Of a DNA stretch of 64,000 bases, positions 1 through 64,000 are shown piece by piece. The stretch is from positions 32,001 to 96,000 of the forward strand of contig CAVVYZ010000019.1 in the NCBI GenBank assembly GCA_963752595.1, in the 5' to 3' direction. A program made the translations under genes and the position numbers. The DNA is from an uncultured delta proteobacterium (GTDB taxonomy: Bacteria > Desulfobacterota > Desulfomonilia > UBA1062). The notes beneath the pieces were generated by a model that was not told where the DNA came from, did no database searches, and saw only the letters and a list, made by a program, of their open reading frames with translations. Positions within the stretch are counted from its first letter, which is position 1. Each line of letters opens with the position of its first letter.

Positions 1-552
1 CGCAAGACGGATATCGATCCATACAATGAATTCAGCATCAGCGCCGTCATATCCTACGGCAAGAGGTCCATTCCTGGATTGACCTCCCTTTCGTATATGC
101 TTAAGGACTGTTTCACCGCCTACATACTCCACCTTCCCGTAACCTCCGAGAGGGCGCGCCGTGGAGGGGTCGAGATGGCAGGATATCCGAAATTCATTGC
201 CGACATCTCCTTTACCCAGGAGAAAGGATACACCACGTGCACGGTAGCGGAGAATGGCCGGAGGATCCTGGCGCTGAGGGGAAAGAACACAAAAACATCA
301 CGGGGCAGGCTTACGAAGTATATCATCCACACCATGAAGGATGGTATTCCGCTGAAGGCGAATCTCTATATAAACCCCATCCAGTACCGCCAGACAATCG
401 GATTCGGCGCAGCCAGGCTGGATATCGGAAGCGGCCACAGGATATGCACCGAGCTGCGTGATATGGGATTGAGCAGACTGCCGGTCCTGTATCAGTACAT
501 GCCGTCTTATGAGGCAATCCTTTTCAATTCAAAGAATCTCATCGACGATTAG
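1..552 (+). CDS. Acetoacetate decarboxylase-family protein, 5' end outside window
   Basis: Frame open from window start (..DIDPYNEFSI..LPVT..GGVEMAGYPKF); GYPK motif typical of the ADC-like family. Confidence 0.65.
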   Translation, partial: RKTDIDPYNEFSISAVISYGKRSIPGLTSLSYMLKDCFTAYILHLPVTSERARRGGVEMAGYPKFIADISFTQEKGYTTCTVAENGRRILALRGKNTKTSRGRLTKYIIHTMKDGIPLKANLYINPIQYRQTIGFGAARLDIGSGHRICTELRDMGLSRLPVLYQYMPSYEAILFNSKNLIDD

Positions 553-564
553 GGGGTTTGTGCC

Positions 565-1417
565 ATGGGAAAGAGAGACCTGAGTGGAAAAACGGCGGTC
601 ATCACCGGGGCAGCGTCGGGAATAGGAAGAGCGCTGGCGCTCGCATTGGCAAAAGAGCGGTGCACCATACTCCTGGCCGATATCAATGAGGCAGGGCTGA
701 AAGCAGACATCCGAGATGGTACGGCAGTCGGGGGGCAACGGAGAGGTATACTTTTGCGACGTATCCAAACTCGACGATGTCATGCGGATGGCAGACCATT
801 GCTTCGATGCGTGGGGCAAGGTGGACATCCTCATCAACAACGCAGGTGTTGCCTCAATCGGATTCATGGGCGACATCCCGATCAAGGATTGGGAATGGAT
901 TGTTTCGATCAACTTCTGGGGCGTCGTGTACGGCTGTCACGCCTTTGTCCCGAGGATGAAGAAACAGGAAAGCGGGTACATCGTGAACGTGGCATCCGCT
1001 GCCGGCATCCTCTCATCCGCTGAAATGGCCCCGTACAATGCGACAAAGGCCGCGGTCATCTCACTGACAGAGACGCTCAAGAGCGAGCTCGCCCCGCATA
1101 ACATCGGGGTGACGGTGACCTGCCCGACATTCATCAAGACAAATCTCATGGAGAAGATGAGATTCACGGACGAGTTCCAGAGGCAATGTTCAACGACAGG
1201 CGTGGACAATGCGAGGTGGACACCCGAGATGATTGCCGATCTGGTGATCGATGCTATGAAAAAAAACAAGATGTATGTGGTTCCGCAGGCGGCAGCGAAG
1301 ATATTCTGGATATCCAAACGCATATCCCCTTCTGCCTTCTTCGGCTTCCTCGCATTTCTGATGCGTATGGGATGGGGGAGGAATTTGATGTTCCAGCTGG
1401 CGAAGCTGGGGTTCTGA
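565..1417 (+). CDS. Short-chain dehydrogenase/reductase (one frameshift near 715)
   Basis: TGAASGIG in ORF 565, then NNAG and YNATK in ORF 716..1417. Confidence 0.9.
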
Positions 1418-1455
1418 GGATTCTTGCAAAAAGGGAAGAATTGACTAAATATTTG

Positions 1456-1517
1456 GGGGTCAGGTCTTGATTCTTACTTCGACGGCTTTACCTTTGCAAA
1501 AAGCAAGACCTGACCCC
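1456..1517. repeat. REP-like palindromic element, family A
   Basis: GGGGTCAGGTCTTG...CAAGACCTGACCCC perfect 14-bp arms; related copies at 3531 and 15954. Confidence 0.75.
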
Positions 1518-1527
1518 ATGACCTGCA

Positions 1528-1568
1528 TTGACTTGGGGAAATTTATCTATTATTATTGTAATACAATA
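1528..1568 (+). promoter_or_regulatory. Putative promoter with palindromic operator upstream of acyl-CoA ligase
   Basis: TTGACT at 1528, AT-rich -10 region, palindrome TATTGTA-A-TACAATA at 1554-1568. Confidence 0.45.
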
Positions 1569-1632
1569 TTACTTTGCAATGCATCCATGATGCTTTTCCT
1601 TAGCAATACCATTTGAGAGAAGAGGAGGATCT

Positions 1633-3324
1633 ATGCCTTTTGAGAAAGTATGGCACAAGCAATACAATCCGGCCACCCCATCCGAGGTGACCTTCGAGAC
1701 GGTCACCATGCCGGAAGCCCTTTCAAGGACTGCCAGGGACTTTCCTCACGTACCGGGCCTGGTCTTTCTGGGCAAGAAGATATCTTACCGGGAGCTCGAA
1801 GTGCTGGTGAACAGGTTTGCCCGCGCGCTCTCCGACCTGGGGGTAAAAAAAGGGGACAAGGTCGCCATGCTGCTTCCCAACATCCCGCAGGTGGTGATCG
1901 CCAATTACGCGACCTTCAGGATCGGCGCCGTAGCATCGATGAACAATCCCCTCTACACCGAGCGGGAGCTTATCCACCAGCTCAACGACTCGGATGCTCA
2001 CGTGCTCGTGACGCTGGACCTCCTTCTGCCCCGGGCAACGAAGGTGAAGCCCTTCACGAAGATCGAAAGCATCGTCACCTGTCATATCAGCGATTACCTT
2101 CCCTTCCCCAAGAAGCAGCTCTTCAGGTATGTGAAGAAAGACATGTACAAGGAGATTTATCCTGAGCCCGGCGTGTTCCAGTTCATGGATCTCATAAGGA
2201 AATACCCGAACACCCCGGTGCCGAACGCGGCTGGGTGGGACGAAGTCGGTGCTCTCATCTATACCGGCGGCACGACAGGGGTGAGCAAGGGGGTCATGCT
2301 CACCCATGCGAACATGTCCTGCAATGTCCAACAGCTCCAGGCATGGTTCCCTGATATGGTAGAAGGCAAGGACAGCATGCTTGCCGTGTTCCCGTTCTTC
2401 CACTCCGCAGGGTTCACCGGAATGCAGAACCTCTGTATATACTGCGGCTGTACCGATATCCTGGTGCCCAGGCCCGAGCCGGGCATCATCATCGAGAACT
2501 TAAGGAAGTTCAAACCGACCTATCTTCCGGGTGTGCCGACCATTTTCGTAGGCCTTCTCAACGACAAGCGGTTCCTGTCGATGAACTTACGATTCATCAA
2601 AGGCTTTATTGCAGGTGCTGCGCCCCTGGCTGTGGAAACGATCAAGGAGCTCAAACGGCTGACCGGGGGCGATATCATCAATGTCTACGGGCTCACCGAG
2701 ATATCGCCCATGGGCACCGCATCTCCCTGGAAGGGGGGCACGAAGCCGGGAACCGTTGGCATCCCGCTGCCGAACACCGACCTGAAGATCGTGGATGTGG
2801 ATGACAGCTCAAAGGAGATGGAGCAGGGGCAGGCGGGCGAGATTGTTTTCAGCGGCCCCCAGGTCATGAAGGGATATTACAAACGGCCCGATGAGACCGC
2901 TGCCGTTCTCAAGGACGGATGGCTCTACACAGGCGATATCGGATTTCTCGACGGAGACGGCTATCTGACCATCGTGGACCGCAAGAAAGACATGATCGTT
3001 GCGAGCGGATACAATGTGTTTCCGCAGGAGATCGACGAAATACTGTTCGAGCACCCGAAGATCCTGGAGGCGTGCACCATCGGGATACCGGATGCCTATC
3101 GCGGGGAGGCCCCGAAGGTGTATGTGGTCCTGAAAGAAGGCCAGAGACTGGCCGCTGAAGAGATCATTGCTTTCTGCAAGGAGAAGCTCGCGCCCTACAA
3201 GGTACCCCATCAGATCGAATTCATCGATGCCCTTCCTAAGAGCGCTGTCGGCAAGGTCCTGCGGCGGGAGCTGAAAGAGCTCGACAGGAAGAAGCGGGAA
3301 GAGCGCCAGGGCATGTCAGCATAA
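1633..3324 (+). CDS. fadD: Long-chain fatty acid-CoA ligase
   Basis: YTGGTTGVSKG, YGLTE, TGD, DRKKD, PKSAVGK motifs; GAGGAGG RBS. Confidence 0.92.
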   Translation: MPFEKVWHKQYNPATPSEVTFETVTMPEALSRTARDFPHVPGLVFLGKKISYRELEVLVNRFARALSDLGVKKGDKVAMLLPNIPQVVIANYATFRIGAVASMNNPLYTERELIHQLNDSDAHVLVTLDLLLPRATKVKPFTKIESIVTCHISDYLPFPKKQLFRYVKKDMYKEIYPEPGVFQFMDLIRKYPNTPVPNAAGWDEVGALIYTGGTTGVSKGVMLTHANMSCNVQQLQAWFPDMVEGKDSMLAVFPFFHSAGFTGMQNLCIYCGCTDILVPRPEPGIIIENLRKFKPTYLPGVPTIFVGLLNDKRFLSMNLRFIKGFIAGAAPLAVETIKELKRLTGGDIINVYGLTEISPMGTASPWKGGTKPGTVGIPLPNTDLKIVDVDDSSKEMEQGQAGEIVFSGPQVMKGYYKRPDETAAVLKDGWLYTGDIGFLDGDGYLTIVDRKKDMIVASGYNVFPQEIDEILFEHPKILEACTIGIPDAYRGEAPKVYVVLKEGQRLAAEEIIAFCKEKLAPYKVPHQIEFIDALPKSAVGKVLRRELKELDRKKREERQGMSA

Positions 3325-3530
3325 GGTGCAAAAGGGTCAGACCATGTTCGTCACCGTGCAATCGCCCGCCGCGCAGATCAATACCACCGCGGTCAACAGG
3401 CCGCCGGCGACAAGGCGTCTGTCTCGGGCACCCTGATCAAACCTTCGGCTGCGGACCCGGTGCACCTGGGCGAGGGTGTGTCGGGACTCATCTGGGACTA
3501 CTAGAGGAGTTTAGCTCCTTGGGAGTTTCA

Positions 3531-3554
3531 GGGTCAGGTCCTGCTTTTTGCATA
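3531..3554. repeat. Half copy of REP-like family A
   Basis: GGGTCAGGTCCTGCTTTTTGCA matches the reverse complement of the right arm of 1456-1517. Confidence 0.6.
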
Positions 3555-3688
3555 CTTTCTAAAAAACGGTAATTGACTGATTTTGAAATGTATGCAAGCT
3601 TTCTATAAATAATGATAGGTCTACTCTGGTTGCAACAGTAACCGCGTTGCGAAAAGATGGTTTGGACAACAGAAAAAGGAGAGATGTG

Positions 3689-3802
3689 ATGGGAGATAAG
3701 GGCGGCAAGAAAGATAAGGAAAAGGGTCAGAAACAGAACGCCGAAAAACAGAAACAAAATTTAAAAAACAAGCTGGATAAGCAGCCCAAAAAAAAGGTTT
3801 GA
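3689..3802 (+). CDS. Small Lys-rich protein (37 aa)
   Basis: MGDKGGKKDKEKGQKQNAEKQKQNLKNKLDKQPKKKV with AAGGAG upstream; below ORF-track cutoff. Confidence 0.55.
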   Translation: MGDKGGKKDKEKGQKQNAEKQKQNLKNKLDKQPKKKV

Positions 3803-3910
3803 TAGAAATATAAAAGCTGAGGCTGTTGAAACCTGTGCAGAGAAGCACTCCATATCAAAGTGTGCCTCCAGCACAAAATCTTCACCTTGCCGGCCTGATC
3901 TCCAGAGATG

Positions 3911-4045
3911 TTATTGGTTATGCCAACGAGACTTCATCTTGTGTCGTTCTGCTGCTTCTTTTATCATTTGAAGTCTCTCGAGTCGGTTCTGCAATCTGTC
4001 GACTTTCTTTTCCGGTATGTTTGTCTTGGTAGTTTTGGCGCTCAT
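3911..4045 (-). CDS. Small basic helical protein (44 aa)
   Basis: MSAKTTKTNIPEKKVDRLQNRLERLQMIKEAAERHKMKSRWHNQ with AGGAG 9 nt before ATG. Confidence 0.5.
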   Translation of the reverse strand: MSAKTTKTNIPEKKVDRLQNRLERLQMIKEAAERHKMKSRWHNQ

Positions 4046-4280
4046 CGGTATTTACTCCTATTAATCTGTACAGCAGGCCTGCTCCGGCTATCATTGCTTC
4101 ATGTTGCTCGTCTGTCAGGAAAGGGGGAGCCTTTCATAGTCAGACTTACCACGCAGGGAAAATTCCTTGAGAGAGTGACGAACTCTTTGATGGAAAATCC
4201 AGGTATTCTTCATACTCGCACACTATAGTTTTAATAAGCAACAATATAATTTTTAATAGTTAAAGAGAATCTTTCCGGAA

Positions 4281-4730
4281 TTGATCAAGCCCCTTCCCCT
4301 TTCTTTTACCAAGTCTACATCGAAGCGTGTCGCACGGGTGCGTGATGCTTCCGGCAACCCCGTCAGCGCCTCGACGATTTCCACGACGGTCAACGGGCGA
4401 TCCGTGAGCCGGCTGACAAATGCCCAGGGGAATGCGTCCTTCAGCAACATCGCAGTCGGACAATATTCATATTCTGTCAGCAAGGCAGGCTATTATTCTC
4501 CGCTCTCCAATATGGCATTGTCCATCACTGGCGGTGTCACAACTGCAAGTAAATACGTCTTGTTCCAATACGGGAAAGCCAAGGTCAAGGTGAAGTTCGT
4601 ATGCCAGAAGCTTGGCGATTACATTGTCAGCGTCAACAAAGCCGGTTACATCGGTAGTTCAAAGGATGTACATGCAGTCAATATGGGCATGGCTTATGAT
4701 CTTACGATGGAGATGCCTGCTGCGCAGTAG
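4281..4730 (+). pseudogene. Carboxypeptidase-regulatory-like/Cna-B type beta-sandwich fragment
   Basis: VRDASGNPV..TNAQG..F..I..GQYSYSVSKAGY and a second GDYIVSVNKAGY; no signal peptide or clear start. Confidence 0.5.
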
Positions 4731-4748
4731 GTCAGATTTATCGTCAGC

Positions 4749-5492
4749 CTACTGGCTGCTTTTCCCGAAGACTTCCTTGAGGAGCTCGGTCGTGCGGGCA
4801 GCAGGATCGTTCCGTATTTTCTTTTCCTCCTGGCCGACCATATAGAACAAGCCATCCAGGGCCTTGTTGGTCACATACCGGTCCAGGTCCAGGGATTCCC
4901 TGTTCGCCAGGGGAAGCAGGGAAAGGTATTTTTCATTCAACGCCTTGTATTGCCGGGTGACACCCACGGCATCCATGCTGGAGGATATTTCCGGCCTGAA
5001 GGCCTGAGCAAGACCCGAGGAGGTCTTTGTCCTGAAATAATCCGTTGCAGCGGTTGACGGCCCGTTGAGAATCCTGGTCGCGTCCTGGAAGGTCATCTCC
5101 CTGACAGCACTTATGAAGACGGCCTTTGCCTTGGGCGCCGCCCTTTCGGCGGCCCGGTTCATGCTGAGGACGAAGGCATCCACCTCACTCCCGAGCCCGG
5201 CCTTCCTGAGCACTTCGCAGGTCAGTCGAATATCTTCGGGCAAAGGGATCTTGATGGCACCATTACCGAAATAGCCGTTCTGTGTTCCAACCAGGCTGAC
5301 CGCAGAGCCTGTCCCTACGGACAGGACCTCCCTGAGCCCGGATATCACCGTCCCCTCATCAAGTGAAAGGGATGGCTGTGATGTCGCAGGCCCGAGAAAG
5401 ATATTCAGTAAATCCTCCAGGAAACCGGCCTGTGCGTTCGGGGCAGTGGTCAACATGAGGACGAGGGATATTAACATTATTCTCAGTTTCAT
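4749..5492 (-). CDS. DUF4197 family exported protein
   Basis: Signal peptide; [21 protein letters not shown]...[18 protein letters not shown] signature. Confidence 0.88.
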
Positions 5493-5529
5493 TCTCCGTC
5501 ATTTACAGGGACACAAAAACTTAGATAGT

Positions 5530-5982
5530 TCATTTGGGCTGCGGTGCTTCGAACCATTTTCTCTCAGATGGTATCCAATCGGCCAAGTTATCAATGGTAT
5601 TTGCAAATGAAATTTTGTTTTTCAAGGAACATTGCCAGATAATAGCAATTCGCCACCCAAGTCCTTCTAGTTCCCTGTTTTTATCCTTGTCCCTTTTTCG
5701 TGTTTCAGCTATTTTCTTGCGCCAAAATTCAGCCCTTGTTGATGGGAGGCTACTTGCCTTACACCCATGGTGACCATGCCAGAAGCAACCGTGTACAAAA
5801 ATAACCGCCCTGTATTTTGGTAATACTATATCAGGTTGCCCAGGTAGCAATTTCAAGTGAAGCCGAAAGCGGAAACCTTTCCTGTGTAACTGTGAACGTA
5901 CCATTCTCTCAATTTTTGTGTTCTTATCATGTATCTTTGACATCACACGACTACGCTGCTCTGGTGATAGGATATCTGTCAT
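5530..5982 (-). CDS. vsr: Very short patch repair endonuclease
   Basis: MTDILSPEQRSRVMS, LPGQPDIV, FVHGCFWHGH, IWQC. Confidence 0.95.
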   Translation of the reverse strand: MTDILSPEQRSRVMSKIHDKNTKIERMVRSQLHRKGFRFRLHLKLLPGQPDIVLPKYRAVIFVHGCFWHGHHGCKASSLPSTRAEFWRKKIAETRKRDKDKNRELEGLGWRIAIIWQCSLKNKISFANTIDNLADWIPSERKWFEAPQPK

Positions 5983-6017
5983 TGCCGTTCCTCACATGTC
6001 ATTATCTTAACATGAAC

Positions 6018-7576
6018 TCAAGTTGGATCTAGCATATCGGCTACATTCTGACGTAACTCATCCAATGCCGGATGAGAAAGAGCAACGGAAGCCATCGTAC
6101 GTCTGACACAATCGATAGGATCTATATTAGTCCTTTGATGCAAGGTATATCCAAGGTCGTGATGATTCAACTCTACTTCGAGTGCTTGCATGTGGGCTTG
6201 TACATCTGCCATGCTGCAACCGAATTCCCACGCAAAATTGGTTTGGTATGTCTCAATTTTAAGCTGGCTTATAACCCACTTTTCAGGAGGCAGACCATTC
6301 CCGGGTAGTATAAGATATGGTGGACTGATATCACTACGCTCAGCCCTCTCGGATCTGATCCATTCCCGGATTTCACCATCGGTACAATCTCCATCAAGTA
6401 CGCAGATATAGTTCATACAAAAACCCGAGCGGTGGTGGGATACACCCTGTTTAATAACCGTGTTGTTGCTACCCACGGGTTGTATTTCTACTCTCAATCT
6501 TAGATGTTCAGGCAGCGCTTTCTCAATGAAGATTTTAGCAACTTCATCTTCACAATAAATCATTAGTTCAGGCTGAAAATGTCCTGTCATCTCATATTTG
6601 GCATATCTGGTTGATGGTTTTTCAATAATATTATGATCGTTCCCTGCCTTTTTAATTAATAGGCGAGCTGGCCTGGGAAGCGAATCCAAGAACACCTCAG
6701 AATGTGTTGAACAAATAATTTGTAAACGTTTTCTACGACAAATTTCTACTAATACTTCGGCGAGACGTTGTTGAGCTTGAGGATGAAGTCCGGCTTCAAT
6801 TTCCTCGATTACGATCAGTCCACCATTTGGTATCTTTTCAAAACAATGGATCAGCGCGATCATACAACTCTCACCGCCGCCCATATTGAACGCAGTATAT
6901 TGACACTCGGCTTGACAGCGAGAAAACGAATATCTAGTACTCTTTTGGATCTCGGCATCTGCGTATGGTTTCCCCATGATGAACGAAAGGTATTCTCGGT
7001 AAGTCCTGTCAAGAGAAGAGCACTCCACATTTTCTGGCAGCGCTTTGAAGGTCGAACGGACTCCGGATATTTCAGAACCTGATAGAATCCTTGCTAAAGG
7101 CAAAAAATCAACATGCCTCTGGGGCCTGCTTTTCATACCGGCCCCACTGTTTCGATGTCTTTTCGAAGGATACAGATACCTCTCGTCCAGAAAGGTAATA
7201 TCTCCATGTGATTTTTACACCTTGGGGAGGAGTCTCCGCCCGGCCCTCCGATAAAAAAATCTGAAAAAGTATATGACGCTTTACTTATTACACGGCGAGC
7301 AGGTGCCGTATTTCCTCTATGGACGAACCATCCACCCGGTGAGTGATGGGCAAGTGCAGCAAGAGCCAATACAGTGCTTTTACCCACTCCATTATTACCA
7401 CAAATCGCGGTAATAGGATATTTAAAGGGAATTATAAGACCGTCAATACCCCGGAGACCTGTTCCCCCGTTAACTTCGATACTATGAAGATAAGGTGTTG
7501 CATTTGTACTCGTTGGTATGTTTCGCCAAAAATTTAATAGGTTCATTTCATCGGCGTTAAGGTGCTTACCCGGCAT
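6018..7576 (-). CDS. ABC-type ATPase fused to TOPRIM domain (OLD/GajA-like nuclease); frameshifts near 7130-7230
   Basis: Walker A GNNGVGKS, MGGGE signature, Walker B/D-loop IEEIEAGLHP, STHS; TOPRIM-like IYCED and VLDGD; ATG at 7576 overlaps upstream gene end. Confidence 0.8.
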
Positions 7577-10500
7577 CCATTTCCTCCATAATAAGCACCA
7601 TTTCCTCATCATAGCTTTCTTCATAACTCGGAGGGCGAGGAGTTGTTTTGTCAATTTTAAGCCAGCGAGTATATCCAGGACATATCACTCTGAAGTCACA
7701 ACGCTTACAATGGAGGCCATCACAGCCCTTTAATACAAATTTACCTGAATTAATTGACGAGCGGATGTCTTTAACGGCTTCTTTTACTTTTTGCCTTACA
7801 TATTCCAACTCCTTAGGTGATATATCGACTACTACTTTCTCTTCGACTCCAAGATTTAATAGATGGTTATCTGGTGGCTTAGGACTAAGGAAATGTGCCA
7901 CTGCTCTTAATGGATTGTGTCCCAGAGCATGATGGACACCTATGGCATATAAACGAAGCTGTGTCTCTACTTCAGCCTTTTTAATATTATAAGTTTCCTT
8001 ATCCTTCCAGTGGTGTGTCTTGAAATCAACTATTCCTACAGGAATACGTTTTTCCCCATTAGGTGTACGCTCTACATGTTCTAATAAATCAATAGAACCA
8101 CTTATAAGTGCGCCGCTCTCTTCTTCAACAAATTCAAAAGATTTCTCCGTGTCCAATACATATTGAGCAGTATCTGAATACTCTTTCAGGTACCTTTTTA
8201 ATGTTGCCTTAGCAGCCTCTCTGAGTATGGTTAAAGGTTTGCGATATTCACTATCTCGTGTATACCTTAAGTGAAAACGTTCATCGACAAGCTTCATCAA
8301 TGAGTTTTCGGACAAGTATTCACCAGTAAGGGCTTTCTGATGCAATTCAGCAAGAATATTATGGATCTGTTGTCCATATCCATAAGATTCTTTTACTCCA
8401 GGGCCAAACCCCATCATAGATCGTAGTTGATATTCAAACGGACATCTCCAAAAGTAATTCAAATCGGAGTAAGTTGTTGGAAGTAGATCGACATTGGATG
8501 GTGGAGTTGGTTGACCTTTTCTCCGTTCAATAATCTGCCCATTTCTTTGCACACAATCATGATGAATCTCTGTAAAATACTCTGTCGGGCGTTTCCTTGA
8601 ACGATCAAGACTAGTGATGTTTAGAAATTTTCTACATCTGGTAAGAGCAACATACCATAGCCTTCTTTCCCCATCATCACCACCAGCGTAATTACGAGAA
8701 TTAAATAATGATTCATCAAGAAAAGACTCGGGACCACGATTCCTGTAACTACTTGGGAAATTTTGACTAGATACTCTTGGGATAAAAACAACTGGCCATT
8801 CAAGCCCTTTTGCCCCATGAACAGTCATTATTTGCACTGCATTCGGTGTTACTAATTCATCTAAACCGCCCTCATCAACACGACCGACAGCCCATCCCCC
8901 TAAAAACATACATAATGAAATAAGGTCGTTTGGAGTAACCCATTGATGGACTGCCTCAAATTGAGTTATCAACCCACTTAATCTACCAAAGTTGAATAGG
9001 ATATCTTGTTTCCAGGGCTCTTGGCCGGATGCAGCACCAAGTGTCTTAAGCATTTCTTGAAATATTGATTGAGGATATATTCTACGAGCTAGTCTTCCCC
9101 TTTGAGTTTTTTCAAGATTTCTTTTATCTAATTCCTCACGTTTTGATGCCACCCATTCTAGAAAGACAGCTTCGTCTGCATTGGGCATAAAATCATTATC
9201 ACGCAACCAGCGAATATTATCCCTTATGTACTCCCGAATTTCTGGTTCTGTGAGACGGATTAATTTTAAATTATCCTCAAGAATGAAATCGGTACGTGCA
9301 AGAAGGCAAAATGCTGCCTGTATTACTCTGATTTCTACATGGTCGAATAACCCGCCAATACCTTTTACAACAACGGGGATATTACTTTCTCTCAATATAT
9401 CCGCAAAAATTTGACCTGATGATCTGACGCTGCGCAAAAGAATCGCCATGTCCCCAAAATGGATTGCTCTTTCGCTCCCGTCTTTCTCGGTTATAATGCA
9501 GCCTAACAGTTGCTTAATCCTTGTTGCAACCCAACTTGCCTCATCTTTTTCATCAACAAATGTTCGCAATTGAACATCAGTTAATTCTCCCATTGTTTCA
9601 ATGTGATGATCTGATGCTTCATCAAAATGAACGGCTTTCATTGCCTTTGAAATTCGTCTGCCCGTAGGGATTTTTCGAATTGCTTTATTTGCAATTTCTA
9701 CAATTGCGTGTGTGCTTCTAAAATTATATTTTAATTCTAATTTTTTTACTTTTGGATAATGACCATCAAACCATAAAATGTTTTCAATCTTTGCTCCCAC
9801 GCCAGCCGTATATTGCTTGATCATCATCTCCTACTGCTGTCACCCATAGTTTTTTACCGGTGTCGGAGAGGAGTCGTATAAGCTCTTCCTGTCTGTCATC
9901 AACATCTTGATATTCATCAACTATCAGATACTTAAACCGGTTTCGGACTTCCTTCAATTTTATAGGGTTAGCCACTAAAATATTTATTAGCTTTTCAATT
10001 ATGTTATTGTAATCAAAGAAATAATTAGGATATTCATATGCAATTTTTTGATAGCGCTCTATAGTCTTTCTTACATATATATCAGTTATTTGATTTAAAG
10101 CTATATTGTTTTGATGGATTATATTGAGTGAATTTACAAATACTTGGAGAGCATTAAAAAATCCACCTGTCCTTGTACGTAAACGGAGCTTGTCCCAAGC
10201 CAATTCCCTTGTCTACATTAGGATTATATGAGTAATTGGTCATGATCAAAGCTGTTTGACGGGCTTCATCCATTACCTCATATTTCCTAAATGAAGGATC
10301 AATCTCTTTAATAAACCTTAGACAGAAACTATGTATTGTTCCTACGTACATATCTCCAAGGGCTGGTTCATTGGGAAGAAGTCTCTCCAAGTGTTCCCGA
10401 ATCCTTGATTTCAATTCGTGAGCTGCGCGCTCAGTGAAAGTGAACGCAATTATTTCATTGCGTTTTACTCCGTCTTTCACCAAGCCAGCAATTCTGGCAG

Positions 10501-10610
10501 CAACAACTTCAGTTTTTCCGCTTCCTGCACATGCCAGTATGAGTAGGTTCCCGTCCCGGTGCTCGATAGCAGCTTTTTGTTTATCTGTATAATGCAATAC
10601 CCTCAATCAT
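7566..10610 (-). CDS. UvrD/SF1A helicase with C-terminal PD-(D/E)XK nuclease; split by frameshifts into ORFs 10154-10606, 9784-10203 and 7566-9827
   Basis: ACAGSGKT, FTFTERAA, GTIHSFC, VDEYQD, GDDDQAIYGWRG, NFRST, TVHGAKGLE, ERRLWYVALTR; then WRCP, GSIDLL, VDFKT, QLRLYA, CKRCDFRVIC. Confidence 0.9.
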
Positions 10611-11669
10611 TAACTCCTTATAGCAGAACGGAGAGTAGGTGCCAGTTCTTCAATTAGCTGTAAAGGAACTGCATTACCAATCTGCGTTGCAATATCAACA
10701 GACGAACCAAAGAATTTGTAATGATCGGGAAATGTCTGTAGCCTGGCCGCCTCCCTCAAAGTAATCGCTCGATTACTGCCCGGATGAGCAAAACGTCCTT
10801 TTGTAACGTCGGTGCATCCAGTGTAAGGTTGGTGCCACATCACGCCATTTCATGCGTCCATAAACGTCCGGATGCCCTTTGTAATCTTTATGACATCTAA
10901 GTTTCAAATGATACGGTAAATGATGACGGCTTCCTCTGCATCTTTTGGTATATAAGACAGCCTTTCCAAAACAATAAGTTTATGGTTTCGTGAAAAATGA
11001 AGATCATCGGATTTATCAATCTCCCCAGAGTTGATATTTGGAAGATCACCTATGGCATCCCATACCGTTATCCTTCTCCGGGAGGAGTAGTAGGTTTTGG
11101 TATTTTTGGAGGTAGCCCATTTTTCTTTTAGCCAGAAGGATGCATCTTAGTCTTCTTTGTGGTACACCATAATCGGCTGCATCTATCTTTATAGGTTCAC
11201 TCAAAGCGTAATTAAGATTTCCAGCCCTCTACGTAGCGCATCAAGAAGCGGAAGAAACTTTTGTTTCTTGATACCAGGTACATTCTCAAAGAAAATAATC
11301 TTTGGCGACAGCACCCTTGCAAAATCAATTGCTTTTAAGATTAACTCTGAACGAGTATCTTCAGACGATCTATTATTCTGACTACTAAAAGGTTGACAGG
11401 GAGCACATACAACTAACAAGTCTAAGTCTTTTTTATTCAATAATTCTTCATGTATGTACTTAGGGTTTACGCAATTAATGTCACTCTCAAATAATCTAAC
11501 TCCTGGGTTATTTTGACGATATGTTTGACAAGCTATAGGATCATTGTCTATTGCTGCAACAACTCTGAACTTTCTCTTTTTTAACGCGACAGTAACACCT
11601 CCACAGCCGCAGTACATATCCACGACTGTTGGCCATTTCCGTTTTATTTTTCGAGCACTTTATATCCAT
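10610..11669 (-). CDS. dcm: DNA (cytosine-5) methyltransferase, frameshifted
   Basis: Motifs I DMYCGCGG, IV APCQPFS, VI FENVPG, VIII DYGVPQRR, IX RAITLREAARLQTFP, X QIGNAVP spread over several frames. Confidence 0.92.
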
Positions 11670-11806
11670 GTTCTAGATAATTTATTAAACTTATTAGAAT
11701 TCATACGCAATAATTAAAATCATTAGTATTCGTGGAACTGGGGGCCAAAGACCCTTCCCCAAAAGTAAAATGACATAAGACATAAATGGGGACAGAGACC
11801 ATTTTC

Positions 11807-11890
11807 CTCAAAGCGAATTCGCCCCACATAACATCGGAGTGACGGTGCTCTTTCCGACATCGATCAAAACAAATCTCCTGAAGAAAAGGG
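11807..11890 (+). pseudogene. Short degenerate SDR fragment similar to 1076-1160
   Basis: Encodes EFAPHNIGVTVLFPTSIKTNLL versus ELAPHNIGVTVTCPTFIKTNLM in the SDR at 565-1417. Confidence 0.7.
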
Positions 11891-12075
11891 GAGAAATTTC
11901 CATGAAGAATTGCGACTGGATGAATTGGGAGGAGTCCAAACAAAGGAAATTTTAGAAATGTGAACCCACCTCCAATATCCCCCGCCTCCCCTTTTCCGCA
12001 ATAATTTATCATAAAAATTCTTCAAGAAGCTTAACACCTTGACAGAGGGGTTAAATGAATATTTAATTTGCCTTC

Positions 12076-12933
12076 ATGATGCCGCAGGAAAAGTTGGAAA
12101 CGAGCCAGGAGAGTGCATCGCCTCCGATACCGGATGATAAAAACCGCCTGGCGTGGCTCTCACATGCTGCCCTCATTGTCCTTGGTTTTGCCTTCTCGTA
12201 TTTTCTCGCATTCGTCTACGAGCGGGCATACTGCAAGTATTTCACTGTCCCGGTTTCGCTCATACGGCCCGACATGACGACTGTTCTGGCTTTTGCTGTC
12301 GCATTGTACACCTTTTCGCTCTCGATATTCGGGCTGGTCAGTATCCTCTATATGTTTTTTCATCCCGGCGAGCAGAGGAGGGTCTCGGCTGTCGGCCGCT
12401 TCATCCAGACACGGGGCATTCTCGTTCTTTTAGCGATAATCATAGCTGCCGCATACCGATGGAATAAGTACGGCTGGATAACGATCGCCATCATCCTTGC
12501 AATATTATTTGTCCTGGACGTTCTGCCGGCAATCATAGAGAGAAAGAAGTTCAGCACGTTCAATGCGGCGTTTCATGCAGCCATGGACGGCACGGACAGG
12601 ATGAACACGATCTGGGTGCCTATCAAACGCAGATTCGGCGAGCAGATATTCGCCCTCTACCTGTTCTGCTGGTGTGCCGTCAGTGTGGCAGGGGCCCTGG
12701 GTGAATCGGCCGCAGAGAGGCAGACCAGATTCCTGGTTCCGGATCTGAAACCGGATTCCATCGTAGTGAAGATGTACGGGGATAACGTGATCTGCATTTC
12801 CATCGACCGGGCCAAAAAAAAGACCGGCAAGGTATTAACCATACTCAATCTTCAGGAACCATCGGCAACACGGCTGCACTGGGAGAAGCTCGGCCCGTTC
12901 AAAGAAAATAAAGAACTCGATGCACAGCCATAG
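12076..12933 (+). CDS. Multi-pass membrane protein of unknown function
   Basis: 285 aa with about five hydrophobic segments; TTGACA upstream at ~12039. Confidence 0.75.
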   Translation: MMPQEKLETSQESASPPIPDDKNRLAWLSHAALIVLGFAFSYFLAFVYERAYCKYFTVPVSLIRPDMTTVLAFAVALYTFSLSIFGLVSILYMFFHPGEQRRVSAVGRFIQTRGILVLLAIIIAAAYRWNKYGWITIAIILAILFVLDVLPAIIERKKFSTFNAAFHAAMDGTDRMNTIWVPIKRRFGEQIFALYLFCWCAVSVAGALGESAAERQTRFLVPDLKPDSIVVKMYGDNVICISIDRAKKKTGKVLTILNLQEPSATRLHWEKLGPFKENKELDAQP

Positions 12934-13180
12934 TCAACATACATGGACATCTCTGCGGCTTATTGGTATTGCCTTAAGTACTCCAAGATGGAAAGGGCCT
13001 CCCCCAAATGAAAACTATAAAAAAATGCCGGTGATGCTTTGTTTGTTCATTATGGCAATATCGCTTCTCCCCGCCTGCAGACACAGTGATCGAAGTACAA
13101 ACTCTGCCGCGCCGGATGCCCCGGCAGGGGTTGCGGCTGATAATATTGCACGCTGGGGGAAATGATCCGTCCGGGGAGAA

Positions 13181-13200
13181 TTGGGGACAGATTTATTTTT
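13181..13200. repeat. Half copy of REP-like family B
   Basis: GGGGACAGATTTATTT identical to the arm at 14568; follows a truncated lipoprotein-like ORF (..MAISLLPAC..). Confidence 0.6.
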
Positions 13201-13314
13201 CGGCTGTGTCCTGGCTCTGCTTAGTGCGCGAACGGATAAGAGAGTTAGCCAATAGATGTAAACTTTATATTGTGTTAGATTCAGCTTGAAAACTAAACAT
13301 CGGAGGTGACCGTC

Positions 13315-14549
13315 ATGTGGGCATTGCAGAAAGCGTATTACCGTACGTATCAGTTCGTCATGGGTCTGGGTATGAATTTCCTTCCCTGGCTCGAACCCGA
13401 AATCATTTACGGCATGGACAGCATAAAAAAGCTCCCTTCCGCCATCAAGTGGAAAGGCATTAAAAGCGTTCTTATCGTTACCGACCAGGGCCTCATGGGC
13501 CTCCACCTTCTCGATTCCCTCTTTGAGGCGCTCAATCAGGTACGCATCAAGTATGTGCTCTATGACCAGGTGCAGCCCAATCCGACAATCGAAAACATCG
13601 AAGCATCATTCAAGGTCTACAACGAAAACAAGTGCGAGGCCATCATAGCCTTCGGCGGCGGCTCACCGATGGACTGCGCAAAAGTAACCGCCGCTCGCGC
13701 TGCCCGCCCGAGCCGTTCGGTTACCAATATGAGAGGCTTGTTCAGGGTGATACTCCCTTCTCTGAAAATGGGATCTGTTTTCCCCCGGCCATTTTTGCCG
13801 TTCCGACAACCGCAGGGACAGGCTCCGAAACGACCATAGCAGCCGTCGTATCGAATACGCAAACCCATGAAAAATACCCTATCACCGACCCTGCCATCCG
13901 TCCGAGATACGCGGTTCTCGACCCGGTCCTTACCGTGGGTCTTCCGCCTCACATCACCGCAACTACAGCCATGGATGCCATGACGCATGCCGTGGAGTCC
14001 TACATCGGCAAGTTCTATAATAATGCAGCTACCAGTACGAAAGCCGTCCTGGCAGTTGAAATGATTTTCAAGTATGCTGAAAGAGCTTTCAACGACGGGA
14101 AAGACCTCGAAGCACGCGGGCAGATGCTCCTTGCTTCGTATTATGCGGGATATTCATTCACCCGGGGCGGCGTCGGCTATGTTCACGGGATCGGCCATAA
14201 CCTCGGCGGCATGTATGGCGTTCCCCACGGTCTAGCGATGTCTGTCATCATGCCCTACGTTCTCGAGTGGTACGGCGAAGCAGTGCACAAACCTCTGGCT
14301 GAGCTTGCGGAGGTTGCGGGCGTCTCCAAGTTCGACATGAGCCGGGCTCAGAAGGCCAAAGCTTTTATCGAAGCCATTAAAGCCCTCAACAGCAGATTAA
14401 ACATTCCGACCAAGTTCGACTGCATTAAAGATGAAGACATCCCGATAATCGCAGAACGCGCATTGAATGAATGCAACCCAACCTACCCTGTTCCTAAAAT
14501 CATGGGCAAAGAGGACTGCATGGCGGTTATCAGATCACTCAAAGCATAA
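13315..14549 (+). CDS. Iron-containing alcohol dehydrogenase (frameshift near 13790)
   Basis: GGGSPMDCAK, VPTTAGTGSE, DAMTHAVE, VHGIGH, VPHG. Confidence 0.9.
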
Positions 14550-14563
14550 CTGCAAAATAAACG

Positions 14564-14615
14564 AAAAGGGGACAGATTTATTTATTGTTTCTTAAAAATA
14601 AATCTGTCCCCTTTT
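14564..14615. repeat. REP-like palindrome family B / bidirectional terminator
   Basis: AAAAGGGGACAGATTTATTT...AAATAAATCTGTCCCCTTTT between convergent genes. Confidence 0.75.
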
Positions 14616-14621
14616 TTGTCA

Positions 14622-15737
14622 TCACTTTCCCACGAGAGATCCCGAGTCGCCTCTTCCCTCGATAACGTCCACAACCCTCTTGCAGAAATACGGAGCAACC
14701 CTTTTGGAAAAGTCCGGATTGAGGTTTGAATCCATCGGGCCGGCGCTATATTCACTCTTGAAAGAATTGCCGCCATCGGTCTGGAGTTCGAAGAAATCCC
14801 ATAGATAAATATTATCACCCGGTTCATCCCATTCCTTTTTAACCCATTCAAAAAACTCCCGTGCAAGCTGTGCCTGGCCTTCAGGTGCTGCTCCCTGGAC
14901 AATCGCCGGTCCTGTCCAGACAATGAACCTTGTCTTTGGGAAAGACCTCATATGATTTTTTAACGCCCTGTATTCCAGTTTGTAATTCACCATCGTTTTT
15001 TCAGAAGGTTGAGTGCCCGCATTCCCTGCGTCAGGGAGGATCGAGCTTACCGGGAAGGAGTGCTTCCATATTACGACATTATAGTTCCGGGTCAGATTCT
15101 CCAATGTGGGCTCTCCCCTGAATGATTGTGGTCCTGCGTGGTTCACCCATATGTTCCAATAATCATACGGGTTGTTGTTCCAGCCATAGGGAGCCTTCCT
15201 GGGAAACTCGAGCTCGGTTACAGAGTAATTCTTGCCGTGCCGGGCATTGTAATCTGCAAACCATTCCGGAACTCCGCCGGCCCAGACGGAACTCCCGACA
15301 CTATGATGGAGGAAAACAACCTTGGCACTGTCCCCCAGCGACTTCGGGTTATCCTGAGTAATCGTTATGCGGGCTGTAGCGGAAAGGTTGGTAAAACGGG
15401 CAGTCATGGTTACGCTGCCAGGTGAAATTCCCTTGACGACCCCCTTGTTTTCATAGTCATTGCCTATGGCAGCAATGGATTCATCGGATGATTCCCACCT
15501 CGCATATTCCGAGATTTCCTCTGTGTACCCACTTAAAAGGGATACCGATGCTTTTAATTTACCTGTCCACTGCATCGGCAGGCTCATTTCACCGGGAGAG
15601 ATCGCCAGGGAAGCGTCACTAGTATCTCCCGCCTTCATGACTGGTGCCGATACTTGTGAAGAATCTTTCCCGCACCCTGCGATCGAAGCAGAGGTCAACA
15701 TAAGGCAGAGGGATATCAATACCATTCGCATCTTCAT
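14622..15737 (-). CDS. Lipoprotein with Ig-like (Big_2-type) domain and alpha/beta C-terminal domain
   Basis: Lipobox IAGC; WESSDESIA..G.V.G..PG.VT.TA pattern; FLHHSVG motif. Confidence 0.7.
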   Translation of the reverse strand: MKMRMVLISLCLMLTSASIAGCGKDSSQVSAPVMKAGDTSDASLAISPGEMSLPMQWTGKLKASVSLLSGYTEEISEYARWESSDESIAAIGNDYENKGVVKGISPGSVTMTARFTNLSATARITITQDNPKSLGDSAKVVFLHHSVGSSVWAGGVPEWFADYNARHGKNYSVTELEFPRKAPYGWNNNPYDYWNIWVNHAGPQSFRGEPTLENLTRNYNVVIWKHSFPVSSILPDAGNAGTQPSEKTMVNYKLEYRALKNHMRSFPKTRFIVWTGPAIVQGAAPEGQAQLAREFFEWVKKEWDEPGDNIYLWDFFELQTDGGNSFKSEYSAGPMDSNLNPDFSKRVAPYFCKRVVDVIEGRGDSGSLVGK

Positions 15738-15953
15738 TCTACGTCATTTACAGGAATACAGCCGTTGCGTCCAGATCTCCGAACCTATAATGGCAGCCAT
15801 ATCAGGAATACCTGTGCAACCGGGTGAAATGTGTTTTCCCAATAACGGCGTTTATTGTCCATAAGATTTACTGTCATCCGGCCTTATTCTGCGGACAGTA
15901 TGAGACAGGTAAATGGCTGTTGCGCAAGGCATGAAGAAGGTTAGAGATAAACA

Positions 15954-16014
15954 GGGTCAAGTCTTGATTTTTTACTTTCCCGGCTTTACGTTTGTAAAAA
16001 ACAAGTCCTGTCCC
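15954..16014. repeat. REP-like palindromic element, family A (diverged full copy)
   Basis: Arms and spacer (TTACTT..CGGCTTTAC.TTTG.AAAAA) align with 1457-1516. Confidence 0.7.
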
Positions 16015-16047
16015 GAATTGTCTTGGCCCGACCCCTTCCCAGCTGTC

Positions 16048-17352
16048 TTACTTCGGGCTTCCCGAAGGATTGTATCCGTCTGAAAGCGTCTTCAGGAAGG
16101 CCAGAATGGCATCCTCATCTTCCCGGCTCAGGCCAATGTTGCCCATGTCGGTCTTGTTGATGTTCCCGGACACTTCCGGTGCCGGCCGGCAGTTGACGCC
16201 CGGATTGGGGCTGGTTACCGACTCCGGCCTGGGGAGCACATCCCGCGTGTTGTAGTAGTGGACCACCTCGTTGATGCTCTTGAAGAAGCCGTTGTGTCCA
16301 TAGGCCTTCACAAACCGTGGGTTCGGCCTTTTGTCGACGTTCCGCAACGTCGGGACCTGGTGCTTGCCGAAATTTGCATCGGCATACTTCGCATACCCGG
16401 TCTGGTCTTTCAGGAAGCCAGCAAGACCCGGGTCGACCCACTGCTCTCCGTCGGGATTGAATTCCACAGGCATCTTGTAAAAGGGATTGCGGGGGTTTCT
16501 CGGAATGCCGGTATTGTCGAAAGTGAAATCGGTAAAGAGCGGCGGCTCGCCCCTGGGACCCGGCCTGCTCGTATGGCACTGGGCGCATTTCGCCTTGCCC
16601 TCGAACAGTGCAAGCCCCTTCTTTTCCTCAAGCGTGAGCCCTGCCCTGCCCTTGAGGTAATAGTCGTACTTGGAGCTGAACATATTGACCTTATCGGAAC
16701 CCTCGAAGGAGGCAATGGCGATTGCAATGATGTCGTATGCCCTGGATGCGTTTTCATCCGAGCAGATATCGCTGATACTCCAGATCCTGCTTGCCACTTT
16801 CTTCAGCAGCGGCGCGTAGTCTGCCCGGCAGGCCTTGGCCGCAACGGCCTTAGCGTCTGCATTGCTCTGCTCCAGCGGATTCAGGAACGGGCCCTGTGCC
16901 TGGTCTGCAGCCGGATTGCCCAGCTTCTCGCCTGTAGCGCGGCCGTCCCAGAAATTCCCGCCGATGAACTGCATGCTCCCCTTTATCTTCGCCCGGTGAA
17001 GCTGCGGGCTCATGTTTGCATAGGCCGAGCTGTTCGGCTTCCGGTTGCCGAACCTCCCGTGCACTGCACCGGGGTAAACGCCGCCCCCCTTGTTGACCTC
17101 TTCATCGGGCCCGGTCCACCCCACTTCCTGTGCATGACAGGCAGCACACGACTGCCCGGGAGGGGTAGAAAGGTTCTTGTCGAAGAAAAGCTTCTCGCCA
17201 AGCTGCTGCAGATCTCTGTTCTTCATGAGCTTCTCAGAATACCGGATATCGGATTTGTCTGCAGGACCGGCAGCTCCGGAATATTGCGAAACGGCGCATA
17301 CGGCAGAAATCGACACTGCTATGCACAACCATGAAAAGGACTTCGTTTTCAT
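16048..17352 (-). CDS. Di-heme cytochrome c peroxidase / MauG family protein
   Basis: Signal peptide, LGEKLFFD, CAACH, FWDGRA, CAQCH, VPTLRNV, YGHNG. Confidence 0.9.
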   Translation of the reverse strand: MKTKSFSWLCIAVSISAVCAVSQYSGAAGPADKSDIRYSEKLMKNRDLQQLGEKLFFDKNLSTPPGQSCAACHAQEVGWTGPDEEVNKGGGVYPGAVHGRFGNRKPNSSAYANMSPQLHRAKIKGSMQFIGGNFWDGRATGEKLGNPAADQAQGPFLNPLEQSNADAKAVAAKACRADYAPLLKKVASRIWSISDICSDENASRAYDIIAIAIASFEGSDKVNMFSSKYDYYLKGRAGLTLEEKKGLALFEGKAKCAQCHTSRPGPRGEPPLFTDFTFDNTGIPRNPRNPFYKMPVEFNPDGEQWVDPGLAGFLKDQTGYAKYADANFGKHQVPTLRNVDKRPNPRFVKAYGHNGFFKSINEVVHYYNTRDVLPRPESVTSPNPGVNCRPAPEVSGNINKTDMGNIGLSREDEDAILAFLKTLSDGYNPSGSPK

Positions 17353-17624
17353 ACATGACCTCCCCTTATAATGATCAGCGTATGATCTGTTACGGGATGC
17401 TGCTGCAGTCGGCACGGGGTTGCCCTTTCCCGTTACACGATGATGTAATTGACTGGTTATATCACTAATAAATAGTACTGATGGCAGGCAAGGACAATGC
17501 AGTTAATCTGAGAAGCAGTGGCCATTTCCCGATTTTAAGCATTCCAGCAGGGCACGATGGTGAGAATCAGGGTCTGACCGCAACGTCAATAAACGCTCTC
17601 AGCATATGGATAAACCGTCCTGTC

Positions 17625-18019
17625 TCACCATTTCTCTTTCATGATCTCTGCGCGCTTGAGCGTGAACTCTTCTTCGCTGATCAGCCTGTCGCGCTTCAGG
17701 GCTTCAAGGCTGCGCAGGCGCTGCATGGGGTCGTCTTCTCTGCCGTCCTGCCGAAGGCCCGGTTCTGTTTCGATATCGATCAGGGACAATCCTTTTGTGC
17801 GCTTGAGATTGAGAACATGATAGACCAGCATGACAAGGGCGGTCGCTATCCATGCAACCATGAAGAGGTAGAAGAAAACGGACATGGCAGCAGGCGCTTC
17901 ATTTTCGGAAAGCACATTCGCGACCAGGGAAAAAAAGCTATACCGAAAAGGAGCATGAAACAGGCGACGATCAATGACCCGAGTGACGCAGACTTGCTTG
18001 GCTTTACACCTATCTTCAT
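17625..18019 (-). CDS. Small two-TM protein with C-terminal SHOCT-like domain (frameshift in T run)
   Basis: MKIGVKPSK.. after GAGAGG; C-terminus RLRSLEALKRDRLISEEEFTLKRAEI. Confidence 0.7.
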
Positions 18020-18039
18020 TGTTCAATCCTCTCAACAAT

Positions 18040-18560
18040 AAACCTGATCGGCCTGTTGTTCGATGAGCGATACCTTTCCGGCTTTCGCCTTTTTGAAGTA
18101 TGGGTCGTCCTGACGGATTGAGAGGGCGAAAGAGGATGAAAAGGATTGTCAGAAAGAGAAAAAGGACCAGGGGGTTCACCTTCAGCCTCGGAATGGAAGC
18201 GAGCATGCCCCCTATCGTGAACGGCTCTCCCTTCCTATTCGCCCTGGGCTGCGTAAAGGATCAGCAGCGCCGCGACGGGCCCGATGACAGGCAGCACTGC
18301 TGCGGCAGCGGCACCATAGAAGCTTAGGCTCCTGAACGGGCGCATAGCCCTCTGTCTTTCAGCTCCGCATATGCGCCGAGGACAAATGCCAGGCAGGCGA
18401 AACCGTATGCTATGCAAAAGAAGGCCTGGGCGCCGGAAACGGGCATCATGCCAGCAAGGAGGGCCGCGATATGGCTGACCAGGCCTGTGGACAGGGCGTT
18501 TCTTCCGAAGGCTGTATAGGCTATCTCCCTCACGTGCCCTGCCTGCGATGGTCCGTGGAA
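18040..18560 (-). CDS. Probable membrane protein, fragmented
   Basis: Hydrophobic stretches in successive frames (FFCIAYGFACLAFVLG, AVLPVIGPVAALLILY, LVLFLFLTILFILF); boundaries approximate. Confidence 0.35.
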
Positions 18561-20824
18561 TCTTCCAGCATCATTTCGAGCCCCTTGTCTCTTCTCGAAG
18601 ACCATGATCTTGTATTGTCCGCCCGCCCTGAACGGGCCGCTCAATTTCAATTCCAGCATACACGATGAGCCCATAGGAAATGACCAGGCGATGTCCCGCT
18701 CCTGCGGCTTGCCGAACTCGATGGAATAGAGCCAGGATGCGGAATGCCCGAGGAAGACGCAGGCAACCGCATAATGCTCGAAATCCATATCAGGCGCAGG
18801 CTTATCGAAAGCGCGCTTCCAGAGCCCGGCCCATTCCTCTCTTCGTTCCAACCACCTTGACGAACTCTTCTTTCTGGTCGGAAGAATTCCCCTCCCAGGT
18901 GATGCCGCCATAGGCTTTTGGCGAGCCTTTTTTCTCCAGGAGGCCCGTGACTGCGGCATGTCCGCCCTGGAACGCATAGGCCCAGGCTGTCCTGCCCTGC
19001 TTGTCCTGTGCGCGACGTTGCTTCCCTTTTCCGAGCAGGATCCGCACGGTTTCGGCTTCACCCCTTTGCGCGGCCATGATGAGGGCGGTTTCGCCCTTGT
19101 CATTGGCGGGATTGCAGTCCGCCCGGTTCGCCAGGAGCAGCTTGACCGTCTGCAGCTTCGCCTTGTCGAACGAATCCACCGCAGCCATCAGGGCCGTTTT
19201 CCCCTCGGCTGTCCTGTGCATTGACATCGGCGCCCTGCGACGAGGAGGTACTTCACCATGCCGGGTTCGCCGGCTGCTGCATACATGAGCGGGGTCTTGC
19301 CGTCCGATCCGCGCTCATTGACATCCGCACCCTTTTCCTTCAACAGCCTCACCAGCTCTTCGCTGCCGGCGATGACCGCCGAGGTCAGCGCGCCCGTGGA
19401 TTTGAAATCGGCCCCCTTCTCGATGAGGAACCGCACCATGGGGACATGCTTGTTCAGAGATGGCCGTATCCAGGGCCGTGTCGCCGTTTTTCGATCTTGG
19501 CGTTTATGCGGGCGCCTTTTCCGACCAGGGCCTTCACGGTCCCGACGTCTCCTTTTTCGCAGGCATAGATGAGGGCGGTCTTCTGCTCCTCATCCTGTGC
19601 GTTCGCATCGGCGCCTTTGGCCAGCAGCAGTCCGGCGATCTTGAAAGCCCCTTCCTCGATGGCCATGATCAGGGCTGTTTTCCCGTCGTCATAGCGTTCA
19701 TCGACCTTTGCGCCGTTGTCGAGCAGGAGTCTCACCATCTCGATGTGTTTATTCAGGACCGCGTAGATGAGGGCATCCCCACCGCTGATATTTTTGATGT
19801 TCACATCTGCTTTGCTCTGCAGAAGCATCTGTCGCGACTTTCGCATTTCCCTTTACCGAGGCATGGATCAAGGCCGTGTCGTTGGTGCCGTTTTTCGCGT
19901 TTACATCAGCTCCCTTATTGATCAGGAATCGCGCGATGTCGGGCCTGTTCCTGTCCGCGGCATACATGAGCGGCGTGCTGCCGCTCTTGGTCCGTGCATT
20001 TACGTCCGCGCCTTGTGCCACCAGGGCCTTCACCGCATCGAGATTGCCTTGCTTTATCGCGTCGATCAGCGGCTCGGGCGAGGTCTTTGCCTGCTGCGGC
20101 GATCCGCTCGGGTGGCCTGCGGTCGCTTCGAGCAGCTGGACAATATATTCCAGCCCTTCCTTCTTCGCCAGGGACAGGGCGGTGTCTCCTTTGCTGTTCT
20201 GCAATTCCGGCTTGGCGCCCTTGGCAAGCATGGCCTGGACCAGTGCCGCGTCTCCCTGGGCCACCGCGAACATGAGCGGCGTCATGCCGGATTTCAGCCA
20301 GGATTCATCCTGCACATTCACGTCGGCGCCGTTATCGAGCAGGAGATAGACAGTCTTCTTCTTATCCCCGACAGGGCCGAACTGAACCGAGAAGTGGTCG
20401 CATGCCGCAAGCAGAGGCGTGAGGCCTTTGCGCCTGGCGTTCACGTCGGCTCCCTTCGAGATGAGGTATTTCGCTACTTCCACATGCCCGTAGGCAGAGG
20501 CCTCCATCAGCGGAGTACTGGCCTCGTCACCCTTTTCCCCGTCGATGGCCGCGCCGTGCTCGGCGAGCAGCCGGACGATCTCGACGTTCCCGTTTCTGGC
20601 GGCGGTCGCCAGCGGGGTATAGCCGTAGTTGCCCTTCTCGTTTATTCTCATAGCTGCCGGGAGCACTGCGAGGATCGATTTCACCTCTGCGACAGTCGCC
20701 TTTTTTCACGGCCTCGAGGAGAGGGGAATCCGGAGGCGGCATGATCTCCGTGCACATGGCTGCCTGAGAAAAGAGCAGCCGGCAGGATGGCAAGGATCAA
20801 TGCAAGGGCGTGTTTTCCTTTCAT
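18560..20824 (-). CDS. Large exported ankyrin-repeat protein with non-ankyrin C-terminal domain, multiple frameshifts
   Basis: MKGKHALALILAILPAAL start at 20824; many G.TPL..A...G...V..L...GADVN repeats across ORFs 19749, 19454, 19188 and 18802; 3' end approximate. Confidence 0.75.
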
Positions 20825-22067
20825 TTGCTTTTTCCTCCGTCTTCAAGGCATTTTCTGCATTCCTCTTCTGTCTCGAAGGGCACGACTCCGCCACAGCCGC
20901 CCCAGAAGAATGCCTTGCAGGTCTTGCTGGCAGGGTCGTAGTAATACCGCTCGAACATGGCCTTGCACGGCCCCCGCTCGGGTTTCAGCGAGCATCGTTT
21001 TCCCTGGCGGGGTCGTCGAGAGAATCGAATACGCCGCCCCAGCGGTCATCCTGTTCTTCTTTGACTGCCCCTGCCTCGCGCGGGAGGCCGGTGGAGACAT
21101 CGACGAAGATGTCGTCCTTGAAGGAATATTTCCCGGTATAGCTCACCACCTGGATGTATGCCTTTTTGTCTTTGAAGAAATCCTCTCCACCCGGGTAGAT
21201 CCCGTCCAGGTCTTTTCTTCCTTCACGATGAGCGGCCGATGTGCTCGCGATGACGGGGATGTTCAGGCACAGCGGCCTCTGGCCGTAGGGCCTCTGCGCT
21301 TCCGGGTGCTTTTCTTTGTAGAGCGCGCCGCTGTACGGGTCGAGCGGCTCGTTGCCGGGAAAGCACAGGGTGACGGGCGCGATGATGATCAGCTCTATGC
21401 TGCCCTGCCCGCCGAAGGTGTTCGAGGTCTTCAGCGGGTAGTACAGCTCCTTGCTCTTGAACCGGTACGCCACCGGCTCGATGAAGCGTGTTTCGGTGCG
21501 ATACTTCTACATAATCGAGGACAAAGTAAACGAGCCCGCGCTTCACGTAGTCATTCACCACAGCCTCTTCCTCCGGATACTTCTCTTTGGCGGGAAGACC
21601 CTTGGCCTTGAAGTACTTATTCACCCACTGCCTGAACGTGGAGACGTCGTTGACCTTGATGACGGTCATGTCATGGGCCCCGAGCTTTTTGTTCAGGCGA
21701 AGCTCGACGCCTTCTGTCTTCGGAGCGGGGAGCCGCCTTTCGTATAATGAAGATACTGATATTTCAGTCCGTACTTTCTTGATCATGGCCGCTGCCTTGT
21801 CGAAGGCGCCTGCGGGCGCCAGGCCGACAGCCGGCTCGGAAGGGAAGGGGATGAACCGGATGATCCCGGTCTTTTTCGAGGCCTTGAGATCGGTGCCCAG
21901 GATCAGGACCTCTTCGGTGAGATTGTGCAGGATGATGGCCTTCTGGCTAGTCCTCGCTCACCGTGACCGGTTCATTGCTGACATAGACTCTGCCCATGTC
22001 GGCTCGGGCGGTGAAAGACAGGCTGAGCGAGAAAACCAGCACGGGGAAAAGCCCTGACGAAATACAT
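20821..22067 (-). CDS. Exported DUF2330-like protein with C-terminal BPTI/Kunitz domain, frameshifted
   Basis: QKAIILHN.TEEVLIL..IIRFIPFPSEP, LGAHDMTVIKV, YRFKSKELYYPLKTS (DUF2330 likeness is inference); last 60 codons read RCSLKPERGPCKAMFERYYYDPASKTCKAFFWGGCGGVVPFETEEECRKCLE. Confidence 0.7.
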
Positions 22068-22070
22068 ACC

Positions 22071-22862
22071 TTAAATATTCTGCCCATTCATTTCTCCGAT
22101 ATGCTTTTTTAACAGCTCAATCACTTCCTGCTTATCGTTCAGGATAGCCAGATCTAAGGCGGTGTTGCCCCTGTTATCCTGCATCTTCACGTCGGCCCCG
22201 GCATCGATCAGCAGCTTCACGATCTCAGCGTGTCCCTTTGTCGCGACCGAATGAATCGGCGCGTCACCGAATGCACCTTTGGCATTCATGTTTGCGCCAT
22301 TTTTAATGAGGATTTTTACTATTTCCGTGTACCCTCCATCCACGGCAACGTGAAGAGGGGTATCGCTTTTATTGTCTTTGACATTGACATCCGCACCTTT
22401 TGAAATGAGGAGCTTGAGCACTGCCGGATTGCCCCACCGGCAGGCTTGCCGGAGCGGGGTATATCCATAATTGTTTTTCACATTCACATCACTGCCTTTT
22501 TCAAGGAGGATTCTTACAATTTCTTCGAGCCTCTGATGGACTGCAACATACAGAGGCGTGTTGCCTTCCCCATTCCTGGCGCTCACATCTGCGCCGTGCT
22601 TTATCAGCACTTTCGCAGCCTCGGTCTGTTGGAAGTGAATTGCGGTATGTAAAGGGGTGATGCGGTATTGTTCATCACTGATAGTAATATCCGCGCCTTG
22701 TTTTATAAATTCCTCAACAATTTTCGGGTTTCCATTGCCGCCACCCAGATACGAGAGAAGGGCCTGCGATGGAGATTCCCCTTCAGCCGCAGCGCAATTG
22801 ACGGCGAACAGACCGATGGCAAGAGCCGACACAAATATTATTTTAAGCATTCCCATCGCCAT
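22071..22862 (-). CDS. Exported ankyrin-repeat protein
   Basis: Signal peptide followed by about six TPLH-type repeats, intact frame. Confidence 0.9.
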   Translation of the reverse strand: MAMGMLKIIFVSALAIGLFAVNCAAAEGESPSQALLSYLGGGNGNPKIVEEFIKQGADITISDEQYRITPLHTAIHFQQTEAAKVLIKHGADVSARNGEGNTPLYVAVHQRLEEIVRILLEKGSDVNVKNNYGYTPLRQACRWGNPAVLKLLISKGADVNVKDNKSDTPLHVAVDGGYTEIVKILIKNGANMNAKGAFGDAPIHSVATKGHAEIVKLLIDAGADVKMQDNRGNTALDLAILNDKQEVIELLKKHIGEMNGQNI

Positions 22863-23068
22863 TCCTGCCTCCGATTTTCTGCTTCCGGCCAATGAACAAG
22901 TAGGCGATGGGACCTAAAAAAGGCACGAAGATAATGGCTATCAGCCATATAAGCTTGTTGTTTCCCTTAAAGTCGCTCTTCAGGATATCGACAAAAGCCA
23001 ACAGCCAGGGAATAACCCCAATAAACAAAACGAGAATGATTAACTCAGGAAAGCCCGATTCCGGACAT
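22843..23068 (-). CDS. PLDc N-terminal domain small membrane protein
   Basis: AFVDILKSDFKGNNKLIWLIAIIFVPFLGPIAYLFIGR; GAGGAG then ATG at 23068, with an early indel. Confidence 0.8.
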
Positions 23069-23113
23069 GTAAGCTCCTCTTTTATGCAGAAGATGAAGAC
23101 TACGTCATAGCCT

Positions 23114-23612
23114 CTATGCATTTAACGGCGGCGTCTTGCAGCGGCGTGTGGCTCGAGCACCAGCAGGAGCTCGCCGGTGGACTGGTCGAAGATCTCCCAG
23201 CCGATGGCTTCCATTGTGCTCGATCCCTTTCCTTCCGGCCAGTCGATGATGCGGTCGATCCCTTCCAATGCCGTCTCGAAAGCACACGGCGACACGCTCA
23301 TACTCGGGCTTTGCGGGGTTCACCTTTCCGGGCTGAAGCATGGCCAGGGCACCGGCGAGGCTTTCCCTGGCTTTCGTATAATTCGCGGGCCGGTTTTCCA
23401 TCTTCGCGAGCACTTGCTCGCGGCTGCAGTCGGCAATTGCCTGAGCCCCGGCCTTGATGGCTGCCTGACAGTCGCTGTCGGAGTAGACGGGATACGGCAC
23501 GGTCTGCTTCGGGAGTGGTGGCGCAGCCAGCGGCCAGCGCCATCACCGCCAGACAGACGAGGATGCGGATACGGTTATTAAATTTCCAGCCAAGAAGCGA
23601 AGTCTTTTGCAT
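23114..23612 (-). CDS. Hypothetical lipoprotein, frameshifted
   Basis: Lipobox LAAGC in ORF 23298-23612 continuing into ORF 23114-23500. Confidence 0.55.
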
Positions 23613-25026
23613 AGTCCTTCATTCTCCTTCTGCATCTTCTTGTACTGATCGCCCCGTGAACGGATGGTCGCTTCATTCACCTCGGCAGCCCGAACGGTGA
23701 TATTGACCTCGTCCCAGTCGTCTGCCATGGCATCATGGAAGACCTGAGCGCTCTGGAGCTTCTCCAGCGTCGCCATCTCGGCGTCGATCTGACGGCCCAG
23801 CTGACCCCGGCCGTGACCGCATAGGCGGTGTCCATCGCTAGTTTCGGCTGCGCCCACAGCAATGCCGGCGTCCGCCGGACAGGGGTTTCGACAGCAGCTT
23901 GATCTTGAGGCGCCAGACCTTTTCGCGCGCCTCGCGGTCTTCGAACCACTGTGTGGCATCCTTGCCCTCTGTCTGCAGCCTTGTTGTAAGATTTCACGAT
24001 ATCCACCACGTTGGTGCCGATATCGTATGCCAACTTGCCGTTTGCAGCAGCTTGGTAATCTTCAGCTCCCGATCCAGGGAATCCTTCACGCCCTGCGGCA
24101 ACGTCTTGTCCTCCAGCGCATTCTCCAGATGCATCTCTGTTTTCGTCAGATTGAAATCCGCGAAGAAGCCGGCGGGATTGGCATTCTTGATTGCCTCTTT
24201 GATCTGGGCGTCCTTTTCGCGGATGCTCAGTGTCATCGCCAGGGCGAGCTTCTTCTTTTCCGCCCTTGCTTTGCTGTAGGCTTCGAGCTGCTTTCTCGGC
24301 CCGGGCGCGGGCGGCGGCGATGCCCTCTTTTTCCCTGATCTCGCGAAGCTCCTGGCTTCCCTCGATGTGATCGTCGAGCATCCGGGTGCGGCGCATCATG
24401 GCCGTCTCCACATTGCCCTGCGCCTTTTTCAGCTCCTCGTCCGTGGTTTTGCTCAAACCTGCATAGTTCTGTGCAATGAGATCATAGACGGCGATATTGG
24501 GATCGACCGGCTTCGGCTTTGGTGGGGAAGGCTTCGTCGCGGCCTTGTAAGCGGATACAACGCCATAGCGGATGGGCCCTGTGGGGACATACAGCGCCAT
24601 CCAGGGAAGGGCGCCCATACGCAGGCCGAAGGTGAATGCACCCGAGGCATACTCGTCGCTGTCCGGGACGTTGAGGAAATTCTGATAGCTGTCAATGAAG
24701 AAGTCTTCCTTAAGACTTCCGGCCATCTGCTTGAAATACCAGACGCCGCCTGCAAACACTCCGCCCACCATTCCCACGGGTGCGACAAAGATGGGCGCCC
24801 TCTCGAAGGAAGCGCCACCGCCGCCCGACCTTTCCGAGTCGTCGCCGCCTCCGCCACCGCCGCCGTCGTATGGGCAGTTTGGAGCATGGCCGCTGCCGCA
24901 GGGCCTGTCGCAGGAGGCGCAGACGCAATTCGGTTCCGGGATGTACGCCGACGAGGTTGTCGCGCCCAGTATCAATCCCGATAAAAACAAACACGCAACC
25001 AGCATCGGATAAAAACGTTTCTTCAT
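23600..25026 (-). CDS. Exported protein with Cys-rich N-terminus, Gly linker and helical C-terminus, frameshifted
   Basis: Signal peptide, CVCASCDRPCGSGHAPNC, poly-Gly, hydrophobic then coiled-coil-like segments; 3' end approximate. Confidence 0.65.
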
Positions 25027-25151
25027 CTTTTAATACCTCTCTCTTAAGCTGAATTCTCTCTCTTGCTTTAGCCGGTGATACAGGCCGTGCCGTCATTGCC
25101 GCAGCCTGTGGTATTCTTATGAGTCTCTTCGATGCACATTCTTATGGCAGT

Positions 25152-25457
25152 CTAGTCGAGGAAGCCGGGTTTCGAACCGGTTATGATCCGGCCGTCATGG
25201 GAGATTATGCACTGATAGCGGCCCATGCCCCTTTTCGGAACCAGGATGCACTCTTTTTCGTTTATCACGATCATGTAATCCTTCTTGGAAAAAACAGACA
25301 GATACTCGTCCAGGGGCTTTCCCTTTACGGCTTGATTGCAGGCATCGGCAGCCATATTTTTGGCCTGCCGCATGTCCCATAGGGTATAAGCCGCCGGTAT
25401 TGCGATCAGAAGGAAAAGGACAATGGTGAAATATTTTTTAAACTTTTTCATCTGCAC
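25152..25457 (-). CDS. Small membrane-anchored hypothetical protein
   Basis: N-terminal TM segment, three Cys, 101 aa. Confidence 0.65.
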   Translation of the reverse strand: MQMKKFKKYFTIVLFLLIAIPAAYTLWDMRQAKNMAADACNQAVKGKPLDEYLSVFSKKDYMIVINEKECILVPKRGMGRYQCIISHDGRIITGSKPGFLD

Positions 25458-25685
25458 GATAGCCGCCCACCAATTTCGTCGTTCAAGTGCGTCCTGAATA
25501 AGTTGCCGGGATGTACAGCATCACGATCCGGCGCTGATTTTCCCTTAAAAACCGTGATGTGATTTCATTATATCATCCAAACGATTCCTGGGATACACCA
25601 ATTGCCTTTTTAACGGGGGTATCGGATCTTTTCATTTTTTTAGAGAGAATTCTTTTTACTCCTTCTGCGAAAAGATCTGGGCCGG

Positions 25686-26834
25686 CTACATCCACCCGTC
25701 GGTCAGGCGGTCTTTCAGCTTGTCGCTGAGGAAGCCCTTCCACCGGCTTGCAGCGATCTCCTTTGCATCGGCTGCTGTGATTCTTCCGCCATTGAGCATC
25801 TTGAAGCCGGTCTGAAGCTCGGTATCGGAAAACGGGGCTTCACCCAATCCCAGCTCTGCTCCCTGCCTCGTCACCTTGTCGAGGTCGTTCATGATGGCCT
25901 GATAATCGCTCGGGCTGCCGTTGGCCAGCGTGCCGACAAGGCGCTGCGGCTCTAAGGTCTGGAAGAGGTCGCCCGTGAACTCGTTCATCTTGTCCACGTG
26001 CTCGACCGCGAGTTCGGCGTTCTGCGCGCTGGTGGGAAGGGCGCCCTTGATCAGATCCTTCGCGATGTCCTTCACCGCGTCCTTTGCCACATCCTTCGCA
26101 TACTCGATACCCGACTTCATGATGCCGTCCTGTAGGGAAGAGGTCTCCGTGGTCAGTGGTTCTGCAAGCTGTTCCATTGTGGGGGCCCTCACGTCAGGGG
26201 CTCCTGTACCCAGGATTTGGGGAGTGGCGGTTTCTCCGCTGATCGCAACAGGCGCTTCATCGCGCTGTCCGTCAGTGAGATTGGAGGGCGCTCCGGCGGG
26301 GTTAGACTGGATGCCGAAAAATGCCGTGCCCTGGCCCTGACCGGGAACGCTGAACACATCGTCGAGGCTCTCCGATATCTCGCGGTCTCTGCCGTCCCAG
26401 AAATTACGCAAATGCTCGGCAGAGATGAGCCGATCCTTGCGCTGTTCCTCCGCGAGCCTCTTCTGTTCCGCTTCCGCCATTGCCTGCGCAGCCTCGGCCT
26501 GTGCCGTGTCGGCAGCATCCATTGCATTGAGGATGTCGATCACCATCATACTCGTAGTGAGCGCATTCATGGTGGCTATGCTCGATGCGGAAGGCTTTTT
26601 AACGGTATTCTGTACCTTTACCTGAGTGTTCTGGGTGTTCTTTCCGTAGCCCGGTACCCGGGTGGGAGGGGGAACACGAGGGATGGAGCGGTCGATCGTC
26701 TGGCCGGTGATACTTTCAAGATCCTCGATTCCGCCGCTTCGAGCCGGGTCCGGGGATGTCAGTGCCGCAATGAAGAACACGGCAACGATAACTGCTGCTG
26801 AGCGGATGCATGCCATAACTCTTTCCCCTTTCAC
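25686..26834 (-). CDS. Exported hypothetical protein
   Basis: Signal peptide, Pro-rich and coiled-coil segments, intact 382 aa. Confidence 0.75.
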   Translation of the reverse strand: MKGERVMACIRSAAVIVAVFFIAALTSPDPARSGGIEDLESITGQTIDRSIPRVPPPTRVPGYGKNTQNTQVKVQNTVKKPSASSIATMNALTTSMMVIDILNAMDAADTAQAEAAQAMAEAEQKRLAEEQRKDRLISAEHLRNFWDGRDREISESLDDVFSVPGQGQGTAFFGIQSNPAGAPSNLTDGQRDEAPVAISGETATPQILGTGAPDVRAPTMEQLAEPLTTETSSLQDGIMKSGIEYAKDVAKDAVKDIAKDLIKGALPTSAQNAELAVEHVDKMNEFTGDLFQTLEPQRLVGTLANGSPSDYQAIMNDLDKVTRQGAELGLGEAPFSDTELQTGFKMLNGGRITAADAKEIAASRWKGFLSDKLKDRLTDGWM

Positions 26835-26853
26835 GGAAATTCCGTGGCCGTAT

Positions 26854-28584
26854 CTATTTTGCCTGGAGCTTCTTCAGCTCCTCCGAAGCAGCCTCTTTGA
26901 GCGAGGCATCGACAGCGGCTGCCTTCTCGAAATCCTTCTTTGCATCGCCGGTGCGGCCCAGGGCTGCAAGGCACCTGCCCCTGGCAAGGCATGCCTCGCC
27001 GTCTTCAGGGGCCATTGCCAGTGCCTGATTGAGCATTTTGAGGCCTTCATCCTTGCGGCCGTCCATGGTCAGCGCCGATCCGTAGGTAACATAGGCCCAG
27101 GACTGGCCGGGATTGAGCTTCAGAGCCTTGCGGCTGTCGCTGACAGCGTCTCTGGTCTTGCCTTTGGAGAGGTTGATGTTCGCTCTGGTAAGCAGCGCCA
27201 TGACCTCTTTGGGCTCCAGGGTGAGTGCATTGGTGCTGTCTTCGAGCGCACGGTCGAGAGAGCCCGCTTTCAGGCGTGCGAATCCGCGCAATGCGTATGC
27301 AGTGCTTGAGGTTTTGGCCGCAAGGGATGCTGTGCAGTCATCAACTGCCTGTTCATGCCGGCGGAGCATGATGTTTGTGAGTGCCCTTTCGAGCAGCAAC
27401 GCCGCATCTTGAGGGGCAATATTGACCGCCTTGTCGTATGCTGCCAGGGCGTTCGCCAGCTCGCCCTTCTCACGGTACGCCCGACCGGCGAAGCGGTGGA
27501 AATCCAGGTTGCCGGGTGCGATCCTTATGCCGCCGTCAGCGTATTCGGCCAGTGCATCGAAATCGCCGAGCGCAACCGATGCCTGGCAGGCGGTAAGATA
27601 GGGCCTGGCTTCCCGCGACCCCAGTGCGATGGCCGTATAGGCATCCCTGGCCGCGGCGTCCCATTTTCCGCCCCGGGCCAGCACCTCTGCGCGAACGATG
27701 TACGGAGCAGTAGCCTCGGGCTTGAGCTTGATCGCCCGTGTCAGGTCTTTGGCAGCATCGGTAAGCTTACCCGAGCCTGCATGTGCCCTGCCCCGGTGGT
27801 AAAAGGCCTCTGCCGATTTCTTATTCAAGGCAATGCTTTTGTCCAGGTCGGCTCTCGCCTCCTGCCACATCCCTTTCTCCACATAGGCACGCCCCCGGTT
27901 CAGGAGTGAAACTGCATCATCCGGCCGGAGAGAGAGTGCTTTCGTGTACACGATGGCGGCATTATCCCAGTCGTGCATCTCGCGGTACGCGATCCCCTGG
28001 ACGCTCATCGCCTCGACGAGCTTCGGGTCGATCTCCGCGGCGCGCCGGGCATCGGCCAAAGCCTGGGGCCAGCTGCCCTTGAACGACTGAATCCAGGCTC
28101 GCTCCAGGATGATATGCGCATTGTCCGGAAAGCGTTTGACGGCCTCGTCTGCCTGTTTCAAGGCTGCATCGGGCTCTCCCAGCATGCGCATCGCCTGGAG
28201 CTGATACGCAACAGGCATGGGATCGGATGCATTCTTCTGAGCGGCATCTGACGCCGCTGCCATGAGCTCCAGCCAGCGGCTTTCACCGGCCAGTTTGGCA
28301 AGGTCGGTCTTGAGAGGCTGATTCGTTTTCAGGAGGGACGGTTCTCCGGCCCATGCCGGCGTCTGAACCGTGATCAGCGCCAGTGCAGTGAATCCGGCGA
28401 CAAGGGCTATGATGAAGCACCCCGCAGCAAGCAGTTGGGTATCAAAAAGCCTTCTGATTCTCCCCCCTCTCCTGTGTCCTCTCACGACCCGCTTTGCGGG
28501 TGCCCCGGGGGAGAGGAAAAAAGGGGAACCCCGCAGCAGGCTGCGAGATACCATCTGAATGAAGGCAGCGGTCGCACTGCGCAT
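26854..28584 (-). CDS. Tetratricopeptide-repeat protein with export/TM segment
   Basis: Many 34-aa repeats (LLNRGRAY..G....A..DL.K.I.L; FYHRGRA); AAGGGGG before ATG 28584. Confidence 0.9.
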   Translation of the reverse strand: MRSATAAFIQMVSRSLLRGSPFFLSPGAPAKRVVRGHRRGGRIRRLFDTQLLAAGCFIIALVAGFTALALITVQTPAWAGEPSLLKTNQPLKTDLAKLAGESRWLELMAAASDAAQKNASDPMPVAYQLQAMRMLGEPDAALKQADEAVKRFPDNAHIILERAWIQSFKGSWPQALADARRAAEIDPKLVEAMSVQGIAYREMHDWDNAAIVYTKALSLRPDDAVSLLNRGRAYVEKGMWQEARADLDKSIALNKKSAEAFYHRGRAHAGSGKLTDAAKDLTRAIKLKPEATAPYIVRAEVLARGGKWDAAARDAYTAIALGSREARPYLTACQASVALGDFDALAEYADGGIRIAPGNLDFHRFAGRAYREKGELANALAAYDKAVNIAPQDAALLLERALTNIMLRRHEQAVDDCTASLAAKTSSTAYALRGFARLKAGSLDRALEDSTNALTLEPKEVMALLTRANINLSKGKTRDAVSDSRKALKLNPGQSWAYVTYGSALTMDGRKDEGLKMLNQALAMAPEDGEACLARGRCLAALGRTGDAKKDFEKAAAVDASLKEAASEELKKLQAK

Positions 28585-28598
28585 GGAATACCCCCTTC

Positions 28599-29891
28599 TC
28601 AGTTCTGTCTTTTTACAGCCGCTTCCTGCTTGATGGCGGCCAGGATGGGTTTGAGTACCTCGATGCGCTGGCGGCACAGGACAGAGAACTCCCGGTCAGG
28701 TGCAGGGTCGCCCTGTCCCTTTTCCACTATGGCTTGAGCGCGGTCTTTTGCCTGTTCGGCCTGCCCGCTCAGATCCAGTATCGACTTTTCGATGCGGGTT
28801 GCCAGTGCCGGCAGTTCGTCACCGGTTTTTTCCTTCAGGATTCTCGTCAGCGATCTGTTCTTTGCCTCCAGCAGCACGCCGTTGCTCCATCGCAAAACCT
28901 CGGACCTGTCGGCACCCGAGAGATCAGGGGTCTCGATGAAATCCTCCAGGGGAGCTTCCTCGACAGCGCGCACGACCACCTTGGCGGGCACGCCGTTTTC
29001 CATGAGGACACCCACGGCGGTCAGGGCCTTTACCGAACGCAGGTACCCGGTCACCGGGTGCCAGGCTCCGGTCTCATCACGCCGGGCCACGATCACTTCA
29101 TCCAGAGGCTTTAACCCGCGTCTGGGATAATCCTTATATATGAGTGCGGTAAAACTGTCAGCGCTGTTCAGTTTTTGGGAGAGTGAGGGGGCGAGGTAGC
29201 TCCAGCAATGCCGGCCGTCGATCGTGACCTCCTGCAGGCGCGTTCTCCGCACCTGGTAGTCGTTCGCCAGTCCGGCCTGATCTGCCGTGCGAAGGGATTT
29301 TACGACCGCCTCGACGTGGCAGTTGGTTCTATAATCTCCCTGCTTGGCGGTGGCTTTTTTGATGTTTTCTTCAAAGTTGATGAATAGAATTTGATAGTCC
29401 CTCGGCAGGTCCGATGGTCCGACAATCGGCAGAAGGCCCAGTGGGCCCAGAATGGTCATCCACTTGACCTCTTCGAATTCAAAGGCGACCTTTCCGGCCG
29501 GTACGCTTTCTCCCAGGGCATTTATCAGTCTGGTCTTCACGTTGTACGTGGTCTTTTCCGTGCCGGGAAAGGGTATCATCCCCAGGCTGCAGAAACCTGT
29601 CAGAAAAGCCGCGCGATTCATTGATGAATCATGGCTGAAATCAGTCTCGACCACCACCGGCAGGCCGGTCCACTCGTCCGTAAACAGGTTGGGATAGAGT
29701 TCCCTGGAGCGTACAGCGAGTGTCTCATCTTTCCCATCGAGGCTTACGATACTGAAGCGCACGTCGCCCATTTGCAGTGTCTTGTCGCCCGAAGGCTTGA
29801 GTGTGCTTACGTAGCGTGTCGAAGCACAGCCGCTCAAAGCGCTGAGTATTAGTACCGCTGCCAGCCATGTCACAGTTGTTTGAAATTTCAT
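28599..29891 (-). CDS. Lipoprotein paralog 3 of tandem triplet
   Basis: Lipobox LSGC; shared C-terminus LRWSNGVLLEAKN..GDPAPDRE.SVLCRQRIEVLKPILAAIK. Confidence 0.85.
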   Translation of the reverse strand: MKFQTTVTWLAAVLILSALSGCASTRYVSTLKPSGDKTLQMGDVRFSIVSLDGKDETLAVRSRELYPNLFTDEWTGLPVVVETDFSHDSSMNRAAFLTGFCSLGMIPFPGTEKTTYNVKTRLINALGESVPAGKVAFEFEEVKWMTILGPLGLLPIVGPSDLPRDYQILFINFEENIKKATAKQGDYRTNCHVEAVVKSLRTADQAGLANDYQVRRTRLQEVTIDGRHCWSYLAPSLSQKLNSADSFTALIYKDYPRRGLKPLDEVIVARRDETGAWHPVTGYLRSVKALTAVGVLMENGVPAKVVVRAVEEAPLEDFIETPDLSGADRSEVLRWSNGVLLEAKNRSLTRILKEKTGDELPALATRIEKSILDLSGQAEQAKDRAQAIVEKGQGDPAPDREFSVLCRQRIEVLKPILAAIKQEAAVKRQN

Positions 29892-29906
29892 CCCGGACTC
29901 CTTCTC

Positions 29907-31241
29907 CTACGGTTTTCCGGCCGCAGCATCCTTTATGGCGGCCAGGATGGGCTTGAGCACCTCGATACGCTGGCGGCACAAGACTGACAGCTCCCGGTCA
30001 GGCGCAGGGTCGCCCTGGCCCTTTTCCACCTTTGTCTGCGCGCTGTCCTTGGCCCGCTCGGCCTGCTCGCTCAAATCCAGGATCGATTTCTCGATGCGGG
30101 TTGCCAGGGCCAGCAGCTCTTCACCGGTTTTTTCCTTCAGAATTTTCTGTAGTGATTTGTTCTTTGCCTCCAGCAGCACACCGTTGCTCCAGCGCAGGGT
30201 CTGGGCCTGGTCGGCTCCGGAGAGGTCCGGGGTTTCGATGAATTCCTCCAGAGGCGGCTCGTCGACAGTTCTCATCGCCACCTTTGCTGGGACGCCGTTG
30301 TCCATGAGGACACTGACAGCGGTCAGGCTCTTTGCACGGCGCAGATATCCGGTCTCCGGCATCCAGTTGCCGCTGCCGTCGCGGCGGGCTACGACTACCT
30401 CTTCATATGGCTTTGTTCCGCGCTTCGGCTGCACCTGGTACAGCAAGGCAGTGAAGGAAACCGGCCGGCTATTCTCTTTCGAGATATTCGGCGCGAGGAA
30501 GCTCCAGAAAGTGCGTCCGTCGATGGTAACCTCCTGGAGGCGTGATGCACGTGCCTTGTAGGCAGTATCAAGCAGGGCGGGATCTGCTGAACGAAGGTCC
30601 TTGACCACCGACTCGACGATGCAGTCGGCTACAAAGGTCGGGAGCTTGGTCTTTGAATAGGCATCCTCGGTCAGCGGGAAAAAGAGAAAGATGCCGTCCC
30701 GCGGCAGGTCAGCCTGTCCCGGGACCGGGATGCAGCCCAGCGGTCCGATGAGGCTTATCCACACGGCCTGCTCAATCTTGAATTTCGTATCCTTGGTGAT
30801 CAGGCTTTCGCCCAGCGCATTGCGCACATCCGAGGATACCGAGAAGTCCATCGTAATCTTCCCGGGGAAAGGGATCACCCCAGCTGTCAGTGCTGTCAGA
30901 AATGCCGATATCATCATCGAAGTCTCAGAGTACTCGGCATCGGCCTTGATCATTACCGGCAATGCCGTCCATTCGTCCGTGAAAATATCGGGGTAGAGGG
31001 TCCTGGCCCGCTGAGCCAGAAAATCCGGGGTGACAGGGTCCATCCAGGCCCCTGCCGGTAAACTGTTCTTGTCGTAAACGCCGGTATAGCTGATGAGGCT
31101 GAAACGTGCATGGCCGAGCGCGAGGTTCGTTTCGCCCGAGGGCTTCAGGGTGCTTGCCAGGCGCATCGAGCCGCAGCCGCTCATAAACATGACCATCAGG
31201 ATCATTATCATCCATTTCAAAGTTGCCCGGTACGCTTTCAT
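29907..31241 (-). CDS. Lipoprotein paralog 2 of tandem triplet
   Basis: Lipobox MSGC; same conserved C-terminus. Confidence 0.85.
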   Translation of the reverse strand: MKAYRATLKWMIMILMVMFMSGCGSMRLASTLKPSGETNLALGHARFSLISYTGVYDKNSLPAGAWMDPVTPDFLAQRARTLYPDIFTDEWTALPVMIKADAEYSETSMMISAFLTALTAGVIPFPGKITMDFSVSSDVRNALGESLITKDTKFKIEQAVWISLIGPLGCIPVPGQADLPRDGIFLFFPLTEDAYSKTKLPTFVADCIVESVVKDLRSADPALLDTAYKARASRLQEVTIDGRTFWSFLAPNISKENSRPVSFTALLYQVQPKRGTKPYEEVVVARRDGSGNWMPETGYLRRAKSLTAVSVLMDNGVPAKVAMRTVDEPPLEEFIETPDLSGADQAQTLRWSNGVLLEAKNKSLQKILKEKTGEELLALATRIEKSILDLSEQAERAKDSAQTKVEKGQGDPAPDRELSVLCRQRIEVLKPILAAIKDAAAGKP

Positions 31242-31339
31242 TGCCCCTCCTCTCTTCTCATCGGGTAATTCTTATGTCGGTTTTTCCTTTAATATCCCTT
31301 AGCCTGGTACATCGGAGTGCAGGCTCATACGCTTCTTCT

Positions 31340-32644
31340 TTACTGTTTTCCGGCTGCAGCACCCTTGATGGCAGCCAGGATCGGCTTGAGCACCTCAATG
31401 CGCTGGCGGCACAGGACTGACAGCTCCCGGTCGGGTGCAGGGTCGCCCTCTCCCTTTTCCACCATGGCCTGGGCCCGGTCCTTGGCACGCTCCGCCTGTT
31501 CGTTCAAGTCAAGGATCGACCTCTCGATGCGGGTCGCCAGGGTGAGCATCGTGTCCCTGCTTTCCTCCCGCAGCAGCTTGTCCATGGAGCGATTCTTGGC
31601 GTCGAGCAGCAGAGAGTTGCTCCAGCGTAAGACCTCGGCCCTGTCGGTCCCGGGCAGGTCCGGGGTATCGATAAAGTCCTCCAGGGGGGGCACTTCGGGC
31701 GTGCGCACCACCACCTTGACCGGGACGCCCTTCTCCATCAGGGGGCTCACGGAAGTGAGCGTGCGTGCGCGGCGCAGGTATCCGGTCACCGGCTGCCAGT
31801 GGCCGGATTCGTCGTAGCGTGCCACGATTGCCTCATCCATGGGCTTTGCACTCTGCCTGGGGTAGTCCTGGAATACGAGCAGACTGAAGGTGCTGCCCTT
31901 TTTGGGTTTGGTCACAGGGGTCATGGTGAGGAAACCCCGGCACTGCCTGCCGTCGACGGTGATCTCCTGCACGCGGGACTTCCTCTCCCGGTAGGCGGCT
32001 TCCAGCTTGATCTGGTCTGCCGATTTCAACGACCGGGCAACCGCCTCGGCAATGCACCCGGCTGCGTGGTTGTTGACCTTGTTTATCGAGACATCGGTCC
32101 GGCTCACGAAGTCTCCGCCAAAGAGACTGTCCCTTTCGAGATCCGAGAACCCGGGAACCGGTATCAAACCCCAGGGCCAGTAGCTGCACCACTCGATCAC
32201 GTCTATCTCGAAGTTGTCGTCTTTCTCGTACAGACATTCGCCTAGAGAATCCATTATGCTGGTACGGACGGTAAAATCATGCTTGTAGGTCTCGGTGGTC
32301 GGTATAATCCCCAAGGTGCAGACAAGGGTGAAAAACTTGCTGAAACCGGAAGGGTTGATGTCCGATCTTTTGATATCTACATGAACCGGCAGGCTTGCCC
32401 AGTCGTCCGAGAATACACTCGGGTAGAGGGCTTTTGCCTTCTGGTCGATAACCGGAGGCAACGGCTGCACACCCGGCTTCTCGTAGTTGAAGCTCGACAT
32501 GGTGAGACGCACGGGGCCGTATTGCAGGTCCTTGTCGCCCGAAGGCTTCATGGTGCTGGTGTACCGTGCCGCGCTACAGCCGCTCAAAACCATGGCAACC
32601 AGGAGCAATACCATTCCTATGACATATACACGGCAGTTCCTCAT
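31340..32644 (-). CDS. Lipoprotein paralog 1 of tandem triplet
   Basis: Lipobox LSGC; same conserved C-terminus. Confidence 0.85.
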   Translation of the reverse strand: MRNCRVYVIGMVLLLVAMVLSGCSAARYTSTMKPSGDKDLQYGPVRLTMSSFNYEKPGVQPLPPVIDQKAKALYPSVFSDDWASLPVHVDIKRSDINPSGFSKFFTLVCTLGIIPTTETYKHDFTVRTSIMDSLGECLYEKDDNFEIDVIEWCSYWPWGLIPVPGFSDLERDSLFGGDFVSRTDVSINKVNNHAAGCIAEAVARSLKSADQIKLEAAYRERKSRVQEITVDGRQCRGFLTMTPVTKPKKGSTFSLLVFQDYPRQSAKPMDEAIVARYDESGHWQPVTGYLRRARTLTSVSPLMEKGVPVKVVVRTPEVPPLEDFIDTPDLPGTDRAEVLRWSNSLLLDAKNRSMDKLLREESRDTMLTLATRIERSILDLNEQAERAKDRAQAMVEKGEGDPAPDRELSVLCRQRIEVLKPILAAIKGAAAGKQ

Positions 32645-33263
32645 TATCTTTACTCCCTTCTCTTGAGGTAATTTTCATGTCTCATGCAGTCAAAGCCCTA
32701 AATCCTTCTGGATGCGTTGGAGTGGGAACTTCGGTGTTGATTTTATCGGCTGTCAGCAGCCTGATATTTACTATACCTTTTTAATAGACAATGAAAGGCC
32801 TCCGAGGTTTTTTTGAGAAGCCGGAATGCCCCGGAAAGAATCCTACTTCATGATTCTTATTGAAAAACAGTGAAGAAACGCAGCTCGAAGGAGTAAAGGA
32901 ATTTACCGCCTTTGCAAGGATAACGGGCATCGCGAATATTTATACTTCCGAAATGAATATGATTCAAGATATTGGAATCGATAAGTATGTTTTATCAAAA
33001 TGAGCGGCTTGAATGATACAGGAGAGAGCAAAGCTATGCCTAGTAACTAAAATTAATAATATTAGGATTGAAATGAAAAGGCAACTATTATTTGAACCTT
33101 ACACGGCGATTAAAATATATTCTTTGCAGGGAATATTCTGCGGCAATCGGTATTGGTCCCTTTTGATGCCATCAAAGGTATAAGACCAGTATAATGATGG
33201 GCACTACATCATATCTAATTGATATTATATTTTATTTAAGATTTAAATTTGGACACAAAAAGG

Positions 33264-33300
33264 TTGACAAGATATTAAATCATGAGTAGAATTATATTCA
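33264..33300 (+). promoter_or_regulatory. Sigma70-type promoter with overlapping palindromic operator
   Basis: TTGACA (33264)-17 bp-TAGAAT (33287); TGAGTAGAATTATATTCA (33283-33300) is self-complementary at 14 of 18 positions. Confidence 0.65.
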
Positions 33301-33370
33301 GTAAATAGATATATCAAGTGAGATTTTATTCGACACTGGTAGGACAAAATCTTTTAAAGGGGAGCTGAAT

Positions 33371-34231
33371 ATGGGAAACTTGAATAAGGTTGGAGTTGTT
33401 GGAGCCGGCATGATGGGTTCTGAGATCGCACTTTGTTTTGCGGCATCAGGCATCAATGTAGTTATTCACGAAGTATCCCTTGATCTGGCTAAAAAGGCAA
33501 AAGAACGATTAGGCGGTATTCTTGATAAATCAATTAAGAAGGGTAAGGCAACCGAAGAAGAGAAAGAACAATCGCTCAATCGAATCGAGCTGACAGATAG
33601 TTTTAAAGGCTTTGACGATGTTGATATCGTTATAGAAGCCGTGTTTGAAGATTTCAAGACAAAGACGGACGTCTTTTCCCGGTTAGACAAGATCTGTAAA
33701 CCCGGATGTATATTTGCAACCAATACATCCAGCATGCCGATAACCCTCCTGGCCACATCGGTGAGCCCGGATAGAATCGGAAAATTCTTAGGGGCACATT
33801 TTTTCTCACCGGCATTTGTCATGAAACTGGTGGAAGTTATCCCGGCGCTTGATACCGATGAGGATTCGGTAACATTCATGATGGATTCTTGTCGACTGAT
33901 CAATAAGACACCCGTGCGGGTAAAAGATGTTGCAGGATTTGCCGTCAACAGACTGCTCCATGCAATGTGGGTTGAGGCATGCAGATTACTCGAAGAGGGA
34001 GTGGCAAGTCCTGAAGATATCGATGCAGCCTGTAAATTCGGCTTAGGTCATCCGATAGGCCCATTTGCCCTCATGGATTTGACCAGCAATGACTTGAACT
34101 TAAAAGTTCAGCAAATATTGTTCGATGCGTATGGAGAACGATTCAAGCCCAGGCCCGTTTTAAAACAACTGGTCGATGCAAATCATCTCGGCAGAAAAAC
34201 TGGACGGGGCTGGCATAATTATAACAAATGA
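33371..34231 (+). CDS. hbd: 3-hydroxyacyl(butyryl)-CoA dehydrogenase
   Basis: GAGMMG, EAVFE, ATNTSS, HFFSP, GHPIGP, LGRKTGRG. Confidence 0.92.
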   Translation: MGNLNKVGVVGAGMMGSEIALCFAASGINVVIHEVSLDLAKKAKERLGGILDKSIKKGKATEEEKEQSLNRIELTDSFKGFDDVDIVIEAVFEDFKTKTDVFSRLDKICKPGCIFATNTSSMPITLLATSVSPDRIGKFLGAHFFSPAFVMKLVEVIPALDTDEDSVTFMMDSCRLINKTPVRVKDVAGFAVNRLLHAMWVEACRLLEEGVASPEDIDAACKFGLGHPIGPFALMDLTSNDLNLKVQQILFDAYGERFKPRPVLKQLVDANHLGRKTGRGWHNYNK

Positions 34232-34346
34232 TCCAATGAAACAGGAATGACCGGGGCTATTTCGGCATGATAAAAAAATAGCTTTACAAAAAGCTATATT
34301 ACGTGGTGATTATAAGGAAGCTGCTATAATATAATATGGAGTAGTT

Positions 34347-35525
34347 ATGAGTGAGGACAAAAGAGCAAAAATATTAGCTTCCGCCGAAGAAATCATGTCG
34401 GAGAAAAGGCTCGCGGATACCACAATTTCAGAAATAGCCGCCAAGGCAGGGGTAGCTGATTCGGTTATTTATCAATACTTCAAAGGCAAGGAAGATATAT
34501 TGTTTTCCGTGCCTGGCGAGAGGATGAAGGAAGTATTATTTTTGCTTGGAGAGCATCTGCAAGGCATTCGAGATGCTGAAAGCCGCTTGAGCAAGATGAT
34601 CTGGTTTCATTTAAGGGACATAGATACTCACCCCGGATATGGCCGAATATTGCTCCTGGAGTGCAGATCTTCACCCGACTTCTATATGACGCCGGCTTAT
34701 GATCTCGTAAAGGAATATTCGGATGTCCTTTATACTATATTAAAAAATGGCGTCGAGGATGGATCATTTCGTTCTGACCTGAATGTCAAAATAGCCCGAG
34801 ATATCATACTCGGCACTCTTGATTCGGAAATAATAAGCTCTCTTGCCTTGGGCGAGATTGCAGAAGGCGCTCCGGACCATGAAGATATCATGTCATTAGT
34901 TCATGCCATGGTTACCTCGACGGCCAAGCCGATCTACAGTAAATCAGACAGGATCCTCAGGGCAGCCGAAAAAGTTTTTGCCGAGAAAGGATTCACCAAG
35001 TCGAAAATATCTGAAATTGCAAAGATTGCCGGGATCTCAGAGGCAACAGTATATGAATACTTTGAAAATAAAGAGGATGTTTTTCTCTCTATCCCTCAGA
35101 AACGCTTCCAGGAAAACCTGGATGAACTTTCTGAAACATTCCATATAAAGCATCCTGTGAGGAAACTGAAAAGGTTTACTAAATACTATTTCTTCCTTCT
35201 TCTTACAGAAGAAGATTTCTTGAAAGTTTTTCTTCTTCAGCTCCAATTGAGTCCGCGGTTTTATGCCTCAAAATCATTCGCGAGCTTCCGGAGATATTTT
35301 TCTGTAGTTGAAGGAATCATAGAAGAAGGCAAGAAAGAAGGATATTTCAGAGCCGATGTAAATCCTCGCGTATTCAGAAATATGTTTTTTGGTGCGTTCA
35401 CTCATCTGGCACTTCGATGGGTAATGTCTCAGGATGGAAAAGAACCTGACAAAATAAAAGAAATAAAACACGCAGCAGATTTGTTCTGTTCGGCAGTTAT
35501 GGCTCTTGATGGTGATGAGGATTGA
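34347..35525 (+). CDS. Tandem (double) TetR-family regulator
   Basis: Two HTH units: TISEIAAKAGVADSVIYQYFKGKEDI and KISEIAKIAGISEATVYEYFENKEDV. Confidence 0.9.
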   Translation: MSEDKRAKILASAEEIMSEKRLADTTISEIAAKAGVADSVIYQYFKGKEDILFSVPGERMKEVLFLLGEHLQGIRDAESRLSKMIWFHLRDIDTHPGYGRILLLECRSSPDFYMTPAYDLVKEYSDVLYTILKNGVEDGSFRSDLNVKIARDIILGTLDSEIISSLALGEIAEGAPDHEDIMSLVHAMVTSTAKPIYSKSDRILRAAEKVFAEKGFTKSKISEIAKIAGISEATVYEYFENKEDVFLSIPQKRFQENLDELSETFHIKHPVRKLKRFTKYYFFLLLTEEDFLKVFLLQLQLSPRFYASKSFASFRRYFSVVEGIIEEGKKEGYFRADVNPRVFRNMFFGAFTHLALRWVMSQDGKEPDKIKEIKHAADLFCSAVMALDGDED

Positions 35526-35608
35526 AGCAATGTTTTCAAATCAGACTCGGCTTTTATCAGGAGAGAAAAAAAGGAATTCGATAAAAAAGAGCTAAAACGT
35601 AGTCAGAT

Positions 35609-35712
35609 AGGGTTCTGCCTAGAGCCGGCCAACTCGAAGCGGACGTAAGAACGATATAAGCGGGCATTGTGGGAGCCTACATAACCACAATGCCCGCTTT
35701 TTTGTTGCCCTG
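35609..35712 (+). promoter_or_regulatory. Structured leader/attenuator element, copy A
   Basis: Hairpin with CCGGCCAA loop, GGACGTAAGA, then terminator AAGCGGGCATTGTGG..CCACAATGCCCGCTT plus T run; homologous to 50578-50684 (-). Confidence 0.7.
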
Positions 35713-35794
35713 ATGAAGGTAAGGGTACGTATTTCATAGGTATTTAAGCAAAAATAAAAATTGATCCGTCAAAGAAAATTAAGGGAGAAAAAAA

Positions 35795-37009
35795 ATGAAC
35801 AAGAAAGATGATGTCGTAATCGTAAGTGGAGTGAGAACACCATTCAGCAAGTTTGGCGGAACCTTGAAAAATATTCATAGTACAGATCTGGGTTGTGTAG
35901 TTATCAAAGAGAGTCTCAAGAGAGCAGGACTCAAAGGCGAAGATCTGGATGAACTGTACTACGGGATGTGCGATCAGGCAGAAGCGGCCCTTTATGATAA
36001 TGTAAACGGGCGACAGGCATTACTTCGCGCAGGCCTTCCTCAAACCCTGGTGTCACTCACTATAGACAGGGCGTGCTGTTCTTCGCTCTGTGCGGTTCAT
36101 CTTGGAAGAAGAGCGATTTTATTGGATGAAGCAAATGTGTGTATGGCAGTGGGCGCCGAGAACATGGGCAATACCCCGCTATTGATAAACGGACATCGGT
36201 GGGGAGGAGGGATGGCGCCGCTTCTGGTTCAAGATTATCTCAATCCCATCACCTATCGGGAGTATTCTCCTTTGGGAAGAGACGCCGGAGAGATCGCAAT
36301 TGAATATGGAATATCACGGGAAGAGCAGGACAAATGGGCGGTGGGTTCACAGCAGAAGTGGGCCATGGCTGACAAAGCGGGAAAATTCAAAGATGAGCTT
36401 GTGCCGGTAGAAGTACCACAGAAAAGAGCCGACCCGATCCTTTTTGACAGGGATGAGTTCCCGAAGCCGAATACCACTCTGGAAGGTCTGGCAAAATTAA
36501 AAACCATATACGGAAGCCCTACGGTAACCGCCGGTAATGCTCCGGGGCTTGATACAGGAGCTGCCGCAGTGATTATCATGAGGAGATCCAAGGCGGAAGA
36601 GCTGGGCGCTAAGCCTCTTGCCACCATCATTACAGCAGCCAGTGCCGCCAGTGAGCCAAGGAGAATGGCTGAGCTTCCCGGATTCGTAATACAGAAAGCT
36701 TTGAAGAGGGCTGACCTCAGTATCGATAAGATGGACGTTATTGAGATCAATGAGGCCTTCGCGGCAGTTACCCTTGTATCCACCAAGATTCTTGCCGGAA
36801 ATGATGAAACCAAATGGCGTGAGCTCCTGAAAAAAACGAATCCTAACGGCGGTGCAATTGCGATCGGCCATCCGGTTGGAGCAAGCGGGGCACGAATTCT
36901 GATCACGATGATGCACGAGTTGAGGAGAAGGGGCGGCGGTTATGGAGTGTGCGGTATCTGCGGTGGTCTGGCACAGGGTGATTGTGCCATCATCAAAGTG
37001 GATGAATAA
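35795..37009 (+). CDS. Thiolase (acetyl-CoA acyltransferase)
   Basis: RTPF, DRACCSS, TAGNA, EINEAFA, GHPVGASG, CGGLAQG. Confidence 0.93.
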   Translation: MNKKDDVVIVSGVRTPFSKFGGTLKNIHSTDLGCVVIKESLKRAGLKGEDLDELYYGMCDQAEAALYDNVNGRQALLRAGLPQTLVSLTIDRACCSSLCAVHLGRRAILLDEANVCMAVGAENMGNTPLLINGHRWGGGMAPLLVQDYLNPITYREYSPLGRDAGEIAIEYGISREEQDKWAVGSQQKWAMADKAGKFKDELVPVEVPQKRADPILFDRDEFPKPNTTLEGLAKLKTIYGSPTVTAGNAPGLDTGAAAVIIMRRSKAEELGAKPLATIITAASAASEPRRMAELPGFVIQKALKRADLSIDKMDVIEINEAFAAVTLVSTKILAGNDETKWRELLKKTNPNGGAIAIGHPVGASGARILITMMHELRRRGGGYGVCGICGGLAQGDCAIIKVDE

Positions 37010-37096
37010 TGGAATGTTCCTGTTCATCAACAAAGATGGATTGAATACAGGAACAGGAACATTCGCTATTCGGTAATGAAACCGGGAGATAACGTA

Positions 37097-37861
37097 ATGA
37101 AATATATAAAATATGAGATTGAGAATCAGATAGCAACGATAACGATCAATCGACCTGAAGTGCTGAATGCACTGAATAAAGACCTTATCGATGAGTTTGG
37201 GTTGACCATCGACAATATGATGAATGAAGGCAATGCGCGTGTTTTGATTATTACCGGCGAAGGGAAAAGCTTCGCAGCAGGTGCCGACATTGTCCAGATG
37301 ATAGAAATGAATCCTGCTCAGGCGAGAGGATTCATTTTTAGTGATGTGTTTAATAAAATCGAAGCGCTTCCGATTCCGGTTTTTGCTGCAATCAAGGGTT
37401 TTGCTCTTGGCGGCGGGTTGGAACTGGCTCTCGCGTGTGATTTTCGCATCTGCAACGCTAAAGCAAAATTAGGACTGCCGGAAATCAAGCTCGGGATTAT
37501 GCCCGGGGCGGGCGGGACACAGCGTCTGCCGAAACTCATAGGATTGAGCCATGCCCGGGAAATGATCTATTTCGGCGATATCATCGATGCAGAGAAAGCG
37601 TACCAGTGGGGTCTGTGTGATAGAGTCGTAGAGGGAGATCCTTTAGAGCAAGCGAAAGAACTGGCAGCAAAGGTTATTGAAAAATCCTCTGTCGCTCTCG
37701 AAGCGGCAAAGAAGACAATAAATTACGGTATAGATAAGGATTTGTCTTCCGGAATAGCCTTTGAAGTCATTGTATGGTCCGACCTTTTCTCCACGGCCGA
37801 TCAGAAAGAAGGGATGAGGGCGTTTCAGGAAAAGAGAAAACCTAATTTTAAAGGTAAGTAA
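37097..37861 (+). CDS. Enoyl-CoA hydratase (crotonase family)
   Basis: INRPEVLNAL, FAAGADI, ALGGGLELA, PEIKLGIMPGAGGTQRL; alternative start 37076. Confidence 0.92.
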   Translation: MKYIKYEIENQIATITINRPEVLNALNKDLIDEFGLTIDNMMNEGNARVLIITGEGKSFAAGADIVQMIEMNPAQARGFIFSDVFNKIEALPIPVFAAIKGFALGGGLELALACDFRICNAKAKLGLPEIKLGIMPGAGGTQRLPKLIGLSHAREMIYFGDIIDAEKAYQWGLCDRVVEGDPLEQAKELAAKVIEKSSVALEAAKKTINYGIDKDLSSGIAFEVIVWSDLFSTADQKEGMRAFQEKRKPNFKGK

Positions 37862-37916
37862 GTGAAGTGTGGACAGATTGTGAGATGCATACCATTCGTA
37901 CGAGGAGAGTGGATAA

Positions 37917-39719
37917 ATGGAAAACAAGCTGGCTGATTTAAGAGATACTCGTTTTGTTCTTTACGAACAATTAGGAATAGAAAAACTTTGTGAAACGGAG
38001 AAATATGCGGATCATTCCAAGGAAACCTTTGAGATGATCATCGATACGGCTGAGAAACTTGCCGTGAATCAATTTGCCCCGGTCAACAGCGAGGGTGATG
38101 AGATAGGATGCGTCTTTGCAGAAGGGACCGTCAAGTGCCCTGAAGTATACCGAACTCCTTTTCAGAAATACTGCGAAGGGGGATGGATGAGTCTTCCCGA
38201 CGTATACGATGTAGGCGGCCAGAATGCACCTTTTGCTATGTACTTTGCCTGCCATGAGCTGTTCTATGCCGCGAACCATGCGTTAACCGTTTATATGGGC
38301 CTTACCCACAGCGCAGCCAAAGTCACAGAGATCTTTGGAACGGATGAGCAGAAGAGGAAATACATGCAGCCCCTGTACGAAGGAAGGTACAGCGGCACCA
38401 TGGATCTGACCGAGACCCAGGCAGGAAGCGATGTGGGTTTTGCGAGAACAAAGGCAATCAGAAATCCGGACGGTACCTATTCGATTGTCGGAGGGAAGAT
38501 ATTCATCAGCAGCGGGGAGAATAATCTTACTGAAAACATCATTCATATTGTTTTAGCACGCATAGAAGGAGCACCAGAGGGGACTCGTGGTTTATCATGT
38601 TTTATCGTTCCCAAATACAGAGTCAACGATGACGGAACACTGGGTGAACCCAATGATCTTACCTGCGCGGGCGTAGAGCATAAAATGGGTATACACGGTT
38701 CTCCGACAAGCGTCCTGAACTTTGGCGACAACGGTAGGTGCAGGGGTGAACTCTTAGGACCCGAACAGAAAGGCATTATCGTTATGTTTCACATGATGAA
38801 TGAGCAAAGGGTGCTGGTCGGCTTGCAGGGTCAATCTCTGGGAAGTACCGCATATCTTCATGCTCTGGATTTCGCACGGGAACGTAAACAGGGCAGCAAG
38901 TTCGGCTCTAAGGATTTTTCACAGGTGCCCATCATAACTCATCCTGACGTGAGGAGAAATCTCATGTGGATGAAGTCGTATACCGAAGGACTGCGGGCCC
39001 TCATACTGTACACGACTTTTTGTATGGACATGGAGGCTGCAAGTACCGGCGAGGATGACAAGAAGAAGTGGCAGAATATTGTGGAGTTGCTGACCCCCAT
39101 TGCCAAGGCCTATTCCACCGATAAAGGTTTTGATGTATGCACGCGGGCCATACAGGTTCATGGAGGATATGGTTATTGCAAGGAATACAAGGTGGAACAG
39201 TTCGCCAGGGACTGCAAGATCACTGCAATCTATGAGGGCACGAATGCAATACAGGCAATAGATCTGTTCGGCCGTAAGATCAAGATGAACAAGGGTGCGG
39301 CATACAACACGGTACTATCGGAAATGAAAGCCGCGGTTGAAAAGGCCTCGGCAGTAAGCGAGCTTGCACCGTATGCCGAGGCAGTTGCACAATCCATATC
39401 AGCGCTTGAAGAGATAACACGATTTCTGATTGAAAAGTCCTCGGGCGAAGATGCGTACCTGGCATACTCCTGGGCCACGCCGTACCTTGAAATATTCGGC
39501 GATATCGTCCTGGGATGGATGTTTATCTGGCAGGCATGGACAGCCCATGGAAGTGAGGCCGGCAGCAGCGCTAATGACAAGCAATTCTATGCCGGCAAAA
39601 TCAATACGGCAAAATTCTATATCGGGTCACTGCTTCCCGCAGTCTATGGGAAGATAGATGCCATAAAACAGTTCGACCGGTCATTCCTTGAGATAGGGGA
39701 GTCTGTCTTTCTTCCATAA
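37917..39719 (+). CDS. Acyl-CoA dehydrogenase (long, ~600 aa type)
   Basis: LTETQAGSD, KIFISSGE, EHKMGIHGS, QVHGGYG, IYEGTN. Confidence 0.92.
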   Translation: MENKLADLRDTRFVLYEQLGIEKLCETEKYADHSKETFEMIIDTAEKLAVNQFAPVNSEGDEIGCVFAEGTVKCPEVYRTPFQKYCEGGWMSLPDVYDVGGQNAPFAMYFACHELFYAANHALTVYMGLTHSAAKVTEIFGTDEQKRKYMQPLYEGRYSGTMDLTETQAGSDVGFARTKAIRNPDGTYSIVGGKIFISSGENNLTENIIHIVLARIEGAPEGTRGLSCFIVPKYRVNDDGTLGEPNDLTCAGVEHKMGIHGSPTSVLNFGDNGRCRGELLGPEQKGIIVMFHMMNEQRVLVGLQGQSLGSTAYLHALDFARERKQGSKFGSKDFSQVPIITHPDVRRNLMWMKSYTEGLRALILYTTFCMDMEAASTGEDDKKKWQNIVELLTPIAKAYSTDKGFDVCTRAIQVHGGYGYCKEYKVEQFARDCKITAIYEGTNAIQAIDLFGRKIKMNKGAAYNTVLSEMKAAVEKASAVSELAPYAEAVAQSISALEEITRFLIEKSSGEDAYLAYSWATPYLEIFGDIVLGWMFIWQAWTAHGSEAGSSANDKQFYAGKINTAKFYIGSLLPAVYGKIDAIKQFDRSFLEIGESVFLP

Positions 39720-39800
39720 TGATCGGATGAAAAAATGGATGTAAATAAATAGTGAGACAGGATCTGATTTACAATTAATAAACTAAATAGGAGTGTTACC

Positions 39801-41256
39801 ATGCCGATGATGAACGCGAAGCAGTATGAAGAGTCTCTGAGAAAACTGAACCTTAAGGTATACATGTTCGGCAAGAGGGTGGAGAACGTGGTGGACGATC
39901 CGATCATCCGGCCGTCCATGAACGCGGTTGCGGCGACCTACGAGTTTGCCCACAAGCCGGAATATGAGGATATCCTGACCGCCAAGTCGCACATCACGGG
40001 CAAGAAGATCAACCGGTTCACCCACATACACCAGAGCGTGGACGACCTGGTGAAGAAGAGCAAGATGGGCAGGCTCATGGGCTCGCTCACTGCCTGCTGC
40101 TTCCAGCGGTGCGTGGGCATGGATGCCATGAATGCCCTGTCCATCACCACCCATGCCATCGATGCCAAGTACGGCACCAAGTACTACAAGAGGTTCCTGA
40201 AGTATCTGGAATATGTCCAGGAGAACGACCTGGTCTGCGACGGGGCCATGACCGACCCCAAGGGCGACCGGTCATTGTCTCCGAACAAGCAGTCAGACCC
40301 GGACATGTTCCTGCACATCGTGGAGGAGCGTCCGGACGGGATCGTGGTATCGGGCGCCAAGGCCCACCAGACAGGTGCCGTGAACTCCCACGAGATCATC
40401 GTGATGCCCACTATTACCATGCGGGAGGAGGACAAGGACTATGCGGTGTCGTTCGCGCTGCCGAGCGATGCGGAAGGCATCACCTACATCATGGGCCGCC
40501 AGTCCTGCGATACCCGCAAGCTCGAAGGTATGACCTTTGACCGGGGCAACATGTTCTATGGCGGTCATGAGGCGCTCGTTGTGTTCGATCGTGTCTTCGT
40601 GCCCTGGGAGCGCGTGTTCATGTACAAGGAATACGACTTCTCAACCATGCTCGTGGAAAACTTCGCCTCCTATCACCGCCAGAGCTACGCGTGCAAGGTG
40701 GGTGTTGGAGACGTGCTCATCGGCGCTACCCAGACCGTTGCCGAGTACAACGGTGCCGAGCGGGCCTCCCATGTGAAGGACAAGATCATCGAGATGAACC
40801 ACCTGAACGAAACGCTCTTCTGCGGCTGCATCGCCTGTGCTGCAGAAGGCCACCGGGAGCCGAGCGGAACGTACCAGAACGATCTGCTGCTTGCCAATGT
40901 GCACAAGCAGAATATCACCCGGTTCCCCTACGAGATCGCCACGGCTGGCCCAGGACATTGCGGGCGGCCTTGTGGTGACCTGCCCGTCCGCCCAGGACCT
41001 TTCCTCTCCGGAGACAGGCAAGTGGGTGGATAAATACTTCAAGACCAAGGCAGACGTCCCCACGGAACACCGGATGCGGATCTTAAGGCTCATCGAGAAC
41101 ATCACCATGGGCACCGCCGCCGTGGGGTACCTTACCGAGTCCATGCACGGTGCAGGCTCACCCCAGGCCCAGAGAATCATGATCGCCAGGCTCGTCAATA
41201 TGAAACAGAAGCAGAAGGTGGCCAAGTTCCTGTGCGGCATCGACAAGGAAAAATAA
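39801..41256 (+). CDS. abfD: 4-hydroxybutyryl-CoA dehydratase/vinylacetyl-CoA isomerase family (frameshift near 40940)
   Basis: CFQRCVGMD, AMTDPKGDRS, GAKAHQTG, YHRQSYACKVG, ESMHGAGSPQAQ. Confidence 0.88.
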
Positions 41257-41537
41257 GGGTCGGTCTGAAGTACTGCGGCGGATGCCGGGCTCAGTACGAC
41301 CGAGAGGCTGTCGTGAATCATATGAAAGAAGCATTGAAGGATCAAGTCGAGTTCATCTCGCCCGACAGCCGGGAGGCGGAATGTATTCTTGTAGTCAGTG
41401 GATGCAAGACAGCCTGCGCGGACGTCTCCATGCTTTCAGATCGCCGGGTCCGGTTCATCACCAGTGAAGAAGATGCTGCAGCCTGGATAGAAGAAGAGAA
41501 GCAACGTAAAAAAAACCGCTTAGGGAGGATGAAATGA
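41232..41537 (+). CDS. Small Cys-motif protein (KYCGGC..GC.TAC)
   Basis: Fills the gap between abfD and the ligase, ATGA overlap at 3' end; start uncertain. Confidence 0.7.
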   Translation: MRHRQGKIRVGLKYCGGCRAQYDREAVVNHMKEALKDQVEFISPDSREAECILVVSGCKTACADVSMLSDRRVRFITSEEDAAAWIEEEKQRKKNRLGRMK

Positions 41538-43039
41538 ATATTGCCAGCTTTCTGACAAACACAACGGCACGAGTTCCCGATCAGCCCGCTATTCGATTTA
41601 AGGGAAAGACAATCACTTTCCGTGAGATGAATTCCAAGGTAGACGCCATGGCCCACGGGCTCAGCAAGATGGGGCTTAAACCCGGTGACGCCTGCGTTCT
41701 CATGACACCCGACTCACCGAACTGGCCGATTGTATATTATGCATTGGCAAAGATAGGAGCGGTCGTGGTCCCGGTAAACCCTATCTACAAAAAAAGAGAG
41801 CTTGAACATAGTTTCAAGGACTCAGGAGCAAAAGCATTCGTGGGCCACACTGACTATCTGGCGGAAGCCGGCGCTGTCCTGGATGGAATACCGGCAATTA
41901 AGATCAGAGTTGCCGAAGGCAAAAATCCGCCGAAGGGGTTTACTCCATTAAACGATCTGTTTTTGGACGATGCAGGAGAGTATCCTGTTTACCAGACCCA
42001 ACCTGATGACCCCTGGATTGTAATGTATACCAGTGGTACGACGGGGTTGCCGAAGGGTGCTGTCCTGACTCACTTCAATCTTATGAAGGATGCTGAGGTT
42101 ATCGCAGCCGTGAGGTATACGGAACCGCATGATGTTGTATTAAGCGTACTGCCTCTCTTTCACTGTTACGGGCAGACCCACTCGCTCAATATCTCTATTT
42201 ATCAGGGTCTTACTATCCTCATGTTCGATAAATTCAACGTTGAAGAGGTCTTCACGGCTATTGAAGAGGAAAAAAGCACCCTTTTGTATGCTGTCCCGAC
42301 AATGGTCAACAGGTTGGTTGAACTGGCAGCAGTCAGACCGCCGAAACGATCGGGGCTGCGCTTTTGTATCTCCGGAGGAGCATCCCTTCCTGTGGAGATC
42401 CTGCACCGCTTTGAAAGCTTATTTCATGCAACCATCTATGAGAGCTACGGGTTGACGGAATGTTCTCCGACCTGTGTGGAAAATCCTTTTGGAAGACCGC
42501 CGCGCCCGGGGTCCATCGGCTTGCCGATTCCTCCCTTTAAGACCCGTCTCGTTGATGAGAACGATCAGGATGTACCACGCGGGGATGTGGGCGAACTGCT
42601 AGTATCCGGACCCGGGGTCATGAAGGAATACCTGCACCAGCCCGAAGCCACGGCAACAACAATGAAAGGCGGGTGGCTGCATACCGGTGATCTCGCCCGG
42701 ATGGACGAGGATGGCTACATCTACATCGTAGACAGGAAGAAAGACCTGATCATCAGAGGCGGATATAATGTGTATCCACGCGAAATAGAAGAAGTTCTTT
42801 ATACCATTGAAGACGTTCTGGAAGCTGCTGTAATCGGCGTACCTCATAAAGATCTTGGAGAAGAGGTTGCAGCAGCAGTTGTGCTTCGTAAAGGCTCCAC
42901 AATGACTTCTGAAGATGTGAAACAGTATATAAAGGATCGCGTGGCAGCATATAAATACCCGAGGGTGGTGAACATCATGAAAGAATTGCCGAAAACGTCC
43001 ACCGGAAAAATTTTAAAGCGAGGTATTACTTTGAATTAA
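41534..43039 (+). CDS. Acyl-CoA synthetase (AMP-forming)
   Basis: YTSGTTGLPKG, YGLTE, TGD, PKTSTGK. Confidence 0.92.
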   Translation: MNIASFLTNTTARVPDQPAIRFKGKTITFREMNSKVDAMAHGLSKMGLKPGDACVLMTPDSPNWPIVYYALAKIGAVVVPVNPIYKKRELEHSFKDSGAKAFVGHTDYLAEAGAVLDGIPAIKIRVAEGKNPPKGFTPLNDLFLDDAGEYPVYQTQPDDPWIVMYTSGTTGLPKGAVLTHFNLMKDAEVIAAVRYTEPHDVVLSVLPLFHCYGQTHSLNISIYQGLTILMFDKFNVEEVFTAIEEEKSTLLYAVPTMVNRLVELAAVRPPKRSGLRFCISGGASLPVEILHRFESLFHATIYESYGLTECSPTCVENPFGRPPRPGSIGLPIPPFKTRLVDENDQDVPRGDVGELLVSGPGVMKEYLHQPEATATTMKGGWLHTGDLARMDEDGYIYIVDRKKDLIIRGGYNVYPREIEEVLYTIEDVLEAAVIGVPHKDLGEEVAAAVVLRKGSTMTSEDVKQYIKDRVAAYKYPRVVNIMKELPKTSTGKILKRGITLN

Positions 43040-43064
43040 AACCGATCTCTTTATAACTGCCCCC

Positions 43065-43240
43065 GCGGATAGCTCCGATCTGACAGCTGAGATCTGACTA
43101 TATATCCTCCGTAAAAGGTGACGACCAGTAAATAAGATCGGAGCTATTCGCTTTTTTGGATCGGGAAAGTCACGAACTGAAAGCCCCCTCTCCCCTCCCT
43201 TTCCCCTGTTTCGGGGGGAAAGGGCAAGGGAGAGGGGGCA
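43065..43240. terminator. Two hairpins between convergent operons
   Basis: 17-bp arms 43065-43081/43135-43151 followed by T6; second GC-rich hairpin ~43183-43240. Confidence 0.55.
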
Positions 43241-43272
43241 TCTCCACTTGTGAATTCAACGTTGACGAATAA

Positions 43273-44436
43273 CTAGAACAACCTCGAAGAATCGGTCATG
43301 AGGGCCTTACCTGCAACCATACGGTTGATCTGGTTGGTTCCTTCGAAGATCTGGGTTAATTTGGCATCCCGCATGAGCTTCTCGACGACAGAACCCTTCA
43401 TATAACCCGAACCGGCCAACACCTGAACTGCATCGGTCGTGACCTTCATCGCTGCATCAGATGCGAAATATTTGGCAGAAGCAGCCTCTTTCGAGCATCG
43501 GATGTTGTTGTCAAGCATCCAGCCGACCTGCAAATAGAGTGCGCGAGATGCCATGACAAGAGTATTCATGTCTGCGAGCATGAATTGCACCGCCTGGAAA
43601 TTTCCGATGGGCTGGCCGAACTGAACCCGCTCCTTTGCGTATGCTACAGATTCATCAAGCGCTCTCTGGGCGATTCCGGTGGATACCGCAGTAATATTTG
43701 CACGTCCTCTGTCGAGGGCCATCATGGCAAGCTTGAAACCTTGGCCTTCGCCACCGATGAGGTTTTCCTTGCTGAGTTCGACGTTGTCGAAGAACAGTTC
43801 AGCAACATTCATTGCCCGGTGCCCCATCTTATCCTCGATCCGCCCTACGGTTATTCCCGGGGTGTTCCGGGGTACGGCGAAACAACTGATACCCTTTGTC
43901 CCCTTGCTTTTATCCACCGTGGCAAACAGGCACAATAAATCGGCATATTGACCGTTCGTTATGTAACACTTGGAGCCGTTCACCACGTAGCCGTCGCCCT
44001 TTTTTAAGGCCGTTGTATTCATTATTCCCGCATCGGACCCGGCATGGGGCTCTGTGAGGCAAAAACATCCGCTCCGGTAACTCTTCGTCATATCTCCGAT
44101 GAATTTCTTTTGCTGATCCACGGTCCCGCCCAACTGGATCGCTCCCATGGACAAGTGGGATATTCCGATTATCTGCGATATGGCGCAGCACTCGTAATTC
44201 AATGCCTCGGTTACCAGATAATGTTCGAGATACGACATTCCCGATCCGCCGTATTCCTTTGGTATGTTGGTATACATCAATCCGGCCTTGTACGCTTCTT
44301 TGAGAATCTCTTCGGGATACGTGCCGTCCCTGTCATATTCAATAGCTACCGGCCGGATCCGATCTTTTCCGAACTTTCTTGCAAGATTTAATATACTTTT
44401 CTGTTCGTCGCTTAAGCTGAAATCTATCATAGTCAA
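43273..44436 (-). CDS. Acyl-CoA dehydrogenase (butyryl-CoA DH-like)
   Basis: FCLTEPHAGSD, GSKCYITNG, EDKMG, RDAKLTQIFEGTNQI. Confidence 0.93.
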   Translation of the reverse strand: MTMIDFSLSDEQKSILNLARKFGKDRIRPVAIEYDRDGTYPEEILKEAYKAGLMYTNIPKEYGGSGMSYLEHYLVTEALNYECCAISQIIGISHLSMGAIQLGGTVDQQKKFIGDMTKSYRSGCFCLTEPHAGSDAGIMNTTALKKGDGYVVNGSKCYITNGQYADLLCLFATVDKSKGTKGISCFAVPRNTPGITVGRIEDKMGHRAMNVAELFFDNVELSKENLIGGEGQGFKLAMMALDRGRANITAVSTGIAQRALDESVAYAKERVQFGQPIGNFQAVQFMLADMNTLVMASRALYLQVGWMLDNNIRCSKEAASAKYFASDAAMKVTTDAVQVLAGSGYMKGSVVEKLMRDAKLTQIFEGTNQINRMVAGKALMTDSSRLF

Positions 44437-44534
44437 TACCTCACTTCCTTTGATGTAGAATTAATGGCCCTGGTGATTCATTTTTACCGTACGCTCACCT
44501 GTATATCCTATCAGCACCTCATTCGGTTCATCTT

Positions 44535-45302
44535 CTATATGAACCCGTATGCGGTCCATCCCCCATCGATATTCACAACCGATCCGGTCATATAGGTCGA
44601 CTCGTCACCGGCCATGTACACCGCCAAGCCTGTTATTTCTTCCACATTGCCTATCCTTCTCTGCGGAATGCGCTTCTTCAGGGACTCCGTATCCAATTTC
44701 CCCTGCTGCTCGAGCTGTTGAATAAACTCAGTATTCAAGTATCCCGGGGCAATTGCATTCACGCGAATATTTTTTTCCGCCCATTCGGCGGCCAGAACCT
44801 TGGTAAGCATATTGACTGCCGCCTTGCTTGAACAATAGGCAGCCCGTTGAGGCACCGGACTATCACCAAATGATGACGAAATGTTTATAATGCATCCGCC
44901 GCTCTTTCTGTCGATCATATGTCTCGCAACGGCCTGACTGCAGAAGAATACTCCGGAAAGATTCGTGCTTACGGCATTATTCCAGTTTTCGTGCGACAGG
45001 CTTTCCGAAGGGCTTACCATCGGGATCCCGGAATTGTTGATCAGGACATCTATCTTTCCGTAGCGCTCAACCGTTTCGTTTACTGCGTTCTGAATGCTTT
45101 CACCATCTTTCACATCCATCCTGATTGGGTATGCTTCACCGCCGGATGCATTGATCTCGCTGCAGAGATCTTTCAGTAAATCATACGAGCGCCCGGTCAG
45201 AACAACGGATGAGCCCTCTGAAGCAAATCTCACGGCAAACGCCTTCCCAAGACCTTTGCTTGCGCCTGTGATGATGGTGATCTTGTTCTGTAATAAACCC
45301 AT
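44535..45302 (-). CDS. SDR oxidoreductase
   Basis: TGASKGLG, NNSG, YCSSK, NAIAPG. Confidence 0.9.
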   Translation of the reverse strand: MGLLQNKITIITGASKGLGKAFAVRFASEGSSVVLTGRSYDLLKDLCSEINASGGEAYPIRMDVKDGESIQNAVNETVERYGKIDVLINNSGIPMVSPSESLSHENWNNAVSTNLSGVFFCSQAVARHMIDRKSGGCIINISSSFGDSPVPQRAAYCSSKAAVNMLTKVLAAEWAEKNIRVNAIAPGYLNTEFIQQLEQQGKLDTESLKKRIPQRRIGNVEEITGLAVYMAGDESTYMTGSVVNIDGGWTAYGFI

Positions 45303-45411
45303 TTGCCCCTCCTGCCTTGTCCGGATTCTCCTTAAAAGCGATCTCTCTCGGTTTGATTCAACTGCCTGTATTTATGAGGTTAAATATAGTTCATTCTTTT
45401 GCTTTATGCCT

Positions 45412-45879
45412 CTACGCACGCTTGATCATGAGCGTTTTATATCCGGACTGGACGATCACATTGTTCTGATTCAACAGTTCTAAATACAGCCTTATTATGC
45501 CGCGGTCCTTTCTGGTTTTGCTGGGTACTTTCCCGGCAACTTTCACCTTTGCCCGGATTGTGTCTCCAAAGAATATCGGGGCTGCAAATTTCCAGTCGTC
45601 AATACCAAGAAAGGCGATAGCAGTACCGTCAAGAAACCCGGTCCGAAACAGAAGCCCGTGGGATATCGACAGCCCGAGCAGTCCATGGGCAATCCTTCTC
45701 CCGAACTGATTGCCCTTCGCAACCTCTTCGCTGGTGTGCAGCTCATTATAATCGCCGGTCATCCCGGCAAACATCACCACATCGGTCTCGGTTATCGTTC
45801 TGGAGCGAGTTTCAAACTCTTCGTTTTCGTTCCATTCATCAAAGTATTTCCCGTTCACTTTTATATCCTTCTCTCGCAA
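45412..45879 (-). CDS. MaoC-family (R)-enoyl-CoA hydratase
   Basis: RTITETD, GDYNELH, RIAHG. Confidence 0.88.
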   Translation of the reverse strand: MREKDIKVNGKYFDEWNENEEFETRSRTITETDVVMFAGMTGDYNELHTSEEVAKGNQFGRRIAHGLLGLSISHGLLFRTGFLDGTAIAFLGIDDWKFAAPIFFGDTIRAKVKVAGKVPSKTRKDRGIIRLYLELLNQNNVIVQSGYKTLMIKRA

Positions 45880-45900
45880 TAAGCGTTGATAACGTTTGAA

Positions 45901-47001
45901 TTACCCGACCCTTCTCCTGCCGCGGCCTTTGGCGTCAGCCAGTTTCATGCCTGCGATGACCAGCTCCGTCGTCACGGGCACGGGCTCGTTGTGTATGGTC
46001 TGCTTCTCGGAACAGGCGATCGAAGCGGCTTTCACCAGATCCTCTTCAGATACGTCATTCAGGCCGAGGTCGCCCAATGTCGTGGGCAGGCCGACCGATT
46101 CGCAGAATGAATACACCCCGTCGATCACTTCTGACGGTTTGTCTGTCATGAACAATGAGGCCAGTAAGCCGAAGGCAACCTTTTCTCCATGATAAGAGGA
46201 ATGCTCCCTGTCGAGTGCATTCAGCCCGTCCTGGATAGCGTGAGCCGCAGCAAGCCCCCCGCTCTCGAAACCGATTCCGCTCAAGAGGGTATTGGCCTCT
46301 ACGATATGCTCCAGCGCAGGCGTTACCACGTGATGTTCGCAGGCGGTCTTTGCGGATGCCCCATATTCAAGAATCGTCTCATAACAGAGGCGGGACAGGG
46401 TCTGGGATGTCATGGAGCTTATGTCCCCGGCCATGGTCTTTGCGTATTTGATCCTGCATGATTCCGCCTCAAACCACGTCGCCAGCGCATCCCCCATGCC
46501 TGCGACCAGGAGCCTGACCGGAGAGTTTGCGATGATCTTCGTGTCGACCAGAACGACGTCAGGGTTCCGTCGAAGTGCGATTACCCGTTTTATCTGCCTG
46601 GTCTCACTCCGGTATATAATGGAAAGGGCACTGCAGGGAGCATCCGTCGAGGCAACGGTCGGTGCAATGATAACGGGAACGTTCATCAGATGTGCAACCG
46701 CTTTGGCAGCATCGAGTGTCTTGCCGCCTCCAAGGCCCACTATGACATCACACGGCGGATCCCCTGCAATTGCCGCCAGCCGGGTTATTTCTTCATCGGA
46801 ACATTCACGCCCGAATTTCTCAACTGTTATAGACGCTGCTTCTTCGAGGGAAGGACGGATCTCAGGGAGGATATGATCGAACACCGAAGGACTGCAGATG
46901 AGAAATCCCTTTTTCCCATAGTGAGGAATCAGTTTCTTCAAGCGCAGAATCGCGTCATATCCTTGGATGTATCTGCCGGGGAATAGTGTCGTCGTGATCA
47001 T
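45901..47001 (-). CDS. Glycerol dehydrogenase-family polyol dehydrogenase
   Basis: PGRYIQG, GGGKTLD, ASTDAPCS, GFESGGLAAAH, HGEKVAFG. Confidence 0.88.
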   Translation of the reverse strand: MITTTLFPGRYIQGYDAILRLKKLIPHYGKKGFLICSPSVFDHILPEIRPSLEEAASITVEKFGRECSDEEITRLAAIAGDPPCDVIVGLGGGKTLDAAKAVAHLMNVPVIIAPTVASTDAPCSALSIIYRSETRQIKRVIALRRNPDVVLVDTKIIANSPVRLLVAGMGDALATWFEAESCRIKYAKTMAGDISSMTSQTLSRLCYETILEYGASAKTACEHHVVTPALEHIVEANTLLSGIGFESGGLAAAHAIQDGLNALDREHSSYHGEKVAFGLLASLFMTDKPSEVIDGVYSFCESVGLPTTLGDLGLNDVSEEDLVKAASIACSEKQTIHNEPVPVTTELVIAGMKLADAKGRGRRRVG

Positions 47002-47260
47002 GTGGAGCCATTCACTCCTTTTTAATACTCCTTGCCCAAAACCTGTCCATTAACGATCAGTTAACGCACCATGAGCAAGGCAATATGATTCTTGGGATTG
47101 AGGCCCATATCATGAAAGAAACAAGAACAGCCGCCCGGCCTTCTACACTGCCGATATGATCTGTTTCTCCTGTTTCAGTCATGATACAGGCCCGTTTGTC
47201 GAGGTTTAAGTTCTCATACCCGTTTCAATAATTGATTCCTGTTTTTTCCTGAAAATTACA

Positions 47261-48583
47261 TCATCCGCCAATACCATAAATCAGGTTCGGCAGCCACAGT
47301 GCTATCTGCGGGAAAATCGACACGATGGTCAGGCCGAGCAACTGCAGAATGATGAAAGGAATAATGGACATGTAGATGTCCTTGATCATGACTCCTTCGG
47401 GCGCGATGCTCTTGAGATAGAAGAGGTTATACCCGAACGGAGGCGTAATGTAGGCACACTGCATGTTCATGATGAAGACGATGCCGAACCACACGGGGTC
47501 GAATCCCATGACAGCCACGATGGGCGTGAGAATGGGAGCCGTGATCATGACAATGGCCGATGGGTCGAGCAGCATGCCCAGAGCGAAGAATACGGCCTGG
47601 ATGATAAAGAAGGCCCCCCAATATCCGAACGGCAGGTCCTGCACCAGACTGCTGATGAACTCCGATGCACCCAGCGCCATGTAGATGGTGGAGAAACAGT
47701 AGGCGCCGATAACGATCCACATCACCATACCGGTCAGCTTCAGGGTTCCAAGCGAGATGTCCCTGAACATTTTCCAGGAAAACTGCCCGCTCGCGATCAT
47801 TAAAATGAAACTACCCGCACAGCCGACCGCCGCGCCTTCGGTCGGCGTAGCGACACCCGTGAAGATCGTGCCCAGAACAGTGCAGATGAGGAGCAAAGGC
47901 CCAATAACAGCCTTTGTCGCCAATATTTTTTCCTTGAAGGAAAGGAGCTCGTCTTCGGGAATGCCGGGACCTTTCGAAGGGTCTATCTTGCATACGGCAA
48001 GGGTGTAACCGATGTACAGGGATGCCAGCAGAAGCCCGGGCAGAATACCGCCTGCAAAAAGCCTCCCGATCGAAACCTGGCAGATCATGCCGTAGATGAT
48101 CATCGTGATGCTTGGGGGAATCAGAATGCCCAGAGCGCCGCCGGCACCGATGCCGCCGAGGGCCAGCTTCTTGTCGTAGCCCCTGGAAAGCATTGCCGGC
48201 AGGGCGATGAGACCCATGGTAATGGTGCCGGCCCCGCCGATGCCGGTCATTGCGGCAAAGAGCGTGCACACGATGATGGCGGCAACCGCCAGGCCCCCGC
48301 CCATCCGACCGCTCCACACATAAAAGGCATTGAAGAGCTTGTCCGCGATGCCCGAGAACTGAAGGATGAAACCCATGAGCACAAAGAGCGGAACGGAGAG
48401 AAGGCCGAACGACATCATGGCCTTCCCGAAGATCAGGGTGGGAATGACAGACATCGCGTCGGGCCACAGGAAAAAGGTAAAGATAACGCCGATGGACCCC
48501 AGCACGAACGCGATAGGAAGCCCCGAGCACAGACCGGCGACCATGGCAACCGTCAATAAGATGGTAATCGTCCCGGGCTCCAT
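47261..48583 (-). CDS. dctM: TRAP transporter large permease
   Basis: VPLFVLMG, GILIPPS, TPTEGA, ITPPFG. Confidence 0.93.
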   Translation of the reverse strand: MEPGTITILLTVAMVAGLCSGLPIAFVLGSIGVIFTFFLWPDAMSVIPTLIFGKAMMSFGLLSVPLFVLMGFILQFSGIADKLFNAFYVWSGRMGGGLAVAAIIVCTLFAAMTGIGGAGTITMGLIALPAMLSRGYDKKLALGGIGAGGALGILIPPSITMIIYGMICQVSIGRLFAGGILPGLLLASLYIGYTLAVCKIDPSKGPGIPEDELLSFKEKILATKAVIGPLLLICTVLGTIFTGVATPTEGAAVGCAGSFILMIASGQFSWKMFRDISLGTLKLTGMVMWIVIGAYCFSTIYMALGASEFISSLVQDLPFGYWGAFFIIQAVFFALGMLLDPSAIVMITAPILTPIVAVMGFDPVWFGIVFIMNMQCAYITPPFGYNLFYLKSIAPEGVMIKDIYMSIIPFIILQLLGLTIVSIFPQIALWLPNLIYGIGG

Positions 48584-49089
48584 TATTCTACCTTCCTTTC
48601 CTTGTCGGTGAGCGTCAAAATATCCTGCATAATCAGTGCGATCCCTTCAAGGAGCAATAGAACCGCCCCAAGGGGTATCATGAGCTTGACCGGCCAGATT
48701 ATCGGCGACCAGGTGCTGATCGATCTCTCATTCAGCTCGATCGCACGCATCGCAAAGTCCCATCCAAGCCACAGGATGATCACGGCAAAAACGAAGAACG
48801 CGGGAAACGTGATGAGGCTTGCGATCGCCTTTCCCCGTGGCGACAGTTTGACGTAGAAAAGGTCCATATTCACATGGGCCTTCTCCTTCAGCGCATAGGC
48901 CCCGCTTATAATGGTGAGCACGCCAAACACCATAACGCTGATTTCGTGTGCCCAGATGGTGGGTTTGTTGAATACGTTTCTCATTATGAGTTCCCATACG
49001 ATGATCACGGTAAGGATCCATGGAAACCACATGAGAACCATACCGCTCACATCTACTATTTTTGAGATGATCCGGATAAGTGCACGCAT
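48583..49089 (-). CDS. dctQ: TRAP transporter small permease
   Basis: Four TM segments, PTIWAHE, HVNMD. Confidence 0.9.
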   Translation of the reverse strand: MRALIRIISKIVDVSGMVLMWFPWILTVIIVWELIMRNVFNKPTIWAHEISVMVFGVLTIISGAYALKEKAHVNMDLFYVKLSPRGKAIASLITFPAFFVFAVIILWLGWDFAMRAIELNERSISTWSPIIWPVKLMIPLGAVLLLLEGIALIMQDILTLTDKERKVE

Positions 49090-49199
49090 TATAGTATCTT
49101 CCTCACTTTCTCAAAGGCCATTGTACTCAGGAACGATTCAGAAATGATAGAGGAGGCATCACCGCCGGGATGCCGGAAGCGTGCCCCCTCCTGATCAAA

Positions 49200-50270
49200 C
49201 TATTTCAGATAGCCCATTGTTCTCATGTAATTCTTTGTCATCTCCACGAGCTTGGCCGATGCGGGGCTTCTTTGTGCCTCTTTCGCCCACAATTCCTGGG
49301 CAGCCTTCTCGGCTTTTGCCAGCTCTGCGCCACTGAGTGTGTTCATTTTTACCCCGGCCTTTTTCATCTGGGCCAGACCCCACTGCTCACCCGTCCAGTT
49401 CTGGTGGTAAGTATGGTTCAACCCGGCGATGATCATTGCCTGCTCAAGGGCTACCTTGAGGTCGGCAGGCAGCGAGTTCCATGCCCTCTGGTTCACGATC
49501 ACGTTAGCAGTGTTGATGGGCATGATCGGGGGCCACAGGAAGTACTTGGCAACTTCATGGAACTTCACGCTGTGCATTGCAATAGCGCTGCCCCAGCTCA
49601 CCCCGTCGAGGGCGCCAGTCTGAAGAGAGGTATAGGTTTCTTCGCCGGGGATAAACACGCCGTTGCCGCCGAATTTCTCGATCCAGTTCATCATCAGACC
49701 GGATGCCCGGACCTTCTTGCCCTTGATATCGTTGAGGGTGTTGATGGGAGTTCTGAACATGAATGAGCCGGGCCAGCAGTCAACACCGGTGGTGAGCAGA
49801 TATACGCCCTGTTTTTGATATTCCGGCCTCAGTACGTCGATTGCCCGCCAACCGCCGAAGATGTTCGGCAGCTTCTTTCCATACATGAAGTTGTACAGCT
49901 CGTTCGGGGTCCTGATTCCGAAAGGAAGACCGTACTCTACGGCTGCTGCCGGAATGACGCCCTGATAGGTATAAGCAGACGCGAGGCCGATCTCAACAAC
50001 GCCCATCTTCACGGAATCCAATATATCCGGGGTTGCCACCAGCTCGCCGCCCCAGTACATTTTGATCTGCAGACGCCCGTTTGTCATGGCGGGAAGAGTT
50101 TTGGTGAGCATCTCTACGTAATATTGCATCCCGGGCTCAGCGGCGCTGCGCCATGCCTGCATCTTCCACTTGTAAACTTTCTGCGCAGGTTGCGCAGCAT
50201 CACATGGAAAAGAGCTGCTGAGGAATACCGCTAAAGCTAGAAGCACAATCCCTAGAACCTTGTTTTTCAT
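49200..50270 (-). CDS. dctP: TRAP substrate-binding protein
   Basis: Signal peptide, TNGRLQI, DIKGKKVR, YTSLQTGALDG; GGAGG before ATG 50270. Confidence 0.92.
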   Translation of the reverse strand: MKNKVLGIVLLALAVFLSSSFPCDAAQPAQKVYKWKMQAWRSAAEPGMQYYVEMLTKTLPAMTNGRLQIKMYWGGELVATPDILDSVKMGVVEIGLASAYTYQGVIPAAAVEYGLPFGIRTPNELYNFMYGKKLPNIFGGWRAIDVLRPEYQKQGVYLLTTGVDCWPGSFMFRTPINTLNDIKGKKVRASGLMMNWIEKFGGNGVFIPGEETYTSLQTGALDGVSWGSAIAMHSVKFHEVAKYFLWPPIMPINTANVIVNQRAWNSLPADLKVALEQAMIIAGLNHTYHQNWTGEQWGLAQMKKAGVKMNTLSGAELAKAEKAAQELWAKEAQRSPASAKLVEMTKNYMRTMGYLK

Positions 50271-50577
50271 AAAAGCCTCCCTCGATTTTGTATGTATTAT
50301 CGTTAATCTTTTCCAACATATTCCCTGCATATTGACAAATCCCATGAAGCTACATGAATCACTTCCCGGATACCTTCCGAGGCAAAACAGAATGCTATCC
50401 CACACCCTCATCTATCAGCACCAGCAACACCAGCTTAACGACATCAATGTTATCAGCCTTTCCCAAGAATATTTCACCATGCGCTACCCGGAACATAATT
50501 ATATTTAATTGTTATTTTTATTGAATCTAATTCTATCCGGTCCTTGCCTTGCATCCGCCATCCCATTTATTTCACAT

Positions 50578-50684
50578 CGCCGGGCAACAAAGAGAGCGGG
50601 CACTATGGTAATGTGGGCTCCCACAGCGCCCGCTCTCTTTGCTCTTACGTCCACCCCGGGTTGGCCGGCCCGGAGTTGAACCCT
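50578..50684 (-). promoter_or_regulatory. Structured leader/attenuator element, copy B
   Basis: Reverse complement reads AGGGTTCAACTCCGGGCCGGCCAACCCGGGGTGGACGTAAGAGCAAAGAGAGCGGGCGCTGTGGGAGCCCACATTACCATAGTGCCCGCTCTCTTTGTTGCCC. Confidence 0.7.
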
Positions 50685-51507
50685 TTATTCCCTAATCGTT
50701 CATTCCGTCATGAAAACTCCTCTGTCCTCATGCATTGCCGTCTATTTCCCAGCCGTCACTAGTACGGTTCTTCTGCCCCTTCACAACGGAGCACAGGAGA
50801 TCCGTCACGTGATTAAGTTCTGCAGCTAACGGCTTCCCTGCTATCCGGCAACTATTCATATGGGCGCGGAACGCCCCTTGGGAGAATTCATTCTGCGGAA
50901 ATACATCACGGCTTGAGCCATCTTTAAGGGTTATACGGCGAGTGAGCATTTCGATATCTGCTGCGAAGGAACAGATAGTAGGCTTTAGTATACCCTTGTA
51001 ATTTTTATTAGCATTAATAATGTCATGTTGTTGCATTGAACCTGCCCTTCTCTCCTCTATATCGGGATGGGTCATCTTGCCAAAACCAACAACAAGCTTT
51101 GAATCCATATCAAATCAATAATGTGATTTGATAAATTTATAGATCAATAGTGAGATTCGGTCAATACTTATTTGTTTTAATTTTATCACTTATATTATTC
51201 TCTGTTTTATCATGTAGTTGTTTATTTTCTTCATATCTAGAGTCCCTTTTGTGTCATTGTTTAACCTGAATTTTATTTTTTTTGGAAGGTTATCGAGTGA
51301 TCATGTTGGCTTTTCTTCACCATACCGGGCCAGGAGAACAATAAGGAATCAAGGGTTCTTCCCAATCGGTTCTTCTCCAAATAATGCTTGATTTGGGAAT
51401 AAAGGTAAATATTGACTAATCTTCTGCAACTGCTTACAGATAATGATGCCCTCTCCCATGCTCATCAGTAAAAGGAGAGATGCTTGGGGCAGACTGAAAA
51501 AATGATT

Positions 51508-51933
51508 CTATCCTTTGCCAGGATTCTCGGCTGATACCTCGGACCAGATCCTATCGAGGACACCGTTTGCAAACGCGGGAAAGCGGGGCGATCCGAATCG
51601 TTTTGCCAGCTCGATCCCCTCGTTGATCACAACCTTATACGGGATGTCGGTTTTAAAGATCAGCTCATAGGCTGCAATGCGCAGGATGTTTCTGTCCGTT
51701 GTGGACATCCTGCTTACCGACCAGTTGTTCGAGGCTTTCTCGATATGGGCATCAATGTCGCGCAGATGGGTATAGACCCCGTCTATGAGGTCCTGTGCGT
51801 ACGGGACGACATCCTTGTCTTCGGCGAAATGATCAAAGAAATCTTTGCAGGTTTCCGTGTTGTGATCTCTCGTGATGTCAACCTGGTACAGGTACTGTAA
51901 TGCTATTTCACGTGCTTTTGTCCTGAGTCTCAT
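51508..51933 (-). CDS. nusB: Transcription antitermination factor
   Basis: RTKAREIALQYLYQ, DRNILR, VVINEGIELAKRF, FANGVLD. Confidence 0.95.
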   Translation of the reverse strand: MRLRTKAREIALQYLYQVDITRDHNTETCKDFFDHFAEDKDVVPYAQDLIDGVYTHLRDIDAHIEKASNNWSVSRMSTTDRNILRIAAYELIFKTDIPYKVVINEGIELAKRFGSPRFPAFANGVLDRIWSEVSAENPGKG

Positions 51934-51941
51934 ACTAACGA

Positions 51942-52406
51942 TCAGATCTGCGCATAGAGGTCGATCATCTCGAGCAGGGCCATAGCAGCATCGAAGCCCT
52001 TGTTCCCGGATTTCGTACCTGCGCGCTCAATGGCCTGCTCTATGGTATCGGTAGTGAGGACTCCGAAGATCACCGGGCACGGGGCATCCAAAGACACATG
52101 GGCGACTCCCTTGCTGACCTCTGCCGCCACGTAGTCGAAGTGTGGGGTCGAGCCTCTGATAACGGCACCGAGGCAGATGACGCCGTTCGTCTTCTTGCCC
52201 TCTGCAAGCTTCTTCGCAACCGGTGGGATCTCGAATGCACCGGGGACGCGGATGATCGTGATATCCTTTTCCTCTACGCCGTGCCTTTTCAATGCATCCA
52301 TGGCCCCGTCGATGAGCCTTGCAGTGATGAAATCATTGAACCTGCTCGCAACAATAGAAACCTTCTTGCCCTTGCCGGTCAGTTTTCCTTCAACCATATT
52401 CGCCAT
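51942..52406 (-). CDS. ribH: Lumazine synthase
   Basis: [26 protein letters not shown]. Confidence 0.97.
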
Positions 52407-53608
52407 TACACGACCTCCAGTATGTGTCCCATCTTTTCTTTCTTGGTCTGCAGATACTTCTTGTTCTCCTCAGTGGGCGGTATCTCTATCGGCACCCGGT
52501 CAACAATCTCGAGGCCGTAACCTTCCAGACCGATGATCTTCTTGGGGTTGTTCGTCATCATCTTCATTTTCTTCACACCGAGGGCCACCAGGATCTGGGC
52601 GCCGATGCCGTAATCCCGCAAGTCCGGGGCGAAGCCGAGCTCCACATTCGCCTCGACCGTGTCGCGGCCTCGCTCCTGGAGGTGGTAGGCCTTGAGCTTG
52701 TTGATCAGGCCGATTCCCCTGCCCTCCTGGCGCATGTAGACGATCACGCCCTTGCCTTCTTCTTCGATCATCTCCATGGCGCGGTGCAGCTGATCGCCGC
52801 AGTCGCAGCGGAGCGAATGGAGCACGTCTCCGGTGAGGCACTCCGAATGCACCCTCACCAGCACCGGCTCTTCAGGGTCGATTTCTCCTTTCACCAACGC
52901 CACGTGTTCCTTGTGGTCGATGTCGTTGTCATAGCCGATGAGATGAAAATTGCCGTAAGGCGTGGGCAGATTCGCCCTGACTACTTCCCTCACCAGGATC
53001 TCATTTTTCATCCGGTAGGCAATGACGTCTGCAATGGTGCAGATCCTTAAGGAGTGCTCTCTTGCAAACACTTCGAGCTGCGGCCTCCTGGCCATGGTCC
53101 CGTCGTCGTTCATGACCTCGCAGATGACGGCGCCCGGTTTCAGGCCAGCCATCCTGCACAGGTCTACCGAACCTTCGGTCTGGCCGGTGCGGACGAGCAC
53201 CCCGCCCTCGCGGGCACGCAAGGGAAACACGTGGCCCGGACGTGCAAGGTCGTCGGCCTTGGCGTCCTCTGCTATGGCGGTGCGGATGGTAATGGCGCGG
53301 TCGGCAGCGGAGATCCCTGTCGTGACCCCCTTCTTCGCCTCGATGGAAATGGTGAAGCCGGTGCCGAACTTGCTTGTATTGTCCCGGACCATGAGCGGGA
53401 GATTGAGCCTGTCTGCGATATGCGAGTCAAGGGCGAGGCAGATGAGGCCCCGCCCGTATTTTGCCATGAAATTGATCGAGTCGGAAGTGACGAATTCCGC
53501 GGCCATGGTGAGGTCTCCCTCGTTCTCACGGCCTTCATCATCCACCAGGATGATCATCCTGCCTTGTTTCAGTTCCTCAATAGCTTCTTCAACGGTGCAC
53601 GTTGGCAT
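52406..53608 (-). CDS. ribBA: Bifunctional DHBP synthase/GTP cyclohydrolase II
   Basis: [40 protein letters not shown]. Confidence 0.97.
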
Positions 53609-53619
53609 GGAACTACTCC

Positions 53620-54255
53620 TTATATAAATCCCTGCTTCTTGAGAAGTGCCTCAAGGGTTGAATCATCTTCTCTTTTCAGCAGTCTCTCGACGTATTTACC
53701 GATCACGTCAAATTCGAGGTTCACCCTATCACCGGGTGTTTTGAGTGTCAAGGAAACCGATCGGGCGGTATGGGGAATGATATTGACCTCAAAGGTGTCT
53801 CCCTTGATCTCGTTGACCGTGAGAGACACACCGTCGATGGCGATCGATCCCTTTTCGATGATGTAATGGGAGAACTTTTTGTCGAACCGGAAACTCATCC
53901 GGACAGACTCGCCTGCGCTCCCTTTATCCTGAACGGTTCCCATGCAGTCCACATGGCCGAGCACGAGGTGGCCGCCAAGGCGTCCCGACAAGGTCATGGC
54001 CCGCTCGATATTCACCTTTGCCCCGGGGCGTAAACTGCCCAGGGTGGAACGGGAAACGGTTTCGGCCGATGCGGTCGCCGTGAACCGTGACCCTTCCAGG
54101 GTAGTTGCGGTGAGGCACACCCCATCCACGGCGAAGCTGTCGCCGATTTTATCGTTCTTAAGGTCCATGCCGGTATCGATTGTCAGTTCATAGCCCTGCT
54201 TGAAGGGCCGGATACTCACCACTTTTCCGAGTGCTTCGATGATACCCGTGAACAT
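53620..54255 (-). CDS. ribE: Riboflavin synthase
   Basis: [33 protein letters not shown]. Confidence 0.96.
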
Positions 54256-55329
54256 CTATTCCTCCAGATGAGCGGTTATGAGCACATCGCTCCCGATAGT
54301 TCTCGCCTCCGATATCACAAGGGGCAAAGATTCTGCAACCGTATCGGGCGGTTTCCAGGATACGATGGGGACGCCTCCGCCCAGGAGCCTCGGCGCAACG
54401 AAGATGAGCAGCTCGTCGAAGAGGCGCGACCGGATAAGGCTCGAAAGGATGGCGCTTCCTCCCTCCACGAGAACCGAGTGCAGGCCCTTTTCGCCCAAGA
54501 TCTTAAGAATGTCTTCCCAGAGGAAATGGCCGTCCGGGCCTATCGGAAGCCGGATGACCCGTACCCCGCTCTTTACGACACCCGGCCTGCTCTGCGGATC
54601 GGCTGCGGTGAGCACCACGGCGCTGTCTCCCAGGCACTTCGCCTTTTCCGGAATCGCATACCGGGGGTCGATAATGACCCGCAAGGGATCCCTTCCACCC
54701 CGGACACGGCAGGTGAGGAGCGGATCGTCCCGGGTAACCGTGCCGATGCCCACGAGGATGGCATCCACCTGGTTCCTGAGCTCGTGCACATAGAGCCTGG
54801 ATGCCTCGGAGCTGATCCACTTCGAGTCGCCGGAGGGGGCGGCGATCCTGCCGTCGAGCGTCATGGCTGCCTTGGCGATCACGAAGGGCTTTTTCTGCTC
54901 CATCCATTTTGCATACCAGGAGATGAGCTTGTCGGTCTCTTTCCTGGCTGTTCCGACCACGACCTTGACCCCGTTCTCCCGTAAGATCCGTATGCCCGAA
55001 CCTTGAACCACGGGATTGGGATCCACGCTGCCCACCACGACCCGTGCAATGCCTGCCTCGAGGACGGCTTTTACGCAGGGTGGGGTCTTGCCGTAGTGGG
55101 AGCAGGGCTCCAGGGTAACATAGAGGGTAGCGCCCCTGGCATCCTCAGAAGCTGCATTGAGCGCGAACACCTCGGCATGGGGAAGGCCTGCCCGGGGGTG
55201 GAATCCTTCGCCGATAACGTGTCCGTCCTTGACGACGACCGCACCGACCGGAGGATTGGGCGCCGTCCTGCCCAGGCCTTTCCGCGCCAGCGTAACGGCC
55301 CGCCGCATGTACCGGGAATCGCCCTTCAT
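54256..55329 (-). CDS. ribD: Riboflavin deaminase/reductase
   Basis: [30 protein letters not shown]. Confidence 0.96.
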
Positions 55330-55782
55330 GGCTTTTTGTCACCGAAGCCCTGGATCTCGTCGACGAAATCCCTCACATCCTTGAACTCGCGGTACACGGA
55401 AGCAAACCGCACATACGCAACAGGTCGAGGCGGTGAAGGGCTTCCATGACCTTTTCCCCGATGTAGGAAGAAGGGACCTCGCGGTCCCATTTAGCTTGGA
55501 TATCGTGGATGATCGAGTCCTTGACCGACTCGATTTCCTCAATGCTCACGGGCCTTTTTTCACATGCGGTGGTGATGCCGGAGATCACCTTTTGGGGTCG
55601 AAGGCCTCTCTCCTGCCATCTTTTTTGATCACCATCGGCACCGATTCCTCGACCTTTTCATAGGTGGTGAACCGGTACGCGCACTTGATGCATTCCCGCC
55701 TGCGCCGAATGGAGCAGCCATCCCGGCTTATCCTGGACTGGATAACCTTGTCTTCAAGCCCAGAACATCTGGGACAGCGCAT
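55326..55782 (-). CDS. nrdR: Transcriptional repressor NrdR (frameshifted)
   Basis: [39 protein letters not shown]. Confidence 0.92.
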
Positions 55783-55785
55783 GTA

Positions 55786-57043
55786 TTACCCCAAATCCCG
55801 GTAGATCGGGAACTGGTCCGGAGAGGGCTCCGACCTTCTTCCTCACCTTCTCGATCACCGCTTCGTCGCCCTTGGCGTCGACGACCCTGGCGATAAACGA
55901 TGCCACCTGCTCCATCTGGGCTTCCTTCATGCCCCGCGTGGTGAGCGCGGGCGTGCCCGAGGCGGATGCCGGAGGTGACGAACGGGCTCTTGGTCTCGAA
56001 GGGGATGGTGTTCTTGTTGACCGTGATCCAGGCCTTGTCAAGGAACGCCTCGGCATCCTTGCCCGTGATGTCCTTGTTGGTGAGGTCCACGAGCATGAGG
56101 TGGTTGTCCGTGCCGCCGGAAACGAGGGCGAAGCCGCGGGCCATCAGAGCCGTCGGCCATGGCCTGCGCGTTCTTGATGATCTGCTGCTGGTAGGCCTTG
56201 AACTCGGGCGTCAGGGCCTCTTTGAGCGCCACGGCCTTGGCGGCGATGACGTGCATGAGCGGGCCGCCCTGCATGCCGGGGAACACCCTGGAGTTGAGCG
56301 TCTTGGCATGCTCTTCCTTGCACAGGATCAAGCCGCCCCGCGGCCCGCGCAAGGTCTTGTGGGTCGTGGTGGTGACGAAGTCGGCGTAGGGCACCGGGCT
56401 CGGGTGAAGGCCGGCGGCGACCAGGCCGGCGATGTGGGCCATGTCCACCATGAAGTAGGCGCCCACCTCGTCGGCGATCTCGCTGAAGAGCTTGAAATCG
56501 ATGATCCGGGGATAGGCGCTGGCGCCGGCGATGATGAGCTTGGGCTTGTGCTTCTTGGCCAGGTCGCGCACCTCGTCGTAGTCGATGCGGTGCGGTGTCC
56601 TGCCGGACGCCGTAGGCAACGACGTTGTAGAGCTTGCCCGAGAAGTTCACCGGGCGCCCATGGAGAGGTGGCCGCCGTGGGGCAGGTTCATGCCCGAGAT
56701 ACGTGTCGCCCGGCTGGAGGATGGCTGAAGTAGACCGCCATGTTGGCCTGGGAGCCGGAATGGGGCTGGACATTGGCATGGTCCGCCCCGAAGAGCTTCT
56801 TGGCCCGCTCGATGGCGAGGTCTCTCGGCCACGTCCACATACTCGCAGCCGCCGTAGTAGCGCTTTCCGGGGTAGCCTTCGGCGTACTTGTTGGTCATGA
56901 CGCTGCCCTGGGCTTCCAGCACGGCCTCGGCAGACGAAATTCTCGGAGGCGATGAGCTCGAGCTTGTTCCGCTGGCGGCCCAGTTCATCCATGATGGCTT
57001 TGTAGACTTCCGGATCGGTTTTTTTCAGGTTTTCCATATTCAT
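55786..57043 (-). CDS. glyA: Serine hydroxymethyltransferase (several frameshifts)
   Basis: [44 protein letters not shown]. Confidence 0.95.
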
Positions 57044-57518
57044 AGCTTGATCTCCTCTCGATTAGATCTGTGATCTTTTTTGTCACCCGGCTTAAATCCT
57101 CGATCTTGTTCAGCCGCTGGGTGCCTTCCGCCCTCGAAATCCGTCCTGAGCCAGATCTCCACGATATCCTGGGCAATGGCGGGCCCGAGGACCCTTCCTC
57201 CCAGGATCAGGCAGTTCGAGTCATTGTGCATGCGGACATGCGTGCGGAAAAGGCATCGTCGCAGAGCGTTCCCCGAACGCCCGGGATCCGGTTGGCGCAG
57301 ATGGACATGCCGATCCCGGTCCCGCAGATGAGCACGATGCGGTCGCACCCGCCTTTGAGGAGCATGGATCCAGGGCCTTGACGGCATAATCCGGGTAATC
57401 GACGGAGTCGGGAGTGTCCGTACCCAGATCGATCACTTCGCAGTTGTGCTTTGTCAGGGTCTCTATTACGGCCCTTTCAGCGCAGACCGCCATGGTCGCA
57501 GGCAAGTGCGATTCGCAT
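57040..57518 (-). CDS. rpiB: Ribose-5-phosphate isomerase B (frameshifted)
   Basis: [37 protein letters not shown]. Confidence 0.9.
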
Positions 57519-57521
57519 TCT

Positions 57522-58752
57522 CTATCCTTTCCCGAATCATCAAGGATACGTTCTGACCGCCGAAGCCGAAGGAATTGTTCAGGCAGTATGATACCTCGGC
57601 GCGTAACAGCCTTGTTGGGTATATAATTCAGATCGCATTCAGGGTCAGGATTGTCAAGGTTGATGGTGGGCGGAGATGGAGCCGTGCTGCATGGCAAGGA
57701 TGCAGATTACGGCCTCCAGGCTTGCCGCCCCGCCGATGAGGTGGCCGGTCATGGATTTGGTGGAGCTGATGGGGACTGAGCTTGCATGATCGCCGAATAC
57801 CTTTTTGACGGCAAGCGTCTCGATCTTGTCATTGAGCTGGGTGGAGGTACCGTGGGCATTGATATATCCGATATCGGAAGGCGCTATGCCCGCATCCCGT
57901 ATCGCTTTCTCAATGGCGTACACTACCGCTGTACCTTCAGGGTCCGGCGCGACCATGTGGTAGGCATCCACGCTCATGCCGATGCCCTTAGAGCACCGCA
58001 AGGATCTCTGCACCCCTGGCATGTGCCTTGTCATAGTCTTCCAGCACGAGGACTGCCCCGCCTTCGGACATGACGAAGCCGTCCCGATCGATGGAGAAGG
58101 GGCGGCTCGCCTTCCTCGGCTCGTCGTTTCTGGTGGAAAGCGCCCTCATGGAAGCGAATGCCGCGATGGAAAACGGTGTAAGGCACGCCTCCACGCCTCC
58201 TGCCACCATGCAGTCGGCATCGCCTGCCTGGATAAGCCGGGTTGCGATGGCGATGGCATGGCCTCCGGTTGCGCATGCGGACGAGAGGCTGAAACCGGGA
58301 CCCTTTGCCTGGATTCTCTTGGCGAGCTCTGCAGGACCTGTGTTCGTGATGAACATGGGGACGGTCATGGGCGAGACCCTCCGGGCCCCGCGGGTATGGA
58401 AAATGTTCATCTGCTCTTCGATGGTAGCCATTCCGCCTGAACCGGAGCCGATGAGCACGCCGATCCTGTAGCCGGGATACGTATCAGGCGTCAGGCGTGC
58501 GTGCCGGTATGCATCGAGACCGGCAGTGAAAGCCATCTGGGAATACCGGTCCATGTGGCGCAGTTCTTTGTTCCCCAGGTACCGGCCCGGATCGAACCCT
58601 GCAGCTCTCCCACCGAAAGTGACCGGCAGCTCGGAAAATTCCTGAACTGAGTCTATGCCTGAATTTCCTTGTACGAGGTTATCCCAGAGGGTCCTGGTAT
58701 CGCTGCCGAGAGGGGATACTACACCTATTCCGGTGATAGCGATCTGCTTCAT
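57522..58752 (-). CDS. fabF: Beta-ketoacyl-ACP synthase II (frameshifted)
   Basis: ITGIGVVSPLG, SACATG, DRDGFVM, NAHGTST, GHLIG, NSFGFGG. Confidence 0.93.
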
Positions 58753-58759
58753 GCAGGAA

Positions 58760-58993
58760 TCATAGCTTTGATTTGACGTAATTGATGGCATCCTTTACAA
58801 ACTTGATTTTTTCAGCCTCCTCATCGGGAATCTCAATGTTGAATTCCTCTTCCACGGTCATGATGAGCTCGACCAGGTCAAGGGAGTCTGCACCGAGATC
58901 ATCGGCAAAGGACATCTCGGCCGTGATGTCGGCGACATCCTTGTCCAGCTGCTCCGCGATAAGCTCAATGATGCGTTGTGCAACATCTACCAT
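58760..58993 (-). CDS. acpP: Acyl carrier protein
   Basis: [12 protein letters not shown]. Confidence 0.97.
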
Positions 58994-59036
58994 GAATACA
59001 GTCCTCCTTTATCTTTCTATAGCCTCTTCGTAAGAA

Positions 59037-59778
59037 TCATGTATAAAGCCCGCCATCAATAATGAGAACCTGACCCGTGATATAAGAGCTCAAATCAGAA
59101 CAGAGAAAGGCAACCGCCCCCGCGACATCGCCCGGACTACCGATCCGCCTCAGCGGGATCTGCCCGACCAGATGGGCCTGCATCCATACCCCTGGTCATA
59201 TCGGTTTCAACCAGACCCGGCGCCACGGCATTCACGAGTATCCCCTTCGGTCCCAGCTCTTTCGCAAGGCTCTTGGTAAAGCCGATGAGCCCTGCCTTGG
59301 TTGCGGCATACACGCTCTGCCCCGCATTGCCACCCAAACCAACAATGGAAGAAATATTTACAATTCTTCCACACTTCTGCTTTAGCATAGAACGCGAAGC
59401 GTGAAAAGAACATAAAATTGAACCCTTAAGATTTACACTTACCATGTCGTCAATATCGCTGCTTTTTACCCTGAGCAGGAGGCCGTCCTTTGACATGCCT
59501 GCATTGTTCACCAGGATATCGAGACGGCCGTGACGGCTCACGATATCCTGGAATGCCTGCTTCACCTGTTCCTCACCGGTGATATCGAAGCACAAGGCCT
59601 CGGCGCTCCCGCCCGAACCCTGGATGGAACGCACCACCTCTTCGGCCTTGTCTTTATTTTCCCGGTAATTCACCACCACATGGGCACCGCAGGATGCAAG
59701 CGCTGCTGCGATGGAAGCGCCGATCCCCCGGGATGCGCCCGTGACCAGGGCAATTTTGTTTTTGAGATCAATGACCAT
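59037..59778 (-). CDS. fabG: 3-oxoacyl-ACP reductase (frameshift near 3' end)
   Basis: [24 protein letters not shown]; tail [12 protein letters not shown] in another frame. Confidence 0.93.
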
Positions 59779-60622
59779 AGGCGGTTATTACCTCCACGCG
59801 TGCATCCGGGACGATCTTCCTGACCATGGGTGCGAGCACGGATTTCGGCCCGATCTCGATGAAACGGTCGATCCCTTTTGCGGCTGCGTATCTGACGGAT
59901 TTCTCCCACTGGACCGATGAGACGAGCTGATCGGCCAGGAGATCTTTGATTTTCTCCGGAGCTGATTCTTCTCCGGCAACAGCGTTGAAAACCATGCGGG
60001 TTTTTGGGCTTTGTATGCGGACGCTTTTCAGATATTCCCGCAAGGATTTCCGGGCCGGCTCCATGAACGGGCAGTGCGACGAAACGGCCACGTTCAAGGG
60101 GATAATCTTTTTGGCCCCCTTTTCTTTCAGCAACGGGGCGGCTTTTTGCATTGCGGATGCGGTGCCGGAAATCACGATCTGTGAGTTGGTGTTGATATTG
60201 GCTACCCAGACGCCGTCCAGCGCCTCAAGCACTTCAGATACACCGTCGGCGGACAATCCCAGCACGGCAGCCATGGCGCCTTCTCCCTGAGCCATGGCGT
60301 TTTCCATGGCAGACGCCCTGGCACTGACCAGTGTGTAGCATTCCTGCAGAGAGAGTGCGCCCGAGGCTACGAGGGCCATATATTCGCCGAGGCTGTGGCC
60401 CATTACCAGTGCAGGGGTATTTAACGCGCAGGAATCCCAGAGAGCTGCAGTAACCGCGAACACAGCCTTCTGAGCATTGATTGTTTGTGTAAGTATGTCT
60501 TCCGGGCCTTCTGCCATGAGGCTGATGAGGGCATCATCACCGATCCAGTTCAGGTCGAGCCCCACCGACATACCCGGGAATTGAGTACCTTGACCTGGGA
60601 ATATCAGGCAATACGGCATCAC
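59768..60622 (-). CDS. fabD: Malonyl-CoA:ACP transacylase
   Basis: FPGQG, GHSLGEY, SSHC, EIGP. Confidence 0.94.
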   Translation of the reverse strand: MMPYCLIFPGQGTQFPGMSVGLDLNWIGDDALISLMAEGPEDILTQTINAQKAVFAVTAALWDSCALNTPALVMGHSLGEYMALVASGALSLQECYTLVSARASAMENAMAQGEGAMAAVLGLSADGVSEVLEALDGVWVANINTNSQIVISGTASAMQKAAPLLKEKGAKKIIPLNVAVSSHCPFMEPARKSLREYLKSVRIQSPKTRMVFNAVAGEESAPEKIKDLLADQLVSSVQWEKSVRYAAAKGIDRFIEIGPKSVLAPMVRKIVPDARVEVITAYGH

Positions 60623-60631
60623 ATACCTTTA

Positions 60632-60814
60632 TCAGGATTCAGAGACCTTGATCACCTCTTTGCCGTTGTAGTATCCGCAGGCTTTGCAGATCCTGTGCGG
60701 GGACTTGGGCTCCTTGCAGTTGGGGCAGAAGGATGACGCGGGTGCGTCGATCGCATCATGTGCTCTGCGCTTGTCTCTTCTTGTTCCTGAGTGTCTCCTC
60801 TTTGGTAAGGGCAT
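60632..60814 (-). CDS. rpmF: 50S ribosomal protein L32
   Basis: PKRRHS..RRDKRRAH, CPNC..PHRICKACGYY. Confidence 0.96.
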   Translation of the reverse strand: MPLPKRRHSGTRRDKRRAHDAIDAPASSFCPNCKEPKSPHRICKACGYYNGKEVIKVSES

Positions 60815-60818
60815 TGCT

Positions 60819-61379
60819 TTACTTCCTCCTGATCTTATCTTTGAGATCCCCTAATTTCTGCATCCTGGGATCTACCGGCGTTTCACAGCGGCACTCTTCC
60901 CGGTTGAGATTAGCCCCGCATCCGGGGCAGAGGCCTTTGCATTCTTCGTTGCATATATACCGGATGGGCAAAGCCAGAACCAGCTCGGAAACAATGTAAT
61001 CGCCTAAGCGGACATTCTTCCGGTAATATCCGGTCTCACTGCTCGACCTTTCTGCCTCAAGATCTTTGGCCATCTCCGGCAGCGCAGGTATATAGTCGGT
61101 ATCGAGATGAAGTTCCACCTTGTGGGTCATGGGCTCCAGGCACCTCGAGCAGAACGTATCAACCTCTCCGTGGATGTCCACATCGGCGTGGATGGTATCC
61201 GAACCCTCTTCCCGCTCCACTACGTAATGAACGTGAAAGGGCTTGGAGACCTTCAGGTCCTCGTCCTTGAAGACCTCGCTCATGACCTCGGGCGAGATGG
61301 AGACCTCGTTTTCGATCCCTGCCTCCGGAATTGTCTCCGGGGCGATAATGATATCTTCCAAACGCTTTATCTTTTCCAC
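60819..61379 (-). CDS. yceD: DUF177/YceD family protein
   Basis: CSRCL, C.EECKGLCPGCG.NLN...C.C, DPR; upstream of rpmF. Confidence 0.92.
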   Translation of the reverse strand: MEKIKRLEDIIIAPETIPEAGIENEVSISPEVMSEVFKDEDLKVSKPFHVHYVVEREEGSDTIHADVDIHGEVDTFCSRCLEPMTHKVELHLDTDYIPALPEMAKDLEAERSSSETGYYRKNVRLGDYIVSELVLALPIRYICNEECKGLCPGCGANLNREECRCETPVDPRMQKLGDLKDKIRRK

Positions 61380-61505
61380 AATTCACAAGCTACTATTTCA
61401 TAGTTGGGAGTTTGTCAAGAAGACATGCTTCGTAGGAAGAAGAAAATATATCCAATGGCTATGAAGTATTGACACGACCACCAGGGGCGTATAGGGATAG
61501 TTCAC

Positions 61506-62414
61506 ATGAATATCGGAATTACTGCGTGGCTCGACGGACAATTCATCGATTGCTCCCAGGCGACTGTCCCCCTCCTCTCCCACAGCTTCAGCAGGGGCTC
61601 CGGCGTTTTCGAGGTCATGGCGGTCACGTCCGCGATCAAAGGTCCTGCCTTCTTCTGTCTTCAGGAACACGTGGAACGGTTCTTTTACAGCGCCGAGCAG
61701 GCCTACATGGAGCTTCCCTATACGAAAGAGGCCATCACGAAAGCCCTCACCGAGCTTGCGCGGAAAAACTCCGTAAAGAACGGCCTCGCAAAATTCTATG
61801 CCTACTACCCGGACATCGAGCTCGGCACGACGCCATCGAATCATATCTCGGTCGCCATCTTCTGCCTTGATTATTCCCATCCGGGCATCAGGTGGCACAC
61901 GCCCAGTGAGAGCGTGACCGTGGGCATCTCCAAGTACCGCAAGCTGCATCCGTTAACCACCTCGGTCCACGCAAAGGTTGCCGGGAATTATGTGAACGGA
62001 TACCTGGCCCGCATGGAGATCAAGCGCAGGGGCTTTGACGACGTGCTCATGCTGGATACGAACGGTTTCGTCGCAGAAGGACCGACCTCCAATATCTTCC
62101 TCATCAGGGGCACGAGCGTAGAGACACCCACTATCGAAAGTGTGCTGCCCGGCATCACCAGGAGGGTGATCATGGAGATCCTCGACGACATGGGATATCC
62201 GGAAAAGGAATCCCACATCCGACCCGAAGACCTTCAGAAGTATGAGGAAGCCTTCTTTTCCGGCACCCTGAACCCGGTCCTGCCCATCGCACGGATCGAG
62301 AACAAGGAGTTTACCTGCCCCGGCCCCATGACGCGCGAGATCCAAAGCCGGATGAAAGAAGTGCTGGCCGGAAAATCCCAGCGGTACGAAAAGTTCCTGA
62401 CCTATATTTTATAA
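61506..62414 (+). CDS. Class IV PLP aminotransferase (branched-chain type)
   Basis: GVFE, AKVAGNY, EGPTSNIF, LPGITR. Confidence 0.88.
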   Translation: MNIGITAWLDGQFIDCSQATVPLLSHSFSRGSGVFEVMAVTSAIKGPAFFCLQEHVERFFYSAEQAYMELPYTKEAITKALTELARKNSVKNGLAKFYAYYPDIELGTTPSNHISVAIFCLDYSHPGIRWHTPSESVTVGISKYRKLHPLTTSVHAKVAGNYVNGYLARMEIKRRGFDDVLMLDTNGFVAEGPTSNIFLIRGTSVETPTIESVLPGITRRVIMEILDDMGYPEKESHIRPEDLQKYEEAFFSGTLNPVLPIARIENKEFTCPGPMTREIQSRMKEVLAGKSQRYEKFLTYIL

Positions 62415-62587
62415 AGAAGCCGGTATCTTTAAATTATAAGAATCGTACCGGACAGGCCTTTTCCCTTATCACCGAAGCGAGTGTTTCGATTTAAAAATGC
62501 TTGAGCAAGAACCGTTGAGCCCCTGATTATCCAGGCCTATTACCTCTTGACAACCGTCCGCAATCGTCATAGATACTTTTTTCATGT

Positions 62588-62663
62588 TCCTCGGTAGCTC
62601 AATTGGCAGAGCGGGTGACTGTTAATCACTAGGTTGCAGGTTCAAGTCCTGCCCGGGGAGCCA
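62588..62663 (+). tRNA. tRNA-Asn (GTT)
   Basis: Acceptor TCCTCGG/CCGGGGA, anticodon loop CTGTTAA, GGTTCAAGTCC T-arm, encoded CCA; TTGACA at 62547. Confidence 0.97.
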
Positions 62664-62894
62664 AATTCTTTTGGTTACGGGTTCTGCCCTTTCTTCTCCC
62701 TCGCTCCATTTTTTATTCAATGCATGATGTCTCACAGGCTCATCAGTACAGTTCCCCACCCAAGCGAACCGTTATTCGGATCTGAGGCGCGATAGCATAT
62801 TTACCTGTACCTGTATCAGACTGTCCCATTGTACCCATTTGGCGCTATCCGATCATCCCGAAGAATCACTTGTATCTTTCGCCATGAAAGACTT

Positions 62895-64000
62895 TTATTT
62901 CCTGGTCTGCATTCGTCCTTTTCTCCTGAACCAGAGCCTCATGAGAGCCTTTTCCAGCTCCACCAGCAGGAACACGGCAAGGCCCGCCCCTATGATCCAG
63001 CCCCATTCCACGGCGGGGATAGGGACCGTTCCGAACAGTCTATGGGACACGCCCAGGTAGGTGAAACCGAGCTGGAATATGACAAGCACGGCGACTGCGA
63101 TCAGCGCCGGGTTGTTGCCTCTAAAGACATGGAAGCCCAGCGCTGAGCTCGTGAGGAAGCGCGTGTTGAAAAGATAAAACATCTCGCCTGCCACCAGCAT
63201 GTTCACGGCCACGGTCCGGGATGCCTCGATGCTCGCCCCGGACCCGAGTCGCTCGTTGAATAGCATGATCACGGCTGCCCCGATAATTACGGAAACGAAA
63301 ACGATGCGCCAGAGCAGGTATCCGGAGAGGATCGGTTCATCGGGCTGCCTGGGCGGGCGCTGCATGATGTCCTTTTCTGCGGGCTCAAAGGCAAGGGCAA
63401 GGGCAAGGGTCACGGAGGTTATCATGTTCACCCACAGGATCTGAATCGGCGTTATGGGGAGGGATTCGAAGAGAATGATCACGGCGGTGATGACAACGAG
63501 CGATTCGGCCCCGTTGGTGGGCAGGATAAACAGGATCGTCTTGACCAGATTGTCGTAGATGGTCCTGCCCTCTTCCACGGCCTTCTCGATGGTGGCAAAG
63601 TTGTCGTCGGCAAGGACCACGTCCGACGCCTCCTTGGTGGCCTCGGTCCCTTTGATGCCCATAGCTATGCCCACATCGGCCCGCTTGAGCGCCGGTGCAT
63701 CGTTGACGCCGTCGCCGGTCATGGCCACCACGTGGCCCCTTGACTGCAGCGCCTCCATGATGCGCAGCTTGTGCTCCGGGCTGGATCTGGCGAAGACATC
63801 GTTCTCTTCTACCAGGCGGACCAGCTCCGGGCCTTCTGCCTTCTCAAGGTCTCTGCCGGAAACTGCATTCCGGCCGTCACCGATTCCCATGGAAGCAGCG
63901 ATGCTGCGGGCTGTTAAGACGTGGTCGCCGGTGATCATTTTGACCTTGATGCCTGCATTGCGGCATTTTTCAATGGCGATAGCGGCCTCCTGGCGTGGCG
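62895..64000 (-). CDS. Cation-transporting P-type ATPase (type IIA-like), C-terminal part
   Basis: MITGDH, MTGDGVNDAPALK, QILWVNM; runs off window. Confidence 0.93.
   Translation of the reverse strand, partial: PRQEAAIAIEKCRNAGIKVKMITGDHVLTARSIAASMGIGDGRNAVSGRDLEKAEGPELVRLVEENDVFARSSPEHKLRIMEALQSRGHVVAMTGDGVNDAPALKRADVGIAMGIKGTEATKEASDVVLADDNFATIEKAVEEGRTIYDNLVKTILFILPTNGAESLVVITAVIILFESLPITPIQILWVNMITSVTLALALAFEPAEKDIMQRPPRQPDEPILSGYLLWRIVFVSVIIGAAVIMLFNERLGSGASIEASRTVAVNMLVAGEMFYLFNTRFLTSSALGFHVFRGNNPALIAVAVLVIFQLGFTYLGVSHRLFGTVPIPAVEWGWIIGAGLAVFLLVELEKALMRLWFRRKGRMQTRK

Follow-up and report, generated by a model that had tools for sequence, protein, structure and literature searches.

Background

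The timing of virion genes in phages that have no Q-like or sigma-like regulator is largely an open question. The nearest known kind of control to that considered here is represented by the P4 CI RNA, with seqA and seqC, and by IsrK of Gifsy-1, in both of which, according to the accessible part of PMC4825925, a longer phage transcript is acted on in trans by an RNA derived from its own strand and leader; short IsrK raises the long transcript approximately 8-fold and activates translation. ANTAR targets are described, in the accessible portion of PMC3369931, as a pair of hairpins with hexanucleotide loops, in each of which position 1 is A and position 4 is G, joined by a linker of about 5-12 nt. 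Palindromic DIS loops and GACG tetraloops are both reported as retroviral dimer linkages (accessible sections of PMC516450). The element described here occurs twice in the window, i.e. the whole 64,000-nucleotide stretch of DNA that was analysed, and many more times in phages.

Two copies in the window

The element is a real, structured RNA, absent from Rfam and placed in cis. Copy A (35608..35712, plus strand) is a three-way junction (P1/P2/P3), supported by covariation, with an embedded predicted terminator, and copy B (50580..50685, minus strand) lies 5' of dctPQM; the R2 model scores them at 93.3 and 80.3 bits, respectively. They make up the longest inverted repeat among those listed for the window, with 81 of 101 aligned bases identical (blastn E 8e-15), and each folds better than all 200 of its shuffled versions (z -4.5 for A and -6.1 for B). 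The 4.12-Mb genome to which the window belongs contains these two copies only. The U-tract of copy B is poor (CUCUCUUUGUU) and weaker than that of copy A.

A preliminary description of this DNA, made from its letters, had reported a shared repeat of ~105 nt on opposite strands, both copies being 5' of and co-oriented with the two arms of one catabolic cluster (which begin with thiolase and dctP, respectively), and swaps of paired letters between them (GAG/CTC versus GGG/CCC; ATTGTGG/CCACAAT versus GCTGTGG/CCATAGT), all of which proved correct. The blocks that it called invariant are so between A and B only; beyond these, AGGGTTC, GGACGTAAGA and GTTGCCC have been lost from the element in three relatives (G006, G007 and G008), in which P1 and the junction are also lost, and TGTGGGAGCC, the same in A and B, is highly variable across the family. 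It had noted the terminator but neither helix X nor the palindromic loop, nor the outer stem, which closes beyond the U-tract.

That description had also recognised no riboswitch or ANTAR/RAT consensus. The Rfam 15 scan places the element in no family: over the whole window a tRNA alone was matched, and an E-value scan of copy A returned 10 weak matches, none near the gathering threshold. Twenty viral loci of the family gave no Rfam match, and a further scan of 12 loci gave one weak, unrelated match. The 5' end of tRNA-Tyr resembles the start of the element; it was set aside, the stem lengths being different. A presumed likeness to the c-di-GMP-I, ykkC, SAM-I and pistol motifs finds no support in Rfam. 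A literature search revealed no description of the motif. None of three short motifs looked for occurs in the covered part of the supplements of PMC10690425, a paper in which the family may yet figure among unnamed candidates.

Copy A lies in the gene order hbd - tandem tetR - [A] - thiolase - hydratase - acyl-CoA dehydrogenase - abfD-like gene. The tandem TetR-family regulator (34347..35525, plus strand) has two Pfam TetR_N domains and a TetR_C_4 domain, and the thiolase gene (35795..37009, plus strand), which is the first behind copy A and has its ATG at 35795, is followed by genes for an enoyl-CoA hydratase, an acyl-CoA dehydrogenase and an HpaB/abfD-family protein. The last of these (39801-41033, continuing to ~41250) is frameshifted near 40940, with its C-terminus in another frame, owing either to an assembly error or to its being a pseudogene. 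A motif, GATCCGTCAAAGA (35764-35776), lies between copy A and the thiolase start and is kept in G003, G004 and G007. Upstream of copy B are ribBA-ribH-nusB and an ORF of 126 aa (50728-51108, between nusB and copy B) with no Pfam match; downstream, dctP (49200..50270, minus strand; likely ATG at ~50270) is followed by dctQ, dctM, Fe-ADH, MaoC, SDR and acyl-CoA dehydrogenase genes.

The best of 27 scanned promoter-like sites, in a scan that overall ran at chance level (27 sites versus 23.7), is a sigma-70-like site before hbd (33264..33292, plus strand; TTGACA-17-TAGAAT, 11/12), and no site was listed between tetR and thiolase. Copy A is therefore probably reached by read-through, the hbd promoter being the likely source of the transcript that crosses tetR.

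Elsewhere in the window are three tandem paralogous ORFs of 430-444 aa (28599-32644), of which the one scanned had no Pfam match and a lipoprotein-like start, and coding repeats with a spacing of ~99 nt (19025-22522), which we take to be ankyrin-like. The same genome carries, on contig C9 (L520 1279-1779), a second NusG-family gene of 166 aa, a possible specialised antiterminator.

Extent of the family

In DNA searches, the thiolase-associated element turned up, again 5' of that gene, in six further genomes. Five belong to the same genus; the sixth (G069) is from a different genus and has usp instead of tetR upstream. The element before dctP was also found in G004. A model built from these nine sequences revealed divergent copies in prophage-like contigs and in a metagenome contig, 5' of genes for capsid, scaffold and tail proteins. 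IMG/VR was then searched in eight pattern scans, from which all family counts are lower bounds, and the union rose to at least 161 distinct sequences. One of these scans gave 55 loci, of which 53 proved to belong to the family; according to the proteins that they have in common, these form 24 groups. The family is uncatalogued and mostly phage-borne, and is found mainly in head and tail operons. Chromosomal copies occur in two unrelated families, the second represented by G315 and G372 with two intact copies each, which have catabolic genes upstream and, downstream, the gene of a secreted protein without a Pfam match that we read as porin-like. Genomes carry one to three copies, in sense orientation.

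The distribution is patchy, with matches in 12/122 genomes of the class and 5/150 of the phylum, four of these matches being false. R2 matches in G029, G098, G111 and G249 were dropped, as they lie inside long ORFs; L536, L538 and L541 were dropped as chance matches, and the weak matches L315, L186, L322 and L362 were likewise discarded. A pattern scan of the genome collection with two of the blocks from the preliminary description gave 30 loci and no homologs. Scanning metagenomes by pattern gave 92 stretches, with five true members among the 80 loci listed, and the cultured-phage collection yielded no match to the one phage member used as query.

Several members differ in their details. Two contigs (L424 with L430, and L443 with L459) carry two copies each with different B codes, one copy being 5' of a scaffold-like gene and the other 5' of a helicase gene. 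The phage copy at L330 1873-1925 has the junction and L1, with the whole terminator hairpin absent, and is either a natural constitutive variant or an assembly slip. In one phage group (L326, L327, L368, L371, L385 and L404) extra short GC-rich hairpins flank the element on both sides. Among the 30 loci of the genome-collection scan is a structured repeat of a Methanoregulaceae archaeon, present in duplicate, with an outer closing stem and containing CCGGCCAAC and GGACGTAAGA (L020 2501-2524 and 4650-4673, minus strand; L007 2493-2516), next to secreted-protein genes, one with a weak DUF4114 match; neither Rfam nor R2 matches this repeat.

Predicted structure

In copy A the 5' strand of P1 (35608..35612, plus strand) pairs with 35708-35712, past the U-tract, and its outer pair is kept in 36/42 sequences against a shuffled mean of 15.5. 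Since this 3' partner lies beyond the U-tract, we infer that P1 can close in read-through RNA only. The P2 hairpin (35614..35643), defined by folding and covariation, presents the L1 loop CGGCCA (35626..35631), whose palindromic GGCC core makes it a candidate homodimer kissing loop, and is followed by the conserved junction strand CG(C/U/A)AAG (35644..35649). The predicted intrinsic terminator hairpin, T, with its U-tract occupies 35660..35706 (U-tract 35698-35706). Within its limits lie helix X (35663..35677; GGCA with AGCC, 3/4 pairs in copy A), the loop of which carries segment B, and H2 (35668..35681), which consists of segment B (35668-35672), GAGC and segment B' (35677-35681). H2 is either a 5-bp cis hairpin or the trace of an intermolecular kiss between X loop and T loop. 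One molecule can hold only one of X, H2 and T because they share nucleotides. X and H2 as a single pseudoknot were rejected on geometry, as the linker nucleotides appear to be absent.

Covariation supports the predicted helices P1, P2, P3, T and X, and the pairing of B with B'. Over the junction and H2 of 43 sequences, 88.4% of cells are paired versus 69.0% after shuffling, a control inflated by relatedness, and 17/23 pairs have changed on both sides. The basal pair of P3 is found in 79/79 members (A-U 52, C-G 24, G-C 2, G-U 1), its 3' letter having been partly fixed by the pattern. Pairs 1-5 of H2 are kept in 104-109 of 111 members and pair 6 in 17, its loop is GUGC (65), GAGC (31), GGGC (10) or GGAC (5), and RNAalifold recovers it unaided. 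The same loop contributes a base to T, with matched swaps in 103/111 (U-A 64, A-U 24, G-C 13, G-U 2; 8 unpaired). Helix X has all four pairs in 94/111 members compared with 52.1 after shuffling (0 of 3000), its matched swaps being GGCA/UGCC, GGCU/AGCC, AGCA/UGCU and GGUC/GACC. G-U pairs favour the sense strand. The U-tract has at least six U in eight nt in 43/43 sequences, and this side is 82% U (318/387) compared with 59% A (227/387) on the 5' side, which argues that the U-tract is selected for itself.

The median energies of X and H2 are nearly equal (-4.95 and -3.85 kcal/mol), and T is far stronger than either (about -25 to -43 kcal/mol). H2 is weak when alone, with a median probability of 0.01-0.13 in nascent folds. 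In the lineage of the window, X has three pairs (-1.8 kcal/mol in copy A) and the T loop has 12 nt in both window copies. An elemental-pause signature after X was looked for in family members, and no conserved one was found.

Complementary and palindromic loops

The loops were compared across the family of at least 161 members, leaving out nine that have no H2 and 14 whose X is imperfect. The lengths of the X and T loops match, being 6/6 in 99 members and 7/7 in 20, and where both are 6-7 nt they are fully complementary in 120/122 cases versus 6.4% of non-cognate pairs, although this complementarity is partly built in since an H2 of at least 4 bp was required of each row. The independent evidence for pairing of X loop with T loop is the length match together with X alone. 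There are 56 distinct X loops.

Early patterns fixed L1, and rescans without it gave 79 members, in which the core is GGCC in 57, GAUC in 12, GCGC in 1, GACG in 4, GGCA in 4 and GGCG in 1, the 22 non-GGCC rows having been registered by hand. The core is palindromic in 70/79 and is not a 4-nt palindrome in the other nine. It passes from GGCC to GAUC or GCGC through double changes, and no central single mutants were seen among the 79. Members with GAUC are interspersed with those having GGCC in a tree that is poorly resolved, and in the 12 of them GAUC occurs nowhere else inside the element. A cis pseudoknot between L1 and H2 was rejected, since changes of L1 are not matched by changes in the H2 loop and, within the element, there is no partner for GAUC. 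Copies A and B are identical in L1 and in segment B.

Proposed mechanism

From these patterns we propose that the element works as a self-activated antiterminator and needs no protein: copies already completed would kiss nascent ones, hold X and block termination. This is the reading we favour, with a confidence that stops a little short of one in two. The nascent RNA would fold X first, displaying B in a loop of 6-7 nt. In an RNA on its own, B' would invade the X loop in cis to give H2, freeing the 5' strand of the terminator, and T would then form, so that termination would be the default. When the RNA is abundant, whether from numerous phage genomes or from derepression of a promoter, a molecule already completed would dock by an L1-L1 kiss, its T loop acting as a decoy B'; X would be locked, the 5' arm of the terminator would be unavailable, and polymerase would read on into capsid, tail or catabolic genes. 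In the window, the thiolase operon would be induced more sharply owing to copy A, and because A and B share L1 and B, induced A RNA could act on copy B as well and open it ahead of the transporter genes.

The broader proposal is that of a natural RNA quorum switch needing no protein, with L1 homodimers and a finished T loop kissing the nascent anti-terminator loop, by which capsid and tail genes would come on above a threshold of self-RNA, its level being a proxy for genome copy number. Bacteria would have captured this switch for catabolic and transport operons, which the captured copies would sharpen and cross-couple. We put this forward as a tentative proposal, plausible but on balance doubtful.

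Several points speak against self-activation. The B/B' complementarity is equally explained by H2 in cis, and a cascade in cis accounts for X, H2 and T. With no conserved pause signature after X, the time available to a partner in trans is unaccounted for, as is the role of a junction that closes after the U-tract. The lineage of the window has X weakened to three pairs and T loops of 12 nt, 9/79 L1 loops are non-palindromic, and G006, G007 and G008 are without P1 and junction. The same parts might constitute a purely cis device, in which X, H2 and T fold in succession and this cascade determines how much transcription leaks past the terminator, either at a fixed level or depending on speed. 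The junction formed on read-through would then serve, with the A-rich 5' flank, as a processing site or 5' stabiliser for strongly expressed genes downstream. The three helices can indeed form sequentially in one molecule, the outer pair of P1 and the basal pair of P3 covary although each is completed only beyond the point of termination, the A+T content of the 5' flank is 75% versus a background of 45%, the downstream genes encode high-copy products, and the phage copy L330 has the junction without the inner hairpin. Such a device would leave unexplained why the L1 core stays palindromic as it changes two letters at a time, and so strong a terminator before capsid genes would be costly without regulation; we consider it unlikely, if still a serious contender.

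Genes behind the element and other explanations

Orientation is consistent across the family: a sense ORF starts within 350 nt downstream in 105/111 members (median ~30 nt), the other six having a flank of only 27-241 nt. Among 55 downstream phage and prophage proteins scanned, 24 have virion-assembly names (capsid, scaffold, portal, protease, adaptor, major tail, tape measure), one is a helicase, and 30 are of unknown function, unassigned or unmatched. Upstream proteins gave a head, packaging or connector match in 10/12 cases. No shared regulator was found within 10 kb among 53 phage loci, and 117 small upstream ORFs gave a single weak Q-like match.

In a protein-dependent antitermination with an ANTAR-like layout, a host or phage protein would bind L1 with H2 (or X) and block T; this would suit the two hairpins, the second of which overlaps the 5' arm of the terminator, and the weakness of H2 alone, for which help would be needed, and the own genome does encode a NusG paralogue. 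The letters of the H2 stem vary freely, however, L1 switches between palindromes, the loops and linker do not follow ANTAR rules, and no regulator common to the phage loci was found within 10 kb, so that we regard this explanation as rather unlikely. The 24 phage groups carry the same RNA and no common non-structural protein within 10 kb, and the RNA is also present on chromosomes of two unrelated families, which would fit a device that works without a partner.

The preliminary description had called the element a cis-acting attenuator that might respond to acyl-CoA or carboxylate status. The attenuator stands insofar as the RNA is cis-placed, absent from Rfam and composed of an intrinsic terminator with a competing fold. 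The acyl-CoA or carboxylate response is unsupported, since most relatives precede phage scaffold, capsid, portal, protease and major-tail genes, and no CoA enzyme is named among the 55 scanned proteins. More generally, a small-molecule riboswitch with a terminator-embedded aptamer, sensing acyl-CoA or a global signal, would fit the conserved junction nucleotides, the two copies in one catabolic cluster and the alternative folds inside the terminator, as in the HMP-PP riboswitch (accessible part of PMC6478431). We judge it improbable, as the downstream genes, dominated by virion functions, have no metabolite in common, the conserved junction needs strands transcribed only after the U-tract, and the letters of L1 and H2 are variable. 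Were the element simply a terminator of the usual kind that spreads as a mobile repeat, with template-switch mutation keeping its palindromes, this would agree with the patchy matches, some of them false. That view is very improbable and largely refuted by the covariation of three mutually exclusive helices, the retained G-U pairs and C.A mismatches, and the one to three sense-oriented copies per genome.

Should the self-activated antiterminator prove true, an RNA of 100 nt would read its own concentration and couple late expression to copy number without a protein, which would account for its sharing among unrelated phages and its adoption by hosts, and the 56 or more natural loop codes would be orthogonal parts ready for use. 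If the trans model proves wrong, what is left is still an RNA family new to the catalogues, in which three helices covary and exclude one another.

Comparison with known systems

As in the HMP-PP (thiS) riboswitch, a conserved alternative fold is embedded in the terminator (accessible part of PMC6478431); here, in contrast, thiamin precursor genes are absent nearby, there is no Rfam match, and the loop letters vary. The element likewise resembles ANTAR targets, as set out in the accessible portion of PMC3369931, in having two hairpins with the second overlapping the 5' arm of the terminator. In place of hexaloops with A1 and G4, however, L1 is mostly YGGCCA and the second loop is GUGC, GAGC, GGGC or GGAC, the linker measures 24 nt in copy A (35644-35667) instead of about 5-12 nt, and there are an extra helix X and an outer P1; the preliminary description had rightly recognised no ANTAR consensus. 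A scan for ANTAR proteins gave no matches in the own genome, the 14 control genomes being equally silent. L1 recalls the retroviral dimer-linkage loops of PMC516450 (accessible sections) in being a self-complementary hairpin loop, with the GACG variant in 4/79 members, although those loops dimerise genomes for packaging whereas L1 sits in a bacterial transcription leader.

Like P4 CI and IsrK, the element would provide an RNA from the same strand as the leader that acts on its own transcript. With P4 CI the outcome is termination, and IsrK works chiefly at the level of translation, whereas the effect proposed here is antitermination; the palindromic docking loop and the X/H2/T triad are absent from the account of CI and IsrK in the accessible part of PMC4825925, and the element matches no C4-type Rfam models of antisense RNA. 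In the pT181 attenuator (accessible part of PMC4878617) a trans RNA kisses a nascent leader loop and decides intrinsic termination, as is proposed here. That RNA is a separate antisense RNA which switches expression off, whereas in the element both loops lie on one sense RNA predicted to switch it on. The minus-strand promoter-like site nearest copy A (36143-36116) reaches 9/12, in the scan that ran at chance level (27 versus 23.7). Complementary loops of the pT181 type are present in 120/122 cases, both on the sense strand, and the element, if our reading is true, would be the natural activating counterpart of kissing-loop antisense attenuators.
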